Below are positions 1 to 64,000 of a DNA stretch of 64,000 nucleotides, one piece after another. Numbering within the stretch: the first letter of the stretch is position 1; every line of letters starts with the position of its first letter. A program made the position numbers and the translations under genes. Under the pieces are notes generated by a model, which ran no database searches, was not told where the DNA came from, and saw only the letters and a program-made list of their open reading frames with translations. This DNA is from Phycisphaerae bacterium (GTDB lineage Bacteria; Planctomycetota; Phycisphaerae; UBA1845): assembly GCA_963666835.2 (NCBI GenBank), contig CAXXGO010000006.1:1120001-1184000 (forward strand). The letters are read 5' to 3'.

Positions 1-824
1 AGGATCGCGTCGATTTGAGGCTTGGCCGTCTATGTGCGGTGAAGGACCTCATCGACCGAAACATGGTAGCGGGGGACGAGGACTCGCAGTTCATGAATGC
101 CTCGCTGGTCTACAACCCCACCATTCCGCACAAAACCGGAATGGGAGTCTTCGTCCACGTGAAATTCACTGATTGGATTGGGTTTCGTACGCTCGTCGTT
201 GACCCGGAGTCCGTTGCGCGGCGCGTCGGCCTCGACACTGCCTTCCATGGATCCGACCGTGCCAGAGCGTTCGCTGAGTTGGATTTGACTCCGAAGTTCG
301 ATTCGGCCAACGGGAAGCTGCCGGGCAATTACCGCGTGGGCACGTGGTATCAGCCTCATCCGAAGGCCGTTTACCGTAATACGCTGGGCGGCCTATTGGC
401 CCCACGGTCTCGGTCGGGCGACATGGGCTTCTATATCGGCATCGACCAAATGATATGGAAGGAGACGGATGACGAGGGTGACAAGCAGGGAGTTTCGGTG
501 TTCGCACGCTACGGTTATGCCCACGGCGATGTGAACCGCTTCGACCATTTCTGGTCTTTCGGCGGCCAGTACACGGGACTGATCCCCGGACGTGACAAGG
601 ACACGCTGGGGCTCGGTTTCGCCCAGGGCATAATGTCGGGCCAGTATCACGATGAAATCGACGATGGCGCCGACCGTGAAACGGTTTATGAGTTGTACTA
701 TGCCTATCAAGTGACTCCATGGTGTGTAATCACCCCGGATTTGCAGTTTGTTACGAATCCCGGTGGTGACAATGACGGCCGAGACGCCTTCGTTGGTGGT
801 CTGCGGTTACGAGTTTCGTTCTAG
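1..824 (+). CDS. Carbohydrate-selective porin, OprB family (5' end truncated by window edge)
   Basis: Frame is open to the window edge. Beta-barrel pattern with OprB-like motifs (GLIPGRDKDTLGLG, ELYYAYQVTPW..ITPDLQFVTNPGG) and a C-terminal Phe. Confidence 0.85.
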   Translation, partial: DRVDLRLGRLCAVKDLIDRNMVAGDEDSQFMNASLVYNPTIPHKTGMGVFVHVKFTDWIGFRTLVVDPESVARRVGLDTAFHGSDRARAFAELDLTPKFDSANGKLPGNYRVGTWYQPHPKAVYRNTLGGLLAPRSRSGDMGFYIGIDQMIWKETDDEGDKQGVSVFARYGYAHGDVNRFDHFWSFGGQYTGLIPGRDKDTLGLGFAQGIMSGQYHDEIDDGADRETVYELYYAYQVTPWCVITPDLQFVTNPGGDNDGRDAFVGGLRLRVSF

Positions 825-852
825 TGGTGAGAGAGTTCCTAAGGGAGTTGTT

Positions 853-1062
853 ATGATGAACATGCGTAAGCTGCGAGGGCGGAAGGTTCGGCTGTTGACG
901 GCCATGGCTCTCGGGGGCGGGATGGCGTTCGCCTCGTGTAGCGCCGTGGATATACGGCATAACCTCGTTGCCGGCACTCAGAGTTTTGTGCAGGACTACA
1001 CGGCGGATTTGTGGGCAGCCCTCTTCCCGCCCGCCGATGAAATCGTGAACTTGGGCGACTAA
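853..1062 (+). CDS. Small secreted/lipoprotein-like hypothetical protein (69 aa)
   Basis: SD AAGGGAG upstream of ATG 853. Basic N-terminus, hydrophobic stretch, FAS-C lipobox-like site, followed by a terminator. Confidence 0.65.
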   Translation: MMNMRKLRGRKVRLLTAMALGGGMAFASCSAVDIRHNLVAGTQSFVQDYTADLWAALFPPADEIVNLGD

Positions 1063-1087
1063 AAGCCCATCCCGGATTAAGTACGTC

Positions 1088-1131
1088 CCGCCTCCGCAGG
1101 CCTCAGCCGCCTTGCGGAGGCGGTTCTTTTT
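1088..1131 (+). terminator. Rho-independent terminator
   Basis: CCGCCTCCGCAGGC...GCCTTGCGGAGGCGG stem followed by TTCTTTTT. Confidence 0.75.
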
Positions 1132-1379
1132 AGGCCGACCGTCTTGCGGCTGCTCCGGAAGCGAGTTTGGCGGGTTTGAGGTGGCCGATGGTCAGCCGGC
1201 GTGTCGCATGATAGGATGTCCCAGCACTTGCGGCGCGGACCCTTGAGGCGAGACGGCTCGCGCGATGGTTCGATGGCTGAGGGTTCGGGACTCAATACTC
1301 CGGTTACTATGTTGGGAGGAGTCAGCCGTCCTTGGAGCAGTGTGTGATGCTGCTGTGCAGCGGTGAGGGCTAAGGCACC

Positions 1380-2477
1380 ATGTTGCGACAACTGACAATC
1401 GACGGTTTCCGCGGGTTTGAGCACTTCGAGATGTGCGATCTCGGGCGTGTCAATCTTCTTGTTGGGATGAACAACAGCGGGAAGACTTCGGTCCTGGAAG
1501 CGATACAGATCCTCACGACCGGGCACGTACGTTCCATCTGGGGTGCGCTGTTACGACGAGGCGAACGGTTGGTTGATGAATCGGACCGCGGGCCTAGGAG
1601 CTTTGTTGATCTATGCCACCTCTTCCACGGGCACGTCATGGACGTTGGCAGCGAGTTTCGGCTGAGCGGAGTCAATGACTCAACAAAGGGGACCCTGACC
1701 GCCACGATCCGGCAGGCGACGCCTGATGATGACCAGCAGGCTCTTTTCGAAGAAGACGATGACTACGTTGGTTCACTCGGGCTTACCCTGAAGGGCGAGG
1801 GATTCGTCGGTACGGATGAGAACTACTTGATTAGCAGTAAAGGTGGTCTGTCGTCCGACGTGGCGCGGAGAATCCGCAGTATCCAGGATGACGCGAAGCC
1901 GAGTACGTGGTTCATTGCCACTGCGTCTATGTTGCCGGATGAGGTGGTTTCCCTGTATGAGAGTATTGTCCTGAAACCTGAAGAGGATCTCGTCACACAG
2001 GCTCTCAAGACCGTCGAACCGACGATCGACCGAGTTGCGACGACGAGCAAGGAACCCCGCTACCACCGCTCGGGAGGGAGGGGTGGCATCGTCGTCAAAT
2101 GCGCGGGCGTCGACCAGCGCATTCCGATTGGCAGCTTGGGTGACGGGATCTGGCGGATACTCGGAGTGGCTCTTGCGCTTGTGCACGCAGAGAACGGCGT
2201 GTTGCTGATCGATGAGATTGACACCGGCCTGCATTTCACGGTCATGTCCGACATGTGGAAGTTGGTCAGCGAAACCGCCAAACGGCTCAACGTGCAGGTG
2301 TTTGCGACCACGCACAGTCGCGACGCGGTCGATAGCCTGGCCGCGATTTCACGACCCGAGGTCGATAGCGACAGCGATGTGACGATTCAGAGACTCGAGC
2401 GCGATAAGTGCCGCGCCGTCGCCTACAGCGAGCAGGAGATTGTTGTAGCGGCCGAGCGCGGAACCGAGGTGCGCTAG
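1380..2477 (+). CDS. ABC/AAA-type ATPase (AAA_15/AAA_21-like)
   Basis: N-terminal IDGFRGF, Walker A GMNNSGKT, signature-like SLGDG, Walker B LLIDEIDTGLH, H-loop TTHS. Confidence 0.85.
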   Translation: MLRQLTIDGFRGFEHFEMCDLGRVNLLVGMNNSGKTSVLEAIQILTTGHVRSIWGALLRRGERLVDESDRGPRSFVDLCHLFHGHVMDVGSEFRLSGVNDSTKGTLTATIRQATPDDDQQALFEEDDDYVGSLGLTLKGEGFVGTDENYLISSKGGLSSDVARRIRSIQDDAKPSTWFIATASMLPDEVVSLYESIVLKPEEDLVTQALKTVEPTIDRVATTSKEPRYHRSGGRGGIVVKCAGVDQRIPIGSLGDGIWRILGVALALVHAENGVLLIDEIDTGLHFTVMSDMWKLVSETAKRLNVQVFATTHSRDAVDSLAAISRPEVDSDSDVTIQRLERDKCRAVAYSEQEIVVAAERGTEVR

Positions 2478-2479
2478 GC

Positions 2480-3196
2480 ATGGCGAGACGACCTCACCCC
2501 AAGAAACTCCTCGTGGAAGGCGATGAAGACAAGCGAGTCGTCCCCGAGTTGATCGAAGCCCATGGGATTCCCTGGGGAGAGAATAGCGACGAATGGATCG
2601 TCGAGATCAGCCAGTGTGATGGCTTTGAGAATGTGGTCAAGCCGGGGGCGATTGAAACTGAGCTCAAAGTCAGCGGTCGGGAGGCGTTGGGTATCATAGC
2701 CGACGCGAACAGTGATGCGGAGCGAAGGTGGGAGTCCGTACGCAATCGCTGCTTACGGAGTTTCCCGGACCTCCCCAAGGACTTGCCTGCCGGCGGTTTG
2801 ATCCACGAGAACGCTGAGGGACTGAAGCTCGGCGTGTGGCTGATGCCGGACAACCAATCACGCGGCATGATGGAGACGTTTCTGACGTATCTCGTGCCCG
2901 ACCATGGTGACGTGCTTCTGGGCCATGCGGAATCCGCCTGCGACGGAGCCCGAGCCCTCGGAGCCCCGTCCTCTTGTCTTTGCCGCACGGTCCGAACCTT
3001 CGCGGGTTGTTCAATGGCACTCCCGCTGGACGTGGGGGAGCCGATTAGCAGCGGTCGACAATCGCGGCAGGTCTCGTACCTCGACCATGCCCTACGGACT
3101 CGTAGCGCAGGCATCCCGCCTGCAGTGCGACGTACGGCATTTCAGCAGCCATTGCGGCAGGTCTCGTACCTCGACCGTGCCCTACGAGCCTCGTAG
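2480..3196 (+). pseudogene. DUF3226-like (TOPRIM-like) partner of the ATPase, apparently 3'-truncated with read-through into repeats
   Basis: Starts 2 nt after the ATPase stop. Motifs LLVEGDEDK, LGIIADAN, GVWLMPDNQSRGMMETFL. After ~2965 (ALGAP) the sequence loses protein-like character and runs into the REP array. Confidence 0.6.
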
Positions 3197-3282
3197 CGCA
3201 GGCATCCTGCCTGCAGTGCGACGCACGGCATTTCAGCAGCCATTGCGGCAGGTCTCGTACCTCGACCATGCCCTACGAGCTC
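3064..3282. repeat. Tandem ~90-91 bp BIME-like array of GTAG-type REP elements (about 2.4 units)
   Basis: GCGGCAGGTCTCGTACCTCGACCRTGCCCTAC at 3064, 3154 and 3245, alternating with GTAGCGCAGGCATCCYGCCTGC palindromes. Confidence 0.85.
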
Positions 3283-3357
3283 ATAACCACACGTATGAGG
3301 GTGAGCAGATTGGTCCACGGAGCAGATCCTACCGGCTGAACCTCGATTGCATCGCCC

Positions 3358-6039
3358 TTACGACCCCACCTCCAACAGGTGCGCGAGCGAACCGGCCAGG
3401 TTGTCTACGGCGGCGGCGTCGGGCAGGGTCACGGTCAGCTTCAGGCGGCCTTCGTCATCGCGCTCTACGCATTCGACCAGGCGCTTCTTGAGGGTCTCGG
3501 CGAGCTGCTTCGACTGTTCCGACTCGCCGCGCGGAGGCAACAACTGTTCAACGAACGAGAACGCGGCGCCAAGGAGCTGCCCACCGGCTAAGGCGACCTG
3601 CTCACGCCGGGTGAGGTTCGCGGCCAGCATCTCCTGTCTGCTCTTCTCACTCTCGTCGACCGGCGCGTCGGGCTTGGCCCCGAGCAGGACCTCGAGCCGA
3701 CCTTTGAGCTCTTCCGCGCCGCTGACCAGGTCGACGGCGTCGACATCCGAATCGGCGTCCAACGCGGCCATGGCGAGTTCATGCTTTGCCGACAGGGTCG
3801 TGAGCAGACCTTCTTCGATTGTCTCTTCGGTAACCAGGATGAAGACTTGGACGGGCTGCTTTTGGCCCATCCGGTGGGCGCGAGCGATGCGCTGCTCCAG
3901 CACGGCCGGGTTCCAGGGAAGGTCGACGTTGATTACCGTGTTGGCGGCCTGGAGGTTCAAGCCGGTTGCCCCGGCGTTGGTGGTGACGAACAGTCGGCAG
4001 TTGGGGTCTTTCTGGAACTGCCGAACGAGCGGCTGGCGTTGTTTCTGCGGAATCGAGCCGTCGAGGCGGACGTAGTCCATGCCGTGCTTTTTGAGCAGCT
4101 TCTCGATCAGCCCGAGCATTGTCGTCCATTCGGAGAACAGGACGATTTTGCGATTCTCTTCGGCCGATAGCGTTCCGAGCAGTTCGTCAAGCGTCTCCAG
4201 TTTGCTGGAGTACGCCGGGGTCTGTTTGTCCACCAGAAAGGTGCTATCAGCGGCCATGCGGCACATGAGCAGGGCTTTGCGAAGGCGCAAAAGGTCCATC
4301 TCGTTGATGTACGGCTTCCCAACGATCGAGCTGACAATACGCAGATTGGCGCCGTGGAGTCCCGCCTGTTCGTCCGTCGGGGCGATTCGGACCACCTCCG
4401 TCGACCGCGGCGGCAGGTCGCGCATTACGGAACTTCGCGTGCGGCGCAAGAGGATCGGCGCGAGTCGCTTGCGCAGCGTTGCGAGGTTCTTGTACCCGAG
4501 GACGCCGCCCTTCTCGTCCACGACTCGGTGCCGGTTGAAGAAGCGGAAGGCCGGACCGAGCCGCCGATCATCGATGAACTCCACCACGGAGAACAGATCG
4601 TCAATCCGGTTCTCGAGCGGCGTGCCCGAAAGCACCAGAGCGAACGGGGACCGCAGGCCCTTGATGATGCGGCTGGTCTTCGCTTCCCAGTTCTTGATGC
4701 GCTGACCTTCGTCCAGGATGATCAGATCCCACGGCACTTTCTCGATGGCGAGGATGTCCCGAAGCACCTGCTCGTAGTTGCAGACCGTGAAGAAGCAGCC
4801 GTTGTCGTACTGGCCGGCCCGTTCGGCGGCGCTGCCCAACACCAGTTGGCAGTCGCGCTCCGAAAATCGCTCAATCTCGCTGCGCCACTGCGATTTCAGG
4901 GTGGCCGGGCAGACGACCAACACCCGCCTGATCCCCGCCTCCCGTTTCAGAAGTTCGGCGACTCCGATGCCTTGGATGGTCTTGCCCAACCCCATATCGT
5001 CGGCGAGGACGGTGCGACCCGCTCCGACGGCAAACGCGATGCCGTCCAATTGGTAGGGCAACAGATCGACCTTCAGAAGCTCTTTGCGCAGCGGATGGCG
5101 CTTGGGGTCCTTACGAATCTCGGTTACGGTAGATTCGATACGATGCAGGAACAACTTTCGGTCAATGTACTCCGCCGCATCGGGATAGACCGTTACGCTG
5201 TGGTCCAGCTTCTCCAGCTTTTCGAGGCGTCGCACGAGATCGAGGACGTCGTAAATGGCGCGGTCCCTCAACGGTTGCACAATTTGCTCGACGGGGTCGT
5301 CGAGCCGGTTGGGGAGCAACAGGCGCAGCTCAAGTTCCTTCCCATACTTCAGGTGTACGGCGATATCTTTCTGGACGTACTTCCGCCTTTGCACCGATGC
5401 GGGGAACCGCCGCTTCGCTCTGTTTTGAACGGCGAGAATGTGTTTGCACGTGCCCACGGTGTTCTTGCGAAAATCGGGGCACGAACAGTATGAATCGCCG
5501 GGCTCCCAACCGCGCAAGGCCACTCGATAGGTCTTTCCGGACTCGGCGTTCGTGACGAGATAGTCCGCCCACAATCTCCTCGGGTTTGTGGAGCGGACGG
5601 TCATGCGCTCCGTACGCGCCCGCTCCTTTCGTTCGGCAATCGCCCGCTCGATGAGCTGTTCTTCGCTGAGACTCTCGACCGGTACGCGCTCGGGGGGCGG
5701 GGCGGCGAGACCCAACGCCATCTTCTCCTCGAGGATCAGAGAAAGGGCGGCGCCGACGTGTACGCATGCCCCGTCACATTGTGTGCAGTTCCAGCGCATG
5801 CGTTGGTCGGCCTCCGCCATCAAGGTGATGGTAACCACGGTTCCGTTGAGGCGCATGCGGAACAGGTCGTCACCGAGATGCACGTCGCTGGAAATATCCA
5901 CCTCATACGCTCCGCCGTGGCGGATGAGCTGTTCTGCATCCGCCCCGAGCAGTCGGCAGGCCTGACGATATGTCAGACGCGATAGGCGATCCTTGAGCGT
6001 TAGAATCCGACCCGTATTCTTCTTGACAGCGGTTGCCAC
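3358..6039 (-). CDS. SNF2-family helicase/ATPase with N-terminal SWIM zinc fingers
   Basis: CTQCDGACVH and CSCPDF...CKH zinc fingers; LADDMGLGKT, LILDEGQRIKN, LSGTPLEN, GLNLQ, WNPAVLEQRIARAHRMGQ. Confidence 0.92.
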   Translation of the reverse strand: MATAVKKNTGRILTLKDRLSRLTYRQACRLLGADAEQLIRHGGAYEVDISSDVHLGDDLFRMRLNGTVVTITLMAEADQRMRWNCTQCDGACVHVGAALSLILEEKMALGLAAPPPERVPVESLSEEQLIERAIAERKERARTERMTVRSTNPRRLWADYLVTNAESGKTYRVALRGWEPGDSYCSCPDFRKNTVGTCKHILAVQNRAKRRFPASVQRRKYVQKDIAVHLKYGKELELRLLLPNRLDDPVEQIVQPLRDRAIYDVLDLVRRLEKLEKLDHSVTVYPDAAEYIDRKLFLHRIESTVTEIRKDPKRHPLRKELLKVDLLPYQLDGIAFAVGAGRTVLADDMGLGKTIQGIGVAELLKREAGIRRVLVVCPATLKSQWRSEIERFSERDCQLVLGSAAERAGQYDNGCFFTVCNYEQVLRDILAIEKVPWDLIILDEGQRIKNWEAKTSRIIKGLRSPFALVLSGTPLENRIDDLFSVVEFIDDRRLGPAFRFFNRHRVVDEKGGVLGYKNLATLRKRLAPILLRRTRSSVMRDLPPRSTEVVRIAPTDEQAGLHGANLRIVSSIVGKPYINEMDLLRLRKALLMCRMAADSTFLVDKQTPAYSSKLETLDELLGTLSAEENRKIVLFSEWTTMLGLIEKLLKKHGMDYVRLDGSIPQKQRQPLVRQFQKDPNCRLFVTTNAGATGLNLQAANTVINVDLPWNPAVLEQRIARAHRMGQKQPVQVFILVTEETIEEGLLTTLSAKHELAMAALDADSDVDAVDLVSGAEELKGRLEVLLGAKPDAPVDESEKSRQEMLAANLTRREQVALAGGQLLGAAFSFVEQLLPPRGESEQSKQLAETLKKRLVECVERDDEGRLKLTVTLPDAAAVDNLAGSLAHLLEVGS

Positions 6040-6338
6040 GTCTCCCTCCTTGATGGTCGATCAGCGATAGAATTCCCGGGGCGGCGCCCCGCGCCGAGCA
6101 GCCCCGAGCCGACAATACTGTTCAACCGTCCCGGCCGAGTGGGTCAAAGAACCCGCGGGTACGCCGTTTCCTCGGCCCCGCGGTCCTTCCGTTCATGTTC
6201 GTGCCGATTATCACTACGTTGAAGGGTTTTGCCACCGTGCCCCTGTCCCGTACTGCTCACGAGCAGCAGCGCACCCGAAGACCCACGTGTAATGCAGCCC
6301 CGGTTAATCACGCAAGAACTCACAGGGCGGGGAGTGTC

Positions 6339-8300
6339 TTAAGCATCTTGCCCGGTTGTCTGCCGCACGAAATCCAGCACTTCCTGAAACGGTACGGATT
6401 GGAATACGCCGAACATGCCATGCCCGCGTAGTTTGGCACGTGTGGTGGCCGGGGACGCGATGCCGCAAAGAAACCGGGCAAGCTGGCGAGGTGTGGCGAG
6501 AGCCTGGTGGCCTTCCGCGCAGAGGTTCTTCAACGAGCCGATCTCCGCCTCGCCGGGGCCGGTGTATTGTGCGGGAGGCAGCGGCTGAGCGGGACTACCT
6601 TCGCAACGGGCGCAATGCCCACAATCGTCGCGCGTCTCGCCGAAGTAGTCCAGGAGATGTCTGGTCAGGCAGCCGTCGTGTGAAGCCCATCGGAGCATGC
6701 GGCGGGTGCGCGCGATGTCGAGTTCCTCCCGTCGAACGAAGCGCGCGCTGAGATTCTCGGCCAAACTCGCGAGGTCACATGACGGCTGCAGGTTGCGGTA
6801 GCCTTGGCGCAGACCCGAGGCCTGAACTACCAGATCGCCTTTTTCTTCCAGATAGCCAAGCGCTTTCATGATGCGGTCTCTGGTTTCGCCGATTGATTGG
6901 CTCACTTGCTCGATGTTCAGAGTGAACCACGTACGACCCTTGCGTGCCTGGCGGAAGATGCTGCGCAGGAAATCGGCGCGGTGCGGGTCGAACGGAGCGA
7001 GTATCTCCTGCGACGACTTCTGAGGCTGGAACTTGAGTTCCGAGTAGAACGGGCCGGTCGACCGGGTGACGTTCTCCAACTCCAGGTAAGCCAGTAACGT
7101 CTGAACGACCAGTGGGCGCACGTCGTGTTTCGACGATAACTCGTAAACCGAAATGTCGAAAACCTCACCGCGCCCCAATAGCTCCGTGACTATTGCTGTC
7201 ACGGCCTCGGGCGTGGGTGTGTCGCCGTACGAGAAGTTCTCGAGCGTTACGACGTCGTCGGCACAGGCTAACAGCTCGCAGGTCGACTCTCCGCCGTCGC
7301 GCCCGGCCCGACCGATTTCCTGCATGTAACTCTCCAACCCTTTCGGCAGGTTGTAGTGGTAGATATACCGGATGTCGGCCTTGTCTACGCCCATACCAAA
7401 CGCGATTGTCGCTACGACGATCATGCGCTTGGATGCCATGAACGCGTCCTGGATCGCGTTACGATTTTCGGTGTCCATGCCGACGTGATAGGCGCGGGCG
7501 TCGAAGCCGAGACCGGACAGGAGATCTGCAACTTCCTCGGCAGTGCGTTGGAGTGTTACATACACGATCGCCGGGCCTAAGGCACGCTCGCGCAGGCGGG
7601 AAAGGAGCAGGTTAGGGCGTTCCGCGGCCGTACACGGTGATACCCGGAGCCTGAGGTTGGGGCGATAGAAGCCGGTATGAACCACGTCCTCCTCTTCGAT
7701 CGCGAATGCCTCAGCGATGTCGCGCGCCACCTCGACAGTGGCGGTGGCGGTAAGGGCGAGGACACGCCCGACATTCAACTGCTTTGCCAGGCGGGCGATC
7801 TTCAGATAGTCGGGGCGGAAGTTATGACCCCACTCGCTGATGCAATGGGCCTCGTCGATGGCCAGAAGTGAGATCTTCCGGCGCCCCAGCGAGTGCAGAA
7901 ACCGTTCGTTGCCGAGTCGCTCGGGAGAGATATACAACAGTCGAAGTGAGCCGGAGTTAAGAGCATCGTAGACCTCGAGGATCTCTTGACGCTCAAGGCT
8001 CGAGTCCAGTCGAGCCGCCGGCACATCATGCGATACCAGGAAGTCCACCTGGTCTTTCATCAGTGCAATAAGCGGCGAGATTACGACGGTGAGCCCGTCC
8101 AGAAGCAAGGCCGGCAGCTCGTAGCACAGGCTCTTTCCGCCGCCGGTTGGGAAAATTGAGAGGACGTTCTTGCCTGCGAGCAGCCGGGTAATGACAGACT
8201 CTTGGCCCTCGCGAAACTCGTCGAAGCCGAATATGCGCTGCAGTGTCTCCCGCGCGCTGGGCGGCGGTGCTTCGTTCGTTTGCTGATCGAGTGTTTGCAT
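6339..8300 (-). CDS. recQ: RecQ-family ATP-dependent DNA helicase
   Basis: PTGGGKSLCY, IDEAHCISEWGHNFRPDY, ATIAFGMGVDK, QEIGRAGRDG, Zn-binding C...CGHCARC. Confidence 0.92.
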   Translation of the reverse strand: MQTLDQQTNEAPPPSARETLQRIFGFDEFREGQESVITRLLAGKNVLSIFPTGGGKSLCYELPALLLDGLTVVISPLIALMKDQVDFLVSHDVPAARLDSSLERQEILEVYDALNSGSLRLLYISPERLGNERFLHSLGRRKISLLAIDEAHCISEWGHNFRPDYLKIARLAKQLNVGRVLALTATATVEVARDIAEAFAIEEEDVVHTGFYRPNLRLRVSPCTAAERPNLLLSRLRERALGPAIVYVTLQRTAEEVADLLSGLGFDARAYHVGMDTENRNAIQDAFMASKRMIVVATIAFGMGVDKADIRYIYHYNLPKGLESYMQEIGRAGRDGGESTCELLACADDVVTLENFSYGDTPTPEAVTAIVTELLGRGEVFDISVYELSSKHDVRPLVVQTLLAYLELENVTRSTGPFYSELKFQPQKSSQEILAPFDPHRADFLRSIFRQARKGRTWFTLNIEQVSQSIGETRDRIMKALGYLEEKGDLVVQASGLRQGYRNLQPSCDLASLAENLSARFVRREELDIARTRRMLRWASHDGCLTRHLLDYFGETRDDCGHCARCEGSPAQPLPPAQYTGPGEAEIGSLKNLCAEGHQALATPRQLARFLCGIASPATTRAKLRGHGMFGVFQSVPFQEVLDFVRQTTGQDA

Positions 8301-8458
8301 GTGACACCAATGAAGTGTTCCGGGATCCTCCGTAAGTCACAGATTCTCATGGTATGACAGCATAACGCTCTAGTGTATGTTTGTGCAACCACGCTAGGTA
8401 GGTTTGTCGGGTCACCCCGCCGAAACCCTATCCCCGCTGTACCGGGCGCGTCTCTCTT

Positions 8459-8908
8459 TCAGAACGGAATGTCATTCTCGTAGGATGAGTCCTCCGATGG
8501 CAGGTTCCGTTCGTACAGCTCGAAAAGAGGATACTCCGTCTCTTCCAAGAAGTCGGGGGGCGGCAAATGATCTTCTTGATGAGTATCATGTTGGGAAGGC
8601 GTGCCGGTGCTCGTATGTTCGTGAGTGGCCGGTGGATTGCCGCCTGCTGCAGGCCTTCCATCGCCGGTTTCCTCGGCTTTATTGCGTTGCTTCCGCTGCG
8701 TCTTGGCCAGGCGTTTTTCGTACAGATCGCGAATCCAAATATGCACCGGTGCCTTCCACCGCTCGGTCTTGCTGGGGATGTTCTTGATGAGCTTCCGTGG
8801 GTTCATCCCCAGCTCCTTGGCCATGCGCACCGTTTCCGCGTTGAGGCGACACTTGCGTTTGGCGTCGGCCCACTCCCGATCCCGGGTTGTCTTTTTCTTC
8901 TTTGCCAT
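8459..8908 (-). CDS. Conserved-looking small hypothetical protein (basic N-domain, acidic tail ending DIPF)
   Basis: MAKKK...WADAKRKCRLN.ETVRMAKELGMNPRKL...WKAPV..WIRDLYEKR; coherent composition. Confidence 0.7.
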   Translation of the reverse strand: MAKKKKTTRDREWADAKRKCRLNAETVRMAKELGMNPRKLIKNIPSKTERWKAPVHIWIRDLYEKRLAKTQRKQRNKAEETGDGRPAAGGNPPATHEHTSTGTPSQHDTHQEDHLPPPDFLEETEYPLFELYERNLPSEDSSYENDIPF

Positions 8909-9207
8909 GGTTGCCGATAGCATACCGGTGTGCTGCGGGGTTGGGCAACCACATCCGGCGGATCCTGCCGCTCGCGCTGCCTGTTTCGGGTGCCGTAAGT
9001 GAAACGCGCTGGATCGGCTCTCTTCCGAACGAGTGCTTCAGCACCTGTCCGTCCGCGATTGAGGCTTTGCCGGGCATTGCCGGCGCGTTACGATGTTGGC
9101 ATATAAGGGCCCGCGAGAGGATGACCGCCGTGGGATGGGCTTCGTTTTGTACTTACAGCTTGGCGTGGTCGGGAGTGCCCCAACGCCGCCGCCGGTGGAG
9201 TAGAAGA

Positions 9208-9738
9208 ATGCTCGGCAAATCGCGATTACTGATCGGTGTTGTCACCGTACTGCCGCTCCTGCTGACCGGCTGCAGGTCCGGTGGCAAGAAGCCTGTTACG
9301 CCTGTTGCTCCCGAGTCGTCTTCCGCGACGGCGGCGCCTGATTCCACCGATGGCGTGGAGGTGGTCGAGGAATACTGGCCCAGCGGTAAGCTCCGCCTGC
9401 GCAAGCACGTGCGGAACCTCGCCGGTGAACAACCCCCTTTACATGGCATGTACGAAAGCTGGTACAAGCACGGAGGGAGGGAGTATCAAGCCCGATACGT
9501 CGACGGCCGGAAACAGGGAGTGACGATTCTCTGGCACAAGAACGGAAAGAAGTGGATAGAAGAGAACTACGTGGACGGCCGTAAGGAAGGGGTCCGATAC
9601 GTCTGGGACGCTGCCGGTAACAAAGTGAAGGAAGAGCACTATGCCGCCGGTCGCCCCCACGGGGAGTGGACGGTCTGGAAGGGCAACGGCAAGATCAAGT
9701 GGCGTCAGACCTTCGACCACGGCAAACCCCGCCCTTGA
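9208..9738 (+). CDS. MORN-variant repeat (YwqK-like) lipoprotein
   Basis: Signal with LLLTG-C lipobox; repeats of the type HG.Y..WY..G, Y.DG.K.G....W. Confidence 0.8.
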   Translation: MLGKSRLLIGVVTVLPLLLTGCRSGGKKPVTPVAPESSSATAAPDSTDGVEVVEEYWPSGKLRLRKHVRNLAGEQPPLHGMYESWYKHGGREYQARYVDGRKQGVTILWHKNGKKWIEENYVDGRKEGVRYVWDAAGNKVKEEHYAAGRPHGEWTVWKGNGKIKWRQTFDHGKPRP

Positions 9739-10049
9739 CGCCTTTGCCGGACCGTCGTTTTGCATCTCCCTGGGAGGGGAATTGTATTTTTATGTATGGG
9801 GACCCTCCGCGCCGTGCAAGAAGGACTGGTGTGGCAATTGAATCTTGCGATTGCCGTTCCATCCTGGTAATATAACGCCGCTTGTAGTCCGGCCGAGACG
9901 GGTACGCTCACCGGGAGGGGAGTGGCCGGATATTTACAGGAAGAAGGCGAGGGTTTCCCGTTACACTCCGGCACGTTGCTGCGTGCCCGCTATCCGTCAC
10001 TGATCGATTTGTCCAGGTCCCTCTGGGACCGCCGGCCATCTGAGGGAGG

Positions 10050-13000
10050 GTGCTCGTGACAGTCCGAATAGTTTTCAAGATTGCGGTGATAGGTCTCTTC
10101 TTGACCTCGACGAACATCGCGCAGGCTCAAACCAAGAACGATGATCGGGGCAAAGCCTCTGCGACCAAGAGCGCAGCGAACGAGCTGGGTGCTCCTCCGC
10201 CCGGACACATGGAAGTGCCGAACGATCCGTACCTTCCGGTCTCCCGAGAGAAGCAGGCTACGGGTCCTGCCGGATACTGGAGCCGTGACGGCTACGAAAG
10301 CGTGCAGGTAAACGTAGGACCCGGTGGGGTGAACATCCTGAACGACGCGGCCAACGAGCCATCGATCGCGGTTGATCCCAACGATCCCAATCGCATGGCA
10401 ATCGGGTGGCGGCAGTTCGACAACATTGCGAGCGACTTCAGGCAGGCGGGCTACGGCTACACCGACGACGGCGGACGTACCTGGACCTTCCCCGGTGCGA
10501 TTGAGCCCGGCGTGTTCCGATCGGACCCGGTATTGTGCGCCGACACCGAAGGCGACTTCTATTACAACAGCCTTACCGCGTCCGGCGACCTGAGCGAGTT
10601 CTGGTGCCACGTCTACAAGTCGACCAACGGAGGGGCCACCTGGGACGCCGGGACCTACGCTTACGGTGGTGACAAGCAGTGGATGGTTGTCGATCTGAAC
10701 GATGGAATCGGGCAGAACAATATGTATGCCTATTGGACGCGGTGGTACACGTGCCCGGGTTGCTCCGGGCATTTCACCCGTTCGTACAACGGCGGACAGA
10801 GCTTCCTGCCCACGATCAACGTCGACGGAAACCCGCTGTGGGGCACGCTGGCCGTCGGACCGGACAGCGAACTTTACATCGCCGGGGACGGCTTCACCGT
10901 AACGAAGTCCTCGACAATGTACGACGAGGGCCTGACCCCTCAATGGGATTTCACAAGGACCGTAGACCTCGACGGCAGTATGTCGTCCAGCGGCGGTCCG
11001 AACCCCGGCGGTTTGCTTGGACAGGTCTGGATCGCGGTCGATCACTCCGACGGTCCGAGTCGCGGCTATGTCTATCTGTTGTGCTCGGTGAACCGGTCTT
11101 CAACTTCCGACCCGCTCGACGTCATGTTCTCCCGCAGCACCGACGGCGGATCGACCTGGAGTGCTCCGGTGCGGGTCAACGACGATCCGGAGGGTAACGG
11201 GGCTTACCAGTGGTTCGGCACGATGTCCGTAGCTCCGAATGGCCGCATTGATGTCATCTGGAACGACACGCGGGCGAACCCGGGGACGTATCTCTCCGAG
11301 CTGTACTACTCCTATTCCGACGACGCCGGCGTAACCTGGTCGGTCAACGAAGCCCTCAGCCCCGCGTTTGACCCGCATGTGGGCTGGCCCGTGCAGCAGA
11401 AGATGGGCGACTACTTCGATATGGTGTCGGACGATATGGGAGCCAACCTGGCGTATGCGGCGACCTTCAACGGCGAGGAGGATGTCTACTTCATCCGCAT
11501 CGGCGATCCTTACTGTATGGAAGCCGGCACGGTTGAGGCGAAGCGGAATCGATACTCGTGCGAAGACAGCGTAACCGTCACCGTGCTGGATTGCGGTCTT
11601 AACCTGGACGACGAGACGGTTGAGTTCGTCACCGTGGATGTGGACTCCGACTCCGAGACGGGGGTGGAGCAGATCGTCCTCACGGAGACCGCAGCTTCGA
11701 CGGCTCGGTTCGAGGGTTCGATTATCATAAGTGCCACCGATGCGAGTGGGACGCTGCTGGTTGAAGACGGGGACCTAATCACTGTGACCTATACCGATGC
11801 CGATGACGGGCTCGGAGGGACGAATGTGCCGGTTACGGACACGGCGGCCGTGGACTGCGTCGCCCCTTCGATTTCAAGCATCACGGTAACGGACATCGAG
11901 GCCCACAGCGCCACGGTCGCATTCGATGCCAATGAGCCGGTGCGCGGAACGGTCCGTTATGGAACCGCATGTGCCGCGCTCGGGGAGTCTGCGGAAGGCA
12001 GCGGCTACCATCTGTTTCCGACGGTGAACTTGACGGATCTGCCGGAAGACACGCTGCACTACTTCGCTGTTGATGCGGAGGATGAGGCCGGCAATCCAGT
12101 TACCGACGACAATGGCGGTTCCTGCTACACGTTCACTACTACCGACATTCCCAACTACTTTACGGAGAACTTCGATTCCGCCGCGAACGATCTGGAAAAC
12201 TCGACTCTCGTGTTTACTCCCGATGGTTCGGTGGACTTCTACCACGGATGTGCGGAGCCGATCACGGATGCGCAGTTCCCCACTGATCCGACCGGGGGGA
12301 CTTCGCTGAGTATCGGCGAGGACGACTACGCGACGGTTACTTTGACCGGCGGCGCAGACGTCTCATTGTACGGCACGTCGTACACGACGTTCTACGTCGG
12401 TGGAAACGGCTACATCACCTTCAACTCCGGCGATGACGACTGGGATGAGACCTTGGCGGAGCATTTCAACCAGCCGAGGATTTCCGTGTTATACGACGAC
12501 TTCAGCCCGCAGGACGGCGGTCCGGTTAGCTGGAAACAGCTTGCAGATCGCGTCGCGGTTACGTTCGAAAACGTCCCCGAGTACAACACTTCGGACTACA
12601 GCAACTTCCAGGTGGAGATGTTCTTCAACGGGTCGATCGTGTTGAGCTACCTTGCCGTTGAAGCGGACGACGGAATTGTGGGGCTGTCCAACGGCGGAGG
12701 ATTGCCGGTGGATTACTTCGATACAGATCTTTCCGAGCTGGGAAGCTGTTTCGTCGACTGCAACGAAAACGGGATCCTCGATGCGGATGACATCGCCGGC
12801 GGAACCAGTGAGGACTGCAACAGCAACCTCATCCCGGATGAGTGCGATCTGGCGGATCTGACCAGCTTGGACTGCAATGCCAACGACATCCCCGACGAGT
12901 GCGACATAGCGGAAGGGACCAGCCGGGACACCAACGGCAACATTGTTCCCGACGAGTGCGAGCTGGGGCCGCCTGTGATGCCGGGGGCGCCGCACGATAC

Positions 13001-13559
13001 TCCGAAGAACCGCTACCTGTCCTTCCATCCCAATTGCGCCGACCTTCGTACGGCGTTTCAGGTGGAATTGACCAGTAGCACGCACTTCCCCGGTTCAGTG
13101 GGAGTGGTTGGCTGGGTCGGTTCGGTCGATGAGAACGGCGTTGCCCGGGTGGTGGATGCCCCTTACTACAACCGGAACTGGGAAGAGCTGGTACACCTCG
13201 GTGCCTGCGAGATCGTGCCCGCGGCCTCGTATGCGATTCGGGCCACCGTCGACGGAACCAGTTTCAGCGATGCCCTGGAGATTCCTACTACTTCAGAACC
13301 GAGCCCCAAGAAGTGGGCCGACTGTGTCGGTAGTTTTGATGGCGCAGTTTGGAGCGCGCCGAATGGCGTGGTCAGTATGGATGACATCATGGCAGCGGTT
13401 CAGCGGTTCCAGTCCAGTCCCACGGCCCCGGAGATGACCTGGGTGGACGTGGACGGCGAGGATCCCAACTTCGTATTGAACATGACCGATGTGATGCGGG
13501 TCGTCCAAGGTTTCCAGGGACTGGACTACCCGTTCAGTGATCCGGCGGATTGCCCGTAG
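10050..13559 (+). CDS. Secreted BNR/Asp-box (sialidase-like beta-propeller) multidomain protein with FN3-like and NIDO-like domains, DCNxN repeats and C-terminal dockerin-like module
   Basis: Signal peptide; Asp-boxes YTDDGGRTW, STNGGATW, SYNGGQSF, STDGGSTW, SDDAGVTW; YVGGNGYITF...NFQVEMFFNGSI; C-terminal KNRYLSF...WADCVG...PNGVVSMDDI...PNFVLNMTDV module. Confidence 0.8.
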   Translation: MLVTVRIVFKIAVIGLFLTSTNIAQAQTKNDDRGKASATKSAANELGAPPPGHMEVPNDPYLPVSREKQATGPAGYWSRDGYESVQVNVGPGGVNILNDAANEPSIAVDPNDPNRMAIGWRQFDNIASDFRQAGYGYTDDGGRTWTFPGAIEPGVFRSDPVLCADTEGDFYYNSLTASGDLSEFWCHVYKSTNGGATWDAGTYAYGGDKQWMVVDLNDGIGQNNMYAYWTRWYTCPGCSGHFTRSYNGGQSFLPTINVDGNPLWGTLAVGPDSELYIAGDGFTVTKSSTMYDEGLTPQWDFTRTVDLDGSMSSSGGPNPGGLLGQVWIAVDHSDGPSRGYVYLLCSVNRSSTSDPLDVMFSRSTDGGSTWSAPVRVNDDPEGNGAYQWFGTMSVAPNGRIDVIWNDTRANPGTYLSELYYSYSDDAGVTWSVNEALSPAFDPHVGWPVQQKMGDYFDMVSDDMGANLAYAATFNGEEDVYFIRIGDPYCMEAGTVEAKRNRYSCEDSVTVTVLDCGLNLDDETVEFVTVDVDSDSETGVEQIVLTETAASTARFEGSIIISATDASGTLLVEDGDLITVTYTDADDGLGGTNVPVTDTAAVDCVAPSISSITVTDIEAHSATVAFDANEPVRGTVRYGTACAALGESAEGSGYHLFPTVNLTDLPEDTLHYFAVDAEDEAGNPVTDDNGGSCYTFTTTDIPNYFTENFDSAANDLENSTLVFTPDGSVDFYHGCAEPITDAQFPTDPTGGTSLSIGEDDYATVTLTGGADVSLYGTSYTTFYVGGNGYITFNSGDDDWDETLAEHFNQPRISVLYDDFSPQDGGPVSWKQLADRVAVTFENVPEYNTSDYSNFQVEMFFNGSIVLSYLAVEADDGIVGLSNGGGLPVDYFDTDLSELGSCFVDCNENGILDADDIAGGTSEDCNSNLIPDECDLADLTSLDCNANDIPDECDIAEGTSRDTNGNIVPDECELGPPVMPGAPHDTPKNRYLSFHPNCADLRTAFQVELTSSTHFPGSVGVVGWVGSVDENGVARVVDAPYYNRNWEELVHLGACEIVPAASYAIRATVDGTSFSDALEIPTTSEPSPKKWADCVGSFDGAVWSAPNGVVSMDDIMAAVQRFQSSPTAPEMTWVDVDGEDPNFVLNMTDVMRVVQGFQGLDYPFSDPADCP

Positions 13560-13570
13560 GACCGACGAGG

Positions 13571-13950
13571 CCAATAGTACTAACCTTGGCAGACGAGACG
13601 AGAGAGTCCTCTCTGATCTGATGTGCGGACTGCCTCCCGTCCGAGTACGCCAACGGCGTTCCGTCCTCCAGCCCAGGGTTGCCGCGCAGCGGCTACCCTG
13701 GGATTACGGTCAGATGGGAGACCTACCCTGACGGGGTTGCGGCGTGGTGGCGAGACCTTCGAAGCCGATTGTAGTCGACGGTGTGTGGCCATTCGGGCAA
13801 TCTCTGACAATGTCCGCCGACCCTTCGGGACGGGAGCACGTGGGGAGCGATCTCACCGACGGGTTCCGCTTCGCTCCACCCGTGGCTACTCGCCTTCGTC
13901 CCTTCGGGACGAGTTACCGCACGATTGCCTAACGAAGTTAGTACCATTGG
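13571..13950. repeat. Intergenic element bounded by imperfect inverted repeats and filled with REP-like palindromes (MITE-like)
   Basis: Left CCAATAGTACTAACCT versus right (reverse complement) CCAATGGTACTAACTT. Internal CCCAGGGTTGCCGCGCAGCGGCTACCCTGGG and two CCCTTCGGGACG copies. Confidence 0.5.
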
Positions 13951-13967
13951 GCTCAGCCCGACGCAAA

Positions 13968-15203
13968 CTACTGGGCGGCATTGATCAGCACGGGACCGCC
14001 CGGACATGCCGGCCGGCTGTCGGCCGAGCTTGTGGCCTTGTCTCCCCAGTTTGTGCCGCAGCCCATGCCCGTTGATACGCGTCCGTACCCGTTCCATGCG
14101 AGCCCGGTGAAGATCCCCTCGGCCGGGAGGGTGTCGATCTGCCAACCGTCCCCGCGGATGATTATGCAAGCCGAGGTGTTCTGCCGTTCCGGATCGTCGG
14201 GGAAGACCAGTTCAATCCTGTAGTGCTGGGAATAACCGGCGCTATCCTCCGTACCCTCGATGAACACCTTCTGCGTCGCCACATGCCCGTCAACAAACGC
14301 GCGGTTGAACGTCCAGTTTCTGCCGTGCCAGCCGCGAACCGCCTTCGTGGGGCCGGGGTCCACGGCGAGGCCGGGTATGGTGCTCTCGCATTTTGGTGCC
14401 ATATTCCTGCAATTCCACGCGAACCGGCCGATGTTCTCCTCGTACCTTATGGTCCGCGCAGGATTCGGAACGCGCGATACGGGACGCAGATACGGTGAGT
14501 TGCTGTAGACCGGACCACCGCCTACGTACGAACTGCAGAACGTATTCGCAGAGAAGCTGGTACCGAAGTGATCGTAAGACGAACGGTTCGGGTTCGCTAT
14601 CCAACTCGGACAGTGAGCCCCGCTGGGAGCGCCGTCGTCGGCCGGACAGCGATAGGCATCTAGCGACAACTTCGTGTCGCTCGTACATCCGTTTCGGTCC
14701 CACCCTGTTGAGGTGTTAAGACTGTCCTTGAAGCCCAGCGGATACAGAATCGAATTCAATGGCCTGGTCGACGGCCCGAACCCGGCCTTGGTGCCGTACC
14801 TGCTGGTCAGATAGGCGTAGTAACCAGTTGGGCCGATCACGAACCCCGTTGCCCCAATGCCCGACTTACCGCCCCATTCATAGGGCCCAACCCAGACCGG
14901 GTCGTTCGGGTCTTGGCTGAACTGGGTTGCATGAACCGGGATGCTCCACCCGTTCGGATCTTCGGCAATGTATATCCGGGTCGCCTGGCCGATCGTACCC
15001 AGGCGGCTTGTGCATACGCTATGTTTGGACCGGTTGCGGGCAACCTGCAATGACGGACCGACAATCGCAAACAGCAGAATCCCGATCGCCCCGATCACGC
15101 CCAACTCCACCAATGAGAACGCCGGACGATGCGAACGAGGAAGCGGCCCGAAAAGGCCCCCGGAGACCGCCATTCTGCGTCGATAAACCACCCGTGGTTT
15201 CAT
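13968..15203 (-). CDS. Prepilin-type N-terminal / DUF1559-like (H-X9-DG) protein
   Basis: SD GGAGG before ATG 15203; AFSLVELGVIGAIGILLFAIVGPSL..AR methylation-type motif; YRCPAD; WHGRNWTFNRAFVDGHV. Confidence 0.8.
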   Translation of the reverse strand: MKPRVVYRRRMAVSGGLFGPLPRSHRPAFSLVELGVIGAIGILLFAIVGPSLQVARNRSKHSVCTSRLGTIGQATRIYIAEDPNGWSIPVHATQFSQDPNDPVWVGPYEWGGKSGIGATGFVIGPTGYYAYLTSRYGTKAGFGPSTRPLNSILYPLGFKDSLNTSTGWDRNGCTSDTKLSLDAYRCPADDGAPSGAHCPSWIANPNRSSYDHFGTSFSANTFCSSYVGGGPVYSNSPYLRPVSRVPNPARTIRYEENIGRFAWNCRNMAPKCESTIPGLAVDPGPTKAVRGWHGRNWTFNRAFVDGHVATQKVFIEGTEDSAGYSQHYRIELVFPDDPERQNTSACIIIRGDGWQIDTLPAEGIFTGLAWNGYGRVSTGMGCGTNWGDKATSSADSRPACPGGPVLINAAQ

Positions 15204-15670
15204 GATCGCCCTCCAAACAGCAGAACCGCAGCACTTGCATTGATGTACACGAGCTGTTATCATACCAACATCGGAGGCGAGCAGTCAACCATTTGTTGAG
15301 GGGAAACCCCACGATCGGCGATGGTGATTGCTCTGGAAGAACGCGAAAGGAGCCGCGCGCTGCACCAGGGGCGAGGGACCCAAAGTCGGGCGCCCCGAGG
15401 GCACAATCATGGTCGTGTTCTGCGGTTTGACCCGTCTGCCGCGACCGATCAACAGAGTTTGCACTTAGGCGTGTCCGGCTTGGCTCATTCCGAAAGTCTC
15501 CACCGGGAACCGTTCGCTTGCTTGAACGGATCCAACGCCGCGTCAGGGCTCTCGATCGACCGATGGGCTCGGCGGCGGTTGTCCGCCGTCAATCGAGGCG
15601 GGCAGCGTCACGTTTCTCGACAGACTGTTGGATGTGTTTCTTGCCGTCGGCACTGAGGGATCAACAGACC

Positions 15671-18600
15671 ATGCGATGCCAGACATTGTCCATACTGATC
15701 GTCTCCATTTGTTTAACTCCATCGGCTTCTTTCGGTAACCAGCGCGCCGGTGACGGTGCTGCCTCGACCTGGCCGGTCGAACTCTCGATGGAGTCACTGT
15801 CCGACGGCGGCGTCGCGTTAGTAGACCCGCCCGGTAATGACGAATGCGTCAATGCGGAACCAATCTCGGGCACGGGGTTGTTTCCATTTGATAACACCGG
15901 GGCAACAGGCAGCTACTGCATATACGACGATGAACGGTATAACGCGTATGACACCGTGTGGTACCTCTGGACATCGCCCTGCGATGGTACGGTTATTGTC
16001 GACACTTGCGGCGGGACCATGGTCGACACCGGGCTGGCCGTATTCGCCGGGAGTGATTGCACAGGACTCACCGATCGATTCCTCGCTGGTGACAACGCGT
16101 CGTGTGGCGGACAGTCGCGGACCTCCTTCACGGCCCAGACCGGTGAGGAATATCTTATTGTCCTCGGGACTGAGTATTCCGCGCATTTTCCTGGCGCATA
16201 CGCGTCGTCCCCAGGCCCGGGCAACTTCGCCATCACCTGCGCAGATCTCCCCGCGGACCCGTCAAGCGGATCCAAGCAGGAGATCTGCCAGCAAAGCGAT
16301 CAATGGGAGGGGTTCACCAGCGATCGGATTGAATCACGCACTGCTGACGACTTTTCGCCCACCGAAGATGGAGAGATCGAACGGGTGCGCTGGTGGGGCA
16401 GCTACTCCGGGGGCGACGGCGACTGCTTCGCGGCAGGATCGGACGCCTTCGAAATCAGCTACTACACGGACGCCGGCGGCGTACCGGGCGAAGTGTTCGC
16501 CGGACCGTTTTCTCAGATCGACGGATCCCTGTCTGTGCGAGGCCCGGCCCGCATCGGCTTAGCGGGCGGAGACGGCTTGGTAGAGGTCGAATACACCGCA
16601 GACCACGAGCCGGTGTTGGTTCTCGCGGGCGAGTGCTACTGGATCGAGATTTCCAACGCCCAGTTGAACGACTGCACTTGGCAATGGCGGGCCGGCCGCG
16701 GCGGCAATCTGCACGCCGTCTGCGACGGACCACCGACCGGGGCGATGGACGGTTACGACACTGCCGACCGGCTTGCCGTGGATTTTGCCTTCGGGCTCGA
16801 CGTACTGCGCTGGCAGGCTTGCGGCAGCAGACCGGCCCCGCTGAACGACGCCTGCGAGAATGCCCTTCCCGTCATCGACGGAGTGACCTACTTCGACACC
16901 GCTACGGCCACTACCGACGGGCCGGTCGAGCCGGACCTCTTCCCGCTGGGCGACCATCAGGTCCACCGCGATGTCTGGTTCAACTACCGGGCCTCGTGCT
17001 CGTCGACCTTGACTGTCAGCGTGTGCGGAAGCGGATTCGATACCAAGTTGGCCGTGTACGATTCCTCCACCTGCCCGCCCTCTGAAGCGGCCATCGCCTC
17101 CAGCGACGAGTTCTGCGGCGATGTCTTGCCCGTTCAGTCACAGGTGTCCTTGCCGACCACGCAGGGCACGTTCTATAAGATTCGAGTGGGCGGCTTCGGC
17201 ACCCAACGGGGCAGCGATTGCTTCGTTGCGCACGATTCTGCCGGATGCTCCGACACCATCTGCCAAAGTGTGGTCTGTGAAGACGCTCCGGGGTGCTGTA
17301 CGCCCGGCTGGGACGACAGTTGCATCGAATTGGCGGTCGAACGCTGCCTGGGGGACATCGGTCCCGGGATGCTGACCATAAGTTGCGGCGACCTCTCGGT
17401 GGAAAGTGACTGCGCGGAGGCGGAGGCCGAGGATCTCCCGGCCACCTTCACGGGCAACAGCGCCAACGCCGCTCGCCAATGCGAACTGGTTCCGGGCAGC
17501 CACACCTGGGTTTCCTTCCGCGTGGCATCTCGGAGCATGGTGACCGTGGACTATTCGGGCACTAACCCGCCTATGCTGGAAGCTGCCGATCTGGTGACCC
17601 GCGGCTGTCCCTGCCGGGAGTCGGAGCAGGCCGCGCTGGTGTCCGTTGACGGCGACGGGAATCGTGCCTTTGTCTGGGACTGCCTCCCGGCCGGGGTCTA
17701 TTATTATCCGGTGCTGTCCGGGCCGGGCTTAGAGGGCGACTACGTAATAAGCGTAACCGCGGAGCCGTGCGTCGACGTCTGCGCAGACGCCACCGGCGAC
17801 TGCTGCGTGGGGCACGATTCCCCCGGATGCGCAGATCCGGACTGCTGCGCGGACCTTTGCGCCTATGATCCCTATTGCTGCACCGACACCTGGGACGACC
17901 TATGCGCCCGCGAGGCTATAGAGATCTGCGTAACGTGCCCCAGCGAGGTCTGCGTCGACGCCGTAGGCGGCTGTTACGAAGCCCACGATTCCCCCGGCTG
18001 CCGCGATCCCGAAGTTTGCCAGGCCGTCTGCGCCTGCGACCCGTACTGTTGCGAATGGGAGTGGGACGAATTCTGCGCCGGCTCCGGTTTGTCCCCCGGC
18101 TGCGGAGCGGATAACGACTGCAACCACAACACGGTGACCGACGTCGCCGACATCATGTTCGGCGGCATCGAGGACCGCGACGGCAATCGCATCCCCGACG
18201 AGTGCGAATCCGACTGCAACGCCAACGGCATCGTCGACGAGTGCGACATCCTCGACGGCACCAGTGAAGACTGTAACCTCAACCGCATCCCCGACGAGTG
18301 TGATCCCGACTGCAACTTCAACCTGATTCCCGACGATCTCGACATCCTGAGCGGTGACAGCAACGACTGCAACGAGAACACGGTCCCCGACGAGTGCGAA
18401 CCGGGGGCCGACTGTAACGGTAACGGCATCCTCGACTTCTGCGATCTCGCTGCGGGAACCAGCGAGGACCAGAACCTCAACGGCATCCCGGACGATTGCG
18501 AACTCAATCATACGTTCTACATCGATGACGACGCCCCGGGCGATCCCGGTCCCGGCGACCCGGAGGTGAGCGATCCGGCGGAGAACGGCACACCGGAACA

Positions 18601-21064
18601 TCCCTTTGATGCCATCCAGAAGGCACTGAACATCGCCATTAGTGGAGACGTGATCCTCGTCGAGGACGGCACGTATACCGGCTCGGGCAACCGCGACATC
18701 GATTTCCGCGGCACGTCGGCCGTTCTGCGCAGCCGAAACGGTGCCGCCAACTGCGTCATCGATTGCGAGTCGCTGGGCCGAGCGTTCTTCTTTCACAATG
18801 AGGAGACGCACGCGTCGGTCGTCGACGGATTCGCGATCGAGAACGGTGAGCCACCCGTTACGTTTGGTAACAACAGCGGCGGAGCGATCTTCTGTTCCGG
18901 AAACAGCAGTCCCACCATCACGCGATGTGTATTCAGGGCCAACCATGTCGCACGCTATGGTGGCGCAGTCGCCGCCTATGCGAGCAGCCCGGCGATTACG
19001 GACAGCGTGTTCTTCGAGAACACCGCGGGAGAACAGGGTGGCGCGGTCTATGTAACTGACTCGCAGGCCAAGGAAGCGTCGGCTGTGATTAGTGGGTGCA
19101 CGCTAACGGGAAACCAGGCCGATCTCGGCGATGCTGTCTTTGTCAATTCCTCGGGTACCTACGTTCATTTAGGTCTATCCGACACGATCGTTTGGGGCAA
19201 CGGCGAAGAGACCCTTATTTACTTATCCGGCAAGCGAGTCTCGATTGCCGTGTCCTACAGCGACGTTCGTTTTGGGCGCCAAGGTGTTCAAGAAAACGAT
19301 GCCTCCGTCAGTTGGGGGCCGGGCAACATGAACGCCGATCCGCTGCTGGCTGATCCGGCCAACGGCGACTACCATCTTCAACCCGGCTCACCTTGCATCG
19401 ACGCCGGCGATCCGACCTTCAGCCCGGAAGGCGACGCAACGGACGTATACGGCGGCGCCCGTCTGCGCTTCTGCCGCGTGGATATTGGTGCCGACGAATC
19501 GGTTCATATCGTCGACTGCAATGAGAATTCCCTTCCCGACTCCTGCGAGATGCTCGACCCAACGGAGCCGGACTGCAACGAGAACCTCATTCTGGATGCG
19601 TGCGAGCCTGATTGCGACGAAAACGGCATTCCGGACGCCTGCGATTTAGCCGATGACCCGAGTCTGGACTGCAACGAGAATGAGACCCTGGACGAATGCG
19701 ATATATCGAGCGGTTTCTCCGTGGACTGCCAGCCCAACGGTGTGCCCGATGAATGTGACCTCGGATTCGTTGATGTTCTCCTTTCGTACGACTTCCCGAC
19801 CATGTACCCGGATTCCAGCCTATGGCCGGTCTGCACGGCGGGGACTTATTCAGGCGTGTGGCGAACTTCACCGCGTTCAATCAAGATCAGACAGCGGGAG
19901 CTTATAGAGTCGCGCCCCCTGGGCCTGTCCGCAGGCCAGGGAGCGATGGTAACCTACTACTGGTGGACATACAGCGGTAGTGCCACCGATGCGCTCCTGT
20001 TCGAGTATTGGGATGGCAGCCAATGGATAACCGCTGCGCACCATCCCCGGACCCCCTACGGCACATCGTGGCAGGAACAGACGATCGAGCTTCCGAACGG
20101 CGGCATTCACGAGGGATCGAGGATAAGATTCTTGGGAGTCGGGAGTTCCTCGCTGGCGGCATACGTTGACGATATCACCATAACAGCGGCGACGTCAAGA
20201 GACTGCAATTACAACGGTATGCCAGACGAGTGCGAGCACGATAACGACTGCAACTCGAACGGGATTCCGGACGACTGCGAACATGATAACGACTGCAACT
20301 CGAATGGAATCCCCGACGACTGCGAACACGATAACGACTGTAACTCGAACTCCGTCCCCGATGAGTGCGAACTTCAGTTCACCCGGTCACTCTTGGTCGA
20401 CTCCTTCCCGAATGTCGATCTGGACTACGACAACTGGCCGATTGTGTGGGGCGCGGGCACGACCGACGCCCTATCACAGAGCCTGCCCTATTCGCTGGAG
20501 CTGGCCGGCACGGACGAAATCGAGAGCCGATCCGTGAACTTAGCCACCGCGGAAAGCGCCGAGCTGGTCTACTTCTGGCAGAATTCCGCAACGCAGAGCG
20601 GGGACGATCTCATTCTGGAGTACTGGGACGGCGCCGTCTGGATGCCGTGGGTCGAGCACCCGGGATACCCGCTTGTCGGCGAATGGCAGGAAGAAGCGAT
20701 GATCCTCCCGGAAGGTGCGCTGCATTCGGAGTTCAAGCTCAGGTTCCGCGCTCTCGCCAGCAGCGACGATCACTACTGGTTCATAGACGATGTCGACCTC
20801 ATCGCGGCGTTCAATAAGGACTGCAACGATAACGGCCTGCCCGACGAGTGCGAGGCCGGAGATTGGACCGGCGACGGCTTGATGGATCTGGACGACTGCG
20901 CCGGGTTGTTCGGCTGCCTCACCGGGGCGGGCGAAGGGACGTCGCTCGATGCACCGGCCTACCACAATGCATGTTGTGTAACCGGTGATATCGATGCCGA
21001 TGGTGATGTCGATCTTGGGGATCTAGCGTTATTGCAGAACGGGTTCAATACTCCCCGCCAATAA
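15671..21064 (+). CDS. Giant secreted Cys/Asp-rich protein (PPC-like domains, Cys-rich modules, right-handed beta-helix, two jelly-roll repeats, C-terminal dockerin-like module)
   Basis: Signal MRCQTLSILIVSICL; PPGNDEC and PLNDACENA domains; many DCNxNGIPDxC repeats; HPFDAIQKAL...GGAI beta-helix; GDWTGDGLMDLDD...GDIDADGDVDLGDLA. Confidence 0.8.
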   Translation: MRCQTLSILIVSICLTPSASFGNQRAGDGAASTWPVELSMESLSDGGVALVDPPGNDECVNAEPISGTGLFPFDNTGATGSYCIYDDERYNAYDTVWYLWTSPCDGTVIVDTCGGTMVDTGLAVFAGSDCTGLTDRFLAGDNASCGGQSRTSFTAQTGEEYLIVLGTEYSAHFPGAYASSPGPGNFAITCADLPADPSSGSKQEICQQSDQWEGFTSDRIESRTADDFSPTEDGEIERVRWWGSYSGGDGDCFAAGSDAFEISYYTDAGGVPGEVFAGPFSQIDGSLSVRGPARIGLAGGDGLVEVEYTADHEPVLVLAGECYWIEISNAQLNDCTWQWRAGRGGNLHAVCDGPPTGAMDGYDTADRLAVDFAFGLDVLRWQACGSRPAPLNDACENALPVIDGVTYFDTATATTDGPVEPDLFPLGDHQVHRDVWFNYRASCSSTLTVSVCGSGFDTKLAVYDSSTCPPSEAAIASSDEFCGDVLPVQSQVSLPTTQGTFYKIRVGGFGTQRGSDCFVAHDSAGCSDTICQSVVCEDAPGCCTPGWDDSCIELAVERCLGDIGPGMLTISCGDLSVESDCAEAEAEDLPATFTGNSANAARQCELVPGSHTWVSFRVASRSMVTVDYSGTNPPMLEAADLVTRGCPCRESEQAALVSVDGDGNRAFVWDCLPAGVYYYPVLSGPGLEGDYVISVTAEPCVDVCADATGDCCVGHDSPGCADPDCCADLCAYDPYCCTDTWDDLCAREAIEICVTCPSEVCVDAVGGCYEAHDSPGCRDPEVCQAVCACDPYCCEWEWDEFCAGSGLSPGCGADNDCNHNTVTDVADIMFGGIEDRDGNRIPDECESDCNANGIVDECDILDGTSEDCNLNRIPDECDPDCNFNLIPDDLDILSGDSNDCNENTVPDECEPGADCNGNGILDFCDLAAGTSEDQNLNGIPDDCELNHTFYIDDDAPGDPGPGDPEVSDPAENGTPEHPFDAIQKALNIAISGDVILVEDGTYTGSGNRDIDFRGTSAVLRSRNGAANCVIDCESLGRAFFFHNEETHASVVDGFAIENGEPPVTFGNNSGGAIFCSGNSSPTITRCVFRANHVARYGGAVAAYASSPAITDSVFFENTAGEQGGAVYVTDSQAKEASAVISGCTLTGNQADLGDAVFVNSSGTYVHLGLSDTIVWGNGEETLIYLSGKRVSIAVSYSDVRFGRQGVQENDASVSWGPGNMNADPLLADPANGDYHLQPGSPCIDAGDPTFSPEGDATDVYGGARLRFCRVDIGADESVHIVDCNENSLPDSCEMLDPTEPDCNENLILDACEPDCDENGIPDACDLADDPSLDCNENETLDECDISSGFSVDCQPNGVPDECDLGFVDVLLSYDFPTMYPDSSLWPVCTAGTYSGVWRTSPRSIKIRQRELIESRPLGLSAGQGAMVTYYWWTYSGSATDALLFEYWDGSQWITAAHHPRTPYGTSWQEQTIELPNGGIHEGSRIRFLGVGSSSLAAYVDDITITAATSRDCNYNGMPDECEHDNDCNSNGIPDDCEHDNDCNSNGIPDDCEHDNDCNSNSVPDECELQFTRSLLVDSFPNVDLDYDNWPIVWGAGTTDALSQSLPYSLELAGTDEIESRSVNLATAESAELVYFWQNSATQSGDDLILEYWDGAVWMPWVEHPGYPLVGEWQEEAMILPEGALHSEFKLRFRALASSDDHYWFIDDVDLIAAFNKDCNDNGLPDECEAGDWTGDGLMDLDDCAGLFGCLTGAGEGTSLDAPAYHNACCVTGDIDADGDVDLGDLALLQNGFNTPRQ
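20201..20370 (+). repeat. In-frame 45-bp tandem repeat (DCNSNGIPDDCEHDN, about 3.7 copies)
   Basis: Repeats are directly visible in both DNA and protein. Confidence 0.85.
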
Positions 21065-21104
21065 CTTCAGGGCGGGGAATAATGGGTACCGGGAGGGTGT
21101 CGAA

Positions 21105-24100
21105 GTGCCGTTTTTCATGAGACCGACTCTGACTCTGCTCGTCGTAGTTGTAACGACCCTCGGCTTTTGCGCCGGGGCGAATCCGGCCCGCGGGCAATGC
21201 CAGATCAACAAGATAACTGCGGATGACGGGATGACGGACGACGATTTCGGGTCAGCCGTGGCCATCGACGGTGAATGCGTGGTCGTCGGAGCCCCCCATG
21301 CCGTTCTAGATAGCGGAGCAGCATATCTCTATCGCCGGGCGGGGCTCTATTGGGTACCGATCCAGGAGCTGACCGGAGGGCTCGCCGAATTTGGAGACAA
21401 CTACGGTACCAGCGTGGCCATTGACGGCGATGTCGTCGTAATCGGAGCCCCCAATCGTGACGATGACGGCCTGCCGGATGTCGGAGCCGTCTACGTGTGG
21501 CGACGAGATACCGTAGCGGACATCTGGTGCTTGGAACACACGATCCTGGCACCCGACCGGGAGATGTACGACGGCTTCGGGGAGGCTGTGGCCATCGACG
21601 GATCATGGATGGTCATCGGCTGCCCGGGTGACAACGCGGTGGCAGAATCGGCCGGTTCGGCCTATGTGTATGCCTTCGACGGCACCACCGGGACCTGGTC
21701 CGAAGCCGGATTCCTGAGGGCCTCGGACGGCGCTTCGGCCGACGGTTTCGGGCGGGCTGTCGCTATCAGTGGCGATCGGATCGTGGTGGGTGCCGAATCG
21801 GACGACGACGGTGGTTCCAGCTCCGGCTCGGCCTACGTCTTCCGGTTCGACGCCGTAAGCGGTTGGTCTCAGACGCAGAAGCTCGTGGCCGTCGACGACG
21901 ATGGTATCAGCGACGCTGATGCCAACGACAAGTTCGGCTCCGCGGTCTCGATTGACAGGCTGCGCATAGCCGTTGGGGCCAACGGTAACGACTCCGCCCT
22001 GTCGAATACCGGCTCTGTCTATGTCTTCCAAAAGGGCGAGGCCGGCTGGGCAATCGATAAGAAACTCGACGCGGCTAATGCGGCCGCGTCGGACCGCTTC
22101 GGCCGATCGGTTTCGATACTGGGCGACTATCTCCTCGTCGGGGCGGATTATACGGACGGAGCGGGAAGCTCGTCAGGATCGGCGTATGTCTTTCGCCACA
22201 CCGGCTCCACGTGGGTACAGGTTGCGGAGCTGGTCGCCAACGACGCAGAGGCCGGGGATCGTTTCGGATGCGCTTTGGCTCTCGGCCGTGACTATGCTGC
22301 AATCGGGGCGTACGGCGATGACGATAGCGGTTCCTCCGCGGGGGCGGCTTATGTTTTCAAGGTAACGGTCGGTACCGACTGCGACAATAACGGCGTGGCG
22401 GACGAGTGTGACATCGCCGCCGGCACGCATTCGGACGACAACGGCAACGGAATCCCCGACCAGTGCGAGTGTGTCGAGTCCGAGGAATGTGTGGACGCGT
22501 TGTTCTGCAACGGGGTCGAGACCTGCGTGGACGGGGCCTGTGTGTCCAGCGGCAACCCCTGCATCGAGCTCGGCCTCGTCTGCGACGAAGCTTCCGATTC
22601 CTGCGTAGCCTGTCAGGACGACATGGACTGTTACGACGGCAATGCCTGCACCGATGATGTGTGCCAAGAGCAGGAATGCGTTCACTTCTTTGTGCCGAGT
22701 GGTACGGATTGCGGGTTCCCGGCCGATCCCGAATGCGGCGTGATGAGTACGTGCGATGGTGCCGGACTATGTGTGCCTAATCACCTGCCGAATGGTACAC
22801 CGTGCAGCGAAGACGACGACCAATGTACCGACGACGTGTGTATCGACGGCGAATGCCGGCATCCGGATAGTCCGAACGGCACGCCGTGCTCCGATGACGG
22901 CCGGGAATGCACCGACGACGTGTGTACCGACGCCGTGTGCGAGCATCCATATCTGCCGTTCGGGACGGCCTGCGGAGATCCTTCCGAAACCGATTGCGAC
23001 ATGCCGGATACGTGCGATCAAATCGGCCACTGCATGGGGAACTACAGAGTTAACGGCACCCCGTGCGAAAGCGACGATAACGATTGCACCGACGATGTCT
23101 GCTACATAGGCGTGTGCACCCATCCCAACTTGTGGGAAGGCATCGCCTGCGGGGATCAGAGCGTCACCGAGTGCGACATGGCGGATACCTGCGACGGTCA
23201 CGGCGTTTGCAGCCCCAACCACGTCAGTGACGGAGTCTCCTGCACCGACGACGGAAACGAATGCACCGGCGATTACTGCAGCTCCGGAGAATGCACCCAT
23301 CCGAACGTCTCCATGGGGACATCCTGTGGGGATCCCGCCGTGGACGCGTGCAATGGAGCGGATACATGTGACGGCGCGGGTACGTGTCTTGATAACTGGA
23401 TCGCCGACGGGACTGCTTGCATCAATGACTTCAACACCTGCACGGACGACTACTGTGAATCGGGAGTCTGTATTCACCCCGCCGTGCCGAGCGGTACCGC
23501 CTGCGGCAGCCCCGTAGATAGTGAGTGCTCCGCGCCGGACACCTGTGACGATTCCGGCGTGTGCCGGCCGAACCACGAGCCCGATGGGACGGTTTGCACG
23601 ATTGACGGTAACCTCTGTACCGACGATATCTGCATCGAAGGCATCTGTTCTCATCCGAACCGCTCGGCCGGGACGCCCTGCGGAGACCCCACACAATTCG
23701 AGTGCAGCGGGCCGGACGTTTGCGACGGCGAGGGGCTCTGTCTGACCCAAGTTGCCCCGGCAGGGACCCCGTGCGGAGATCCTACGGAGACCGAGTGCAA
23801 CTTCGCCGACATCTGCGACGGCGCCGGAGTGTGCAGCGACAACCTCTCGCCCGACGGAACCTCGTGTACCGAAGACGGGAACGTCTGCACCGATGATGTC
23901 TGTATCGCCGGGTGTTGCACGCACCCGTCCAGGCCGGACGGAATGCCGTGCCCCGACGACCTCTTCTGCAACGGAGAAGAGACCTGTCTCGACGCCGTCT
24001 GCGTGGCGGCCGAGCCCCCTTGCGCGCAAGCCGGCCAGGTCTGCGATGAAGATAACGACATCTGCTTCTGCCAGGACGGGGTCGATTGCAGCCGCCTGTA

Positions 24101-27100
24101 CGTGAGCGCCGTAGCTGTTTCTCCTCCGGACGGGCTAAGCTGGGCTACCGCTTACCCCGACCTGAAAACGGCTCTGAACATGGCCGCGTTATCCGGCCTG
24201 GTCGATGAGATCTGGGTCGCGGCCGGGACGTACACTCCCGCCGGTGTGGCAGGCGATCGGCAAGCGAGCTTCCAACTCGTGCCGGATGTAAACCTGTACG
24301 GCGGTTTCGCTGGTACCGAGACTAGCCTCGATGAGCGCGATCTCACCAACCCCGCCTTTGCGACGATCCTCAGCGGCGACCTGAACGGAGACGATCTTCC
24401 CGGGTTCGAAAACCGCGCGGATAACTCGTTCCACGTGGTCATTGGCGTCAACGCCGATTTCGAACCCATCATGACCGCCCTCGCCGCCGCCGATTCGCAG
24501 GGATACAGCGTCGATTCGATCACGGCCGAGGACTACCAGGACCTCATATCCCGCGCCGTACCGTATTCTGCCACGCTCGACGGCTTCACCATCTCCGGCG
24601 GAAACGCCGACGGCGAGTTCCTGCACTCCTTCGGTGGCGGAATGTACAACATGGTCGATAGACCGGCCGTGAGAAACTGCACCTTCACCAATAACCGCGC
24701 GGCCGTGCGCGGCGGCGGTATGTACAACTCAGTCGGCAGTAATCCGGCCATTGACGTTTGCGTCTTCCATGGCAACACGGCCGGGACCGGCGCGGCGATG
24801 TCAAACTACAACGCCAGCCAACCGGCAGTCACCGATAGCAACTTCGTCGACAACACCGCCGACTTAGCCGGCGGCGCAATCGCCAACCAGTTCGACAGCA
24901 GCGCAACCTTGCAGAACTGCACCTTCACGCGCAACGCCGGCGGCACCCAGGGTGGCGCTCTGTTCAACAACGGCAGCGATCCGACCATAACCGGCTGTGT
25001 ATTCGCCGGAAATACGGTCGTCGGTTCCGGGAGCGGCGGGGCGATCTTCAACTACGCCGGTCAGTCGACCGTTACGAACTGCACCTTCTTCGGGAACAGC
25101 GCTTCGACCGCGGCCGGTATCTACAGCAGTTTCAACAGCGTTTTGACCTTGACCAACTCGATTCTCTGGAACAACGTAAGCGACGCCGGAGCCACCGAGA
25201 CCGCCCAGGTTGTCGTCACCGGCAGCGAGCCCGCAATCGAATACTGCTGCATCCAGGGCCTTACGGGCATACTCGGCGGTGACGGGAACGTCGGCGCCGA
25301 TCCGCTATTCATCGACGCGGTCGGGCCCGACGGGGTGATCGGCACCGGGGACGATGATCTTCGTCTTGCCTCGGGCTCCCCGGCCATCGACGCCGGTTCC
25401 AACACTGCGCTGCCCTCCGGTTTCTCGGTCGACCTCGACGGCGCGCCGCGAACCGTCAATGACCCGGAGACCCCGAACACCGGAAGACGCACCGGCAATT
25501 GTCTGATGGTCGATCTCGGCGCGTACGAGTATCAGACCGACGCCCCGATAAACGATTGCAACGGCAACTTCATCGAGGACGAATGCGAGACGGCCGACGG
25601 CTCGACCGCGGACTGCAACAACAACGGCGTACCGGACATCTGTGATCTGCTGCCCGGTACCAATCTCGACTGCAACGACAACATGTTGATCGATGCTTGC
25701 GAGACGGCCGACGGCACCACTACCGACTGTAACGCTAACCTGGTCCCGGACGAGTGCGACGTGGCGTCCGGCGATAGCGAAGACACCAACGATGACGGCA
25801 TCCCCGACGAGTGCCAGGTATTGTATGTCGATGTCCGGGCGGTCTACGGGGCGAACGACGGCTCCAGTTGGTGCGACGCCTTCGTCGATCTCCAAGACGC
25901 TCTGGCCGCGGCTTCCCCCGGTGATGCGATTCTCGTGGCCGACGGCACGTACTACCCCGCCCCGCCCGGCGGAGACCGAACCGCGAGTTTCGAATTAACC
26001 AGCGGGCTACGCCTCTACGGCGGTTACCGCGGCTGCGGCTCGGGGGACCCCAACGAACGTAACGTCCAGCAATACGAGACGATCCTCAGCGGTGACATCG
26101 ACGAAGACGACGAACTGACCAGCAACTGCTGCTTCGCCCATGATTCCCCCGGCTGCGATGACGCGATCTGTGAGCGGGCAGTATGCGAAGGGAACTCCAC
26201 TGAAGTGTGTTGTTACGAAGACTGGGACGAAGACTGTGCGGCGAGTGCCATGTGGAGCCGATGCCGGGACGTATGTCAAAGTGATGACACAAACAACAGC
26301 TATTGGGTTGTGCGGGCGGACTCGGTAGATGACAAGTGCATCTTCGATGGTTTCACGGTTACTGCCTCCAACGCAGTTGGTATGGCGATTGCCGTCTCCG
26401 ATTTGACCGTCAATGATTGCACCTTTTCGGGGCATCACGGCGAGTATTACGACACTTCGGCCATGTCGATATCAGAGCAGGCGAACTCTTCGGGAGAATA
26501 CCACACACCCCGTGTCACTAACTGCCGCTTTATCGATAACGGGAGCCCGGACTGGCGTTGCAACGGGGCGGCGCTTGAGGTCAACAACGGCAATGCCGTT
26601 TTGACTGATTGCTTGTTTGAGAACAACATGAGCGAATTAGGCGGGGCGGTCTTTCATGGCGACTCCTACGGATCTCCCGATCCTGACGAGGTTCTTGGCA
26701 CTCTCACTCTCAACAACTGTACGTTACGCAATAATCTCGCTACGTATAGCCAACGTGGTTCCGGCGGTGCCATATACACCAGTTACGCGTCGCTGGTCCT
26801 CAACGGATGCACGTTCGAAGGCAACATTGGTGAGGATGTGGGTGGTGCCGTTGTGGTTTGGCGCAGCGATTTCCTAATTCAGGATTGTACGTTCTCTGAC
26901 AACATCGCGGACGGCGCGGGCGGGGCGATCTTCGTCGAAACCTACGATGCGTTGCGAGACTATGCAATAGTAGGCTGTACATTCACCCGGAACACGGCCT
27001 ATAGTGGCGGCGGCGTCTACATCGAGCTTGATGGAGCCAGACCGTTGGGCATTCGTGGCTGTTTGTTCTCCGAGAATCATGCCAACTCGGGCGGTGGCAT

Positions 27101-30100
27101 CTGCGCTGATGCACAAGCCAGGTTACAGGATTGTGTATTCGCCGGCAATTCGGCCGACTACGGTGGGGCAGGCGTCCATGCCGATGCGTTTCTGTCGGCA
27201 ACAGGATGTGTGTTCACCGCAAACGAGGCGATCACCGGCGCCGGATTGGATGCGGGGAAAGCAGAGGTTGTCTCAAGTACCTTTGCGGCGAATCGCGCCG
27301 ATGCGTGTGGTGCCATCGACGCAGACGGAACGTTCGTCAACTGCCTGGTAAGCGGGAACGTGAGCAGCTCGTCTGGGGGCGGAATCTGCAGTGGAGATGC
27401 GACGTTCATCAACTGTGCGATAACAGACAACCACGCGGACCTCCGCGGAGGCGGCATCGCCGGCAGGCGACCTTCGTTGATCAACAGCGTTATCTGGGGC
27501 AATACCGATAGCGGTAGTGATCCGGAGTCCGCCCAGATATTCGAGGATCCTCCCGGACAGTGGACGGGCGGTATTCGCGTGGAGCACAGTTGCGTCGAAG
27601 GGCTTACCGGCATCCTCGGCGGGATCGGAAACACCGGTAGCGATCCGTTGTTTGTCGCTCGCGGCTACTGGGATGACGGCGGCACCCCGGACGACCCTGA
27701 GGATGACGAGTGGATCGACGGAGACTACCGGTTGCTCGCCGGGTCACCGGCCATCGACGCCGGCGTTCGAAGTAATTGGCCGTACTACGTTTTGACCGAT
27801 CTCGATGGTCAGGAGCGGTTCGTGGACGATCCCGATATCCCAAACGCCGCGGCGGACCGATACCTCTCGGTCGACTTGGGCCCGTATGAGTTCCAGCTCA
27901 CCACTCCGGGCGAAGACTGCAATGGCAACGGAGTTGGCGACAACTTCGACCTGTTCTACGAGTACACCCTCGACCTGGGCGATCTTGCGGTGGGAGGGGA
28001 CGGCACCGGCATTGCGACCCGCGGAACCGGACTGAATCCCCGCACCGGCACGCTGGTCGCCCCGGACGTCTTCGGCGGGGAGGATGGGGAAGGGCCGTCA
28101 TTCATAACCACCGACGGCACCAACAACACGGTCGACCTGCCGGCAGTGAACGGCGTGTTCGTCCCCAACGGGATCACTCCGATTGATAACCGGGGAACCA
28201 CGTTCGAGTTCCCCGCCACTGGCGGCTATGGGTGGGACGCCATCCGCCACGGGGCCGCGGTGTTCGACGACGACGCTTACTATTATCCGGTATTGGAGCC
28301 GATCCAAATGCCGGACTCGGTCCGTTTCGAACGGCCGGGGATCGGGATGAACACAAACGCCGGAATCACTTTCGATCTCGCCTCCATCGTTCCTCCGGGG
28401 CCGGCGAATACGCCGAGGGGGTTCCAAGCAGTGACCGGGCGGAACGATGGTACGGATCGGTGGGGCAAGGGATTCGAGGCGTGGGTACTCGTGGACGGAG
28501 TCGTCCGGTTCTATCAACCCATCCCAGACGACTCGCGGTACCGACACGTTGCAGTAGATGTTCCGTTGATCGAAGGTGACCGGTTCTTGACTCTCGCGAC
28601 CACCGACCTGGATGGGCGGATCGCCGATGACTGGGCCGTATTTGCCGACGCCCGCCTGGTCGTCCGGGTGGAGGGCGACTGCAACGACAACGGCACCCCC
28701 GACGAGTGCGACCTAATGCAGGGTGACAGCGTCGATTGGAACGACGATGGTTTTCCCGACGAGTGCAACCGCGACTGCAATAACAACGCCCTGCCGGACT
28801 TCATCGAGATTGTCTTCGGGTTGTGCGACAACTGTAACGACGATGACATCCCGGACGTGTGTCAGCTTGCCGGTAACGACTGCAACTTCAACGAGATCCC
28901 CGACGACTGCGACATCGCGGATGGAACCTGCCTGGACGACAACGCCAACGGCGTCCCCGACGGGTGCGACCCGGACTGTGACGGGGACGGCATCCCGGAT
29001 TTCTCCGAGATCCTCTCCGGCGAAGTCGATGACTGCAACGCTAACGGCGTGCCGGACAACTGCGAGCCGGACTGCGATGGTAATGGCATAGCCGACGCTT
29101 GCGATCTGGCCGATTCGACCTACCCCGACTGCAACAGCAACGGCAGGCCCGATCTCTGCGAGATCGAGGCGGGGACCAGTCCGGACGTCGATGAGGACGG
29201 GGTGCCTGATGAGTGCCAGGCGGCCGTCCTGTTTGTTGATGCCGATACCCGCGGACTCGGCAACGGTACCTCCTGGGTGGACGCCTATCCGTCTCTGCAA
29301 GATGCCCTGACCACCGCGGCCGCGTCGGATGTCGCCGAGGAAATCTGGGTGGCGTCCGGTACGTATCACCCCGCCGGACCCGACGGCGATCGGACGGCCG
29401 CCTTCCAGTTGGCGTCGGGAGTATCCGTATACGGTGGATTCGCCGGTATTGAGACCCAACGGGAACAACGCCGCCCGGGGGATCATCCCACCATTCTGAG
29501 CGGCGACCTGAACGAAGATGACCATCTGCCGGACGGCCGTGCGGAGAACAGCTATCACGTGGTTACCGGTAGTGGCACTGACGATGCGGCCCGGCTCGAC
29601 GGATTCACTATTCGCAACGGACAGGCCGACGGCACCGATTCTGGGCAAGACTCCGGCGGCGGGCTATATTGCCTTTCCGGATCGCCCACGATCAGCGACT
29701 GCGTGTTTACCGCCAACTACGCCCGAGCGGGCGGCGGGGCGGCGTTCAATGACGGTAGCCCGACCCTTTGGCTAAGATGCCGGTTCTTCGGAAACCACTC
29801 CGACGGAAACGGTGGAGCGATGTCCAACAACAACAGCTATCCCGAAATCCGGTCGAGCACCTTCGTCGGAAACTCATCGGTAGGCGATGGCGGGGCGATA
29901 AGTAGGTTCACCTATCAATCGAGGTTGTACAACTGTACGGTAGTCGGAAACGTCACGGACGGGCTCGGAGGCGGAATCGCCAACCCCAGCGTATCTGCGG
30001 CTACCATCAGCAACAGCGTGTTCTGGGCCAACCGTGACAGGAGGGGGATAACCGCATCCTCGCAGATTTACGGGTATGCCGCGAGGGGTTTCAGCATTAT

Positions 30101-30527
30101 CCAGGGCCTGTCGGAGACCCCCAACAGTCTCGGCAACACCGGCGCTGATCCACAGTTCATCGATGTCGACGGCGCCGACGACGTGCTCGGCACCGCCGAT
30201 GACAATGTGCGCCTTCGGCCCGGCTCTCCCGGGATCGACGCCGGTGATCCGGATCTTATTGCCGATCCGGCCGAGACCGATCTGGACGGGCACGCTCGAA
30301 TCCTCTGTGGCCGGGTGGACATGGGCGCGTACGAGTCGGGCATCGGAGATGCCACGTGCGATGGCCGGGTCGACTTAGCTGACTTCGCCTTCTGGCCCGA
30401 TTGCGTCACCGGCCCGGGGATTGCGTTTGAAGATCCGGGTTGCGAGTCGTTCGATTTCGATTTCGACGGCGAAGTAGACCTACGTGATCTCGCCGGTCTG
30501 ACCATCGAGTGGAGTAACCCGCAATAG
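21105..30527 (+). CDS. Giant (3140 aa) secreted protein: FG-GAP propeller, Cys-rich repeats, three beta-helix domains, NPCBM/NEW2-like domain, C-terminal dockerin-like module
   Basis: FG.AVAIDG..VVVGA repeats; GT.C..D.N.CT.D.C..G.C.H repeats; YV...A...DG.SW..A..DL..AL beta-helix starts (x3); GMNTNAGITFDL...RFLTLATTD...DWAVFADARL; GDATCDGRVDLAD...DFDFDGEVDLRDLA. Confidence 0.85.
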   Translation: MPFFMRPTLTLLVVVVTTLGFCAGANPARGQCQINKITADDGMTDDDFGSAVAIDGECVVVGAPHAVLDSGAAYLYRRAGLYWVPIQELTGGLAEFGDNYGTSVAIDGDVVVIGAPNRDDDGLPDVGAVYVWRRDTVADIWCLEHTILAPDREMYDGFGEAVAIDGSWMVIGCPGDNAVAESAGSAYVYAFDGTTGTWSEAGFLRASDGASADGFGRAVAISGDRIVVGAESDDDGGSSSGSAYVFRFDAVSGWSQTQKLVAVDDDGISDADANDKFGSAVSIDRLRIAVGANGNDSALSNTGSVYVFQKGEAGWAIDKKLDAANAAASDRFGRSVSILGDYLLVGADYTDGAGSSSGSAYVFRHTGSTWVQVAELVANDAEAGDRFGCALALGRDYAAIGAYGDDDSGSSAGAAYVFKVTVGTDCDNNGVADECDIAAGTHSDDNGNGIPDQCECVESEECVDALFCNGVETCVDGACVSSGNPCIELGLVCDEASDSCVACQDDMDCYDGNACTDDVCQEQECVHFFVPSGTDCGFPADPECGVMSTCDGAGLCVPNHLPNGTPCSEDDDQCTDDVCIDGECRHPDSPNGTPCSDDGRECTDDVCTDAVCEHPYLPFGTACGDPSETDCDMPDTCDQIGHCMGNYRVNGTPCESDDNDCTDDVCYIGVCTHPNLWEGIACGDQSVTECDMADTCDGHGVCSPNHVSDGVSCTDDGNECTGDYCSSGECTHPNVSMGTSCGDPAVDACNGADTCDGAGTCLDNWIADGTACINDFNTCTDDYCESGVCIHPAVPSGTACGSPVDSECSAPDTCDDSGVCRPNHEPDGTVCTIDGNLCTDDICIEGICSHPNRSAGTPCGDPTQFECSGPDVCDGEGLCLTQVAPAGTPCGDPTETECNFADICDGAGVCSDNLSPDGTSCTEDGNVCTDDVCIAGCCTHPSRPDGMPCPDDLFCNGEETCLDAVCVAAEPPCAQAGQVCDEDNDICFCQDGVDCSRLYVSAVAVSPPDGLSWATAYPDLKTALNMAALSGLVDEIWVAAGTYTPAGVAGDRQASFQLVPDVNLYGGFAGTETSLDERDLTNPAFATILSGDLNGDDLPGFENRADNSFHVVIGVNADFEPIMTALAAADSQGYSVDSITAEDYQDLISRAVPYSATLDGFTISGGNADGEFLHSFGGGMYNMVDRPAVRNCTFTNNRAAVRGGGMYNSVGSNPAIDVCVFHGNTAGTGAAMSNYNASQPAVTDSNFVDNTADLAGGAIANQFDSSATLQNCTFTRNAGGTQGGALFNNGSDPTITGCVFAGNTVVGSGSGGAIFNYAGQSTVTNCTFFGNSASTAAGIYSSFNSVLTLTNSILWNNVSDAGATETAQVVVTGSEPAIEYCCIQGLTGILGGDGNVGADPLFIDAVGPDGVIGTGDDDLRLASGSPAIDAGSNTALPSGFSVDLDGAPRTVNDPETPNTGRRTGNCLMVDLGAYEYQTDAPINDCNGNFIEDECETADGSTADCNNNGVPDICDLLPGTNLDCNDNMLIDACETADGTTTDCNANLVPDECDVASGDSEDTNDDGIPDECQVLYVDVRAVYGANDGSSWCDAFVDLQDALAAASPGDAILVADGTYYPAPPGGDRTASFELTSGLRLYGGYRGCGSGDPNERNVQQYETILSGDIDEDDELTSNCCFAHDSPGCDDAICERAVCEGNSTEVCCYEDWDEDCAASAMWSRCRDVCQSDDTNNSYWVVRADSVDDKCIFDGFTVTASNAVGMAIAVSDLTVNDCTFSGHHGEYYDTSAMSISEQANSSGEYHTPRVTNCRFIDNGSPDWRCNGAALEVNNGNAVLTDCLFENNMSELGGAVFHGDSYGSPDPDEVLGTLTLNNCTLRNNLATYSQRGSGGAIYTSYASLVLNGCTFEGNIGEDVGGAVVVWRSDFLIQDCTFSDNIADGAGGAIFVETYDALRDYAIVGCTFTRNTAYSGGGVYIELDGARPLGIRGCLFSENHANSGGGICADAQARLQDCVFAGNSADYGGAGVHADAFLSATGCVFTANEAITGAGLDAGKAEVVSSTFAANRADACGAIDADGTFVNCLVSGNVSSSSGGGICSGDATFINCAITDNHADLRGGGIAGRRPSLINSVIWGNTDSGSDPESAQIFEDPPGQWTGGIRVEHSCVEGLTGILGGIGNTGSDPLFVARGYWDDGGTPDDPEDDEWIDGDYRLLAGSPAIDAGVRSNWPYYVLTDLDGQERFVDDPDIPNAAADRYLSVDLGPYEFQLTTPGEDCNGNGVGDNFDLFYEYTLDLGDLAVGGDGTGIATRGTGLNPRTGTLVAPDVFGGEDGEGPSFITTDGTNNTVDLPAVNGVFVPNGITPIDNRGTTFEFPATGGYGWDAIRHGAAVFDDDAYYYPVLEPIQMPDSVRFERPGIGMNTNAGITFDLASIVPPGPANTPRGFQAVTGRNDGTDRWGKGFEAWVLVDGVVRFYQPIPDDSRYRHVAVDVPLIEGDRFLTLATTDLDGRIADDWAVFADARLVVRVEGDCNDNGTPDECDLMQGDSVDWNDDGFPDECNRDCNNNALPDFIEIVFGLCDNCNDDDIPDVCQLAGNDCNFNEIPDDCDIADGTCLDDNANGVPDGCDPDCDGDGIPDFSEILSGEVDDCNANGVPDNCEPDCDGNGIADACDLADSTYPDCNSNGRPDLCEIEAGTSPDVDEDGVPDECQAAVLFVDADTRGLGNGTSWVDAYPSLQDALTTAAASDVAEEIWVASGTYHPAGPDGDRTAAFQLASGVSVYGGFAGIETQREQRRPGDHPTILSGDLNEDDHLPDGRAENSYHVVTGSGTDDAARLDGFTIRNGQADGTDSGQDSGGGLYCLSGSPTISDCVFTANYARAGGGAAFNDGSPTLWLRCRFFGNHSDGNGGAMSNNNSYPEIRSSTFVGNSSVGDGGAISRFTYQSRLYNCTVVGNVTDGLGGGIANPSVSAATISNSVFWANRDRRGITASSQIYGYAARGFSIIQGLSETPNSLGNTGADPQFIDVDGADDVLGTADDNVRLRPGSPGIDAGDPDLIADPAETDLDGHARILCGRVDMGAYESGIGDATCDGRVDLADFAFWPDCVTGPGIAFEDPGCESFDFDFDGEVDLRDLAGLTIEWSNPQ

Positions 30528-30543
30528 GCGGGCTGCTTGCGGT

Positions 30544-30624
30544 GAAAAAAAGGACTGGCTCCGAGCAGATCCTCGCTCACGGTACCAACAGGTGTTTTCG
30601 GCGAGGTGCCCGCACCCTCTTTCA
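30544..30624. repeat. REP-like palindromic element between convergent genes
   Basis: GAAAAAAAGGACTGGCTCC...GAGGTGCCCGCACCCTCTTTC imperfect inverted ends. Confidence 0.4.
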
Positions 30625-32541
30625 CGGGGACTCGTCGAGCCATCGATGGGCCCGATCGAGGATACTCGAGGGATACCCCTCCCGCTCCAAGATGCGTAGC
30701 GCGTTGCGCGTCTGCGCCGGACCGGGCCTCAGACGGTAGTCGAACACCAGCCCGTCGTCGTCAATGCTCTCCCGAAAGTGGTGGTTTTGAATAACGCGCC
30801 CGTCGGCCAGCTCCATCAGGCTCTGCTCGTGCGTCGCAAAAAGAAAGAAACCGGCAGAATCGCGGAGATGCTCGACCACGGCCACCCCGGCCGCGATCTG
30901 CTCGCGCGAGTTCGTGCCGCGCAGCGGCTCATCCACGATTCCAAGCACGGGGACTCTCCCCTCGGGCGGAGCCACCATCCGCCGTAACTGGCGGACCTCG
31001 GCCAGGAAGTAGCTTTCGTCCTTGGCCTGACAGTCCCGGGCCTGCAGATCCGTGATCAAACGCACCGGGCCAATGGCCATCTTCTCGGCCGCAACGGCGG
31101 CGCCCATCTGGGCAAGCAGCACGTTGGCTCCGACCACTCGCAGAAGAGTGCTTTTGCCGGCCATGTTCGACCCGCTGACCATCCACATGCGCGTCGTCGT
31201 GTCGAGCCGCACGTCGTTAGCTACCACCTCCTGCGGGTCGATCAATGGGTGCCGTCCCCCGGTAATCGCGACAATTTGCTCGTTGGACAGTTCCGGATAG
31301 CAGCAGACGGGCTGTTCCCACCCGAAACACGCCAGACTCGTCAAAGCGTCGAGATCCGCCAGGGCGGATAGCCCGTCGAGCAACTCGTCACGATGCGGCA
31401 AGGCCTTGTTCAGAATCGCCGCGGCGATGTGCAGATCGAGGAAGAGCAGCACATTGCAGAAGGCGTGGACCGGACCGCCACTCTGCGCCCATGCGATCCG
31501 CTTGAGCAAGAGCGGTAGAACCCGGTCGTCACTAACTGCCGCCAGGGCGTGACGCAGTTTGCCCAGCTCACCTTCGTGCGGCAGGTCCATTGCCGCTTGC
31601 CGCGCGGCGATCAAATACCCCTCCACGGCCGGGGCGACTCGCCGCCACGGGGCGAGACACCTGACAAGCCCCCGATGGAGCCCGCGGTAGATTAGCGCGT
31701 TGACCAGCGCGACTGAGACGAAGGCTATGCCCCATCCGGATCGCCCCACCCCCGCCTGGTAGATCGCCACGACGAAAAACAGCCCGCTTAGCAAGGACCA
31801 GATGCGGAGCATCTTCGTTCGCGCCGGATCCCCCAGCGGAGATGCTTGACGCAGGGTTCTGACCAACTGCTCCAGGTACCCGTCGCGCCCTCGCAGTCCG
31901 GCCGTCCCGGCCATGAGCTGGAACCGTCGCCCCGGATCCCGATCCAGCCACCTAACTGAATCCTGGCGCGTGCGGATGGACTCGGCATCCACAAGCGGGT
32001 TAAGAAACCAATCGTACAGCCGGCGGCAGCCGAGCAACGTCGAGGTCCGGTTCAGCAGACCGAACAAACCCACCGGGGGGGCGTGGAGGTCCAAGTCGTC
32101 GGACTCCTGTTCGGTGAACGCCCAAGTATTCTCCGCCGCTAACAAAGACCCGACGGTTGTTTCCGGATCCGAAGGCGCCGGGGCCTCGTTAGATCGGATC
32201 AGCGTAACGATACCGCCGACCCTCCGTCGAGCCTCCTCGGCAATGGTCACAAGGGAATCGTGGAATCGGCGTACACGTCGCGCATGGTGATGCCGCCTGA
32301 CCGTCCAGGCGAACAACAAGGTGCCGAGGATGACCACAACACTCGCCGCAGCCGGTTTCTCGTCGATTAGCACCCACACCGCCACCGTTACCACGAAACA
32401 GGCAAGTCGAGCCCAGGACCAATACGACTCCGTGCGCAGGCAAGATGCCCGGCGGCGGAGAAGGCCTGCCGTATGGCGGTCCAACCACTCGCCTCGAGCG
32501 GTGTCCGCTGAACACTGCGTCTCTCGTTCGTCTGACATCAT
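30622..32541 (-). CDS. Membrane-associated MutS-related protein (ATPase domain V)
   Basis: N-terminal TM segments; GRHPLI, SGSNMAGKSTLLR, ESYFLAEV, IVDEPLRGTN, FATH. Confidence 0.85.
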   Translation of the reverse strand: MMSDERETQCSADTARGEWLDRHTAGLLRRRASCLRTESYWSWARLACFVVTVAVWVLIDEKPAAASVVVILGTLLFAWTVRRHHHARRVRRFHDSLVTIAEEARRRVGGIVTLIRSNEAPAPSDPETTVGSLLAAENTWAFTEQESDDLDLHAPPVGLFGLLNRTSTLLGCRRLYDWFLNPLVDAESIRTRQDSVRWLDRDPGRRFQLMAGTAGLRGRDGYLEQLVRTLRQASPLGDPARTKMLRIWSLLSGLFFVVAIYQAGVGRSGWGIAFVSVALVNALIYRGLHRGLVRCLAPWRRVAPAVEGYLIAARQAAMDLPHEGELGKLRHALAAVSDDRVLPLLLKRIAWAQSGGPVHAFCNVLLFLDLHIAAAILNKALPHRDELLDGLSALADLDALTSLACFGWEQPVCCYPELSNEQIVAITGGRHPLIDPQEVVANDVRLDTTTRMWMVSGSNMAGKSTLLRVVGANVLLAQMGAAVAAEKMAIGPVRLITDLQARDCQAKDESYFLAEVRQLRRMVAPPEGRVPVLGIVDEPLRGTNSREQIAAGVAVVEHLRDSAGFFLFATHEQSLMELADGRVIQNHHFRESIDDDGLVFDYRLRPGPAQTRNALRILEREGYPSSILDRAHRWLDESP

Positions 32542-32854
32542 GGTGGTCGCCCCTTTGGCTGCGCCTCGCCGCCGGCGCACCGGCCATCATGGACGGTCCG
32601 AGTTCGGACGCAAGTTGTGCCATTAACGGACGGAGGTCCCAGTTAGCCCCGTCTTTCCCCGCTTGCCATCGTCGCAGAGCCAGGCGTCCGTATTCGCGCG
32701 CCTCGCCGGGCACTGGATGGCGAGCTGTTTCGGGAGAGGGCTCGCTAAGGGGGATGAGGTGGGACCGGTCCCCTGTCCCGGTGGTCTCCACCAGCCGCGT
32801 CCTCGAGAAATCACGTGGTTTTCGATTTTTTCTTATCGGCACCCACGTTAGGGG

Positions 32855-32882
32855 TTTACTTGCGGGCGAGCGGGGGTATACT
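32855..32882 (+). promoter_or_regulatory. Putative sigma70 promoter of the RRM gene
   Basis: TTTACT-16 nt-TATACT, about 165 nt upstream of ATG 33052. Confidence 0.45.
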
Positions 32883-33051
32883 GCGTGCGGTTGGTTCGTC
32901 GAACGAGGCGCGCACGTGACGTTGGAAAACCAAGTCTGGAACGCTTTGCCTGGATCGTCTTCCTACTTTCTGGGCCGGAATGTCGGCCACTTTCACATAC
33001 GACCCTGAAAGAAAAACAGTGGGTCGAGACCACCATCGACAGGAGAATGCG

Positions 33052-33390
33052 ATGGGGAAAAAGTTGTATATCGGGAACCTCAGTTACGATGTCACCAGTG
33101 CGGATCTTGAGTCGTTGCTGGCGGCGCACGGTACCGTCCAGAGCGCGGAGGTCATCAGCGACCGGTCGACCGGGCGGAGCAAAGGGTTCGGGTTTGTGGA
33201 GATGGATTCCGAGTCGGAAGCCCAGGCGGCTATTGCGGCGTTGAACGGCCAGGAGCACGGCGGCCGGGCGCTGACTGTGAACGAGGCTAAGCCCCGCGCC
33301 CCGCGTACCGGTGGCGGTTACGGCGGTGGCGGTGGCGGTGGCTACGGCGGTGGCCGTGGCGGTGGTGGTGGTCGCAGAGACCGCTACTAG
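33052..33390 (+). CDS. RRM RNA-binding protein with Gly-rich tail
   Basis: SD AGGAG; RNP2 LYIGNL, RNP1 KGFGFVEM, GGRALTVNEAKPR, GGGY tail. Confidence 0.95.
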   Translation: MGKKLYIGNLSYDVTSADLESLLAAHGTVQSAEVISDRSTGRSKGFGFVEMDSESEAQAAIAALNGQEHGGRALTVNEAKPRAPRTGGGYGGGGGGGYGGGRGGGGGRRDRY

Positions 33391-33451
33391 GACCGGCTGC
33401 TAACCCACCAAAGCCCCACTGAGCCGCCGTCTTGGCGTTGCTCGGTGGTAT

Positions 33452-33496
33452 GCGACCGACCGTCGCGGATTCGTCCCGGCGGTCGGTCGCTTTTTT
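33452..33496 (+). terminator. Rho-independent terminator
   Basis: GCGACCGACC...GGTCGGTCGC followed by TTTTTT. Confidence 0.75.
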
Positions 33497-33623
33497 GCGC
33501 CGCCAGCCAATCTGCGACACCCAGCCTACGCCAAGCCGGCACGCATCGCGCAAAGACGGCTGCAGGTTTCGTTTCTCGACCATGCCCTACACGTGCCGCC
33601 CCCCTGCAAGGAGGTCTGCGTTA

Positions 33624-34388
33624 TCAGATTCGGGTAGAACGTTGGACGCGGGCGGGTACCGGCACCAACGCCGCTGCAGGTTCCCCGGCCGGCTCGCGAG
33701 CCGGCTCGAAGTTCGCGCCGAACCCTCCGCCGAGCGGCAGCCCGGCGAGGTGGGCAAGCAGGCGAAGACCGGTCGCCACGAAAAACGCCAACGGGTGGAT
33801 TCCTCTGACCAGCTTGGCCGTCCGAAGCGATCGGAGGAACTGCTCGGGACCGTCGAAGTCGGCCATGTATTGATAACACGGTGCTATACTCAGTGACATG
33901 TGGCTGTCCGCTCCGACGTAACCGGGTAGATCATGCCGGTCTGCGAAGCGCTCCGCCTCTCGGTCGGGGCGGCGCCGGACGTTCTGGGCGTTGTTCACCT
34001 CGACGGCATCCACCAGGTGGGCGATGTCGTGGGCGCGATCGAGCAGACCGCAACTGAACGCTCGCACGAACGGGTGCGGCAGAAGCACAATCCCGCCCTG
34101 AGCGCGAATCGCCGCGGCCGTATCTTCAGCCGACATTCCCGGGGCCACCCGTTCCGTCAGAAAAAGCCCGATCAGGTGACCGTCGGTCGTCGTGATCTCC
34201 TCGCCGATGATGACCCTGGCAGACGTCATTCGCCGGAAGCGCTGGGCACCTTCGATGGTGTCGTGGTCCGTTATGGCCACGCACCCGATGTTCTCTTCCT
34301 CAACGTAACGGGCGAGCCGCTCCAGCGAGATATCACTGTCGTAGGAGTAGTCGGTGTGTAGATGAACCAGAGTTTTGATCAGACGCAC
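33624..34388 (-). CDS. PHP-domain metal-dependent phosphoesterase
   Basis: HLHTDYSYD, AITDHD, GEEI, PHPF, GADSH. Confidence 0.9.
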   Translation of the reverse strand: MRLIKTLVHLHTDYSYDSDISLERLARYVEEENIGCVAITDHDTIEGAQRFRRMTSARVIIGEEITTTDGHLIGLFLTERVAPGMSAEDTAAAIRAQGGIVLLPHPFVRAFSCGLLDRAHDIAHLVDAVEVNNAQNVRRRPDREAERFADRHDLPGYVGADSHMSLSIAPCYQYMADFDGPEQFLRSLRTAKLVRGIHPLAFFVATGLRLLAHLAGLPLGGGFGANFEPAREPAGEPAAALVPVPARVQRSTRI

Positions 34389-34591
34389 GGTCGCTTATCC
34401 CCCTCGAAACGTGCTGTCAGACACCACGCCCGGGCGCGTCCGCCCATCGTCCGCTCGGCCTGCCAACATGGGACTGTATGTTCCTCAAACGGCGTTGTCA
34501 AAGCGATCTGGGCGTCCGATAGGGTCGCGCAGGGGCTGGCAATCTGGGCTATCCCGGTGGGGTCCAGTGTCGAGTAACCAGACCACGTCCG

Positions 34592-35479
34592 CTAAGGGAC
34601 GTTTCCTGCGAGCGCGTTATCAACGAAGGCGACCAGCTTCTCGGCGTACTCGGTGGTGTAGGTGTAACCGGCGTTTACGTGGTTGCCGGGCGTCTCGATG
34701 AACTGTTTCGGCGCCGCCGCTGCTTCGAAAAGCTGCCGACCAAGGGCAATCGGAATGAGACGGTCGTCCTGGCCGTGCAGGAACAGCTTCGGGCAGTTGA
34801 TAGAGCCCACCTTGCCGGCGGAATCGTATCGGTACCGGATCAGGTACTTCACCGGTAGCAGCGGATAGTGCATGCCGCCGACATCCGCGAGACTCGTAAA
34901 CGTAGATTCGACTACCAACGCCGCCGGGGTATGACGCAGAGCCAGGTCGATTGCGACGGCTCCGCCCAATGACCTGCCGAAGATGACGAGACGTTGCGGT
35001 GGCACTGCGCGATCTTCCACCAGATACTGCCACGCGGCCTCTGCGTCCCGGTATGTACCCGTTTCGGTCGGATGCCCCTCACTTTGACCGAATCCTCGGT
35101 AGTCGAAGATCAAGACTGCGTATCCATAATGATGTAGAACGTGGATACTGTGCAAGCGATCGCCGATATTGCCCGCGTTACCATGGCAGAATAACACGGT
35201 CGCCTTCGCCTCTGGGCACGGAAGATACCATGCGGAGAGCTCCACGCCGTCTGACGTGTGCAAGGTAACCTCATCGAAACTCAAACCGACGTCCTGGGGC
35301 GTTGCGGCGATCTTGCGGTCTGGGAAGTAGATAAGATATCCCTGGAAGCAGGCCACAAGTAGACACACCCCGGCATACGTGATCAGGATGATAACAAGCA
35401 GGCGCCGAGCCGCTTTGAACAGTCTGGACCGCAGCGCCGGCTTCGAGTCCTGCTCCGTCAATGTAGGTTCGTCCGCCAT
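34592..35479 (-). CDS. Alpha/beta hydrolase with N-terminal TM anchor
   Basis: HGNAGN, DYRGFG, GRSLGG nucleophile motif, HGQDD. Confidence 0.9.
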   Translation of the reverse strand: MADEPTLTEQDSKPALRSRLFKAARRLLVIILITYAGVCLLVACFQGYLIYFPDRKIAATPQDVGLSFDEVTLHTSDGVELSAWYLPCPEAKATVLFCHGNAGNIGDRLHSIHVLHHYGYAVLIFDYRGFGQSEGHPTETGTYRDAEAAWQYLVEDRAVPPQRLVIFGRSLGGAVAIDLALRHTPAALVVESTFTSLADVGGMHYPLLPVKYLIRYRYDSAGKVGSINCPKLFLHGQDDRLIPIALGRQLFEAAAAPKQFIETPGNHVNAGYTYTTEYAEKLVAFVDNALAGNVP

Positions 35480-35545
35480 GCAGCTTCACACCCGGGAGCC
35501 TGTTACCGTGTTCTTAACGGCCGCCGCCCAGCGGTGCCGACCCCA

Positions 35546-35953
35546 TTACTCGCCGGACACCAGATTCCGATTCCAGCCGGGGATTTCCACTACGATGTCC
35601 GCCGATCCGTCGGGAACCGCCCGGCAAGCCAGGCGACTGGTCGGCCGCAATCCCGGGGCATTGTCCAGTTGGTCTTCTTCCTCATCGGAAGGCTCGGTCA
35701 GTGCCTCGGTGCCCTCTCTGACAAAAACATGACACGTCGAGCAGGCGCATACTCCACCGCAGGCGTGCTCGATCGTAATCCCGTGCCCCAAGGCCACATC
35801 CAGAATGCTGCCCGGGAGGCCGTGCTCCTGGTATGGCAGAACGTCTGGGTCCACGTCCACGGTTCTATCAGCGGGGAGGAAGGTCATCCGGTACTTCCGG
35901 ACGTGCCCAGGGGCAGGCAGGTCGAGGTTCGTGTCGTTTTCGTCCACGGACAT
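35546..35953 (-). CDS. fdx: ISC-type 2Fe-2S ferredoxin
   Basis: EHACGGVCACSTCHV...SRLAC; last gene of the isc operon. Confidence 0.9.
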   Translation of the reverse strand: MSVDENDTNLDLPAPGHVRKYRMTFLPADRTVDVDPDVLPYQEHGLPGSILDVALGHGITIEHACGGVCACSTCHVFVREGTEALTEPSDEEEDQLDNAPGLRPTSRLACRAVPDGSADIVVEIPGWNRNLVSGE

Positions 35954-35964
35954 GGTCCTCCACT

Positions 35965-37854
35965 TCAGTCTCCGGATGACGGAGATGCGTCGCGAGCCCG
36001 GCGGTCGTCGTCCACGTTAAGGGCCGCGGTCATGGCCGCCTCGGCCAAGGGGATCGTCATCCGATTGAACTCTTCCCGCCGGGCGTTTATTGCGCCGGCA
36101 TCATCGGATTCCGCGGCGAAGGTGCGAATCTCGTTCAGCCGGTCACTGAGCATCTGCCGTTGTTGATCTCCGATCAGATGGCCGAATTGCGCAAGCATCT
36201 GTTCCGCTTTGTTGAGGTCGAACTCGAGGGTCGTGCGAACCTCGATGAGAAAGCGGGCGTCCATGTCGTCATAAGCATACTCGAGAGATTCCCGCTCCAT
36301 CCGCGCTACTTCCTCGCGCGTAAGCCCGTGTGAAGGGATGATCTGTATACTGGCGATCTTCCCGCTGCGTTGTTCTCGGGCCGAGACGTTGAGGATCCCG
36401 TTCTGGTCGATGAGAAACGTGACCTCGATCTTCGGCAACCCGGAGGGCATCGGCGGGATGCCTTGCAGCTCGAACACGCCGAGAGAGCGGCAGTCCCGGG
36501 CGAGTTCGCGCTCGCCCTGCAGGACGTTTATCTTGACCTTGGTCTGCCCGTCCTTGAAGGTCGTGAACATCTCCGATGCCTGGCAAGGTACGCGGACGTT
36601 GGCCGGAATGAGCTTGCCCATCGCCCCGCCGAGGGTCTCGATCCCAAGTGACAATGGGGTGACGTCCAGCAGCAGTAAATCCCGTTCGTCGCCCGCCAGG
36701 ATTGACGCCTGAACGGCCGCCCCCAAAGCGACGACCTCTTCCGGATTCAGCGCCGTGTACGGGCGGCAGTTGAACACCTCCGCCACTCGCTGACGGACGT
36801 ATGGCACTCTAGTGGACCCGCCTACCATGACCACCTGGTCAATCTGATCCGGCTTCAGTTCCCCGCGGAGCATGGCCCGCGAGCACGCCGCAATCGCCCG
36901 ATCCACGAGCGGCGCTATCATCGACTCGAACTCCGCGCGGCTTATGGTCCGGCGGTAAACCCGATCCGTGCCGATGCCGACCTCCAACGACGCGGTTTCC
37001 TCGTTGCCCAGCCGCATCTTGACGTTCTCGGACAGGGTTCGGATTTGCTGCTTGATCGTCGGCGTGGTGATGTCTATTCCGAACTCGGTGCGAATCTCGC
37101 GGGCGATCAGGTCGCCGATCGTGCGGTCGAAATCATCTCCGCCCAGGTGAGTGTCTCCATCGGTAGCCAGAACCTCAAAGACCCCGTCTTCGATGGTCAG
37201 GATCGAGACGTCAAAAGTCCCGCCGCCGAGATCGAAGACCGCGATGGTGCCCTGCTTCGCGCGGTCCAAGCCGTAGGCCAGCGCCGCCGCCGTCGGTTCG
37301 TTCACTATTCGCAGCACTTCCAGCCCGGCGATCTGCCCGGCGTCCCGCGTCGCCTGCCGCTGTGCGTCGTCGAAGTGGGCGGGTACGGTAATCACCACCT
37401 TGGACACCGGGTGCCCCAAGTGGGCCTCGGCGCGGTCCCGGAGCTCCCGCAGAATCAGCGCACTGATCTCCGGGGGCGTGAACGAACGATCGCCGGCGGT
37501 CACGGCCGCGATGTCCCGTTCCGCCGAGTCGGTCTGGCGACGTTCAATGCGATAGGGCAGATAGTCGACGTCGTCGGCCAGATCGGCGAACCCCCGTCCC
37601 ATCAAACGCTTGATTGAATGGATCGTGGTCAGAGGCTTCTCGACCGCGTGGGCGCGGGCCTCGCGACCGAGCGTCACTCGGTCGCTCTGCGGGTCAAATG
37701 CGACCACCGAAGGGAGCATTGTGTCGTCAGGGCCGTCGGGTCCCGGGATCAGCCGCGGCCCGCCGTGATCGGCATAGGCAACCAGCGAGTTCGTCGTGCC
37801 CAGGTCGATGCCGACGATGACATCCGAAGAGTCAGTCAAGGTTGTGGTCTCCAT
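35965..37854 (-). CDS. hscA: Fe-S protein assembly chaperone HscA (Hsp70 family)
   Basis: [45 protein letters not shown]; directly downstream of hscB. Confidence 0.9.
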
Positions 37855-38485
37855 CGTCGGCGAGCGGGTCGGCGTGTACCTCGGCCAGGATGTTGTCGAA
37901 GTACTTCACCGAGTTGATCAGTCTTCGGAACTCGGTCTTCTCGGACTCGTCCGCGTCTGTGAGCTGATCGGCGCGTTGCGCGATTATCGCCAGCGTCTCT
38001 GCCCGGCGCGCCCGGACGGTCGTACGGACGTTCGCCAATTCGGCAGGATCCTGTCGGGCGTGGGCATCTTCAATCCGCTCTCGCATAGCCATCACCTCCG
38101 CCAGCAGATTACCGGGGACATCACGGGCCTTGGCGGCGCTGGGTCCGCCGGCCAACTCCAACATGTAACCCGCTCGGCGGATGGGGTCTTTGAGCACGGT
38201 GTAAGCCTGGTTGATGTTGGCGCTGAGGCGCGTGGCCAGCACCCGGACCTCCTCCGGTTGGCTGCTGACGCGATCGGGATGGATGTTACGGGTTATCGCC
38301 CGGAAGGCGGCGGTTAACTTGCCCTCGTCGATTGCGTAAGTGCGTTCGAGGTTGAGCAGGTCGAAATAATCCGCCGTCTGCGGGGCCGGGTAGAGGGTCC
38401 GGCACCCTTCGCAGACGATGGGCGTCGCCAGATCGGCTTTGCACCTCAGGCATTTCGCCGGGATTGTGGGGGTCTCGTCGGGCAT
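37832..38485 (-). CDS. hscB: Co-chaperone HscB with N-terminal CxxC...CxxC
   Basis: CLRC...CEGC; J-domain DYFDLL...[17 protein letters not shown]. Confidence 0.9.
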
Positions 38486-38492
38486 TTGTGGC

Positions 38493-38843
38493 TTACGTCG
38501 AGAAACTCGAACCGCAGCCGCAGCCTCCCGCGGCGTTGGGGTTATCGAAGACGAACCGTTTTTGCATGGTCTCTTCCACGTAGTCGATTGTCGTCCCGTT
38601 GAGGTAGAGATGACTCTTCGGGTCGCAGATGACCTCGACGCCTCGCTCTTGCCAGCGCTCGTCGTTCTCCGCGACGCTGTCGGTCAGATCCATGCCATAG
38701 CTGAACCCGCCGCAACCGCCGCCTTTCACGCTGACCCGCAGGTACACCTCGGAACCCTCTTTGCGGCCATCCGGCTGTTGGGCACGCCCTTTCTCGATGA
38801 TACTGAGGACCTCTCGGGCCGCCGCTTCGGTTAGTTTGATCAT
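38493..38843 (-). CDS. iscA: A-type Fe-S carrier IscA
   Basis: LRVSVKGGGCGGFSY, F.FDNPNA..GCGCGSSF. Confidence 0.92.
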   Translation of the reverse strand: MIKLTEAAAREVLSIIEKGRAQQPDGRKEGSEVYLRVSVKGGGCGGFSYGMDLTDSVAENDERWQERGVEVICDPKSHLYLNGTTIDYVEETMQKRFVFDNPNAAGGCGCGSSFST

Positions 38844-38883
38844 CAGAGCCGCTCCTTATCAAACATGCCGTGACACTTCTGCG

Positions 38884-39285
38884 TCATGAGCCCGCCGGGT
38901 CCTTGCCGGTATGCTTTCGTCGGAAGTCAGTAATCGCTGCCCGAACCGCATCCTCGGCCAATACGCTGCAGTGGATCTTCACGGGCGGTAAAGCCAGTTC
39001 TTCGACGATCTCGGTGTTCTTGATATCAAGGGCCTCGTCCAGCGTCTTACCTTTAATCCACTGAGTTGCCAGCGAGCTGCTGGCGATTGCGCTTCCGCAG
39101 CCGAAGGTCTTGAACTTCGCGTCGGTAATGCGTTCGTTCTCATCCACCTGAATCTGCAGCCGTAATACGTCCCCACACTCCGGCGCGCCGACAATGCCGG
39201 TCCCCACGCTCGGCAGCGACTTATCCAGAGTTCCGACGTTCCGCGGGTTGTTGAAATGGTCTACGACCTTCTCGCTGTATGTCAT
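38884..39285 (-). CDS. iscU: Fe-S scaffold IscU
   Basis: YSEKVVDHF.NPRNVG, GAPECGD, FKTFGCGSAIASSS, LPPVKIHCS. Confidence 0.97.
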   Translation of the reverse strand: MTYSEKVVDHFNNPRNVGTLDKSLPSVGTGIVGAPECGDVLRLQIQVDENERITDAKFKTFGCGSAIASSSLATQWIKGKTLDEALDIKNTEIVEELALPPVKIHCSVLAEDAVRAAITDFRRKHTGKDPAGS

Positions 39286-39357
39286 CTCGGTGTCTCTCTA
39301 TCCCCGCCGGCATCCGGTACCGATCCTACTCCGGCAAGCGGCGCTGGGTACTTGTCT

Positions 39358-40569
39358 CTACGGGCTTCGCCACTCAATATCGGCCGGGTTGACTCCTTCC
39401 AACGCCATCTCGTACAGCGGGCTCATCTCCCGCAGACGTCTGACCGCCTTCACCGTTGCCGCAATCGTTCGGTCGATCTCTTCCTCCGTGGTGAATCGTC
39501 CCAGCGAGAACCTGATTGAAGTATGGGCAACGTCATCGCCCACCCCGATCCCGCGCAGAACATAGCTCGGCTCCAACGACGCGCTGGTGCAGGCACTTCC
39601 ACTACTTACCGCGATATCCTTCATGCCCAACATCAGGCTCTCTCCCTCCACGTAGAGGAAGCTGACATTGAGCGTTCCCGGCAGGCCGTGCTCCCGACTG
39701 CCGTTCATAGTGATGAAGTCCAATTTCCTCGAAAGGCCGTCCCAAAGCCGTTCCCGCAGGCTGCGCAGCCGTTCGCTCTCTGTGGTCAGCTCCGCCTTGG
39801 CGAGCTGCGCGGCGGCTCCGCACCCGACGATCCCCGGGACATTCAACGTGCCGCTCCGCATGCCACGCTCATGTCCGCCGCCGTAGATGATCGGCTGCAG
39901 GCGCACCCGCGGATTCTTCCGTCGAACATAAAGCGCCCCGACGCCTTTGGGCCCGTACATCTTGTGAGCCGAAATCGTCAACAGATCGACGCCCATTTCC
40001 CCAACATCTACCGGAATCTTCCCGACCGCCTGGGTCGCGTCCGAGTGGAAGAAGACGCCGCGATCCTTGCAGACCGCGCCGATCTCGTCCACCGGATTGA
40101 GCGTCCCGATCTCGTTGTTGGCGAACATCAACGACACCAGGATGGTGTCCGTGCGAATCGCCTCGGCAACCTGCGCGGCACTGACCCGACCGGTGCGGTC
40201 CGGCCGAAGCCACGTAACCTCAAAGCCCTCGGTTTCCAGGAACTTGCAGGGGTCCACCACCGCTTTGTGCTCAATCGGGGAAGTGATGATGTGCCGACCT
40301 TGCTCGACGTACATCCGGGCGACTCCCTGGAGAGCCGCGTTGTTTCCCTCCGTCGCTCCGCTGGTCCAGATGATCTCGTTCTCGTCGGCGCCGATCAGTT
40401 CGGCAACCTGGCGGCGCGCCCGGGTCACGGCGGCCTTGGCGGTTTCCCCGAAGCGGTGGTAGCGGCTGGCCGCATTCCCGAAGTCCTCCCTGAAATACGG
40501 GAGCATCGCGTCGAGCACGCGGGGGTCCACCGGCGTGGTTGCGTTGTTGTCGAGGTATACGAGGCTCAT
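39358..40569 (-). CDS. iscS: Cysteine desulfurase IscS
   Basis: [49 protein letters not shown] overlap with the iscR stop. Confidence 0.97.
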
Positions 40570-41063
40570 CCCGACAGCTCCTTCGTGCACCCTTGTCCGG
40601 CGATCTCGGGTACTCGATCCAGGCACTCCGGGGGCACCGTTTTCAGATCGTCCGCCAGCAGTTCTGCCAGAGTTACGCTCTCAAGAAACCGCTTGAAGTG
40701 CTCGTGGATTCGACTCGCCGGCGATCGGATCGGGCAGGCCAGTTCAAGGTCGCACGGCTCGGCGGCCGAGACGTCGCCCGACAGAACGCACCTCACGAAT
40801 TGCACCTCGCCCTCCATGGCCGTAATGACCTGGTCCAAAGTGACGGCCTCCGGCGGGTTCGCCAACTGGTAGCCGCCCGCAGCGCCCCGATGGCTCTGGA
40901 CAATCTCAGCCCGAGCGAGGTCCTTCAGGACGTTCGTGAGCAATGCCTGTGGAATGTGACATTCCTCGGCCACGGTGCGGGCACTGACGACCTCACCGGA
41001 GTTTCGGGCCAAATGCGTCAAGGCGATCAAGGCGTATCCGGTCTTTTTGTTCAGGGCGAACAT
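40566..41063 (-). CDS. iscR: Rrf2-family regulator IscR-like
   Basis: w[15 protein letters not shown]; three Cys (C-X11-C-X5-C) plus a downstream His; first gene of the isc operon. Confidence 0.8.
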
Positions 41064-41116
41064 TATCAATTTCCACTGTGCGATCCTGGCTCATTGAGCC
41101 ATTATCATCGAGCTGC

Positions 41117-41148
41117 TTTCATATAGCACTCATCAGGTACGATATCAA
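41117..41148 (-). promoter_or_regulatory. isc operon promoter overlapped by a 25-bp imperfect palindrome (putative IscR operator)
   Basis: Minus strand TTGATA-17-TATATG; ATATAGCACTCATCAGGTACGATAT at 41121-41145. Confidence 0.55.
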
Positions 41149-41300
41149 GGATCTCGGCGACAAACCGGGGATGGGTATCGGGGCCTTGCGGAGGGCGGGG
41201 ATAGGTCGGCATCTCACGGAATAGCCGTTCACCCTTGCAAAAACTGCGAGAGTCACTATGCTCCACCGTCGGATGTCAATCGGCTGCAAGGAGGCGAGCG

Positions 41301-42098
41301 ATGCCGAAGGCTAAGCCTGGACCGGCGCTTTTCGAGTTGCTCGAAGAGGATCCCAAGCGGCCGCTTGGTGCGGCGGATAGTGTGGCCCCGAGAGCCGGGC
41401 ATAATCGATCGGATGCCGGTGGTGTCCTGCGGATGACGCCCGAATCAATCTCCAACGAGGTTGGCGGCGAGTGCTCGTCATTCATCAAGCTTGACGGCGG
41501 ATGTGTGCGGGTCTCGTTTACGAGCCTGTCGGCTGCGGTGTGTGCGTTTTGCGGATTGGTCGCGCTGCTCGGAGCCTACGAATTAGGGGGGCATTTCGGG
41601 TTCCGCCGGGGGTTCCAAAGCGGGCACGAGGCCGGTCGGGACTCGTACGCCGCCCGAACCATGGACGAGATTGAGATTGCCCGGCAGGAGGAACCGGCTA
41701 CTGATCTGGTGCGCAGCTTGCTCGCTGCCCCCAGCGGCGCCGGCCGTGAGGCGTTGTCCGGTGAGGTTGCTGACGAGGGCGATTCGGAGTCGCCGCGGTG
41801 GGTTCGTGATTTCACGTACATCGTGGCGCAGGAGTTCCGGGCGGATCGTCTGGAGGATGTCGAGCCGGCCCGCGAGTTTTTGGCCCAGCGTGGTCTGGCG
41901 ACGGCGGTTGTTCGGTTGCCCAGCGGCGCGGTTCAGTTGGTGACCACGCAGGGATACAATCATAACAACCAGACGCAGAGACGGCTGGGTGAGCAGCTCC
42001 TCCATAAGGAGCACGATATTGGGGCCGAGTACTACGCCTCGGGAGGCGGGTACCGGCTGGAAGGCTATTTCAAAACGCTCAAGAGCGATAGCTGGTAA
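41301..42098 (+). CDS. Hypothetical single-TM membrane protein
   Basis: SD AAGGAGG; one hydrophobic segment; directly upstream of the small basic protein. Confidence 0.7.
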   Translation: MPKAKPGPALFELLEEDPKRPLGAADSVAPRAGHNRSDAGGVLRMTPESISNEVGGECSSFIKLDGGCVRVSFTSLSAAVCAFCGLVALLGAYELGGHFGFRRGFQSGHEAGRDSYAARTMDEIEIARQEEPATDLVRSLLAAPSGAGREALSGEVADEGDSESPRWVRDFTYIVAQEFRADRLEDVEPAREFLAQRGLATAVVRLPSGAVQLVTTQGYNHNNQTQRRLGEQLLHKEHDIGAEYYASGGGYRLEGYFKTLKSDSW

Positions 42099-42112
42099 CG
42101 GGAGTCAATAGA

Positions 42113-42346
42113 ATGTCGATGGATAAATCGCTCAAGTCGAAGAACACACTTGAGCGGCACCGCAATGTCCTGACCCGCGCAGAGCGGATTCGGGTCATGA
42201 AAGAGACCGGGCGTTGGACGGAGGAGTCCACCGCGATAGGTTTGCCGAAGGTCGGTCACCGCAAGGCTGCAGTTGGCAAGAAGGGCAAGGCCGCCAAGGC
42301 AACTGACGCGAAGACCGACGAAAAAGCCGCTGAAGAGAAGAAGTAG
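42113..42346 (+). CDS. PVC-superphylum small basic protein (TIGR04137-like)
   Basis: MSMDKSLK....L.RHRNVLTRAERI..M...GRW......GLPKV plus Lys-rich tail. Confidence 0.85.
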   Translation: MSMDKSLKSKNTLERHRNVLTRAERIRVMKETGRWTEESTAIGLPKVGHRKAAVGKKGKAAKATDAKTDEKAAEEKK

Positions 42347-42406
42347 CGGCGGTAGCGGGGCGGCAATCGCCCTGTGTTTATGATTCCGGTTTACCGGACT
42401 AACTAA

Positions 42407-42440
42407 CGCCGCCACGATTCTTTCGTTGGCGGCTTTTTTC
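42407..42440 (+). terminator. Rho-independent terminator
   Basis: GCCGCCACGA...TCGTTGGCGGC followed by TTTTTT. Confidence 0.65.
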
Positions 42441-42441
42441 G

Positions 42442-43581
42442 TTGTTTGCCATGGAGGTTGACGCCGTGACAGGAGAGCAGTTTGTTGCCGAGCATGTCAA
42501 ACCAATTGGTTCATCGGGGATCCGGAGGGTCTTCGATCTGGGCGCGACGCTGAAGGACCCGATCAACCTCTCGATTGGTCAGCCGGATTTTCCGGTGCCC
42601 GAGGCCGTGAAGGACGCCATGGTCGAGGCGATCCGGACCGATCACAACGGCTACACCGTTACCCGGGGAATCGCTCCACTTAGGGATCGGATCGCCCGGC
42701 AGCTCAAGGAGGAGTTCTCGTGGGAACCTGACCTGTTCGTGACCTCGGGGCTTTCGGGAGGCCTGTTTCTGGCCCTGATGACCTGTCTGAACCCCGGCGA
42801 CGAGGTCCTGATCGGCGATCCGTACTTCGTGTCTTACCCGCACTTGGTTCGGCTCACGGCCGGCGTGCCCGTGTTCGTCGACCTCTACGACGACTTCCAA
42901 CTTCACCCGGAGCGGTTCGAAGCGGCGATCACCGCCAAGACCAAGATGATAATCGTGTGCTCGCCCGGAAACCCGACGGGGACGGTGCATCGCGAGGACG
43001 ATGTGCGGGCCCTTGCGGAGATCGCCCGCAAGCACGACCTGCTCATTGTGAGCGACGAGATTTATTCCATTCTGTCGTACGATTGCCCCAGCCCCAGCCC
43101 GGTGGAGTTTGCTCCGGAACGGACGCTGCTGCTGCGCGGGTTCGGCAAGTCCCACGCTATGACGGGGCTGCGGATGGGCTATGCGGCCGGCCCACCGAAC
43201 GTCATTTCCGAGATGGCGAAACTGCAGCAGTATACCTACGTTTGCGCGCCGCACGCTGCGCAATACGGCGCTCTTACCGCCATGGACACGGACATGTCAG
43301 ATCAGGTGGACACGTACCGCGCTAAGCGCGATCTGGTATGCGCGGAATTGGAGGGGGTCTTCGAGGCCGTGAGGCCTTCCGGGGGGTTCTACGTGTTCCC
43401 GAAGTGCCCGGCGAACTTCTCTTCCGCCACCCCGTTCGTCGAGCAGGCGATCAAGAACAACGTGCTCATCATTCCCGGTGAGGTGTTCAGCGCGCGCGAT
43501 ACGCATTTCCGTATCAGCTACGCGGCCCCGGACGACAAGATCCGCGAGGGCTGCGGAATCCTCCGAGGGTTGGTTGGTTAG
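42442..43581 (+). CDS. PLP-dependent class I/II aminotransferase
   Basis: INLSIGQPDF, SPGNPTG, SDEIY, GFGKSHAMTGLRMGY. Start may be the GTG near 42466. Confidence 0.92.
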   Translation: MFAMEVDAVTGEQFVAEHVKPIGSSGIRRVFDLGATLKDPINLSIGQPDFPVPEAVKDAMVEAIRTDHNGYTVTRGIAPLRDRIARQLKEEFSWEPDLFVTSGLSGGLFLALMTCLNPGDEVLIGDPYFVSYPHLVRLTAGVPVFVDLYDDFQLHPERFEAAITAKTKMIIVCSPGNPTGTVHREDDVRALAEIARKHDLLIVSDEIYSILSYDCPSPSPVEFAPERTLLLRGFGKSHAMTGLRMGYAAGPPNVISEMAKLQQYTYVCAPHAAQYGALTAMDTDMSDQVDTYRAKRDLVCAELEGVFEAVRPSGGFYVFPKCPANFSSATPFVEQAIKNNVLIIPGEVFSARDTHFRISYAAPDDKIREGCGILRGLVG

Positions 43582-43691
43582 CCGGCGTTATCCATTTGGG
43601 TGTATTCGAGGGGGCTCTGCGCGTTGGTCCAACACCAGAACTCGCCCCCAGCTTTGGTGAGGACTGCGGCTGGCCGAGGCGCAATGCGCAC

Positions 43692-43731
43692 AAAACCCCC
43701 ATCCCGAGGCTTCGCAAGCGACGGGAGGGGG
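43692..43731 (-). terminator. Terminator of the small hydrophobic ORF
   Basis: Minus strand CCCCCTCCCG...CGGGATGGGGG followed by TTTT. Confidence 0.65.
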
Positions 43732-43762
43732 ACTCCGCTCCTCTTTTCGCCTGGATGCTGAG

Positions 43763-43861
43763 CTAGGCTGCCGTCGTACTACCGAACAGCATGCTGATCA
43801 GCAAGTTCAACAGAATCGGCAGAAGGCTAGAAAGTAGAGTGCTAATTAAGCTGCTGGCCAT
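43763..43861 (-). CDS. Unannotated 32-aa hydrophobic peptide MASSLISTLLSSLLPILLNLLISMLFGSTTAA
   Basis: SD TGGAGGT upstream of ATG, downstream terminator, uncharged Leu/Ser/Ile-rich sequence. Below the ORF track size cutoff. Confidence 0.65.
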   Translation of the reverse strand: MASSLISTLLSSLLPILLNLLISMLFGSTTAA

Positions 43862-43987
43862 GTTCCCGACTACCTCCATTCAGAAGAAAACTTTCGCGGC
43901 GCCGTGGAGCTACTCTCCGGGCGGGGCTGCGGGCCAGGGTGAGCCCTTTCGCACAGTGCGGGGAACCCCGGCAGCGTCCAGCGCACG

Positions 43988-44010
43988 AAAATACCCGCCG
44001 AAGCGGGCAT
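43988..44010 (-). terminator. 5S rRNA terminator (UUCG-capped hairpin)
   Basis: Minus strand ATGCCCGC-TTCG-GCGGGTAT-TTT. Confidence 0.65.
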
Positions 44011-44026
44011 TCTCAAGAGAAAACAA

Positions 44027-44131
44027 TGCGGCAATAACCTACTCTCGCCTTGCGACTACCATCGGCCGTACAGGCTTAACTACCGTGTGCGGAATGGGAA
44101 CGGGTGTATCCCTGCACGTATTGTCACCGCA
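44027..44131 (-). rRNA. rrf: 5S rRNA (stand-alone, ~105 nt)
   Basis: TGCGGTGACAATA...CACCCGTTCCCATTCCGCACACGGTAGTTAAG...GCCGATGGTAGT...GAGAGTAGGTTATTGCCGCA; the 5' and 3' ends pair. Confidence 0.93.
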
Positions 44132-44137
44132 CCGCGG

Positions 44138-44165
44138 ATAATAGCGAACCCGCCCGTTACGTCAA
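44138..44165 (-). promoter_or_regulatory. sigma70 promoter directly upstream of 5S
   Basis: TTGACG-16-TATTAT with the -10 box ending 6 nt before the 5S 5' end. Confidence 0.7.
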
Positions 44166-44207
44166 GACCCAAAAAGAGAAAAAGTTCGGATTGGAAACGA
44201 GGGGCGC

Positions 44208-45242
44208 CTAGTCCTGCGCCTCGAGCGTCGCGATGTCGGCCAGCATGAACTCCACCGGCTGAACTGGCTCTGCCAGCTCGATTCGGAGTGGTAGATGCAG
44301 TTCGGGGGTCCAGGATTTGAGGACGCCCAGCTCCTCCAGATCAGCCGCTTTGAGCTGGATCACCCCGTAGGCACGCGACTCGCCATGCAACAGACGAGCG
44401 ATGTCCTCCGTCGGCCCGGCCACCGTAATCGTCTGCGTTACCAGCGTCATCAAAGAACCGTCCCGGGCCACCGCGTAATAGGACTTTCCCAGGTTTGCGA
44501 AACTCACGGCCAGCTTAATGGGCACGGTGGGGATCTTCTCCACGCTTCGATCTGCCTGCATCGTGGCTGTCACGTCAACGCGGGCGGGGTCGAGCCGCGC
44601 TCCTTGGCCAAAGGGCTGGTTGTCCAGCGTGACCGCCACCGTCGCCGGCTGCCCCGGAGGCTTGGCTTTGACCAGCCGCTCGACCTCCGCGGAGATGTCG
44701 ATTCTGGTTTGCTGGTCGGGCAGCGGGAGGTTGTTGAAAACGCTCTCGCGCATGCGCACCGTCGTCGACGATTGTGCAACTTCCGGCTCTTCATCGTAAG
44801 CCAGGGTGAGGCGTTGGGTCGTTATCGCCAGTTCGCGCGTGATCATGTGATCCACGACAATCGGCAGGGCGGAGGGCTGGACCGACACGATGGTCAGCCG
44901 GCCGAATTCGTGCCGTTGGTCCGTCAGGGCACGCTTGATGGTCTCGCGATCGAGGGTGAGAGTCGCTGGGCCAGTCGGGCGATCTGCGATGCGGAGGTGT
45001 AGCTCCAGAGGTTCACGCTTCTGCAGGTCGTCGACCACCCGCCTCGGGCCGGTTACCTGCACGTCGACAAGGCGGGCTTGGACTATCGGGTCGATGTCCA
45101 CCAGCATGTCACGGTTCGCCAGAGATTCTACGGTGAATGAGACGCGGATGGACACGGCCTCGTTCACCAGGCTGTCTGCGCTCGCCCAGACCAGCGCGGT
45201 TAGGATCACGGTCATGGTCAGGAGTTTGGCCTGCTCGATCAT
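44208..45242 (-). CDS. CdaR/YbbR-like membrane-anchored protein
   Basis: N-terminal TM (TVILTALVWASAD); VQVTGP and ITVAGP repeats; ATGA overlap with cdaA. Confidence 0.7.
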   Translation of the reverse strand: MIEQAKLLTMTVILTALVWASADSLVNEAVSIRVSFTVESLANRDMLVDIDPIVQARLVDVQVTGPRRVVDDLQKREPLELHLRIADRPTGPATLTLDRETIKRALTDQRHEFGRLTIVSVQPSALPIVVDHMITRELAITTQRLTLAYDEEPEVAQSSTTVRMRESVFNNLPLPDQQTRIDISAEVERLVKAKPPGQPATVAVTLDNQPFGQGARLDPARVDVTATMQADRSVEKIPTVPIKLAVSFANLGKSYYAVARDGSLMTLVTQTITVAGPTEDIARLLHGESRAYGVIQLKAADLEELGVLKSWTPELHLPLRIELAEPVQPVEFMLADIATLEAQD

Positions 45243-46123
45243 GAGCGTTGCCCTCCGTCGCTGCCGCCCGATGATGCCGGTTTGGCGGCTGCCGGCTTCT
45301 CCGATCTGACGGTCAGTTCCTTGATGAGCAGATCGCGCAGAGATTCCGGGCTGAGGGATCGGCGGAGACGACCACGACTCGCGACGGAGATGGTCCCCGT
45401 CTCTTCGCTCACTACGATTACGACGGCGTCCGCCTCCTGGCTCATGCCCAGTGCGGCCCGGTGGCGGCTACCCAAGGAGCGGTCCACTTCCCCGGACTCT
45501 ACCAGCGGGAACTGGCAACCGGCTGCGACAATACGCCCCTGGTGGATAATCACGCCCAGGTCGTGGAGTGCCGTGCCCGGCCAGAAGATTGTCTCAAGCA
45601 GCTCGCGCGAGACGGCCGCGTCGAGGATGACTCCGGATTCGGTTAATGCTCCGACTTCGCCCATCCGTTCCATAGCGATCAACGCACCGATCTTCTTCTT
45701 CGATAGGCGTTCCGCGGCGTCGACTACCGGGTCCACGACTTGAGTGGATGCCTTGGCCCAGTACTGTAACCAGCCTCCGGTGCCGATTCGCAGAAGGAAC
45801 CGGCGTAGCTCGGTTTGGAACGCTACCAACGAGACCAGGAAAACACCGAGAATGAAATACGGATAGAGAACCTTGATGCGCTCGGAATCCAGGTTCTCCG
45901 CAATGAGCCAGACCACGGCGAAGCTCACTGCGAGAATCGTCAGAACCGCCCGGACCAGCCGCGCCCCACGCGTTCCCTGAAAAGACCGCAGGATCGCATA
46001 CACGACGATCCCGATCAGGAAGAACTCGATCAGCGCAACCCACGGGCGCTCGGCCACCCGCTCGTACAGCGAGTGTATTCCCGGAAGAAGATCTATCTGC
46101 AGCAGAGTCGTCACCGTCTCCAA
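45239..46123 (-). CDS. cdaA: Diadenylate cyclase CdaA (DisA_N)
   Basis: Three N-terminal TMs, FQTELRRFL, GALIA.ER, IFWPGTALHDLGV, LGSRHRAALG, VVSEETG. Confidence 0.9.
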   Translation of the reverse strand: METVTTLLQIDLLPGIHSLYERVAERPWVALIEFFLIGIVVYAILRSFQGTRGARLVRAVLTILAVSFAVVWLIAENLDSERIKVLYPYFILGVFLVSLVAFQTELRRFLLRIGTGGWLQYWAKASTQVVDPVVDAAERLSKKKIGALIAMERMGEVGALTESGVILDAAVSRELLETIFWPGTALHDLGVIIHQGRIVAAGCQFPLVESGEVDRSLGSRHRAALGMSQEADAVVIVVSEETGTISVASRGRLRRSLSPESLRDLLIKELTVRSEKPAAAKPASSGGSDGGQRS

Positions 46124-46405
46124 CCGTGACTGCCCATGGAGCTGAACTATGAACGCTCACCAGCGCTCAAGCGCCCCAGCAGTATAGAACTTGGGCGCAG
46201 GAGTGGCAAACGCTTATCTCGGATCGCCCGCCGCTGCGGGTGGGCGAGTCTTGTGGCTTCGGCGGTGATCTTGCCGCCGGCAGTAATCAGATGGCTGCGG
46301 ATCTCCCAGAATCGTGAAACGGGTTTCCCCGGGCGGATCGGCTCGACCGTACGGTGCTTCCGGGACACGGTGGCTCATCGATAGGATCTGGTATACTCGG
46401 GATCG

Positions 46406-47134
46406 ATGAAGCTCATCCGCATCATGAACGCGTTTCTGGCCGATCTGGACACCCTCAGTTTTGGCTCGCCGGTTGCCTGCGTGTATAACCCGCTTGACTA
46501 CGCCCGAGATCCACACGTGCAGTATTTGAAGGCCTATGGCGTCGAGCCGCGCGAGACACTCCTGCTCGGAATGAACCCCGGTCCGTGGGGGATGGCACAG
46601 ACCGGCGTACCGTTCGGCGACGTTGTGTCGGTACGGGAGTGGCTGGGTCTGGAGGCTCCGGTTCGTTCGCCGGACTGCGTTCACCCGAAGCGTCCGGTGA
46701 CCGGCTTCTCATGCCGTCGACGGGAAGCCAGCGGCAAGCGGCTGTGGGAGTGGGCTCAAGATACGTTTAGTACGCCGCGCCGCTTTTTTACGGATTTCTT
46801 CGTGACCAATTACTGCCCACTGCTGTTCTTTGAGGAAAACGGGCAGAATCTCACTCCGGACAAGCTGCCGGCGGCCCAGCGGGACCCGCTGTTGGCAGTG
46901 TGCGACCGGGCATTGCTAAAGACCGTTGACGCTCTGCGGGTCAGGCGGGTTATTGGAATAGGGGCGTTTGCAGAACGACAGGCGCGCGAAGTCCTGAGAG
47001 ACACCGGAGTTACCATCGGTCGGATCCTGCACCCGAGCCCGGCCAACCCGGCGGCAAACCGCGGATGGGCCTCGCAGGCGAGCCGCCAACTCCGCGATCA
47101 GGGTGTCCGACTTCCTTCGGCAGTATCCGCGTGA
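46406..47134 (+). CDS. SMUG1-type uracil-DNA glycosylase
   Basis: VYNPLDYA, GMNPGPWGMAQTGVPFG, E.SG.RLW, NYCPL, LHPSPANP.ANRGW. Confidence 0.92.
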   Translation: MKLIRIMNAFLADLDTLSFGSPVACVYNPLDYARDPHVQYLKAYGVEPRETLLLGMNPGPWGMAQTGVPFGDVVSVREWLGLEAPVRSPDCVHPKRPVTGFSCRRREASGKRLWEWAQDTFSTPRRFFTDFFVTNYCPLLFFEENGQNLTPDKLPAAQRDPLLAVCDRALLKTVDALRVRRVIGIGAFAERQAREVLRDTGVTIGRILHPSPANPAANRGWASQASRQLRDQGVRLPSAVSA

Positions 47135-47208
47135 GCTCGCCCGGTTTCAGGTAACGCTTCCTTGTGCCCCCACCACCCGGAGAGTGACGGACGCGCTGAG
47201 CGTTCCGC

Positions 47209-47718
47209 CTAGTGCTTTGCCGGTGCGACGACCATCGTCATCCGCCGACCATCCATCGAAGGCGCCCGTTCAATCTTTACGGCTTCGCCCAGTTCTTCGA
47301 TGATCGTATTGAAGATCTCCTGAGCGAATTCCCGATGGAACCGCTCACGACCCCGAAACAGCATCGTGAATTGGACCTTGTTGCCCGCGTCAAGGAACCG
47401 CGCAGCGCGCTTCATTTTGATTTCGCGATCATGTGGATCGGTCTTGGGCCGGAGACGAATCTCCTTGAGCGTGATCATCGTGCCACCGGCGGCGTTCTTC
47501 TGGCGCTTCTTTCGGTCGTACTTGAACTTGCCGTAGTCCATGATACGGCATACGGGAGGAGTCTCGGTTGGGGAGACTTCAACAAGATCGAGGCCCGCTT
47601 CCCGCGCAAGCGACATGGCCTCGAACGTCGGAACGATACCGAGCTGCTCGTTGGCCTGGTTGATGACTCGGATTGGCGTAATCCGAATCTGGTCGTTGTA
47701 TCGAAGTGCTTTGGCTAT
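47209..47718 (-). CDS. infC: Translation initiation factor IF-3, ATA start codon
   Basis: In-frame extension of the track ORF gives (I)AKALRYNDQIRITPIRVI...LDLVEVSP...PPVCRIMDYGKFKY. SD GAAAGGT before ATA 47718; in-frame TAG just upstream. Confidence 0.93.
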   Translation of the reverse strand: MAKALRYNDQIRITPIRVINQANEQLGIVPTFEAMSLAREAGLDLVEVSPTETPPVCRIMDYGKFKYDRKKRQKNAAGGTMITLKEIRLRPKTDPHDREIKMKRAARFLDAGNKVQFTMLFRGRERFHREFAQEIFNTIIEELGEAVKIERAPSMDGRRMTMVVAPAKH

Positions 47719-47805
47719 GGCTGTCTACCTTTCAAAATATAACGGAAACGCTTCCGCACCGGAGCTGCCGGGCAATCACCCCCGGGCAACGTGCAGGAGC
47801 ACTCA

Positions 47806-49977
47806 TCACGACGCGCTGACACACTCGCGTCCCTTGCTGTCAACTTCGGCGCGACACGCGCCGACAAACTTGTCCAAGACCATGTTGCCGATCGTGCGGC
47901 CATCCCGATCGTTCACGTTAACCGTTCTCTCGGCGGCTTCCTGCTCGCCGACTACGAGAATGTAGTTGATCTTCGCGGCCCGGAGCCGGTGTTTCTTCGG
48001 CCCGATCTTATCGCTGGTCAGATCCAGTTGGGTGCGCAGCCCGGCATCTCTTAGCGCCTGGCAAACGTCCTGGGCGTAGGCGGTGCTTTTCTCGCTTACG
48101 GTTGCGACGGCCACCTGCACCGGCGAGAGCCAGAGCGGAAACGCCCCGGCAAAGTGCTCGATGAGGATTCCCACGAACCGTTCCATACTGCCGAACGGGG
48201 TGCGGTGGACCATCACCGGGCGGTGGGGAGCGTTGTCCGGACCGACGTAGGTAAGGTCGAACCGCTCGGGCAGGTTGTAATCGACCTGCACGGTACCCAG
48301 TTGCCACTTCCGCCCGATGCAGTCTTTGACAACGAAGTCGATCTTGGGCCCGTAGAACGCAGCTTCGCCTAGGTCTTCGGTGTAATCGATTCCACTTTCG
48401 ATGGCCGCGGCCCGCACCGCTTGCTCGGCCTTCTCCCAGTTCTCCGCCGAGCCGACGTACTTGTCACTGTCCGGATCGCGCAGACTGACATGCACTTCGT
48501 AGTCGGTCAGTCCCAGCGTGTCGAGCACTCCGCGCGTGAGGTTTACTGTAGTTCGCACCTCGTCTGCCAATTGGTCCGGGGTGCAGAAAAGGTGGGCATC
48601 GTCCTGGGTGAACCCGCGGACCCGGGTCAGTCCGGCCAGCTCGCCGCTTTGCTCAAACCGGTACACGCCGCCGTACTCCGCCAGCCGGATGGGCAATTCC
48701 CGGTAGCTGCGCGGACGGGATGCGTAGATCTTGATGTGGTGTGGGCAGTTCATCGGCTTAAGCAGATACCCTTCTTCGGTTACCAGCGCCGCGTGCAGCT
48801 TCTCCACCACCTGTTCCAACGGCGCGCTCGCGTCGAGATCCTCGATCGGTCCGAAGGCCTTCTGAACGGCCGCCGCCAGATCTGACAACGCCGCGACACT
48901 CTCATCGCGTTCGCGCCCGTGCAGGGTGGCGGCGCGCTTGGCAAGCTGGATCATGCTCTGAATGGCTTTGCCGCGCGGCGATTCGAACATCGGCGGAAAC
49001 TGCGATTCTTCATAGTAGGGAAAGTGCCCGCTGGTACGGAACAAGTCCAGCCGGCCGATGTTCGGCGTGCAGACCATGTCGTAGCCCAGCTTGAGCATCT
49101 CGCCGGTAAGATGGTTCTGCAGCTCGGTGCGGATGACCATTCCCTTGCCGGTCCACAATGCCAGCCCGCCGCCGACCTGCTCGTTCATTACGTACAGGTC
49201 CAGCTCACGCCCGACTACGCGATGGTCACGCTTCTTTGCTTCCTCCAGCCGCTGCAGGTGCTCGGTGAGGGACTTCTTCTTAAAGAACGCGGTCCCGTAA
49301 ACTCGCTGCAGAGGTTGGTCGTTTACATCGCCGCGATAGTGCGAGCGGCTGACCTGCCGGATGTTAAAGGCCTTGATCAGGCCGGTGGCCGGAAGGTGCG
49401 GCCCGCGGCAAAGGTCTTCGAAGTTCTCCCCCGGTTTGTCGCCGGTGACGTAGAAGCTCAGGGTGTCACCCGTCGCTCGCTCGGCGTTCTCGATCTTGTA
49501 GCGGCTTCCTTCGGCGCGCAGGCGAACCATGGCCTCCTCGCGCGGAATATCCACACGGCGGAAGGCGCGGTTCTCTTTGACGATGCGGCCCATCTCCGCC
49601 TCGATGCGCGGGAAGTCTTCCGGGGTGATGGAACGGTCCAGGTCAATGTCGTAATAGAACCCGTCCTCAATGGCCGGGCCGTATACCAGCTTCGTGTCAG
49701 GGAAGAGGATGCACAACGCCTCTGCCATCACGTGGGCGGCGCTGTGCCGCAGCACGTCGAGGCTGTCCGGATCTTCGTCGCTGGCCGTGAGAATGGTGAG
49801 TCGACAATCGCCCGGCAACGCCGCGTTGAGATCGACAATCTCACTGTGGCCGTCGATGGTCCATCGACCAGCTATCGCCTTGCGGGCCAGACCCGTCCCG
49901 ATCGCACCGGCAACGTCGGCAGTTGTTGCCCCGTCGGCTACCTCCAACACGCTTCCGTCAGGCAATGTGGCTTTCAG
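47806..49977 (-). CDS. thrS: Threonine--tRNA ligase, probable CTG start
   Basis: TGS (L)KATLPDGS, RHSAAHVMA, DLCRGPH, KPMNCPHH, RVRGFTQDDAH, GSMERF. SD GAGGGAG 7 nt before CTG 49977. Confidence 0.95.
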   Translation of the reverse strand: MKATLPDGSVLEVADGATTADVAGAIGTGLARKAIAGRWTIDGHSEIVDLNAALPGDCRLTILTASDEDPDSLDVLRHSAAHVMAEALCILFPDTKLVYGPAIEDGFYYDIDLDRSITPEDFPRIEAEMGRIVKENRAFRRVDIPREEAMVRLRAEGSRYKIENAERATGDTLSFYVTGDKPGENFEDLCRGPHLPATGLIKAFNIRQVSRSHYRGDVNDQPLQRVYGTAFFKKKSLTEHLQRLEEAKKRDHRVVGRELDLYVMNEQVGGGLALWTGKGMVIRTELQNHLTGEMLKLGYDMVCTPNIGRLDLFRTSGHFPYYEESQFPPMFESPRGKAIQSMIQLAKRAATLHGRERDESVAALSDLAAAVQKAFGPIEDLDASAPLEQVVEKLHAALVTEEGYLLKPMNCPHHIKIYASRPRSYRELPIRLAEYGGVYRFEQSGELAGLTRVRGFTQDDAHLFCTPDQLADEVRTTVNLTRGVLDTLGLTDYEVHVSLRDPDSDKYVGSAENWEKAEQAVRAAAIESGIDYTEDLGEAAFYGPKIDFVVKDCIGRKWQLGTVQVDYNLPERFDLTYVGPDNAPHRPVMVHRTPFGSMERFVGILIEHFAGAFPLWLSPVQVAVATVSEKSTAYAQDVCQALRDAGLRTQLDLTSDKIGPKKHRLRAAKINYILVVGEQEAAERTVNVNDRDGRTIGNMVLDKFVGACRAEVDSKGRECVSAS

Positions 49978-50229
49978 ACGCGATCTCCCTCTCTCAGAAC
50001 TCTACCCGCCCGCCAACAGGCGGACCGGGTACGACAAAGGGCGAATCCCGACCTGGTGACGCATGGTCTCGTGTCAGACACGATGATAACGGTCTGGCAA
50101 GAGCCGACGGTATCATGCCTTGCGCGTCATCAGAACTGGGTCCGCCCAAAATCCTAACAGAACTGCCGCCGTAGATCCCGAGAAAAACCCGCGCGATCCA
50201 CACCCTCAGTTCAATTGATCGTCAAAACA

Positions 50230-50257
50230 ACTCTACCACATTGACAGCCCGGGTCAA
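50230..50257 (-). promoter_or_regulatory. Putative thrS promoter
   Basis: Minus strand TTGACC-16-TAGAGT. Confidence 0.4.
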
Positions 50258-50470
50258 GTATCCACAGGGCCGAATCGAGGATCTCCGGCCGCTTCGGCGC
50301 CGCCCATCCGAGCTTGCTGCGAAGCTTGAACATGGCCGGCAATCGAAGCCGGGCACGGTTGTGAGTGAGTTGATGTAAAGTCATGTGGCGTCGCCGTTTG
50401 CGAGCATCACCACTATTCCGTAACGGGGAGGGGTCCAGGGGGGCTCGGGTGCCTTCCCGTTTGAGAGCGA

Positions 50471-51067
50471 TTATTCGCCGGGACGCCGCTCCTCATGCGG
50501 TGGGTGCCAGCAGGCCGCACACCGGGGTTCGTAGGCCTCCGCCCCGCCCACCATTCGGCCGTTGATGATCGGCGTTGTCCGCTGGGTGTGGTCGGCCGGG
50601 GCTTTGCAGCGGGCACACAAGGCGTGCTTGACGACCGTCTCATCAGCGACGAATCGAAGCTGCTGGATTACAGCGAATGGCGATCCCCAACTGTCACGAT
50701 CCAGCGCGGTGATCAAGACGGTCAGGCCCTGCTTCGCCAAGTCCTGCGCCACCTCGATCAGGGTGTGGTTGAAGAAGTGGCCCTCATCGACCGCCACGGT
50801 CCTTATGCTCGCGTCGATCAACGTGTAGATCTCGGACGCGGAGCCGATTCTCGTGGCGGGGACGGATCCGCCCGGGTGAGATACCACGGCCTCACGCTCG
50901 TACCGATCATCGATGATGTTCTTGAAGACCGCGAAGGAATGGTTCGGGCAACCGGCGAGGCGTTGCAGCAGTTCCGTAGTCTTCCCGGAAAACATGCACC
51001 CGCAAATCAGCGTTATTCTGCCGCGCTGTTCTTCGCGCCGACGGTCCTTCTCGTCCGAGTCATCCAT
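50471..51067 (-). CDS. tdk: Thymidine kinase
   Basis: GCMFSGKTTEL, VAVDEGHF, CARC...YEPRCAAC. Confidence 0.92.
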   Translation of the reverse strand: MDDSDEKDRRREEQRGRITLICGCMFSGKTTELLQRLAGCPNHSFAVFKNIIDDRYEREAVVSHPGGSVPATRIGSASEIYTLIDASIRTVAVDEGHFFNHTLIEVAQDLAKQGLTVLITALDRDSWGSPFAVIQQLRFVADETVVKHALCARCKAPADHTQRTTPIINGRMVGGAEAYEPRCAACWHPPHEERRPGE

Positions 51068-51183
51068 GCGAGGATTGTGCCGACAATCCCGACCGGTGGG
51101 AAGCGGTCGCGGTTGGCCGATGCGGAAGCTCTCGGGGGTGTTCCGGCACGCTCCGGTTCAAGCCGATTCGAGCTTGGCGAAGT

Positions 51184-52152
51184 TCATGCGTGAGTAATCA
51201 CGCGTAGGTGGCGGTCGGCGATCGCGCCAGGGCTCGCGGCGCGGGAAAGCGACTTGGCCGGTTTCACTCGTCGAGCCTTCTGCGGTGGTTTCTGGCTCCC
51301 GGGAGGCTGGGTAGTCATGCGGGCCACATCGTACAGCAGTTCGGTCAGAGGATCGTTGGGACGAAGCCGCTGGGCCGTTCGGAGTGCCATCGCCGCCCGC
51401 TCTGTGTCGTTTGAGAAGAAGTAGTAGTACCCCAGCAACAGCCAGCCGTCGGCGTTTTCCGGTTGGGCCTCGGTATGGCTGCTGAGCTTCTCCAGGTGCT
51501 TGGCGAAGTCGCCCGGCTGACCGTAGGCCTTGCGAATATCGATGGGCAGGTAGGCCATGCGGGGCTCGAGTTCGAAAGCTCGATGAAGGAGCCGTACGGC
51601 CGTCTCGTAGCGTCCCAAGGCAGTCTGCGAATGAGCGGCGCAAACTCGGGCGGCCGGGTCTCCCTGGTTCAGCGTTGCAGCGAGGAGGAAGTTCCTGGCG
51701 GCCGGTCCGTATTGGCCGGCGGAGAAGGCGGCGTGTCCGTCCCACATGGCGCGGCGATATCCGGAGAGTCCTTTTTCCGCCTGGATCTCAACTCGTTCGA
51801 GATCTCGCCCATCGCGGACGCCGTCCCAATAGGCGTCCTCGAGTTCGTCCAGTTGCTCGATGGAATAGAGATTCCGGGATTCGGCCCGCGCGCGGGCATT
51901 CCGTTCGCGCTGCCGGCGTCGCATGTCGTAGGATTTCCGCCGCTCTTCGGCGCGGGTGCGAGCGGTTTGTTCCGCGGTCTGTTCGCCGTGCGGGGCATCC
52001 TCCGCTTCTTCCTGATCGGCGGGTTGCGCGGATGGTTGCTGCTTTTTTGGGGGTGGATCGTCGGCGCTGCCCCTGGCGACTTGTCCGACCGCGATTACAG
52101 GCACGATTGCCAGGAGCACTCTGCTTATTCGACCGGTTCTGCACGATACCAT
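51184..52152 (-). CDS. Secreted TPR-repeat protein
   Basis: Signal-like N-terminus; TPR-like AFSAGQYGPAA, ALGRYETAV, PENADGWLLLGYYYF. Confidence 0.75.
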   Translation of the reverse strand: MVSCRTGRISRVLLAIVPVIAVGQVARGSADDPPPKKQQPSAQPADQEEAEDAPHGEQTAEQTARTRAEERRKSYDMRRRQRERNARARAESRNLYSIEQLDELEDAYWDGVRDGRDLERVEIQAEKGLSGYRRAMWDGHAAFSAGQYGPAARNFLLAATLNQGDPAARVCAAHSQTALGRYETAVRLLHRAFELEPRMAYLPIDIRKAYGQPGDFAKHLEKLSSHTEAQPENADGWLLLGYYYFFSNDTERAAMALRTAQRLRPNDPLTELLYDVARMTTQPPGSQKPPQKARRVKPAKSLSRAASPGAIADRHLRVITHA

Positions 52153-53359
52153 GGGCCACCTTCCTCCAGTTGATCTTGAGGTTAACGCTATTCCATCAGC
52201 CTATTGTACCGCAAGATGAGCCCGAGGTTACCCGTGTACTTCCCGCGATTCTGTCCGAATGGTGCATACGAGGCCTTACGGGCCCGCACCACCTCGACGC
52301 CGACGACGGGCTTTGCCGGGAATCCACGACATCTGGCGCGCTTCCCGGATCAGCCATACTACATCTGACGGCGTTTCCCGGCTTCTCCACCTTGGCATGC
52401 GCGGTCGCTCTATTGCGGTAATCCGGACGTCGTGCCTTATCCACCTATTGTGCCTCAGCATGGCAACCATCGAGCCGCCCGCCGGTCGGGACTGACGTCC
52501 TCCGTCGCGTTGGTCTTGTCTCACCGTTGGCGCGCGAGAATAAGGGCGAGGTTCTTGCCGGTTACTCGCAGAAACCCCTATTGAAACCGGAGTCGGGAAT
52601 AGTGTACTTTACTGGCGATCAGGTCTCGAGGGCGTGGAAGGTGTCCTTTCGTATAGTCTCTTTGTGGTTGGCGACAGAAGATTTGGTCGGGTGAATCGCC
52701 CCTACAAGGATGGTGCGGGGTAGAAGACGTATTGCGGTCCACGTATGGCGGGCCGATCGTACGGTATTCTCCTATCGCCGGCTCGGGCTGTGATGCGGTT
52801 CTATTGGAAGGTCCGCGCCTTAAGGGGGACGTGAGCGAAAAACGTGCGGCAACTCGGGCTCAGGCAGTCGTGCGGGTCGGTATTCTGGCCTTCAAGAATG
52901 CTCTCCGGTTGCCTCCTCTGTGCCATTATGACACCTGGTCAACGCGCCGTTCTTGATAGGTGTGCCTGAGGGTGTGAAGGCATGCACGGTTGAGGTGCGC
53001 TCTCGGAGTGTGCAGGCGCCTGGAGACCGGGCAGATTGCGGTTAGGGGTATATAGGAATGCGCAGTGCCATGAGGTTGTTCAGCAACTATCGCGAAATGA
53101 GGGGCTATCCCCTATTGCGGGTCGCTCGAAAAGTCTATATCCTTGCAACTTCACATATTAGCTACTGGGTGGCGGCTGTTGGCCGCCGCGCGGCACTGCT
53201 CTCGCTCGGCATATGATTTTACAGTGGGTGGCGATGCAATCTACCTAGAAGGCAAGGGTAGGTATCAATACGGTTGTTTTGGGGATTCCGCTCGTGTGTC
53301 GTACAAGCGCACGGGCGGAAGCGGTTGGCGTATCGTGTCCAGAAGGTGAGGAGATTAGT

Positions 53360-56308
53360 GTGAAGAACAGACCGAAGATAATGCGGATGTTTGTGGTTGG
53401 ATGCGCGGTCATTGCGACCGGCTCGTCTGCCATTGGGCAGGGTTTTGTGCCCTTGGAGTGGCAGCGGAGGGTTAAGTCCGGGCCGCTGGCCGAGCAGCGA
53501 AAGCACGTAGACTGGGCTCGGGACCTGAATAACAATTTTGTGGACGATGAGATCGAGATGATGTCGCGTGATGGCACGGTCAACATCTTCGTGCAACTCA
53601 ACGAGTGCCAACAACGGGAGGATGTTTACAAATTATTGCGTGATTTAGGCGTGTTGACCACGGGCCGGATTCGGTATGCCAGTCGGGTATTGGCGTATGT
53701 GATCGTGGAAGACGCGCCGGTTAGTCGAATGCTCGGGCTGGCATCGGACCCCGCGGTAGCGGCAGTGGAGATGGTGCGGACGCCGGATTTGACTCTCGAC
53801 ACCACCACGCGGTCGATCCGCGTGCGCGACAGCGTGACTTACGACTACGAGAACATCGAGGATGTGTACAAGCTGGATGGAAGCGGAGTCAACATCGCCA
53901 TTATCGACTCCGGCGTGGATGACGATGGGGCCGGTTCGAGTGGCACTACCCACACTGGTTTCTCCGGGCGGTTCGTCGCGGGCTTCGACGCCACTGAATG
54001 GAACGATGCCGATATGAACGGCATCGATGATGATTGCGAGGGGGGTGGAGGGGTTTGTGAGCCGGCCGACGGTTCGACCAACCCCGACGATACTAACGGG
54101 CATGGGACGCATGTGGCGGGGATTGCCCTTGGCAACGGCGTATCGACTACCGGATGCCGGAGTGCCGATGACGGCTCTGTTCCGAACGACGCGACGGGTG
54201 TCGCTCCCGGGGCGGGTTTAGTCGATGTGAGATGGTACCCCGGCGACTATGGCGATGTCGCGATCGGTTTGGAGTGGTTGGCCGGCTCGATCGGCACGGC
54301 CCCCGCGGGCGGCTGGGCTCAGGTAGTGAATATGAGTCTTGGGGACAACTCGGTGGCGGACGGGGGCGACACCATCACCCGTCTTCTCAACGCTGTCATT
54401 GCTGACGGTCTGTCGATCGCGGTCGCCATGGGTAACGGCGGCGGGAATTGTGTAGGGTCGGTTGCGGTATCTGCTCTGTCCGTGGGAGTGGCATCTGCCG
54501 ACGACATGGTTACCGTGGATCGCGATAACGACGAGATCTCCGAGTTCTCGACGTTTGGTCCGGCAAGTGGGTTTGTTTGCGGTGCAGCGTCGCCGGACAT
54601 TGCGAAACTCAAGCCCGACCTGGCCGCACCCGGAAACGGAGAAAACAGCACCAGCCCTCACGCATGCACGAACGTCGGAGGCGGCACCGGGATTTGCTCT
54701 GTCGCCAAGGATTCCACTACGGGCTACACGAACAAGCATGGAACGTCGATGGCGTCGCCGCATGTGGCGGGAGCTATGGCTCTGCTTCTTGAAGAGAGAC
54801 CCGATCTGCCGCCCGGGGCTCTGAAGGACCTGCTGAAGGTAAGCAGCTATGAGACTCCGGACATGGTTGCCCAAGGCGCTTTCTGTGCCGCTACGGATGC
54901 GCGGTACAATCAGAACTGGGGGTATGGACTGCTGGATGTCTATAACGCGGTAGAACTCATGCAGGAGGGTGTGGCGGATCTCGCCTTCACGGCTTGTGTC
55001 GGAGCCAACCCGAACTACCCCGACAATAGGCGCTGCCAAATCAGCGGGGGACGGCATAGTTACGCCAACGATACTGACATTGTCCTGGGAGATCCTAACC
55101 CGGTCGCCGGCGAGGCCAACACGATAACGGTTCTGGTCGAGAACCGCAGCGCGCAAACGGCTTCGGGGGTCGTTGTAAGTTGCGGCGTCTACAACTACTC
55201 GGCCGGAATGGGCCCGGCCGATTCGTACGATGTGGGGTCGAAGGTCATCGGGTCGCTGGGGGGCATGGCGTCGACCTCGGTTACTTTCGATTGGACTCCG
55301 GAATTGGGGAGTCACCAGTGTGCTATTGCGACGATAGACTATGGACTGGACACTGATTTCACGAACAACTATACGCAGCGGAACATCACCAACATCGCCG
55401 CTTCTTCGCCGGCGCGACAGGAGTTCAGGATCCAGAACCCGACGGGCGAACGGGCAACGATGTTCGTGAATGTGGAACGCGTGGGGCAGCACCGTTGGAA
55501 CTATGATCTGAATGTTGACAAGCAGTTTGTGATGGAAGCAACCTGCTGCCCGATCATCGCGGAACTTACGGTGGTTCCGCCCGCGGGGGCTCCGATCGGG
55601 GCGATCGCACAATTCGATGTCACGCTCGAGGCGACTACAGAGAGCAATCCTGAACGGGTCGAGCTGGGTGGGGTGGCGATGCTGGTCGAAGTCGTGGCTC
55701 CGGGACTGGAACGGGCATATACGATCGCATCGCACCAGCATGAAGGGGAGATTCCGATTCGACTGAACCTGTCCGGCCGGCCCACCACGGATCCGCGCCG
55801 AGAGATCAAGGAGGTGCGGGCGGTCTTCAAGACGCCGGTGAAGGCGGCCGACGGGTCGCTTGATCCGCACGATGTGGCGATTTCCGCAGTTGCCGGAAAC
55901 GTGCCGCATTACACCGTAGGGTTCGAGGGCAGCGGACAAGAAGGTACGGAGCTGCGAATCTGGTTCGACGAGCCGCTTCGTGACCAGGAACGATACAAGT
56001 TCGTGTTCGGCGGTCTTGTGGATACCGATGGAGACCCGTTAACCGGAGATGACGACTTCGAGGTCGTTATTCTGCAGGGCGACGCCAACGGCAGTGGGAT
56101 CGTCACCGGCACGGACATTTCCTTTGTCAGGGGGCGAATGAACGAGAAGGTGATCTTCGGCGATACCGCTCGAACGGACTGCAATCTGACCGGCACGGTT
56201 ACAGGGACCGACATCAGTTACGTTCGCGCCAGGATCGGTAATGGAGGGCCATCCATCGCACAAAGCGAGTCTCGGGCTTATCCCCGCGCGACGAAGATGG
56301 CGGATTAG
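53360..56308 (+). CDS. Secreted S8 (subtilisin-like) serine peptidase with Ig-like domains and C-terminal dockerin-like domain
   Basis: SD GAGGAG before GTG; catalytic triad IAIIDSG / HGTHVAG / GTSMASPHVAG; C-terminal GDANGSGIVTGTDISFVR...DCNLTGTVTGTDISYVR. Confidence 0.92.
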   Translation: MKNRPKIMRMFVVGCAVIATGSSAIGQGFVPLEWQRRVKSGPLAEQRKHVDWARDLNNNFVDDEIEMMSRDGTVNIFVQLNECQQREDVYKLLRDLGVLTTGRIRYASRVLAYVIVEDAPVSRMLGLASDPAVAAVEMVRTPDLTLDTTTRSIRVRDSVTYDYENIEDVYKLDGSGVNIAIIDSGVDDDGAGSSGTTHTGFSGRFVAGFDATEWNDADMNGIDDDCEGGGGVCEPADGSTNPDDTNGHGTHVAGIALGNGVSTTGCRSADDGSVPNDATGVAPGAGLVDVRWYPGDYGDVAIGLEWLAGSIGTAPAGGWAQVVNMSLGDNSVADGGDTITRLLNAVIADGLSIAVAMGNGGGNCVGSVAVSALSVGVASADDMVTVDRDNDEISEFSTFGPASGFVCGAASPDIAKLKPDLAAPGNGENSTSPHACTNVGGGTGICSVAKDSTTGYTNKHGTSMASPHVAGAMALLLEERPDLPPGALKDLLKVSSYETPDMVAQGAFCAATDARYNQNWGYGLLDVYNAVELMQEGVADLAFTACVGANPNYPDNRRCQISGGRHSYANDTDIVLGDPNPVAGEANTITVLVENRSAQTASGVVVSCGVYNYSAGMGPADSYDVGSKVIGSLGGMASTSVTFDWTPELGSHQCAIATIDYGLDTDFTNNYTQRNITNIAASSPARQEFRIQNPTGERATMFVNVERVGQHRWNYDLNVDKQFVMEATCCPIIAELTVVPPAGAPIGAIAQFDVTLEATTESNPERVELGGVAMLVEVVAPGLERAYTIASHQHEGEIPIRLNLSGRPTTDPRREIKEVRAVFKTPVKAADGSLDPHDVAISAVAGNVPHYTVGFEGSGQEGTELRIWFDEPLRDQERYKFVFGGLVDTDGDPLTGDDDFEVVILQGDANGSGIVTGTDISFVRGRMNEKVIFGDTARTDCNLTGTVTGTDISYVRARIGNGGPSIAQSESRAYPRATKMAD

Positions 56309-56334
56309 ACGGAGAGTCTTAGAAGTGTGTGATG

Positions 56335-56373
56335 TGCCGACACCGGCGGTCTGACTGGCACGCCGGTGTCGGC
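56335..56373. other. Intergenic perfect 13-bp-stem hairpin without U-tract
   Basis: GCCGACACCGGCG...CGCCGGTGTCGGC between the protease and the PEP-CTERM gene. Confidence 0.6.
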
Positions 56374-56409
56374 GCTGGCAGGGAACCCATTCAATAAAAG
56401 GATCAAATC

Positions 56410-57054
56410 ATGTCTTACAAGAGAATCGTGTGGGTCTTAGGGTTTATTCCAGCTCTTATCGGTGTACAGGCGGCAAACGGGTCGGCCGTGTTTCAGATCT
56501 TTGAGACCGGTACGACGAACACGGCCACGACAGTTGCGCCGGGCGGACTGGTGAGCCTCGATGTGGTGGCAGTCAAGGTCAACGCCGAGAGCGGAGTCGA
56601 GGGGGACCTGGACTCGTTCACCTATCGGTTGAACTTTCCCAACCAGGACTTCGTGCTTACCGGCAACACCTTCGGTGCTCCCTTTGACAATGCGCTGGCT
56701 CCTGCGGGTTTCAACGGGAGCGTTCCGTGGAGCGTGCCTACCGCGATAACGCATGCCGCGGACGCGGGGTCTCCCCTGGCGACGCCGCTGATTCCCGATC
56801 TGTATCGAACGACTGCTTCGACGGCGGGGGTCCCGGGGGTCGGGCCGAACCTGCTGCTGGAGACTTTGACTGTGACCGCTCCGATGACGGCGGGGGATTA
56901 TGCGATCAGTCTCGAGATGCTCGAAGCGGCCGACCGCATGGGTGCTTTCCACTCCGTGGATAATGGCGTGGCCTTTACGGTTACCGTTCCGGAACCAACG
57001 ACCCTGGCGCTGATCCTGGCAGGTTCTCTTGGGATCCTCCGGCGGCGTCGATAG
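56410..57054 (+). CDS. PEP-CTERM surface protein with a cohesin-like domain
   Basis: Signal peptide; C-terminal VPEPTTLALILAGSLGILRRRR; core TVAPGGLVSLDV...DSFTYRLNF...LETLTVTA...GDYAISL. Confidence 0.8.
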   Translation: MSYKRIVWVLGFIPALIGVQAANGSAVFQIFETGTTNTATTVAPGGLVSLDVVAVKVNAESGVEGDLDSFTYRLNFPNQDFVLTGNTFGAPFDNALAPAGFNGSVPWSVPTAITHAADAGSPLATPLIPDLYRTTASTAGVPGVGPNLLLETLTVTAPMTAGDYAISLEMLEAADRMGAFHSVDNGVAFTVTVPEPTTLALILAGSLGILRRRR

Positions 57055-57398
57055 CGGCTCATCGATCGGCGGCAAGTAGTCATGAACTGATCGGCGTCAT
57101 GTGGGCCGGCCCGCACGGGCTTATCCGTGCGTGCCGGCGCAGCGCCCGCGTCGACGCGACGAACTGGCTTTCTTGCAGGCGCGGTGGGGTTTGTCAGGGA
57201 GGGCGTTTGTGCGATCGGGGACCAGTGGTCTGCTTAGACGGCGCTTGCTTGCCGGTTTGTTCGGGCGCTTGTGCGAAGGCGGGCCGCCGGAGTTTCGGCG
57301 GCCCGCGAGTTTGCACGTGGCGGCGGGTTTTCAAACGGCCGATTGGCCGGCGACCGGGCCGGCGCGGGAATCGACCGCGCCGACCCTGTGCCGCACGG

Positions 57399-60300
57399 CT
57401 ACTCTCTACATTGTCGATTCAGCTTGGAGTCGTCTGCGAGCGACGCAGGTTGCAGCGTAATGCCCACAGCAACTTCGGCCCCCGGGCTTGCCTCAAAGGC
57501 CATTGGCCGGGCGAACTGGCCTATCAAGGACGTGCTTTCTCCACCTTGGAGGTTGACGATGAACGTGCCGGCGGCATCCGGCGACGCCTGCAACACGAAC
57601 GTCCCGAGATACAGATCGCCGATGGCGTCGACGCTGTCGGTCAGGGAGACCGCTCCGAGCCGGCGGCCAATCTCGTCCACTGCAGGCAACGCGTCGACCA
57701 AGGCAAAGGCGTAGTCCTCGTGCTCGACGTCGATAAAGAGGCTATCCACATCGAGCGATCCCGAGTCACCGGATGACACATCGAGAGCCACCTCGTAGGC
57801 ACTAACGCCATGGGCGCCGGTCGTGAACACGTCGATTGCCACCGCGCCGCCCGCCGGCACGGTGGTCTTTCGAGGAATGAGAGTGATTGTGGCCTCAGCG
57901 GCCTTAGCCGAGTTAGCAATCAGGATTCCGCCGGCATCCCGGATCAACTGCTCGGGGAACGGGAGTTCGGCAGCGTCCGCTTCACCCCCGTCCGAGCTCG
58001 CCAAGACGAAACCCCCGCCGGAGCACGAATCCGGATTACTGTACGGATACGAATCTCCCTTGAACCCGTTCACCGCCAGCATTACATCCGACATGCTGAC
58101 TATTCTGTTGGGGACCTCTTCATGGAGGTCTACCCAAGTCGTCGGCGGTGCGGTGGGGGCGTGCATGAAGCCCTGGAGCACGGCCATGATGTCGTCCATG
58201 GAGGTGTTTCCATTCGGCGGAGTCCAAGTACCGGCGAAGGGTCCCACGCAGTCGGCCCAGAACTTCATCCCCGGCTGCGGGATAGTACTTACCGCCAGCG
58301 GGTCGGAGAAGTACACCTGGTCCGTGGTCGCGCGGATTTCATAATCCGCCACCGGGACGATCTCGCAGTCTCCGACGTCCACAACTGCCGGCCAGGAGCT
58401 GCTGAAGTAGGGCTCGTCCATCACATACGCGGTGTTGTCGCCGTCCGGTTCACCCACCCAGGCGACGATCGGACCGCCCGGCCCGGCGACCATCTCCACC
58501 TGGTATGCAATGGTGTTGGTGCCGTTGTTCGGCTGGAAGGAGATGTAGCGGTTCTTCGGTACCGGGACCGGTTCCGGCAGGGGCGCCGGCGGCAGAATCG
58601 TGATTTCGTCGTCCGCCACGGCGCCGTTGTTCGCGGTATCGGTTTCGTCCTCAACAGGGTCGGCATAAGCGCCAGCGAGGTACTCTCCCGGAGGCACCAC
58701 GGAGGTATCCCACAGGAAAGTGAGTTCGTCCTGCGCGCCGAGTGGCAGGTCATTGACAGTTTGCACGTCGATGGTCCCGCCCGGCAGGGCGTTGCCGTCG
58801 GCGTCGGAGAAGTAGATGCCGTCGAGGCGATACCAACTGCTGGCCTGAGTGTAGTCCCAGGAGCCTTCTACGTGCTTTATGGCCACGGTCAGGTTGGACT
58901 TGTCAATACCAGCGGGAATCGCGCGTGTGTACCGCTTCCAGGTGCGCCCGTCCGCTCCGACCGCAGTGGAGTCGTAGTAATCGTAGTGGTTTGGGTTGCA
59001 GCCCTCATGGTTTCCCCAGCAGTCGCATCTCAAATCGTATGTTTCGGTGCTCGCCCCATCGGAAAGGAGCAACGAGATTCGCCATTTATACCTGCTGCTG
59101 GTGGTGTAGCCGTCTCCGGATACCCACAGGGTGACGTAATCAGCCGTCGTGACCACCGGTGTTTCCGCCGTCAGGTACTGCGATGATGCGTTACCGCTAC
59201 TGTCGGGCCAAGTGGAGGTTGTCTGCAAGTATGAGTACAGGGCCTGGCTTCCAGTGAAGAAGTAGTCGTCCACGATTTCGAGATCATCCCCTGTTGGCGG
59301 CACGCCGTCGTGGGCGGTAAGGCTGTAATCCCAAGCAGTGATATCGCTCTTCTCCGTTCCGGGTGGATCCGGCTCGAAATCGCCGTTGGCAATCGTACCG
59401 GCCCCGTAGAAGGCGGTCACATTGAACGTCTCGGTGTAGTCGCCCATGTTTTCGACCGTGACATCTATCGAGGCTATGTCACCCTGGGCCACGACGGTGT
59501 CTGTGGGGACTACGTCCGCGACGGCCACATCGTGCTTACCGAAGAACGCCGTCAGGGCGTGGTCGTCATCGATCAGCACGGTGTACGGGTTGTCCGATCC
59601 CACATCGACGGAGTCCAGTTCCCAGTGGTCGAAGACGTAATGCTCATCCGGAATCGCGGTGACGGCCACCATAGAATCGACGAGATGCTCGTACTCTCCG
59701 GGGACCGGATCCGTGGTCCCGCCGTCGGTGGTGGAGATCGTCAGGGCGTAGTGCAATTCGACCGTAACCGTATCGCCCACCAGGACATTGTCTGCCAAGT
59801 TGGCTTCATCCTCCAGAGGATGGGCAACCGCAAAGACGGGATAGTCTCCCGGAGGCACCCCGGTCGTATCCCAGAGGAAGGCCAGGCCTGTTTGGGCGCC
59901 GCCGTCGAGCTCAGTCACGGTCTGCATTCCGATGGCACCACCGGGAGCGGCATTGCCGTCGGCGTCGGAGAAGTAGATGCCGTCGAGACGATACCAGCTT
60001 GCGGATTGGGTGTAGTCCCACGAGTTGCGATGGTGTTTGATCGTCACCGTCAGGTTCGATCTGTCCATCTCCGGAGGGATGGCTCTGGTATAGCGTTTCC
60101 AGGTTTGCCCGTCGGCCCCGGTCGCAGTCGCATCGTAATAGTCGTAGTGGTTGGGCGTGCAACCCTCGTTGAGCCCCCAGCAATCACAGCGGAGCTTCTC
60201 ACTGTAGTTGTTTGCGCCGTCGGTGAGCTGCAGTTGGATGTTCCAGTAGTATCTACTGCTGGTGGTGTAGCCGGCTCCGCCGACCCAAAGGGTGATGTAA

Positions 60301-61406
60301 TCGGCGGTCGTGACTGCCGGTTCCGAAGTTGAGAGGTACTGCGCTGCCCGACAATTGGAGTGATCCGGAGGCGCGCTGTCGGTTTGCATGTGGAAGTAGA
60401 CGGATTGGTCGCCGGTGAAGTAGTAGTCGTCCACGATGAGTAGCTCGTTGATCTCCGGAGTCGTACCTAATTCAGAGACCATTTCGAAGTCCCAATCCGT
60501 GATGTCGTCCTTCTCCGTTCCCGGCGGGTCCGCTTCGAAGCCGCTGTTGGGTATGGTGCCGGACCCGTAGAGGGCGGTTACGTCGAAGGTTGCGGGGCAG
60601 TTGGCCAGGTTCTCGACGGTAACGTCGACTGAGAGTGAGTCGCCCTGCTCCACCGTGGTCGCGGCCGGGATTACGCTGACCACGGCGATGTCGCCGTCCT
60701 CACAGGGGTTACCGTCGGCGTCGGAGAAGTAGACGTCGTCGAGTCGAAACCAGCTTGCAGCTTCGGTGTAGTCCCACGAGTTGCGATGGTGTTTGATCGT
60801 CACCGTCAGGTTCGATTTGTCCATTTCCGGCGGGATGGCTCTAGTATAGCGTTTCCAGGTCTGCCCGTCCGCCCCGGTTGCGGTGGCGTCGTAGTAGTCG
60901 AAGTGGTTGGGCGTGCAACCCTCATTGAGCCCCCAACAATCGCAGCGGAGCTTCTCACTATAGTTGTGCACGCCGTCGGTGAGCTGCAGTTGGATGTTCC
61001 AGTAGTATCTGCTGCTGGTGCTGTAGCCCGCGCCGCCGACCCACAGGGTAACGTAGTCGGCGTCCGTGCTTACGGGCTCCGACGTCGACAGGTACTGCGC
61101 CGCTCGGCAGTTCGAATGATCCGGCGGATTGCTGTCGGTCTGCAGGTGAAGGTAGACCGACTGATCGCCCGTGAAGTAGTAGTCATCTACGATGACCGCC
61201 TCGTTGATCTCCGGTGCCGTACCTAATTCGGAGACCATCTCGAAGTCCCAATCGGTGATGTCGTCTTTCTCCGTTCCCGGTGGGTCGACCTCGAAGCTGC
61301 TGTTGAGGATGTCGTCCGCCCGGACACTTGGTGCTGACAGGGCCGTGCAGAGGAGGCCTATCAGGATCACTGCCGCCAACCGAGTAGATGTGCTCTGCGT
61401 GTACAT
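57399..61406 (-). CDS. Large secreted protein: three ~200-aa jelly-roll-like repeats, two CARDB-like domains, InlB-B-like repeat, KNRY/dockerin-like module and C-terminal cohesin-like domain
   Basis: SD AAGGAG plus signal peptide; N..FE.DPPGTEK.DIT.WD...RLD..YFSDADGN x3; D.AV..V.P..T.V.QGD...DVTVEN; KNRYISF...WADCVG; TVPAGGAVAIDV...YLGTFVLQAS.DAAGTF.VNL. Confidence 0.8.
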   Translation of the reverse strand: MYTQSTSTRLAAVILIGLLCTALSAPSVRADDILNSSFEVDPPGTEKDDITDWDFEMVSELGTAPEINEAVIVDDYYFTGDQSVYLHLQTDSNPPDHSNCRAAQYLSTSEPVSTDADYVTLWVGGAGYSTSSRYYWNIQLQLTDGVHNYSEKLRCDCWGLNEGCTPNHFDYYDATATGADGQTWKRYTRAIPPEMDKSNLTVTIKHHRNSWDYTEAASWFRLDDVYFSDADGNPCEDGDIAVVSVIPAATTVEQGDSLSVDVTVENLANCPATFDVTALYGSGTIPNSGFEADPPGTEKDDITDWDFEMVSELGTTPEINELLIVDDYYFTGDQSVYFHMQTDSAPPDHSNCRAAQYLSTSEPAVTTADYITLWVGGAGYTTSSRYYWNIQLQLTDGANNYSEKLRCDCWGLNEGCTPNHYDYYDATATGADGQTWKRYTRAIPPEMDRSNLTVTIKHHRNSWDYTQSASWYRLDGIYFSDADGNAAPGGAIGMQTVTELDGGAQTGLAFLWDTTGVPPGDYPVFAVAHPLEDEANLADNVLVGDTVTVELHYALTISTTDGGTTDPVPGEYEHLVDSMVAVTAIPDEHYVFDHWELDSVDVGSDNPYTVLIDDDHALTAFFGKHDVAVADVVPTDTVVAQGDIASIDVTVENMGDYTETFNVTAFYGAGTIANGDFEPDPPGTEKSDITAWDYSLTAHDGVPPTGDDLEIVDDYFFTGSQALYSYLQTTSTWPDSSGNASSQYLTAETPVVTTADYVTLWVSGDGYTTSSRYKWRISLLLSDGASTETYDLRCDCWGNHEGCNPNHYDYYDSTAVGADGRTWKRYTRAIPAGIDKSNLTVAIKHVEGSWDYTQASSWYRLDGIYFSDADGNALPGGTIDVQTVNDLPLGAQDELTFLWDTSVVPPGEYLAGAYADPVEDETDTANNGAVADDEITILPPAPLPEPVPVPKNRYISFQPNNGTNTIAYQVEMVAGPGGPIVAWVGEPDGDNTAYVMDEPYFSSSWPAVVDVGDCEIVPVADYEIRATTDQVYFSDPLAVSTIPQPGMKFWADCVGPFAGTWTPPNGNTSMDDIMAVLQGFMHAPTAPPTTWVDLHEEVPNRIVSMSDVMLAVNGFKGDSYPYSNPDSCSGGGFVLASSDGGEADAAELPFPEQLIRDAGGILIANSAKAAEATITLIPRKTTVPAGGAVAIDVFTTGAHGVSAYEVALDVSSGDSGSLDVDSLFIDVEHEDYAFALVDALPAVDEIGRRLGAVSLTDSVDAIGDLYLGTFVLQASPDAAGTFIVNLQGGESTSLIGQFARPMAFEASPGAEVAVGITLQPASLADDSKLNRQCRE

Positions 61407-61669
61407 CGTGTTTCTCCTTGTATCGTTGAGTCTCATTGACTCTCATGGAGTTTCGATGGAGTCCGGAGCGCCGTTGCTTCGGACGGTTCAGGGTCGGTCC
61501 CGAGCCCGCTGCCGGGGGCGAGTTGGGGCGATGATCGGGGTCCTTTCCGCACCCGAAGTTGACTCCGCCCGGTCTGCCGGACGGCTCTGTCCCACGCTCG
61601 ACAACCGTCGACCGCGGGTGAATACGAGCGAGCCCGCGATGTCTGACACCCAAAAAAAGGGGTCGGGAG

Positions 61670-63148
61670 CAATAGTGTTCGGCACTCAGATTGCGTATGG
61701 CGATGGATGCCGCAGAGGAGGGGCGCGGCCTTGTTTCGGTAGTGGGCGTCTTTTGGAGGAGCGTACCGAGAGAAATCCGCGCATGCGCAGCGGCCGGTTC
61801 CGTGCGGGCGCCACGACGCGGCTATGCTTGTGGTTTCAGTTTTTCGATGTGGGCGAGCAACTCCTCATCGTCCGCCAGGCCGCTCATGTGGAAGCAGAGC
61901 ATTTCGTACGTGCGAAGAGTCGGCTTTCGCCCCGTCCATAGCGCGATCAACAAGCATGCGATGATCGCGACATAAGTCTGTATCTCGATTCCATTCTCGC
62001 AGTGGCTCAACAGATGTCGACAGCCCAGTATGTGCTTGAAAAAACGAAAAAACGTCTCGACTGCCCAGCGGTTCTTGTAGATCAGAGCGATGACTTCCGG
62101 CTCGACGTCCATGATGTCGGTAGCCACCAGAAGCACTTCGCCCTGTTCGGGGCCGCCTCGCCCGTTCTTGTGGGTGTGCCGGTGGGGGTTGCACACGATC
62201 TTGACCAGACGCAGGGGCTGATTCAGCCCAGCTCTGGCGGCCTGGCCGCCAGTGAATCGAACAGTTAGATCGCTTTGAACTTCGCCGGCCTTGGCCACGT
62301 GGTCCGCTGAGGACGGGGTCCTGTCCTCAAGAACCTCGTACACGCTGTTGTCACGGACGCGGCACACGAAAGAGGACTTCACCTTAAGAATGTCGGCGAA
62401 CAGCTCGAACTTGGCGTACCCTCGATCCATCACGTACACCCGATCGGGCAGTAGGCTTCTTTGGAGCGCAGCCCGTTCGTTGCCATCGCCGTCCGTGAGG
62501 TCCATGCGGGTTGGCACCCCCTTGAGCAACTCGAAGTGCGTGTGCAGTTTGAGGCCATGCGCACCCTTCACATCGCTCCACATCGCTTGCACGAGCTTGG
62601 GAAGGGCGGATAACACAGTTCCGTCGATCAGCGTGATAATGCCACGGATGTCCTTGAATTCCCGGTTACCCGCAAGGGCCGGCAGTTCGTCGACCACCTC
62701 TTGGATGATGCCGCGAAGCAGGTCGGCGTCAAACACGCGAGCCGCTTCGGAGAGTGAACCGAGTGAGGCTCTCGAGCACCCGAGATTCTTTTGAACTTTC
62801 TTGAGTTCGCTGGTCTGCTGGATCCCGCGCAGGCTCGTCACGATCGGGTTGAAGAAATACAGCAGGATGAGTGCGGCGTACTGGTCGTAGTGCAAATCGC
62901 GGTTGCCGGCCCGATCCCGTTCACACGCCGTATCGTGCAGCCGCTCCAGAATCCTGTTGAGGAACTTGAAGTGCTTGAAGCCCCTCAAGTCAGGCTCCTC
63001 GATCTTCTTCTTGCGCCTTCCCGCCATGGACCCGATTATGCGCGACCGGCGGCGCGAGCGCAAGCAAAGCCTGGCGCGAATTTGTCGTGCCGAAGCGGGG
63101 CTTGACGGTATCGTCAATCAAACGCAATCTGAGTGCCGAACACTATTG
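61670..63148 (-). mobile_element. IS4-family insertion sequence (1479 bp), intact
   Basis: 27-bp perfect TIR CAATAGTGTTCGGCACTCAGATTGCGT; 9-bp target duplication GGTCGGGAG at 61661-61669 and 63149-63157. Confidence 0.93.
61822..63027 (-). CDS. IS4-family DDE transposase
   Basis: LIDGT, VMDRGY, YKNRWAVETFFRFFK (YREK motif). Confidence 0.93.
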   Translation of the reverse strand: MAGRRKKKIEEPDLRGFKHFKFLNRILERLHDTACERDRAGNRDLHYDQYAALILLYFFNPIVTSLRGIQQTSELKKVQKNLGCSRASLGSLSEAARVFDADLLRGIIQEVVDELPALAGNREFKDIRGIITLIDGTVLSALPKLVQAMWSDVKGAHGLKLHTHFELLKGVPTRMDLTDGDGNERAALQRSLLPDRVYVMDRGYAKFELFADILKVKSSFVCRVRDNSVYEVLEDRTPSSADHVAKAGEVQSDLTVRFTGGQAARAGLNQPLRLVKIVCNPHRHTHKNGRGGPEQGEVLLVATDIMDVEPEVIALIYKNRWAVETFFRFFKHILGCRHLLSHCENGIEIQTYVAIIACLLIALWTGRKPTLRTYEMLCFHMSGLADDEELLAHIEKLKPQA

Positions 63149-63242
63149 GGTCGGGAGTCTTTTTCTGGCTTGAACGGGGACGCGGAAGCTGAGAGAATAA
63201 CGTACGGCTTCGAAGGGGGTGTTCGGCATGACGTATTCCGAA

Positions 63243-63361
63243 GAAAAAAGGGGTCGGGAGTCTTTTTCTCTCCAGTTCTTGTGTTGGTGTGCGATGCTTG
63301 CGCAAGAACTGCCTTGTATGAGGCGAACGTGGGCCGAGAAAAAGACTCCCGACCCCTTTTT
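63243..63361. repeat. Inverted pair of AAAAAGGGGTCGGGAGTCTTTTTC REP-like repeats
   Basis: Copy at 63243-63270, inverted copy at 63336-63361, degenerate copy at ~63952-63980, and a split copy flanking the IS. Confidence 0.8.
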
Positions 63362-63379
63362 GGGGGGTCGCCGGTGAGT

Positions 63380-63952
63380 ATGACTACGCGGCCGAGTCTG
63401 TTGCAGCGGGTGCGAGACCGCCGAGACGGCGCGAGCTGGCGGGAGTTCGTCGAGATCTACCAGCCGCTCATATATCGATACGCCCGGGCGCGGGGCTTGA
63501 ACCGCGAGATGGCCGAGGAGGTTGCGCAGCAGTGCATGGTACTGCTGGCCGAGAAGATGCCGGCCTTCGAATACTCCCGCGAGAAGGGCGGGTTCAAACA
63601 CTGGCTGCGCCGGGTCGCCAACAACCGCATCAACGACTTCTTCAAGAAGAAGAAGCTGCCGGTGGCCCAGACCGCCGATTTCCGCCGGCCACAAGAGCGA
63701 GAGGAGTCCTTCGACGAAATCTGGGAGCGCCAGTGGCAGAAGAAGCACCTGACGTATTGCCTGAACCTCATCCGCGACAGCGTGGCTCCGACGACCTATC
63801 GGGCGTTTGAATGCCATGTGCTGATCGGCTGGCCCGTGGAGAAGGTGGCCGAGACGCTCGAGCTATCCGCGGATCAAGTCTACGCGGCCAAGTCGCGGAT
63901 CACCCGCAAGCTGCGCAGCAAGATGCGCGAGCTGCTCGGCGACGACGCGTGA
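63380..63952 (+). CDS. ECF-family RNA polymerase sigma factor (Planctomycete type)
   Basis: TRPSLLQRVRD..D..SWREF...Y.PLI, AEEVAQ, F..WL.RVA.N, VAETLELS.DQVYAAKSR. Confidence 0.9.
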   Translation: MTTRPSLLQRVRDRRDGASWREFVEIYQPLIYRYARARGLNREMAEEVAQQCMVLLAEKMPAFEYSREKGGFKHWLRRVANNRINDFFKKKKLPVAQTADFRRPQEREESFDEIWERQWQKKHLTYCLNLIRDSVAPTTYRAFECHVLIGWPVEKVAETLELSADQVYAAKSRITRKLRSKMRELLGDDA

Positions 63953-64000
63953 AAGAAGGGGTTCAGGAGTCTCTTTCTCCCGTATTCTCCTCTGCTCTCA

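Follow-up and report, generated by a model that had tools for sequence, protein, structure and literature searches.

The 64,000-nt stretch of Phycisphaerae DNA analysed here, which we refer to as the window, contains on its minus strand an orphan 5S rRNA gene behind the genes for a DacA diadenylate cyclase and a YbbR-like protein, followed by a short ORF that faces an aminotransferase gene (Table 1). The initial annotation had read a gene of 32 codons from this strand, and the TGGAGGT Shine-Dalgarno (SD) motif, the ATG at 43861, the TAG ending at 43763 and the translation are all exactly as it gave them. Its further observations also held, as the 5S rRNA gene lies 164 nt upstream, the GC content is 0.495 in the ORF compared to 0.628 and 0.618 in the flanking genes, and predicted folds contain a GC-rich hairpin with TTTTG 3′ of the stop codon. 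This hairpin, of which a simple terminator scan flagged just the sub-stem 43709-43697, is likely the intrinsic terminator of the peptide mRNA, judged from the folding model. The focal peptide contains no Asp, Glu, Lys or Arg residue and has a GRAVY value of 1.57. An in-frame ATG six codons upstream (43879) was rejected as the start because it overlaps the SD motif and is not conserved. Contigs of two studies contain the focal stretch with no differences, one of the runs possibly being the same source as the window; hence, the stretch is not an assembly error. No RNA data set was listed for the stretch, which says nothing about expression. Elsewhere in the window (38493-41069, minus strand), the translations reveal what we take to be an isc-type cluster encoding an Rrf2-like regulator, IscS, IscU, IscA and an HscB-like protein.

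Table 1. Features of the peptide locus (window positions) and mini-lipoprotein-like ORFs of the same genome (contig:positions, strand in brackets)
Feature	Position	Strand	Basis or remark
32-aa micro-peptide gene, family A	43763..43861	-	leaderless, K/R-free amphipathic helix 2-26 (predicted), Pro15, Gly/Ser/Thr/Ala tail
Shine-Dalgarno TGGAGGT	43872..43878	-	10 nt before ATG 43861
GC-rich hairpin + TTTTG 3′ of stop	~43690..43740	-	predicted by folding; faces convergent aminotransferase
5S terminator hairpin, also sigma70-like TTGAGA-N17-TATTTT	43985..44016	-	scan; ~120 nt before peptide ATG
Orphan 5S rRNA (RF00001)	44026..44131	-	sole Rfam match in window; conserved upstream landmark
Sigma70-like promoter of 5S gene, TTGACG-N16-TATTAT	44138..44165	-	promoter scan
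YbbR-like protein	44208-45242	-	PF07949, below cut-off; context only
DAC-domain diadenylate cyclase (DacA)	45239-46123	-	PF02457; context only
Class I/II aminotransferase, convergent	42442..43581	+	PF00155; context only
Mini-lipoprotein-like ORFs L236-L241, first three	C6:53025-53219(-), C6:1503941-1504105(+), C6:1247302-1247469(+)		focal genome (G000)
Mini-lipoprotein-like ORFs L236-L241, last three	C1:1126132-1126278(-), C3:488090-488254(-), C6:1876044-1876205(-)		focal genome (G000)

The exact focal peptide is absent among 15 billion called proteins, and of four homologues sought in the same collection three were absent and one was present without a name. A profile of the peptide family, hereafter family A, scored the focal ORF with 49.6 bits, whereas none of the remaining 149,875 segments from the six-frame translation of this genome exceeded 8.4 bits, and no true paralogue of family A was found in this genome. 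This score, far above the rest of the genome, together with the conservation of the ORF makes it more than chance. Judged by sequence comparison, the focal ORF is a real gene which gene callers miss.

A search with the single peptide matched 29 of 60 genomes of the same taxonomic family (E ≤ 10), and a 32-row profile matched 64 of 100 (E ≤ 0.1). From the 78 records extracted, seven from other families and one spurious 10-bit row were dropped, leaving 70 members from 64 genomes with lengths of 26–36 aa; the copy in G005 runs off its contig. An SD-like motif precedes 63 of the 70 members compared to a background of 11%, and no conserved upstream extension of the frame was found, the frames 5′ of the start being unconserved. 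Conservation and dN/dS had been set beforehand as the check on the gene, and relatives indeed keep both ORF and SD, with a pooled dN/dS of 0.21 over the 12 closest disjoint pairs, a value which the choice of pairs with low pN biases downwards. Codon-position identity over all pairs amounts to 0.39/0.70/0.33, and in a 13-row DNA alignment the leader has diverged and the Ts at second positions are fixed. The low complexity of the sequence may favor a chance ORF or a non-coding conserved element, but the dN/dS value, the codon-position pattern, the conserved start, stop and SD and a frame that holds while the leader diverges speak against it. This reading is refuted by selection and conservation in 70 members, and the chance that we still assign to it is next to nil. 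In the rest of the order, weak matches only were obtained, in 8 of 158 genomes, and a sample of the class gave weak matches in 5 of 377 non-family genomes. Family A is, on this comparative evidence, conserved, under purifying selection and restricted to one family of uncultured planctomycetes. In another family of the order, a leaderless, A-like peptide of 33 aa with a strong SD was observed (G175, L119:1473-1574(+), 21.7 bits).

Across the family, dacA-ybbR is repeatedly followed by a solitary 5S gene that has a promoter and a terminator of its own, as at 44026-44165. The peptide gene lies 94–743 nt (median 158) downstream of a 5S gene in 49 of the 70 members, and the remaining 21 were not seen in this slot and have unrelated neighbours, although the contig of one is too short for a decision. 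At all 23 loci at which both genes were measured, the aminotransferase gene is convergent to the peptide gene, with 18–42 nt between stop codon and convergent gene in six of them. Among the 36 family genomes without a profile match, 26 yielded a 5S gene, one copy each, and no peptide-type ORF was found behind it, although three of these contigs end within 300 nt; dacA and ybbR are still present at slots without the peptide. When 56 genomes were arranged on a YbbR tree, one clade (support 100/99) carried the peptide gene in the slot in 34 of its 40 members, and the slot was not filled in any of the 16 genomes outside it, which indicates that the peptide gene is old and has been kept vertically with some losses. 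With 36 of 100 family genomes yielding no match, it is also dispensable. The YbbR-like protein as locus query retrieved no loci. Tandem copies occur in a few genomes, three in G040 and two in G058, those of G040 being diverged and following the 5S gene (L012, G040:C1 ~2367460-2368150). At L043 (G058) and L047 (G046), where family A is relocated, the 5S slot holds other hydrophobic ORFs of 27–31 aa with SDs (two in G046), which do not score against the family A profile.

Two layers of expression signals were considered, initiation of translation and initiation of transcription. The predicted energy for opening the initiation region has a median of 9.5 kcal/mol in 69 members compared to 11.4 kcal/mol in 150 of 483 ordinary genes (p=3e-4), values for which 5′ ends were assumed and to which AT-richness contributes, as AT-richer ORFs fold less anyway. 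The focal copy is not open, its 13.0 kcal/mol falling inside the interquartile range of the control genes. A promoter-like score of at least 8 was found in the 5S terminator at 32 of 45 filled slots versus 4 of 28 empty slots, a contrast confounded by phylogenetic kinship and by the symmetry of the stem. Since kinship and stem symmetry could give the same contrast, we see roughly even odds between a promoter embedded in the 5S terminator and read-through from the 5S promoter. Ten relocated copies carry a box of the TATGAT/TACAAT type ~100–116 nt upstream, and the word GGCGCGG recurs ~70–100 nt upstream in 28 genomes; we know of no promoter type that it fits. The promoter scan of the window gave no antisense promoter at the focal locus, and the 5S gene was the only Rfam match.

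AlphaFold predicts a single helix comprising residues 2–26 (pLDDT 86, pTM 0.41). The alignment columns follow a pattern of three repeats of two hydrophobic and two polar positions (hh-pp), Pro15, hhh-Gln19, hhh-Ser/Gly, hh-Gly-Gly and a Thr/Ala tail, in which columns 5, 6, 9, 10, 13, 14, 17, 18, 21, 22 and 25 are occupied to 96–100% by L, I, V, F, M or W. Pro15 is present in 56 and Gln19 in 46 of the 70 members, and no residue is invariant. Given these hydrophobic columns and the lack of an invariant residue, contacts to lipid or to the peptide itself are a better fit than a dedicated site for a ligand. The periodicity of the profile peaks at 92°, with 37 of 70 sequences individually beating their shuffles, and small polar residues form an i,i+4 stripe (S3-S7-S11-P15-N/Q19-S23-G27); small-xxx-small zippers drive the packing of helices in membranes, according to an excerpt of PMC7495484. 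The initial annotation had stressed that no residue is charged, which is true for the focal peptide but not for the family, as just 29 of 70 members are uncharged and the shared trait is the lack of Lys and Arg. The 2275 residues of the 70 members, mostly Leu/Ile/Phe and Ser/Gly/Thr, include 52 D/E and 3 K/R, and owing to the latter count the family is non-cationic and devoid of tryptic sites. On an approximate insertion scale, the focal peptide scores 0.75 and the family median is 1.1, compared to 0.67 for the designed peptide (LSSLLSL)3. The focal peptide is strongly amphipathic and marginally hydrophobic and not a plain transmembrane anchor; the predicted helix would probably reside in or on the cell envelope.

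Database searches placed neither the focal peptide nor the related mini-lipoproteins described below in a named family. Matches in Pfam and NCBIfam were scattered over one or two of 32 members each and gave no meaningful family, no PHROG family matched more than one of the 70 members, and a plasmid search with family A yielded no match. Nothing was obtained by PDB sequence search and Foldseek, which says little for a single helix. In the ESM Atlas, the peptide retrieved a single cluster without a name (0.80, which is weak on the tool's own scale) and a mini-lipoprotein retrieved unnamed clusters of Planctomycetota (0.89). The sole match among 1.84 billion representatives, a 335-aa repeat protein, was judged spurious. 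Pfam gave no match for the scanned mini-lipoproteins, and a 54-aa mini-lipoprotein returned itself only in a word search of 5.8 billion sequences; the OmpA-like protein P0009, listed in the cluster of this mini-lipoprotein, has no visible similarity to it and was set aside. A description of these peptides was not found among the literature matches listed, although members lacking an assigned function may be included in subscription journals or in supplementary material, for instance smORF catalogues. Searching a genomics paper on the whole class Phycisphaerae (PMC11266412) by term gave no hit for lipoproteins, small proteins or peptides.

Six weak matches of family A in other families turned out to be the C-terminal halves of ORFs of 50–70 aa with a basic start, a hydrophobic stretch and the motif GGxLLQxxG-C. 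The focal genome encodes six such mini-lipoprotein-like ORFs of 49–64 aa, each with a short amphipathic mature helix, as well as both Lgt and LspA. A profile of these ORFs gave 565 matches, distributed over 185 of the 200 genomes searched in the order, and none of 300 genomes from the rest of the Planctomycetota matched. We parsed 76 mini-lipoproteins from the best-scoring matches and the seeds, with three more left unparsed, and the mature part comprises at most 45 aa in 75 of the 76 (median 31 aa). SD and start are present in 68 of 75, dN/dS is 0.14 over 10 pairs, Gln occupies position −4 of the signal motif in 63 of 75, and the mature parts are poor in K/R (15 of 2286 residues). These proteins are putatively lipidated.

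The mature parts are of the same size as the family A peptides and resemble them; family A is, on the above insertion scale, more hydrophobic (median 1.1 versus 5.6 kcal/mol). With the family A profile, 9 of 75 mature parts reached at least 15 bits compared to 0.1 for pattern-preserving shuffles; five of these nine had first been found via family A and four had not. Conversely, a profile built from 65 mature parts found without family A scored 43 of 70 family A peptides with at least 10 bits versus 17.6 in pattern-preserving shuffles. Much of the score survives such shuffling (mean 8.1 versus 11.3 for the real sequences). The profile-profile probability is 44%, and low-complexity amphipathic helices are known to converge. 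Homology of family A to the mature part of the mini-lipoproteins is likely, with moderate support.

Further leaderless families accompany family A. A second one, A′, is likewise amphipathic and K/R-poor, comprises ~40 aa and carries a conserved LDIDGFLTSTEF motif at its start; it is represented in the focal genome by a 40-aa peptide (C1:744565-744687(+), L235:2066-2185). Of 100 family genomes, 70 have a single match to A′ (E ≤ 0.5), including many in which the focal peptide is missing, and the similarity of A′ to family A has a probability of 19%. Among 25 extracted members, 24 possess an SD, and K/R account for 4 of 1009 residues. A third, Trp-rich and K/R-poor family of 23–28 aa matched 15 of 100 family genomes (E ≤ 0.5), and in the focal genome two hydrophobic 26-aa peptides rich in Trp are encoded in tandem, each with a strong SD and a Thr tail (L242, C6:158243-158323 and 158482-158562(+)); ORFs resembling them occur in about a dozen relatives. 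Additional hydrophobic, K/R-poor ORFs of 26–29 aa with clear SDs were seen at C6:1586738-1586953(+), C1:744141-744227(+), C3:241976-242065(+) and C1:1433618-1433704(+), one pair of them in tandem. A C-terminal tail of small residues is common to family A and other leaderless families.

We compared family A to characterized systems. Phenol-soluble modulins (PSMs; PSMα/β, δ-toxin, LspU) are, like family A, leaderless amphipathic helices of 20–45 aa, and PSMβ peptides have about the size of the 40-aa A′ family. However, none of 32 members matched a PSM or δ-toxin family in Pfam or NCBIfam, the polar face consists of Ser/Thr/Gly/Gln in family A and of charged residues in PSMs, the repeat of family A is four residues, and its host is a diderm planctomycete, unlike the staphylococcal hosts of PSMs. 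PSMs are exported by a dedicated ABC transporter of the Pmt/AbcA type; among the genomic neighbours of family A, no ABC exporter recurs. Excerpts of PMC12607899 describe PSMs arising from small ORFs missed by annotation. With the entericidin A/B lipoproteins (PF08085; Atu8019), the mini-lipoproteins share a precursor of ~50–60 aa, a lipidation Cys and a mature part of ~30 aa, and Atu8019, as far as the available text of PMC7296081 describes it, is a non-lytic 53-aa lipoprotein with a 32-aa mature part that is active in vesicle docking. In contrast, the signal GGxLLQxxG-C is unusual compared to entericidin, the focal peptide has neither signal nor Cys, and PF08085 gave no match in the focal genome while the E. 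coli control was detected. On the features tested, family A belongs neither to the PSMs nor to the entericidins nor to the type I toxins discussed below.

The reading that we favor, at a probability of roughly 45%, is by analogy that of an envelope peptide which self-associates and is structural or surface-active in function, similar to PSMs or entericidin B without belonging to either. Of the possibilities raised by the initial annotation, it is the undescribed small membrane protein that agrees with a conserved peptide under purifying selection, with a predicted single helix and no named family. In this reading, the gene is a stand-alone housekeeping micro-protein gene with its own SD and predicted terminator, whose mRNA would either start at the candidate promoter embedded in the 5S terminator or arise when transcription of the 5S gene reads through, and would be translated efficiently. 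The peptide would probably keep its N-terminal (formyl)Met, partition into the envelope and self-associate via the i,i+4 stripe of small polar residues. In the manner of PSMs and entericidin-B-like lipopeptides, it would thereby serve a structural or surface-active function; its place in the cell, its oligomeric state and its role are inferences. The lack of a recurring co-localised exporter among the neighbours of family A, the dispensability of the gene and the initiation region of the focal copy, which is not open, count against the envelope reading. As to origin, the peptide may be derived from or convergent with the mini-lipoproteins, most likely as a signal-less offshoot in which hydrophobicity would replace the lipid anchor.

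A minimal physiological ion or proton channel, in which inner-membrane helices oligomerise with the Ser/Thr/Gln stripe lining the pore, appears unlikely to us, even though a 25-residue helix is long enough to span the bilayer, its Pro kink has a parallel in alamethicin and the small-xxx-small packing mentioned above would suit it. The focal peptide resembles the designed peptides (LSSLLSL)3 and (LSLLLSL)3 in being an uncharged, amphipathic Leu/Ser sequence of membrane length with a similar insertion score, and (LSSLLSL)3, to which the Leu/Ile/Phe and Ser/Gly/Thr composition also points, forms cation channels of ~8 Å according to an excerpt of PMC6824673. These designs are synthetic and heptad-based, whereas family A has a repeat of four residues, not seven, a central Pro and a Gly/Thr tail; moreover, a pore that is strongly translated and not repressed would dissipate the proton gradient, no translational lock was seen, and the lipoprotein look-alikes are too polar for membrane spanning. 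Many bacterial membrane peptides of 30 aa are accessory subunits or regulators, and the focal peptide might similarly serve a membrane complex such as the DacA/YbbR c-di-AMP module or a lineage-specific transporter. Its mostly single-copy occurrence, the conservation of Pro15 and Gln19 and the old linkage to dacA-ybbR-5S fit such a role, which we nevertheless consider rather improbable, as an invariant residue is lacking, 21 of 70 copies are off the slot and, between dacA-ybbR and the peptide gene, there lies a 5S gene equipped with a promoter and a terminator of its own. Coupling to DacA/YbbR in particular is weakened by the slots without the peptide, at which dacA and ybbR persist.

Less still speaks for the two other suggestions of the initial annotation. 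Type I toxins (TisB, Ibs, ShoB, DinQ, Fst/Ldr, AapA1) are, as in family A, single helices of ~30 aa encoded in intergenic regions with their own terminator, and a toxin with an undetected antisense RNA would fit the size, hydrophobicity and patchy presence of the peptide, the tandem copies in a few genomes and the leaders of ~100 nt. The cationic tail of type I toxins is usual but not universal, given that IbsC, ShoB and DinQ also lack a basic C-terminus (excerpt of PMC8309996). Nevertheless, we regard a toxin as clearly improbable, because at the family level the RBS is not sequestered but predicted to be more open than in ordinary genes, basic residues are as good as absent and no cationic tail exists, and inheritance is vertical and mostly single-copy in a housekeeping slot. 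In addition, the short distance to the convergent gene at six of 23 loci, the poorly conserved leader and the lack of a match to a toxin family, a plasmid or a recurrent PHROG family argue against it. The other suggestion, a precursor of a modified peptide (a RiPP, cyclised, or glycosylated on the Thr/Ser tail) with enzymes encoded elsewhere, would account for the small-residue tail that recurs in family A and other leaderless families. However, the peptide has no division into leader and core, and no modifying enzyme or exporter recurs beside the gene, leaving a precursor highly improbable.

Beyond the envelope peptide favored here, a wider picture can be drawn, which we consider unlikely to hold in full: the order's envelope may be partly built of hidden K/R-free micro-helices, comprising several leaderless families and, in each genome, about six mini-lipoproteins anchored by lipid, whose signal is non-canonical and contains Gln. 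Through right-handed zippers of small residues, these helices would assemble with one another into a layer that shapes the membrane, a filament or a natural Leu/Ser channel, and the focal member would be coupled to rRNA synthesis by a 5S terminator that also serves as its promoter. What is new is a conserved, unannotated gene family and, with it, a larger blind spot of lineage-specific lipidated and leaderless micro-peptides, of which the leaderless ones escape gene callers and, without tryptic sites, cannot be seen by trypsin proteomics. The focal peptide comes close, as a natural sequence with 70 variants, to the classic designed Leu/Ser channels, and at 32 aa its synthesis and testing are feasible although the host is apparently known only from assembled genomes. 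If the link between family A and the mini-lipoproteins is true, it would provide a clean natural case of a lipoprotein that lost its signal and lipid anchor and gained hydrophobicity. The focal gene is probably not a toxin gene but an entry point to an unnamed, order-wide repertoire of micro-lipopeptides.
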